Source of the DNA: Chlamydiales bacterium
Lineage (GTDB): Bacteria; Chlamydiota; Chlamydiia; Chlamydiales; JBDQID01
Assembly (NCBI GenBank): GCA_047611865.1
Contig: JBLFWS010000105.1
Location: 1-11,771 of the forward strand
Direction of reading: 5' to 3'
DNA: 11,771 nt
Below are positions 1 through 11,771 of this stretch, piece by piece; within the stretch, counting starts at the first letter, position 1, and the number at the start of each line of letters is the position of its first letter. The position numbers and the translations under genes were made by a program. The notes beneath the pieces were generated by a model. It was not told the origin of the DNA. It saw nothing but the letters and a program-made list of their open reading frames with translations, and did no database searches.

Positions 1-311
1 ATTTGTTCAGGGAGTAAAGAAGGGTTGATGGTATGACAGACCGCTTCGCTACAGGAGACTCCATAATACAATTCAAAGTGTCGGTAATCCGTCCATGCTA
101 ATGTGGCAACTCTATCCCCTGATCTCACACCTACACTGGATAATGCATTGGCTAATTTTCGTACTCGGCGAAAGGCTTCGGCATAGGTATAGCGATGTAA
201 TGGATTGTCCCGAGTAACAGAGACTATTTCACTATCCGAATATACCTTTTCGGCAAATTCCATAATTGATGTAAGCGTTAATTGAGTGTTCATCATTTGC
301 CCTGCTAACAT
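1..311 (-). CDS. Fatty-acid/acyl-CoA ligase, AlkK/DmdB-like (ANL adenylate-forming superfamily); N-terminal part only, runs off the window edge
   Basis: Manual translation from ATG at 311 gives MLAGQMMNTQLTLTSIMEFAEKVYSDSEIVSVTRDNPLHRYTYAEAFRRVRKLANALSSVGVRSGDRVATLAWTDYRHFELYYGVSCSEAVCHTINPSLLPEQ, open to base 1. GDRVATLAW..RH.E.YY and CHTINP are signatures of AlkK/DmdB-type ligases. GAGGA RBS at 316-320 (minus). Not in the ORF track because it is truncated. Confidence 0.9.
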   Translation of the reverse strand, partial: MLAGQMMNTQLTLTSIMEFAEKVYSDSEIVSVTRDNPLHRYTYAEAFRRVRKLANALSSVGVRSGDRVATLAWTDYRHFELYYGVSCSEAVCHTINPSLLPEQ

Positions 312-536
312 ATCATCCTCATAAGTCGTTTAAAAATTTTCCAATGCTTTTAACAGAACAAACTAATCTTGTAATCTATATTTTATGTCCTCCATAAGAT
401 GTGAATGAGATAAAGCTCTCCCTTGTAGTAGGAGTGGTCCTAGAACTCAGTTAAAGTAAGAGTTTTTTGCACAAATAGATATTGCTGTTTTACAGCTCAT
501 TCTGGCAAAATTTAGCTAGGAAGGTGGTGTTTTGCA

Positions 537-699
537 TATACCGACCTTGTGTCAAATTTGTGAATCGTAAACTGGGGATTTTCCTGAATGACTAAGTGTG
601 GAGATCTCAATAAACATAGGTATGTTATTGAGATCGAACACGACGCCATACTGAAAAAGACCAACTCACAATTCACAATTTTGACACAAGATCGGTATA
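537..699. mobile_element. MITE-like / palindromic repeat element (~163 bp) with 39-bp terminal inverted repeats and a central hairpin
   Basis: 537-575 TATACCGACCTTGTGTCAAATTTGTGAATCGTAAACTGG matches the reverse complement of 661-699 (TATACCGATCTTGTGTCAAAATTGTGAATTGTGAGTTGG) at 33/39. Both ends are TA. A second inverted repeat (603-635) sits at the centre. No credible coding capacity. Confidence 0.65.
603..635. repeat. Central inverted repeat/hairpin of the palindromic element
   Basis: GATCTCAATAA (603-613) is the exact reverse complement of TTATTGAGATC (625-635). The inner CATA/TATG pairing continues after a 1-nt bulge. Confidence 0.85.
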
Positions 700-718
700 A
701 CGCCACAAAAAATTATCA

Positions 719-742
719 ATGACAATTTACATGACAAATCTA
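719..742. promoter_or_regulatory. Tandem direct repeat ATGACAA-N5-ATGACAA upstream of the gshB-like gene; possible transcription-factor site
   Basis: ATGACAAtttac ATGACAAatcta has a 12-bp period, with a partial third copy ATGATC at 743. It reads TTGTCAT on the minus strand. It lies just upstream of the RBS AGGGAG (755-760). Confidence 0.3.
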
Positions 743-764
743 ATGATCTATTTTAGGGAGAAAT

Positions 765-1790
765 ATGAATATCTGCTTCATTATAAACGACTGGGAAGAG
801 TTTGACCCTGAAACGGATTCATCTTTAAGGATTATTCATGAGGCCGTAAGAAGAGAGCATGTCGTTGGAATTTTATATGCAAAAAACCTAACCGTTAGAA
901 ATAACGTCGTTTGTGGTTTTGTTAACATTATAGACTGTAAACAACCCGTAAATGAAAATGTAAGCATTTTTCACAAAAGAATGAAATTCAAGTCCCATCT
1001 ACTACCTTTGAGGGGCTTTGACACCATATTCCTTTCTAAAAACCCTCCTTTAGATTGGTTGATGGTAAACTTCCTTGATTCTCTTAAAAAAGACGTTTTT
1101 ATTGTTAACGATATCGATGGGATCCGAAAAGCGAACAATAAACTTTACACAACGACTTTTGAAGACTCTAATCAATTTATTCCAGAAACTCATGTTTCCA
1201 AAAACATAAAATATCTCGTCGATACGATTAAAGAATCCGATAAGAGCAAGTGGATACTCAAGCCATTGGTAGGTTTTGGTGGGCAAGGGGTTATCGTCTT
1301 AGAGAAAAAAGCTATGCAAAATATTCGTTCTCTACTGGAGTTCTATATCGACGGAGGAGATCGCAAAAACTACGTCATCCTGCAAGAATATGTTGATGGT
1401 GCTGAGGAAGGTGACGTTCGAGTCTTACTTCTGGGAGGGGAACCCATTGGTGCTATGCGCCGAGTTCCGGGAGAAGACGACCCACGTTCTAATATAAAAG
1501 CAGGTGGAAAAGCTATTAAACATACTCTCTCTAAACAAGAAATTTTGTTATGTAAGCATATTGGCCCCAAGCTCGTATCCGATGGTATCTATTTTGCCGG
1601 TTTGGATCTCATTAAAGGCAAGCTCCTTGAAGTGAATGTTCTCAGTCCTGGAGGAATAACTAGAATCAATCGCTTTAACCGATGCAAACTACAGCGTAAA
1701 GTACTTGATTACATAGAAGGTCACTTCCGAAAAGTGGATATATCGACTAAACAAAAAGCTGAATTCCGAAACTTGGTAATGAATGCTTAA
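765..1790 (+). CDS. gshB: Glutathione synthetase-like ATP-grasp ligase (prokaryotic GshB family, divergent subgroup)
   Basis: GshB motifs are present in order: DSSLRIIHEAVRR, KNPPLD, N.K in ANNKLY, PETHVS, ILKPLVGFGGQGV, ILQEY, GDVRVLLLGGEP, RRVP...DPRSNIKAGG, IGPKL...G..FAGLD, LLEVNVLSPGG. RBS AGGGAG lies 4 nt before the ATG. The actual substrate is not established. Confidence 0.85.
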   Translation: MNICFIINDWEEFDPETDSSLRIIHEAVRREHVVGILYAKNLTVRNNVVCGFVNIIDCKQPVNENVSIFHKRMKFKSHLLPLRGFDTIFLSKNPPLDWLMVNFLDSLKKDVFIVNDIDGIRKANNKLYTTTFEDSNQFIPETHVSKNIKYLVDTIKESDKSKWILKPLVGFGGQGVIVLEKKAMQNIRSLLEFYIDGGDRKNYVILQEYVDGAEEGDVRVLLLGGEPIGAMRRVPGEDDPRSNIKAGGKAIKHTLSKQEILLCKHIGPKLVSDGIYFAGLDLIKGKLLEVNVLSPGGITRINRFNRCKLQRKVLDYIEGHFRKVDISTKQKAEFRNLVMNA

Positions 1791-3783
1791 TTTATCCGTC
1801 GATGAAATTATTAAAAAGATCAGAAAGAAAGAGAGCTTTTCCGCTTTTTCGAAAGACGGTTCTTTCTCTATATCCATAGAAGAATATTCACCTTATATCT
1901 GCTCAGCCATACATCAGGGCTCCCAATTCCGCCCTGACTTGCTTCCTAAGATAGCCTTATCGAAGTTTGAAAGATGGCAAGAAGAGGACCCTCATACTGA
2001 AGATTTCATCTTACCTCTTCCAATACGAATTGTAGGTCTAGACTCAAGGTACGAATATGACCTTAATCGCAAACCCGCGGATTGTATTTATGACGTCGCT
2101 TGGGGAAAGAATGTCTGGGAGCAGCCCCCTTCGAAAAAGGATAAAGAACTTTCCTTACATAAACACAGCGAATTTTATCGAGTAATTGAAGTTCTCGTTG
2201 ACGTTATCGAGAAAATGTTCGGAGCCTGTATCGTCTACGATATCCATTCATACAACTACAAACGGATTAAAGATGTTAAGCCCCCTTTGTTTAACATTGG
2301 CTCTAAGAAAATAGACCAAAAGAAGTTTGGCCCTTTTGTAGAATCCTGGAAAGACCAATTATCCAAGATCGAAATTAACAATGTCGTAAATGAAACAGCA
2401 ATAAACAAAGTATTCAATGGAAATGGCTACTTCTTAGACTTCATTTCTTCAAGATTTAAAAACACCTTGGTTCTTGCGACTGAGGTCAAGAAAATCTATG
2501 TAGATGAGACTACAGGTGATATTTTCCCTGAAGTGATTAACGATATCCGTCTCGGATTAAAGAATGCTATCATTTCTCACGCCTCCGATTTCCTCGACAG
2601 ATACTCTAAAACAAAGTACCAGAAAAAACACGACCTCTTAAGTTCTGAACTAGATGAAGTTACAAAGTCCGTAGACTATTCGATTTTTAAACTTCTTCAA
2701 AATATCAGCTTCCTGGAATTCATAAATCCCAAAAACATAGAAACGGAAAAAAATTCTTTTTTTTCCTCTAATTTTAGAAAGGCTCCTAATTTTAAATATA
2801 GGCCAATTGATATTGATGTTCCTGAGTTAAAAAGAAAGCTGTACAGCTTGCCCATTCAGGATATTCCAGATCCTACCTTCCAAAAAATGTACCAAGAGAC
2901 TATTGATGGGCAGACTGAACAATTGGAAATGCTTTCTTTACGAGGAGACAACAAGTTTTTGTATTCTTCCTTGAAGTATTTTGGTGAACCAGAAAACATT
3001 GATATCTTAAATGCTAAGTTCATTCTCCATTGCAATAAGTTCAATTTCAATGATCAAGATTACGAGACAATGGATGCAAATGAGGTTGCTGATGAAGTAC
3101 GTCAGGTAATCAAAAAATACGGTTTTCGTTGCCAGGTTGAAATTTCTAAAAGGATCCCCAGCCGAGCTCTTTTTTCTCCAACAAAGCGAACCCTAAAAAT
3201 TAAAAGTGGTGAAACCTTTACTCGCTTATCCGCCAAAGCCTTAGGCCACCACGAAATTGGCGTTCATATGCTGACAACAGCAAATGCTATAAAGCAGCCA
3301 CTAAAAATACTAAGGGTAGGATTGCCCGTCAACACTTTGACTCAAGAAGGGCTGGCTATTTTAAGTGAGTACCTTTCAGGAACCTTAAATATTGAAAGAA
3401 TAAAAATGCTCGCCTATAGGGTACTTGCAGTAGAGCATATGATAAAGTATCAGAATTTCAACGAAACCTTTCTCTACCTTCTTGATGAATGTAAGTTAAA
3501 CCAGGACGATGCTTATTACTTATGCGTAAGAGTATATCGAAGTGGAGGATTCACAAAAGATTATCTTTATCTCCGAGGGTTTCGCATGATTATGGACTAC
3601 TATAAATCAGGAAAATCTCTAGATAATCTCCTACTAGGAAAAACAGCCTTGCCTTACCTGCCTGTTCTTGACGAATTGGTAAATCGTGGAATTTTGAAAC
3701 CTCCAGAATATATAACAGACTGTTTTCAAAAACCCGTTGAGGTTGACCCTGTTATGGCCTACATCGTTGACTGCCTTAAGTAA
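1783..3783 (+). CDS. Fusion: N-terminal N-formylglutamate amidohydrolase-like domain plus C-terminal DUF1704 / 'QEGLA motif' (MATCAP-like) zinc metallopeptidase domain
   Basis: The N-terminal ~35-265 aa carry FGase-family motifs SAIHQG, EEDPHT, SRYEYDLNR and YDIHSY. The C-terminal half has HEIGVH (3250-3267, HExxxH), QEGLA (3343-3357) and RVYRSGGFTKDYLYLRG. It overlaps the upstream gene by 8 bp (ATGCTTAA). Confidence 0.85.
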   Translation: MLNLSVDEIIKKIRKKESFSAFSKDGSFSISIEEYSPYICSAIHQGSQFRPDLLPKIALSKFERWQEEDPHTEDFILPLPIRIVGLDSRYEYDLNRKPADCIYDVAWGKNVWEQPPSKKDKELSLHKHSEFYRVIEVLVDVIEKMFGACIVYDIHSYNYKRIKDVKPPLFNIGSKKIDQKKFGPFVESWKDQLSKIEINNVVNETAINKVFNGNGYFLDFISSRFKNTLVLATEVKKIYVDETTGDIFPEVINDIRLGLKNAIISHASDFLDRYSKTKYQKKHDLLSSELDEVTKSVDYSIFKLLQNISFLEFINPKNIETEKNSFFSSNFRKAPNFKYRPIDIDVPELKRKLYSLPIQDIPDPTFQKMYQETIDGQTEQLEMLSLRGDNKFLYSSLKYFGEPENIDILNAKFILHCNKFNFNDQDYETMDANEVADEVRQVIKKYGFRCQVEISKRIPSRALFSPTKRTLKIKSGETFTRLSAKALGHHEIGVHMLTTANAIKQPLKILRVGLPVNTLTQEGLAILSEYLSGTLNIERIKMLAYRVLAVEHMIKYQNFNETFLYLLDECKLNQDDAYYLCVRVYRSGGFTKDYLYLRGFRMIMDYYKSGKSLDNLLLGKTALPYLPVLDELVNRGILKPPEYITDCFQKPVEVDPVMAYIVDCLK

Positions 3784-3793
3784 AAGTTATTTA

Positions 3794-3827
3794 GTAACGG
3801 AGGGGAGTTTACACTCCTTTCTGTTAC
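3794..3827 (+). terminator. Stable stem-loop 10 nt after the operon stop; probable terminator or 3' stabiliser
   Basis: GTAACGGAGGGGAGT-TTAC-ACTCCTTTCTGTTAC forms a 15-bp stem with 3 G:U pairs and a 4-nt loop. There is no canonical U-tract directly downstream. Confidence 0.6.
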
Positions 3828-3961
3828 CATCTGATAAAAATAGATGGTGCCTTCTCTGAACTGCCATATCTAACAACGGCCCTATTAAAGTTCCCTTTCC
3901 TTTCTTCCGATAATCCATCTACTTACACTTGCCTCATATAAAGTCAGATGGAGAATTATCA

Positions 3962-5605
3962 TTGAGTGATCCAATTTTACCAGATTCTGCTGCCCTCCCT
4001 CCTGAAGAACCATCTTTTTATTCTAATTCAGCAGAAAAAGATAAAACCGATAGCCATCTATCTCCAGCACATATTATTTGTACTCAGATTTATCAGAAAT
4101 GTTTAGCAGCTAATCACCATAAGCCTAAACCTTTACCTTTAGATTATCGCATTAAGGCAGGTCCAATAGAAGGCTCCAAATATGAGCGGCATACTGCATC
4201 ACTTATGCTCGCTCTTTCTACTGATACAGACACGAGTAAAATACTGGAAAATCTATCTACTCAAGAAAAAGAGTCTTTAACTACTCAGATGACTAACGTA
4301 TGTGCCTTTATTGAAAAGATGAAAGAAAAAGGTGAACTAAAACCTGGGAAATACAAGAGAGGGAGTCATCCCGATCCTCAGATCCCCGGCAAGACTACTT
4401 TCCTGGACTTTGGAGTCACTGTAGGAAAAGACGAGAGTGTTTACATTAGCTTGCCCAGCAAAGCAAGCCCTGCCTCTCCTACCTCCCCTGTTATAGGAAA
4501 AAAACTGGGAGCAGGTTTTAGCAAAGTAGCCAAAACCATCTTAAATTATAATTCTGCCACGGTAGACGCCAAGACCGTAGAAAAAAAAGTAAATAGTGAT
4601 GAAGTCAAAAGGTACGAAATTCTCCACAACCTCGAAGGAGGAGAGCGTTATAAAAAGTTTTTCAAGACCCATGCAAGTTACCCTTCGTCTCACACTAAGC
4701 AAATCATGGTTTTTAAAAAAGCCATAGGGAGAATGAACACTGTTTTTCATGGGCTTTCTTCAGAAGAAAAACAACAGGCTATATTAGGCCTGATGGAAAA
4801 TTTCTCTTGGCTACAAGAGCAGGGAATTTGCCACGGTGACCTCAAAGAAGATCAAATCCTTCTGCACCGAAATGAACAAGGAGAGATTGAGGTTGTAATC
4901 ATTGATCTCGGAGCATCGATAAAGAGAACAGCTGATGGAAAACTCGATCCAGATTGGCCTCACTCTGATACAACAGGAGCTTTCCAAGCACCTGAACACA
5001 ACCCGATTTTCCCCTCAGAAGTTTCTGAAAGCAAGGTTTCTCTGGCTTCAGAAAAATTCACTTTTGCTCTGATGCTTCTGAGGATCTACGGCCAAAAGCC
5101 TAATCCGACGCGCAATCAAATACCGGCCCAAAGGTTTGGGAGGTCATTTTCGAATTACTCATCATTTATAGGCAGACTCGGTATACCTTATGAAACTTTT
5201 AGCTATCTCGTAGAATGCCAACATATATTGAAGAAAGAAGCTCATGAGCTTTCCAATCAAGAAGAAGAAATGCGCATGCAGATTTTAGAAGATCAATTAG
5301 AAGAAAACCCAGGAAATTTATCTTCTGAAGAGAGGCAAGAAATTCTACAGCAGATCAAAAATCAGGTGGATCAGGAGCTAGAAAATGTATCTCTTGCTAT
5401 CGATGAATGTAATAGTCATATCTATGAGGATAGAAATGACATGGGCAGCTTATTTGATAACTTTGCATATGAGGCCAAAAAGGATCCATTCCTCAACATA
5501 ATCAAAGATCTGCTTCGGAAAGACCCTAATGCTCGACCCGATATGTCTACAGTAATTGAACAGTTCAAGACTCTTATGCAAGCTAACGCTAATCTTGAAC
5601 TGTGA
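3962..5605 (+). CDS. Atypical eukaryote-like (Hanks-type) Ser/Thr protein kinase domain protein; putative secreted effector
   Basis: Gly-loop LGAGFSKV (4505-4528), candidate beta3 Lys in VDAKT, catalytic loop HGDLKEDQILL (from 4832), DLG (4904-4912), APE (4988-4996) and C-terminal LLRKDPNARP. The start is uncertain: the ORF track uses TTG 3929, but the in-frame TTG at 3962 has GGAG (3950-3953) 8 nt upstream and gives MSDPILP... Confidence 0.8.
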   Translation: MSDPILPDSAALPPEEPSFYSNSAEKDKTDSHLSPAHIICTQIYQKCLAANHHKPKPLPLDYRIKAGPIEGSKYERHTASLMLALSTDTDTSKILENLSTQEKESLTTQMTNVCAFIEKMKEKGELKPGKYKRGSHPDPQIPGKTTFLDFGVTVGKDESVYISLPSKASPASPTSPVIGKKLGAGFSKVAKTILNYNSATVDAKTVEKKVNSDEVKRYEILHNLEGGERYKKFFKTHASYPSSHTKQIMVFKKAIGRMNTVFHGLSSEEKQQAILGLMENFSWLQEQGICHGDLKEDQILLHRNEQGEIEVVIIDLGASIKRTADGKLDPDWPHSDTTGAFQAPEHNPIFPSEVSESKVSLASEKFTFALMLLRIYGQKPNPTRNQIPAQRFGRSFSNYSSFIGRLGIPYETFSYLVECQHILKKEAHELSNQEEEMRMQILEDQLEENPGNLSSEERQEILQQIKNQVDQELENVSLAIDECNSHIYEDRNDMGSLFDNFAYEAKKDPFLNIIKDLLRKDPNARPDMSTVIEQFKTLMQANANLEL

Positions 5606-5637
5606 TCTAAGTCCCAGGTTTTCTAAGTAAAAATTCT

Positions 5638-6363
5638 TCATAGATAGAAGTGATAGAAATACTCCACTGAAGAGACCGAGTAGCCATTTTTTTTATAGAG
5701 ATTACAGGCGGGAATATTGTTTTTCTGTGTCACAACTACCCCCATCTCGTATCCATTTTTGATAAACCAGCCCTGTGCAGCTCGCACCAGAGTTTCTCCG
5801 TATTTTTTTCCCCTGTACTGAACGTCAACGGCTAATAAGTCAATACTCCCTTTTCCATTTTTATTTCCAAGAGTCACCATACCCGCGATGCTGCCCTTAT
5901 CTCGAATAACAAAAACCTCATCTGCAATTTCTTTGCTTAGGGATTTTCGTATCCAGGATTTATAGAGAGCTTCAAATTTCTCCCTTCCTATATTTTGGTC
6001 TACTGAAAAACGAGAATATTCACCACTTTGGATGGCAAGTTTTTCTAATTCACTTGCATCCATTGATGCCTCGTACTTTTCTATGAGGTCCGATAATGCA
6101 TAATGGCTAGGATTCAAGTTCTGTAAGTTTATTTCAAAGCTTGTTCTTCTATCTACAAGCTGACCATTAATACTTTGTATTACATCGAGTGAAACTTCTT
6201 TGTCTGCTGGCCAATAAACCAGCTTTACGTTTTCCCTATCCAAATCTGAAAGAACATTCCTTAACTGCTCCAGAGATAAATTTGGGATTAGAATTTTGGC
6301 TACTTTTACTCCAAAAAAATCCGTATCCCAATCAAGTATTAGATATTCCATAGATCGCTTCAA
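5638..6363 (-). CDS. wecD: GNAT acetyltransferase, WecD/RffC (dTDP-4-amino-4,6-dideoxy-hexose N-acetyltransferase)-like
   Basis: N-terminal LDWDTDFFG, SRF..D, LYKSWIRKS, acetyl-CoA motif LLAVDVQYRGKKYG, and V.TQKNNIPACNLYKKNGY are typical of WecD-like proteins. Starts at TTG 6363 (4 nt after the upstream stop) or at ATG 6351. Confidence 0.8.
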   Translation of the reverse strand: MKRSMEYLILDWDTDFFGVKVAKILIPNLSLEQLRNVLSDLDRENVKLVYWPADKEVSLDVIQSINGQLVDRRTSFEINLQNLNPSHYALSDLIEKYEASMDASELEKLAIQSGEYSRFSVDQNIGREKFEALYKSWIRKSLSKEIADEVFVIRDKGSIAGMVTLGNKNGKGSIDLLAVDVQYRGKKYGETLVRAAQGWFIKNGYEMGVVVTQKNNIPACNLYKKNGYSVSSVEYFYHFYL

Positions 6364-6367
6364 ACCC

Positions 6368-8668
6368 TTATAAAAAGGACTCTATTGTTTTCTCAAATTC
6401 ACCCACGTAAGCCTTCTCGTCAGCGATTTTTTCGTACTGGCGACGGGTATAAGACGACCACTCAGAGTGCATCCCCGAATCTTTAAGTAAGCTATTCGCC
6501 AAGTCTATATAGTCTTCCTGTTTCCCGGAATGGACCAGTCTGTCATCACCAAAATATGCTCCCCCTACACTGGAGCCACCCTGTGCCATTGACACCACTG
6601 GACATCCGCCAGCCATGGCATCAAGCATGCCAAAACCACTGCCCATGGGAAATTCGTTTAGATACAAGGCCATGGAACGAGAAAGATGCTTTGGATCAGC
6701 TTGAGCCCCTAGAAAGACCACTCTGTCAACGATCTCTGGCAAAAAACGGGCCCTCAATTCATCTGGGTTCCGCACTTCTCCCATAGGCATGTAATAGGAT
6801 TTTGAAGAGTCCTTCAGAATCTCGCTTATGCAGTGACACATACCCACTGTCAACCTATTCTCCAAATGATTGGAAATCGTTGTCAAAATAGTGGCATCCT
6901 CTGAAACACCGAAAAAGGATTTTTTTTCAGGCTCCCTATTCCATTTCTCCACATACTCTGCTGAGGGTACTATCACCTCTAGCTTTGTTCCGATACTATG
7001 ATAATAGTCGACCTGTTCAGGAGGTGGAGATTTTGGTGAGATGACGAGGTCAAAACCCTCGTAATTCAGATGACTGCTCAGTTGATAAAAAATGTGGACA
7101 GGTACATTTGATAACCGTGCGGTCAGAAGATTGATCGCATCGGACTCGTGAAAAATCGCTACATCAATTTCTTCTTCCCGTAACTTAATGGCCACTCTCT
7201 CTGCTGCTTCGTAGTAAGATCCTTTTGCAGAGTCTACATAGGTTTTAATTCCGTGGCTTTCATAGATGGTCAAATTATCCGATCCCCTTTCCAACGAGGA
7301 ACGAGACTGTAAAGGTAAAACCGGATATTCACTAGTTCTCTCTACCATGTATTCATTGCTGAAAAGATGCACTTCGTACTTATCTTGACAATGCCCCCTA
7401 AACAAAATCCTCATGAGTCTCTGGGGAGCATTATTGGAATCTATAATCTGAGGAACTATATGTGCTATACGGACTTTTCCCCTTTTGACAAAACGACGCT
7501 TATCTTTTCTACAAGGGATTTTCTCTAGTATTTCTCGAAAACTTTCCTTTTCCCATAAAGGTCGAAGGGGATTTTTATGAAAATCATACCATTTCTCAAT
7601 AGACAGCTTTACATGGTGAGCTATAGATCTGGACTCACCAAGGCGATCTGCCGCAATCAACCTATTAAGACCTTTTCCTATTCCGTAAAGATGGTCTCCC
7701 GCTGCTGATTCCATCTTCCTTTCTTTTATCACGTCCTTGATACATTCGGAAATACCCTTAATGAGGTCCTTTTCTTTATCCTTCAACAATTCGTATTCAT
7801 TAACGAATACGGGATAGAGCTCCCTATCATGGGCTTCACTCATTTTTTGGACCAAGAGCTGCTTGTTGGGGTAACAATCAAGCACAAGAATCAGGTGCTG
7901 CTTTTCAAGTAGACTTTTGTACAGGCCATCATCCAACAAGCAATTCCATAATGAAGTGCTATTGACAAAAACAAATATGGCCTCTTGTCCACACAAGGGT
8001 TCCAATATTTCTCCCCACCCCATTTCAAAAGCTTCCATAAAAATAAGAGGCTGCTTGCCTCCTCTTTTCGAGAGTTCCCTGATAACTCTCTCTCCTTCTG
8101 CATTTGAGGATACATACGTTAGGGGGTAAAGAGCTTTTTCGGGAGGGAGAAGAGGGCCTTTCATCAGGCTATAATAGAGCTCTGTCTCGCGCAGTTGAAA
8201 ATCAAGTCTCCTTTGGATATAGAGTATCCTTGCTAACAAACTCTGGTAGAGTGAATGGGGAACTCCCATCAAAGCCTCGTGTATTTCCTCTTGGGACAGA
8301 CGCCTTTGTAGCCTTTCACTCAACAGACAGCTAAACCACAAAGGCAAACTATCCTCCTGATTGCTAATATATGCCTGAAAAACCTCATCAGTGGATGCAA
8401 TAAGACCAGCGATTATCCCGTCGTTATTTAAAAACTCGCTATCCTCGCCATTTTCTTGAAGCAATTTAGCTAAATGTTTGTTTGTGATATGTGCATCCAG
8501 ACATGTGCCGTGAACCAAAGCATCGGCATAGTTGAAAACCGCACCGTCTCTAAGCCTTATGTTTGGACTTGGGAAGAGCTGACTGAGAGCCCGTGTTACA
8601 TAAGAAAAACGGCAATATTCCAAAAACTCAGACTCTTCTTCCCTAAAGGTCATGATTGGCTCTCCCAT
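6368..8668 (-). CDS. Large GT-B glycosyltransferase with GT41 (OGT/SPINDLY/HMW1C)-like C-terminal catalytic region and an unrecognised ~390-aa N-terminal region
   Basis: The C-terminal half follows the GT41 pattern: KVRIAHIVP, HCQDKYEVHLFS, VAIKLREEEIDVAIF, ARLSNVPVHI, DRVVFLG, LYLNEFPMGSGFGMLDAMAGGCPVVSM. An alternative ATG at 8653 (MTFRE) has GGAG 8 nt upstream. Confidence 0.7.
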   Translation of the reverse strand: MGEPIMTFREEESEFLEYCRFSYVTRALSQLFPSPNIRLRDGAVFNYADALVHGTCLDAHITNKHLAKLLQENGEDSEFLNNDGIIAGLIASTDEVFQAYISNQEDSLPLWFSCLLSERLQRRLSQEEIHEALMGVPHSLYQSLLARILYIQRRLDFQLRETELYYSLMKGPLLPPEKALYPLTYVSSNAEGERVIRELSKRGGKQPLIFMEAFEMGWGEILEPLCGQEAIFVFVNSTSLWNCLLDDGLYKSLLEKQHLILVLDCYPNKQLLVQKMSEAHDRELYPVFVNEYELLKDKEKDLIKGISECIKDVIKERKMESAAGDHLYGIGKGLNRLIAADRLGESRSIAHHVKLSIEKWYDFHKNPLRPLWEKESFREILEKIPCRKDKRRFVKRGKVRIAHIVPQIIDSNNAPQRLMRILFRGHCQDKYEVHLFSNEYMVERTSEYPVLPLQSRSSLERGSDNLTIYESHGIKTYVDSAKGSYYEAAERVAIKLREEEIDVAIFHESDAINLLTARLSNVPVHIFYQLSSHLNYEGFDLVISPKSPPPEQVDYYHSIGTKLEVIVPSAEYVEKWNREPEKKSFFGVSEDATILTTISNHLENRLTVGMCHCISEILKDSSKSYYMPMGEVRNPDELRARFLPEIVDRVVFLGAQADPKHLSRSMALYLNEFPMGSGFGMLDAMAGGCPVVSMAQGGSSVGGAYFGDDRLVHSGKQEDYIDLANSLLKDSGMHSEWSSYTRRQYEKIADEKAYVGEFEKTIESFL

Positions 8669-8670
8669 AA

Positions 8671-8696
8671 TCTAAGTTGTCTATTTAAAACTTAGA
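8671..8696. promoter_or_regulatory. Perfect 8-bp inverted repeat overlapping the -10/TSS; candidate operator
   Basis: TCTAAGTT (8671-8678), a 10-nt spacer, then AACTTAGA (8689-8696). Confidence 0.4.
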
Positions 8697-8722
8697 CTAT
8701 ACACAAAAGAAAAGGCTGTCAA
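8694..8722 (-). promoter_or_regulatory. Sigma70/sigma66-type promoter for the glycosyltransferase-GNAT pair
   Basis: On the minus strand, a perfect TTGACA (8722-8717) is followed by 17 nt and TAGTCT (8699-8694). An overlapping TATAGT sits at 15-nt spacing. It lies ~25-40 nt upstream of the candidate start codons. Confidence 0.6.
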
Positions 8723-8774
8723 GATAGCTCGTATAAGCCGCTCGGATGCCGCAGGATCTGGGCCTTTTTCGGGG

Positions 8775-11702
8775 TTAAAAGCGCCCCGAATTAAACCATG
8801 CAGAAGTTTTTCCATGCCATTGGGTAATTTCGCGCCCAAAAGCGGCCTCATGGTATTGAGTATTTCGGTGGTCTCTATCGTAATCAAATTTTGTACAGAA
8901 TTTTCCAAATACAGCATCTAGTCCAGAGTCGGGGTCTGTTCTATTTTTTAATTTCTGTTCTATAGCCGCTAGAATTTCCTTTTGAGTTTCAGTTTTCGAC
9001 ATCCACAAAATTAATTGCTGTTGCCTAACCCTATCCTTATCACCAATAGTAGCTTTTAATATTCTGTAAATGCTGCTGAACAGATCTCCGTAGCAAGCTT
9101 GCTGAACATTTTCATTAATGTTTTTAACTTCATTCTGTCCGCGATTTTCAGACCGAATACTCACTTCTCTGTAAGACCCTTTCTGGCCACTACGAGCTGA
9201 TCGGCCACTAATCTGAGTTTGGGTACGGGCATCATGAGGTTTGTAAGAACACAAGACGTGGAAACCGCTCTCAGCTGTCACGTGCCAATCGGTACCCCGT
9301 GCACCCAAAGCTGTAGTAATTACGATATCCCCTTCCTTATAAGAATCATTAATGACTCCCTCATCTTCTTTTCTGATGTACAGGGCTTTGGGAGAATAAA
9401 CTCTATCTTGCTGCGAATGTAAAAAGTCTCTCATCTCCATGGCTTCTTTAGGATTCTTGCATACTAAGAGAATAGCCTGATTGTCTCTCTTCTGACTAAT
9501 TTCCTTTAGTATACTTCTTTGCCAGCTAGCCCTACTTGTTGATTCAATAGCTTTCTCTTCAGTTTTCAGACTCTTGGTAAAGTCAGGAACAGCTGTCATT
9601 ACAGCTTTTTGAGACCCTTTGGTATAAACTTTTTCGATGAGTTTCTTGAAGTGCGTATATTCCTGACGATGCCCTTCTTTACTGGGTAGAGATCCTGTAA
9701 ATCCGACTACACAATCCGCGTCTCCAATAACGTCAAGCTGACTCTGTAGATCAAGCGCAGTCGTTGGTATCGTAACCGTTTTACCCGCATACTCTTTGTA
9801 TTCCAGAAACATATGGATAAGATTATTGAATTTCATATTCTCAACGATCATTGCGGTTCCGTCTTCTATGTAACGGATGTGATTTTGTACCAGGACATCT
9901 TTCATTTGCAATTCAGTCAAATCAGAGAATTCTCTCCTTCGTTGATCCAGCTGTTGTACTCTACCGTAAAGTTCCACCACTGCATCTTTAAAAGGCTTAT
10001 ATTTTGGGTCTCTTAATTCTTGAGAAATATTTTCTTCAGTCAATGCTACAATTAATCTTGGCATGTACTGAATCAGACTTTGTGTGTATTGCCTCACTCT
10101 CCCCGCTACCGGACTAGACTCATCTTGTATCGCCTGTAATTGTTCATGTAAGTTTAAGCCATCACCAGCTACATCACCTAGATACCTTTTAGAAGATGGC
10201 AATATTTCTCTATAAACATATCCCAGCTGAACGAACATGCCCTTCAGCTCATTTGCAATACTTGGCGCTTTAAGATAGTTCACTCCGTCTTGCCATTCGG
10301 GATCATTAGGCTTCATAACTTTCAGGGCGTCACTCACCCATTGATCAAATTCACCTTCCACGTACTCAAGAAGAAAAGGGTCCGGTTTTCCAGCTCTTAA
10401 AGCATCCATAACCTGAGTTTTAAGAGTTCTTTGGAGATCCTGTAACTGCCCCCTGTCAGGGGATGGATTGCTGCCATAGAATTCCAGTACGTTCTTTGCA
10501 ATGTGCTTTCCCACAGCTTTTATATCTTTGGCGTAAGGCATCATTATAGTGGATTGCACACGGCTGCCGGCATGGTCGTACAAGACAGAATCACATTCAT
10601 CAACTACAAAACAAAGACCTTTATGGAGCTCCTGAAGCCCTGGATATTTTACTTTAAGATATTGAATATGATCTTTAATTTCCCCTTCATTCGAAGCACT
10701 TGGAAGCTCTTGATATTGCTCCAATAGTCTGGTCGAAGGAGCAATGAACTGTTTGCAATCTTGATTTGCGGATCGTTGAAATGATCTAAGCAATTTTTGC
10801 AATGTCTCATTTGGACTATCCCAAATATCTAATTTTTGGGAGCCGTTCTTTTTCTTTGCTACTTTATCGCATTCTAAGCCAAATGGTGTTGAATAAATCA
10901 CATCAACATCTGCACTACTCGCTATGGCATCCCCTACAAACTTGCGCCCATCGAAACAGTCAACTCTAAGCCCACAGGCTTCATATAGTGCGCGCATTTC
11001 ACTGACACCAGAAATAGCTAGAGGCTCAGTGGTTGTGAGGATACAAACTTTTTCATTATATATCTTTTTTCTTGCGATTGCCGTCATCGCGGCGATAAGA
11101 GTTTTACCCTGACCCGTTTTGATTTGTGCTAAGGAGGTTTTCTTCCCATCAAGAAAAAGAAGAACGCTTAAAAGTTGGTTCGTTCTGGGACAGAACCCTT
11201 TAAGCTCTTTGACTTTTTCAGAGATTTGGGCAACTGCCTTACAAACTCTTTGATCATTTTCAGAAAGTCCTAAATCACGAACGAGCTCTGGAGAAGAACT
11301 GGATTCTTCCAATGCTTGGATGAAAACTAATTTTTTTCTTAGGGTATCAAGGTTTCTGTCACGAGGGTTTAGGACTTGATACTCCTTCATGGCCTTATCA
11401 TCTACTTTGTCTGCCAGTTGCTTCATATACTCAGGTAATGGAGAAAATTGAGGGTTTGTGAGGCCTACAGCAACTGCCAGTTCTTTGCCCATGCCAAACA
11501 GTAAAGAAGCCAGGTATCTACATGCCGGGGCGATAACTGTATGAAAAAAGGCCACTGCCAATTCCCCTACTCGTTTTGCCAGGGCTTCCACGTTTGTAGG
11601 GAAATTGGAATTGTCGTGATTATCGTTAGGGAGTCTTTGCTGCTGGGATAAAATAGGGGTCCCGATCGCTGTTGTGGGCTGTAGATTACTCAATGAGTTC
11701 AC
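8775..11702 (-). CDS. Highly divergent SecA-like SF2 ATPase (SecA DEAD-like NBD1/NBD2); probably not the housekeeping translocase
   Basis: SecA motifs occur in order: PRTNQLL, LAQIKTGQGKTL (TGQGKT 11100-11117), VCILTTTEPLA, DVIYST, VVDECDSVLYD (DECD 10590-10601), IHMFLEYKE, VGFTGS, AILLVC, GDIVITTALGARGTD, GFHVL, QISGRSARSGQKGS (GRSARSG 9186-9206). GTG start with a weak RBS. Confidence 0.8.
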   Translation of the reverse strand: MNSLSNLQPTTAIGTPILSQQQRLPNDNHDNSNFPTNVEALAKRVGELAVAFFHTVIAPACRYLASLLFGMGKELAVAVGLTNPQFSPLPEYMKQLADKVDDKAMKEYQVLNPRDRNLDTLRKKLVFIQALEESSSSPELVRDLGLSENDQRVCKAVAQISEKVKELKGFCPRTNQLLSVLLFLDGKKTSLAQIKTGQGKTLIAAMTAIARKKIYNEKVCILTTTEPLAISGVSEMRALYEACGLRVDCFDGRKFVGDAIASSADVDVIYSTPFGLECDKVAKKKNGSQKLDIWDSPNETLQKLLRSFQRSANQDCKQFIAPSTRLLEQYQELPSASNEGEIKDHIQYLKVKYPGLQELHKGLCFVVDECDSVLYDHAGSRVQSTIMMPYAKDIKAVGKHIAKNVLEFYGSNPSPDRGQLQDLQRTLKTQVMDALRAGKPDPFLLEYVEGEFDQWVSDALKVMKPNDPEWQDGVNYLKAPSIANELKGMFVQLGYVYREILPSSKRYLGDVAGDGLNLHEQLQAIQDESSPVAGRVRQYTQSLIQYMPRLIVALTEENISQELRDPKYKPFKDAVVELYGRVQQLDQRRREFSDLTELQMKDVLVQNHIRYIEDGTAMIVENMKFNNLIHMFLEYKEYAGKTVTIPTTALDLQSQLDVIGDADCVVGFTGSLPSKEGHRQEYTHFKKLIEKVYTKGSQKAVMTAVPDFTKSLKTEEKAIESTSRASWQRSILKEISQKRDNQAILLVCKNPKEAMEMRDFLHSQQDRVYSPKALYIRKEDEGVINDSYKEGDIVITTALGARGTDWHVTAESGFHVLCSYKPHDARTQTQISGRSARSGQKGSYREVSIRSENRGQNEVKNINENVQQACYGDLFSSIYRILKATIGDKDRVRQQQLILWMSKTETQKEILAAIEQKLKNRTDPDSGLDAVFGKFCTKFDYDRDHRNTQYHEAAFGREITQWHGKTSAWFNSGRF

Positions 11703-11771
11703 CTGGATTGAATTAATTTATTATGATATAGATTGTAATTATAGACGTAATACTTAAAGTAAGTTGTATAA

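Follow-up and report, generated by a model that had tools for sequence, protein, structure and literature searches.

In several described systems, a ligase with the ATP-grasp fold is opposed by an enzyme that removes what the ligase has added. Tubulin tails are one such substrate: within the MATCAP family, tyrosine carboxypeptidase activity on them is documented only for the human enzymes (PMC10499314). Among bacteria, LysX and ArgX modify the LysW tail, and RimB strips glutamate from polyglutamylated RpsF, with RimB–RimK hybrids also on record (PMC11957791). For a small product, glutathionylspermidine synthetase-amidase is described as having 'conflicting synthetic and hydrolytic activities' (PMC2427367).

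We analysed a window of 11,771 nucleotides from a Chlamydiales bacterium (the whole stretch of DNA under study), in which an initial annotation had pointed out a GshB-like ATP-grasp gene overlapping by 8 bp a gene with FGase-like and DUF1704 domains, the pair ending in a strong hairpin. These features are all borne out by the open reading frames, the domain searches (GSH-S_N, GSH-S_ATP, FGase and MATCAP, formerly DUF1704, are all matched) and the motif positions (Table 1). The ATG of the second gene, hereafter the fusion, lies within the final codons of the ligase gene, ahead of its TAA (positions 1776–1790). Past the fusion, a 13-bp stem (3796–3825) is followed by an 8-bp hairpin; the region folds with an MFE of −25.3 kcal/mol (z = −3.92), equally good folding being reached by 1 of 200 shuffles. 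No T-run follows these hairpins, and they are absent from the terminator scan output. Two sigma-70-like promoter matches lie closely upstream of the ligase (719–754), the total of 8 such matches not being above the 11.2 found in shuffles. An Rfam search of the window and eight related loci gave no riboswitch or leader naming a ligand; its single match was RNase P in locus L007. Neither protein matched any PADLOC-DB anti-phage defence family.

Table 1. Features of the ligase–hydrolase locus, in window coordinates.
Feature	Position	Strand	Details and basis
GshB-like ATP-grasp ligase P0001, PRK12458 subfamily	765..1790	+	341 aa; ORF, Pfam, NCBIfam, AF2, Foldseek
Ligase GSH-S_N type N-terminal (substrate-side) domain, residues 1–121	765..1127	+	Pfam PF02951, 1.2e-17
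Ligase ATP-grasp domain, residues 125–305	1137..1679	+	Pfam PF02955 GSH-S_ATP, 3.8e-51; 1gsa alignment
Ligase S91 codon (E. coli R86 position)	1035..1037	+	alignment
Ligase N125 codon, subfamily signature (E. coli E124 position)	1137..1139	+	alignment
Ligase G296 codon, subfamily signature (E. coli T288 position)	1650..1652	+	alignment
Ligase stop / fusion start 8-bp overlap (translational coupling)	1783..1790	+	ORFs, sequence
Two-domain hydrolase P0002, FGase-like + MATCAP/QEGLA-like	1783..3783	+	666 aa; ORF, Pfam, NCBIfam, AF2, Foldseek
FGase-like (N-formylglutamate amidohydrolase family) domain, residues 36–213	1888..2421	+	Pfam PF05013, 1.8e-11
MATCAP / DUF1704 / QEGLA metallo-carboxypeptidase-like domain, residues 325–663	2755..3771	+	Pfam PF08014, 5.1e-98; TIGR02421
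HEIGVH (HExxxH) motif, residues 490–495	3250..3267	+	motif position, conservation
QEGLA motif, residues 521–525	3343..3357	+	motif position, conservation
Two adjacent hairpins past fusion stop codon, 13-bp + 8-bp stems	3796..3848	+	folding; without T-tract

The ligase combines the ATP-grasp fold and GSH-S_N domain of GshB with the full catalytic Lys/Arg/Asp/Glu/Asn set. In Foldseek searches, its AF2 model (pLDDT 86.3) best matches GshB with bound glutathione (1gsa, E 6.5e-25, TMt 0.87); RimK is the second-best class (TMt 0.79, including 5zk6 with bound RpsF), and LysX/ArgX come after it. Its residues for catalysis and Mg/ATP binding correspond to E. coli K125, K160, R210, R225, N235, D273, E281 and N283, which are invariant columns common to the ligase family and canonical GshB. 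The GshB lid loop had been considered as an argument for a small substrate and was dropped, RimK aligning there without a large deletion.

Family placement sets the ligase apart from ordinary GshB. It reaches neither gshB equivalog cut-off (PRK05246, 261.6 versus 272; TIGR01380, 219.7 versus 299.05), for which E. coli GshB scores 496.2 and 464.4, respectively. The best NCBIfam model is PRK12458, matched over its full length with 378.5 bits, below the 408 cut-off that is passed by all six scanned relatives that belong to the family clade or to a module (420.8–483.7 for five of them and 460 for the Shinella ligase). Membership in PRK12458 is indicated by (i) the tree, which places the ligase inside the clade of this subfamily, apart from canonical GshB (clade support 0.875); (ii) two signature residues; and (iii) the pairing with FGase and QEGLA genes. 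More specifically, at the E. coli E124 position 100 of 101 canonical-side GshB have Glu, whereas 117 of 120 family members have Asn; at the T288 position, Thr is found in 74 of the former 101 and Gly in all 120 of the latter. The Arg at the R86 position is common to both groups (101/101 and 114/120, respectively), Ser or Thr being found only in the window's ligase and its five closest relatives. Thus, at the three near-invariant GshB positions R86, E124 and T288, the window's ligase has S91, N125 and G296. We conclude that the ligase is a GshB paralogue of the PRK12458 subfamily, distinct from ordinary GshB; the window's copy may in turn differ from the remaining family, because the conserved Arg has been lost in its clade.

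The two domains of the fusion are recognized by Pfam with 45 bits for FGase (gathering threshold 28.9) and 328.8 for MATCAP (PF08014, threshold 27), and TIGR02421, the QEGLA model, scores 360.9 against a cut-off of 338.65; the HutG equivalog TIGR02017 remains far below its own (15.4 versus 278.75). The AF2 model (pLDDT 92.0, pTM 0.89) displays a confident two-domain arrangement and matches both MATCAP (7z5g, E 1.5e-9, TMt 0.70) and N-formylglutamate amidohydrolase (2q7s, E 1.8e-8, TMt 0.70; 2odf was also matched). The MATCAP fold and its site, HExxxH plus a downstream Glu (xEGLA), are both present: HEIGVH aligns with HEIGTH and QEGLA with EEGLA of human MATCAP, whose microtubule-bound entry 7z6s carries a Gln at the HExxxH Glu. 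Across 22 relatives there is no variation at H490, E491, G493, H495, E522, G523 or A525. In 119 sequences, 89 positions spread over both hydrolase domains are at least 97% conserved, including H44, E68, D69, D153 and H155 of the FGase domain, whose putative metal-binding residues are assigned from the fold. Judging from sequence and model, both hydrolase sites of the fusion appear to be kept intact.

Similar neighbourhoods in other bacteria, mentioned in the initial annotation, were found by tblastn: 78 of 80 related loci have the ligase upstream of the fusion and in the same orientation, at less than 100 bp in 73 and at 0.9–1.9 kb in five. The locus titles span Bacteroidota, Bacteriovoracaceae/Bdellovibrionota, Gammaproteobacteria, Comamonadaceae, Spirochaetia, Verrucomicrobiales, Fibrobacterota and Chlamydiales. 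Of the 35 pairs that could be mapped cleanly, 34 have overlapping stop and start codons, by 8 bp in 24 and by 14 or 20 bp in 10 more. The ligase and fusion distance matrices correlate with r = 0.88, a value reached by 0 of 2000 permutations. Selection appears purifying between the window and locus L001 (pN 0.09 and 0.14, pS 0.8), all that can be stated being that pN lies well below pS, because synonymous sites are saturated. In nine Flavobacteriaceae loci, two genes side by side encode the FGase part and the MATCAP part; these are also separate on rhizobial chromids, where the ligase, in a form about 29% identical to the window's, lies downstream instead of upstream and, in both cases checked, carries the N and G of the signature. 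Among longer ligase-containing proteins we found no single-chain ligase–hydrolase fusion of the Rosetta-stone kind, which is weak evidence. Altogether, the pairing of the ligase with two hydrolase domains is not due to chance, and across many bacterial phyla the two genes stay together as a single conserved module that is coupled in translation.

No third conserved gene was found around the pair in the 80 loci, the core consisting of the two genes alone in most genomes. The neighbours comprise a Na:dicarboxylate symporter, which immediately precedes the pair in the same orientation in 8 of the 80 loci (one was scanned: PF00375, 3.9e-130), polyamine genes in 8, a thioredoxin-like gene in 6, a rhodanese in 5 and an MscS-like gene in 4; an Lrp/AsnC regulator lies upstream in two loci and an MFS transporter in one, BshC together with DinB_2 adjoins the module once, as does a pyridine-nucleotide disulfide oxidoreductase, and a redoxin adjoins the stand-alone QEGLA gene of Pseudoalteromonas. 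These genes hint at thiol, polyamine, glutamate and osmotic themes; the hints are heterogeneous, each concerning a minority of the loci.

A literature search retrieved no characterisation, substrate or product for any member of the module. Two published datasets do concern organisms that carry it, as relatives of the window's ligase with 57% identity (for the genus Photobacterium, not that strain's own sequence) and 29% (Sinorhizobium meliloti). In P. damselae, RS17020 and RS17025 are the same pair in its fused form, with a 17-bp overlap; the transcriptome paper reports them 38.4- and 27.5-fold up at 1% versus 3% NaCl, with a separate, normal-sized gshB (RS03915, 948 bp) changing −1.6-fold and RimK induced 52-fold at low salt (PMC10308900). 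As for S. meliloti 2011, whose pSymB carries the module (adjacency was established by tblastn for strains 1021 and 2011), its gshB mutant is reported to be without glutathione (PMC7063052), a result that could also mean that the pSymB gene is simply silent in culture. These data speak against housekeeping glutathione synthesis by the module. Taken together, the non-ordinary GshB, the conserved link to the hydrolases and the published data on relatives make routine glutathione synthesis unlikely, as the initial annotation had proposed, and support a ligation/removal module.

What this module handles is, in our tentative but preferred reading, not glutathione but some other small compound, a carboxylate or a peptide, such as a small glutamate-containing peptide or an acyl-amino acid. 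We lean this way because the ligase has a GshB-type fold and N-domain and no TTL match, and because the FGase family is named, in its Pfam description, for a small N-acyl-glutamate substrate. At the expense of ATP, the ligase would activate a small glutamate-containing peptide or an N-acyl amino acid at its C-terminal carboxylate, to which an amine or amino acid would then be joined. Its partner, with two metallo-amidohydrolase sites in one rigid protein, would dismantle such a compound in two steps, the MATCAP-like site removing the C-terminal residue and the FGase-like site splitting the remaining N-acyl-glutamate-type amide. Ligase and hydrolases together would set the level of the compound, in the manner of glutathionylspermidine synthetase-amidase or RimK/RimB with their products. 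The choice of a small molecule over a protein, the order of the hydrolytic steps and the sharing of one compound by ligase and hydrolases are what we infer. The proposal of the initial annotation is partly supported: the linkage is conserved, we lean to its second option of a small peptide that is built and broken down, and the TTL/MATCAP parallel stands as an analogy. Two points weigh against our reading: a ligase co-expressed with the hydrolases of its own product would run a futile cycle unless regulated, and we found no regulator of the module; and those MATCAP-family enzymes that have been characterised act on protein tails (PMC10499314; 7z6s).

The latter point is also an argument for a protein substrate, which we consider unlikely: a bacterial protein would have one or more residues, such as Glu or Tyr, added to its C-terminal tail by the ligase and trimmed off by the MATCAP-like and FGase-like domains, much as tubulin is edited by TTL/MATCAP or ribosomal protein S6 by RimK/RimB. 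Besides the MATCAP homology, fold and intact HExxxH...E site, this would fit the RimB precedent, the rank of RimK and LysX/ArgX in the fold search and the induction of RimK itself in P. damselae. The Pfam RimK domain also matches the ligase (2.2e-17), but the latter stays under the RimK family cut-off (TIGR00768, 82 versus 143.4) and shows no Pfam match to the TTL family PF03133 at E ≤ 0.01; its N-domain and closest fold are of the GshB type, the named FGase substrate is a small molecule, and none of the 80 loci offers a third conserved gene as a possible target.

Equally to be doubted is a salvage or catabolic route, with the enzymes in series rather than opposed: a glutamyl peptide or acyl-amino acid taken up by the cell would be stripped at the two hydrolase sites, and one of the fragments would be re-used by the ligase. 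It would remove the waste otherwise implied by co-transcribed opposing enzymes and give a role to the symporter, the MFS transporter and the Lrp/AsnC regulator, but transporters occur at a minority of loci, most genomes have the two-gene core, and no signal peptide or periplasmic component is apparent from the N-termini of the two proteins, read by eye.

Less probable still is a genuine synthetase of glutathione (or gamma-Glu-Cys-X) coupled to an enzyme degrading glutathione-type peptides, that is, thiol-peptide turnover or salvage where gamma-Glu-Cys or glutathione is taken up. The GshB fold with its complete catalytic set, the thiol/sulfur genes adjoining some loci and the several family members that exceed the PRK05246 cut-off (280–300 versus 272) are consistent with it. 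Against it stand the two cut-offs missed by the window's ligase, the family-wide replacement of E124 and T288 and the loss of R86 in its clade, the separate and oppositely regulated gshB of P. damselae, and the S. meliloti mutant. The reported absence of gshA from the window also holds: Pfam detects no glutamate-cysteine-ligase domain among its seven ORFs, and tblastn with E. coli GshA, which covers one gshA lineage and local DNA, matched neither the window nor any of 84 related loci, which together make up 1.2 Mb.

Finally, it is very improbable that the tubulin tyrosination/detyrosination cycle has its bacterial forerunner in this module, which would then reversibly edit a protein C-terminus, with the chlamydial pair perhaps retargeted, conceivably to host tubulin tails; the basis named for such retargeting is the intracellular lineage, in which alone the ligase is without the conserved Arg.

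The ligase is annotated as 'glutathione synthase' in hundreds of genomes, and all but one of 120 listed family members bear a source name of this type, the exception being a 'hypothetical protein'. If its product differs, glutathione metabolism has been mis-inferred in Bacteroidota, Bdellovibrionota, Chlamydiae and others; at least one transcriptome paper, that on P. damselae, reads the 38-fold induction of the ligase as GshB (PMC10308900). The fusion, for its part, represents in bacteria the MATCAP family, for which the trimming of tubulin tails is the one reaction known; a bacterial substrate, once found, would show the origin of the MATCAP enzyme and the contribution of the fused FGase domain. 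Because the module is small and strongly conserved, and because low salt clearly induces it in Photobacterium, the question can be tested directly.

Compared with the known systems, the ligase shares with E. coli GshB (1gsa) the three-domain ATP-grasp fold, both GSH-S domains and the aligned catalytic, Mg and ATP residues, but it is only 29.3% identical, falls in a separate clade under the equivalog cut-offs, differs at the three positions discussed above, ends in a longer C-terminal helix (309–340 in the AF2 model) and is paired with a hydrolase, with no gshA found nearby. The FGase-like domain resembles HutG (PF05013; 2q7s) in fold and Pfam membership, whereas the fusion scores far under the HutG equivalog cut-off and has no histidine-utilisation genes near the module. 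As in the cycle of TTL and MATCAP (TMCP1, KIAA0895L), an ATP-grasp ligase is opposed by an HExxxH carboxypeptidase of PF08014; here, however, the ligase is GshB-type, the carboxypeptidase domain is about 20% identical to MATCAP and fused to an FGase-like domain that the human enzyme does not have, and the organisms concerned are bacteria lacking tubulin tails. In RimK/RimB (RimABK, S6 polyglutamylation), likewise bacterial, the ATP-grasp ligase has a genetic link to a peptidase that undoes the addition, hybrids are known (PMC11957791), and RimK is close in fold, although the ligase studied here is under the family cut-off. Glutathionylspermidine/trypanothione synthetase-amidase has as its amidase a CHAP cysteine peptidase, carried on the same chain as the synthetase, unlike the two metallo-hydrolase domains on a separate polypeptide seen here; like the module, it couples an ATP-grasp-fold C:N ligase to an amidase, one that cleaves the ligase's own small product (PMC2427367), and a further likeness is provided by the polyamine genes that flank the module at some loci.

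The ligase, a GshB-like ATP-grasp protein (P0001), and the fusion, a two-domain hydrolase (P0002), are encoded on the same strand by ORFs that overlap by 8 bp. P0001 matches the Pfam families GSH-S_N (1.2e-17) and GSH-S_ATP (3.8e-51), while P0002 combines an FGase domain (residues 36–213, 1.8e-11) with a MATCAP/DUF1704 domain (residues 325–663, 5.1e-98), scores over the NCBIfam cut-off of TIGR02421 'QEGLA' and carries the motifs HEIGVH (residues 490–495) and QEGLA (residues 521–525). A double hairpin (MFE −25.3 kcal/mol, z −3.92) lies 3′ of the fusion stop codon; it has no T-tract and was not called by the terminator scan. Pfam detected no glutamate–cysteine ligase domain in the other five ORFs of the window, and E. 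coli GshA used as a tblastn query gave no match there. Since the ORF, domain, motif, hairpin and gshA results agree, the initial annotation was correct on all checkable points, namely the 8-bp overlap, the GshB-like ATP-grasp call, the FGase and DUF1704 domains of the second gene with their two motifs, the strong hairpin ending the pair and the absence of gshA from the window.

Features of the window, with their positions and the main family assignment
Feature	Positions	Strand	Length	Assignment
Ligase (P0001)	765–1790	+	341 aa	GshB-like ATP-grasp protein
Fusion (P0002)	1783–3783	+	666 aa	FGase + MATCAP/QEGLA hydrolase
Kinase-like ORF, TTG start, directly downstream of the pair	3929–5605	+	558 aa	Divergent protein-kinase domain, Pkinase 1.9e-10 (Pfam)
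GNAT acyltransferase and adjoining protein	5638–8668	−	766 aa (adjoining protein)	GNAT acyltransferase; C-terminal GT1-type glycosyltransferase region (adjoining protein)
SecA_DEAD-like protein	8775–11702	−	975 aa	SecA_DEAD-like / DEAD helicase N-terminal region, 6.7e-15
Acyl-CoA ligase, partial ORF running off the window edge	3–311	−	N-terminal 103 aa	AMP-forming acyl-CoA ligase (NCBIfam)

Confident AlphaFold2 models were obtained for both proteins; that of P0002 (pLDDT 92.0, pTM 0.89) predicts a defined mutual arrangement of the two domains. In Foldseek searches of the PDB, the C-terminal half resembles human MATCAP (7z5g; E 1.5e-9, TMt 0.70) and the N-terminal half N-formylglutamate amidohydrolase (2q7s; E 1.8e-8, TMt 0.70) as well as Atu2144 (2odf), with M14 carboxypeptidases lower in the ranking. 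The HExxxH and xEGLA motifs line up with those of human MATCAP in a sequence alignment; the E281A variant of MATCAP is reported to be catalytically dead (PMC10499314), and the microtubule-bound entry 7z6s has a Gln in place of the catalytic Glu. The fused architecture (~665 aa) is common, with 706 matches at E ≤ 0.001 for 7999 candidates scored; among the 120 matches listed, 119 contain both domains, the exception being a fragment of 416 aa. Across the 119 sequences, 89 positions distributed over both domains are at least 97% conserved, among them, for the FGase domain, H44, E67, E68, D69, D153 and H155 and, for the MATCAP domain, H490, E491, H495, Q521 and E522, a pattern indicating that both hydrolase sites are strongly constrained.

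The association of the two genes extends well beyond this contig. A scan of genomic contigs gave 600 matched stretches, of which 595 were confirmed, and the best 80 loci were analyzed; because the search patterns were drawn from the FGase part, this sample is skewed to FGase-bearing forms. By tblastn, the ligase lies 5′ of the fusion on the same strand in 78 of the 80 loci, with a gap below 100 bp in 73 and of 0.9–1.9 kb in five. The ligase was not found in the remaining two: the gene upstream of the fusion is an AAA_15/AAA_21 (AbiEii-type) ATPase on the opposite strand in L036 and a TPR-like protein in L071. When all 1036 ORFs of the 80 loci were clustered, the ligase and the fusion were the only families present in more than nine loci. 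Clean placement of both start codons was possible in 35 loci, and 34 of these have a stop/start overlap (8 bp in 24, 14 bp in two and 20 bp in eight). Pairwise distances of the two proteins are correlated (r = 0.88, a value reached in none of 2000 label permutations), which shows that ligase and fusion are inherited as a unit and says nothing of physical contact.

The module also withstands gene fission and rearrangement, which leave the three-part set together. Nine Flavobacteriaceae loci display a split form, in which a ~276-aa FGase gene precedes a MATCAP-only gene, and rhizobial chromids show the order FGase, QEGLA, ligase (Shinella, as annotated, S. meliloti R14 and pSymB of S. meliloti 2011). 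Among the matches listed, the ligase lies within ~110 bp of the hydrolase in the 11 plasmid records found in both listings. The survey of neighborhood conservation called for in the initial annotation thus came out in favor of the linkage. There is a counter-example, a Pseudoalteromonas chromid (L083, 5028–7254) encoding a stand-alone 426-aa QEGLA protein that scores over the TIGR02421 cut-off; its gene has no FGase or ligase neighbor and lies directly 3′ of a redoxin-family gene. Separately, in the L074 MAG the tblastn alignment of the fusion runs over 8001–9929, and a separate 173-aa ORF at 9471–9989 matches positions 184–357 of the 365 in the MATCAP model, its C-terminal half (9.8e-57), probably as a result of a frameshift or an assembly error.

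Among the best 80 loci, the nearest to the window is that of a Chlamydiales MAG (L001), with 84% identity for the ligase and 77% for the fusion; the two loci have the pair in common and differ in their flanking genes. Few non-synonymous sites differ (pN 0.09 for one gene and 0.14 for the other) while synonymous sites are saturated, indicating that both genes are maintained in this lineage.

The AlphaFold2 model of P0001 (pLDDT 86.3, pTM 0.83), which displays a long C-terminal helix (residues 309–340), has as its top PDB match E. coli GshB with bound glutathione (1gsa; E 6.5e-25, TMt 0.87), followed by RimK (TMt ~0.79) and then LysX/ArgX. Columns common to the family and to canonical GshB at a level of at least 90% include K125, K160, G167, Q198, D208, R210, R225, N235, D273, E281 and N283 (E. 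coli numbering), and on this alignment the family retains the catalytic equipment of GshB. The sole departure of P0001 from the family consensus of at least 93% is S91 (window 1035–1037). All 101 canonical-side sequences and 114 of the 120 family members have Arg at this position (E. coli R86); like the window, the five closest relatives of P0001 have S or T there. Only three columns discriminate the 120 family members from the 101 canonical-side sequences (in E. coli numbering, E124 replaced by N, D177 by A and T288 by G). The rhizobial module ligases, although only 29% identical to P0001, carry the N and the G, the A at the D177 position not being kept, and the Shinella one scores 460 bits on PRK12458.

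Profile scores and phylogeny nonetheless point to a lineage apart from canonical GshB. P0001 falls under both NCBIfam gshB equivalog cut-offs (261.6 versus 272 and 219.7 versus 299.05), and its best model, the subfamily PRK12458, gives 378.5 bits, below the cut-off of 408. On PRK12458, E. coli GshB reaches 222 and the five family members scanned 421–484; on PRK05246, E. coli GshB reaches 496 and the same five 280–300, slightly over the cut-off of 272, which accounts for the name 'glutathione synthase' that the family bears in the sources. Against 1.84 billion representatives, the family reduces in essence to a single cluster at 50% identity (P0246; 58% identity, 421 bits), beyond which come a few intermediates at 40–47% identity and then a continuum at ~30–38%. 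A FastTree phylogeny was built from 30 of the 120 family members, the 125 representatives (out of 150) with a length of at least 295 aa, and E. coli GshB, 156 sequences in total. It recovers the family as a clade (support 0.875), itself nested within further GshB-like proteins of non-canonical type.

Published data bear on the same question. In the RNA-seq comparison of Photobacterium damselae grown in 1% versus 3% NaCl (PMC10308900), the 'glutathione synthase' gene A0J47_RS17020 (1029 bp) is induced 38.4-fold and the QEGLA gene A0J47_RS17025 (1983 bp, fused form, overlapping RS17020 by 17 bp) 27.5-fold, while two other 'glutathione synthase' genes, RS03915 (948 bp) and RS17230 (1443 bp), each change −1.6-fold; RimK, the S6 glutamate ligase, is up 52-fold, and polyamine genes are also up at low salt. 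The authors' discussion treats RS17020 as GshB/glutathione synthetase; note that RS17020 is the paralogue belonging to the module and lies on chromosome II, and that the 948-bp gshB, slightly down at low salt, is on chromosome I. A gshB mutant of S. meliloti 2011 is reported to lack glutathione (PMC7063052) though pSymB carries the module, so that the module ligase is not the glutathione source in culture, which could also reflect a lack of expression there. Together with the sub-cut-off gshB scores, the separate clade and the replacement of E124 and T288, these data support the earlier suggestion that the pair does not serve routine glutathione synthesis. The NCBI name 'flavohemoglobin expression-modulating' derives from PA3697 of P. 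aeruginosa (Koskenkorva et al. 2008, cited in PMC8070244). The module families are already annotated; a literature search on titles and abstract openings yielded neither functional work on any bacterial family member nor a described function of the module.

The genes beside the module fall into several themes, each present in a minority of the 80 loci. Eight loci, all split-form Flavobacteriaceae (L056, L057, L059, L062, L068, L070, L072, L073), have a Na:dicarboxylate symporter gene (PF00375, 3.9e-130 for the one scanned) directly 5′ of the ligase, and four of them have a rhodanese between the ligase and FGase genes. Arginine decarboxylase, agmatinase and deoxyhypusine-synthase-like genes adjoin the module in eight loci (L020, L021, L026, L032, L045, L049, L050, L075) and for the most part share its strand. 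Near the module are also found a thioredoxin-like gene (6/80), a rhodanese (5/80), BshC with DinB_2 (1/80), a disulfide oxidoreductase (1/80) and an MscS-type channel (4/80: L001, L032, L045, L076). In L001 (3353–7339), the gene for the MscS-family mechanosensitive channel begins before the fusion gene has ended, and a CitMHS/TrkA_C transporter comes after it. These neighbors and the low-salt induction are consistent with a role in glutamate, polyamine or thiol economy under osmotic change, no single compound being indicated.

In the window itself, the place of the L001 channel is taken by the kinase-like ORF, which is not conserved beside the module; it has weak PADLOC matches to the mad6 and MkoA kinases and no PDB match by sequence. 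As to the remaining genes, the 975-aa protein was rejected as a SecA (55 bits versus SecA cut-offs of 800 or more). The GNAT acyltransferase, which has a weak WecD/RffC-like match (88.6 bits versus a cut-off of 219), and the 766-aa protein, with a GT1-type glycosyltransferase region at its C-terminus, are possibly a sugar-modification pair. The best model for the partial acyl-CoA ligase is 3-(methylthio)propionyl-CoA ligase (3.5e-37).

GshB/RimK-type ligases join an amine and a carboxylate through an acyl phosphate, MATCAP-type enzymes remove a C-terminal residue and FGase-type enzymes free glutamate from a small N-acyl group. In the simplest scheme using all three activities, the substrate would be a small glutamate-containing compound, either acyl or peptide, to which the ligase would add a residue; the fusion would undo this addition and then split what remains. 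The ligation/removal module proposed in the initial annotation is supported by the sequence evidence of a ligase accompanied by two hydrolase domains, a conserved linkage and a ligase that stands apart from GshB. A writer/eraser pair acting on a protein C-terminus is the minority reading: a small molecule is preferred over a protein tail because the N-domain of the ligase and its nearest structure are GshB-type, because the named substrate of the FGase family is small and because no candidate target gene accompanies the pair, although none of these arguments is decisive. As for the preferred cycle on a small compound, cells are already reported to pair a ligase with a hydrolase of its product in glutathionylspermidine and trypanothione synthetase-amidases (PMC2427367), and RimK is likewise coupled to RimB (PMC11957791); by analogy, the module may represent a further variant of this ligase-plus-cognate-hydrolase arrangement.
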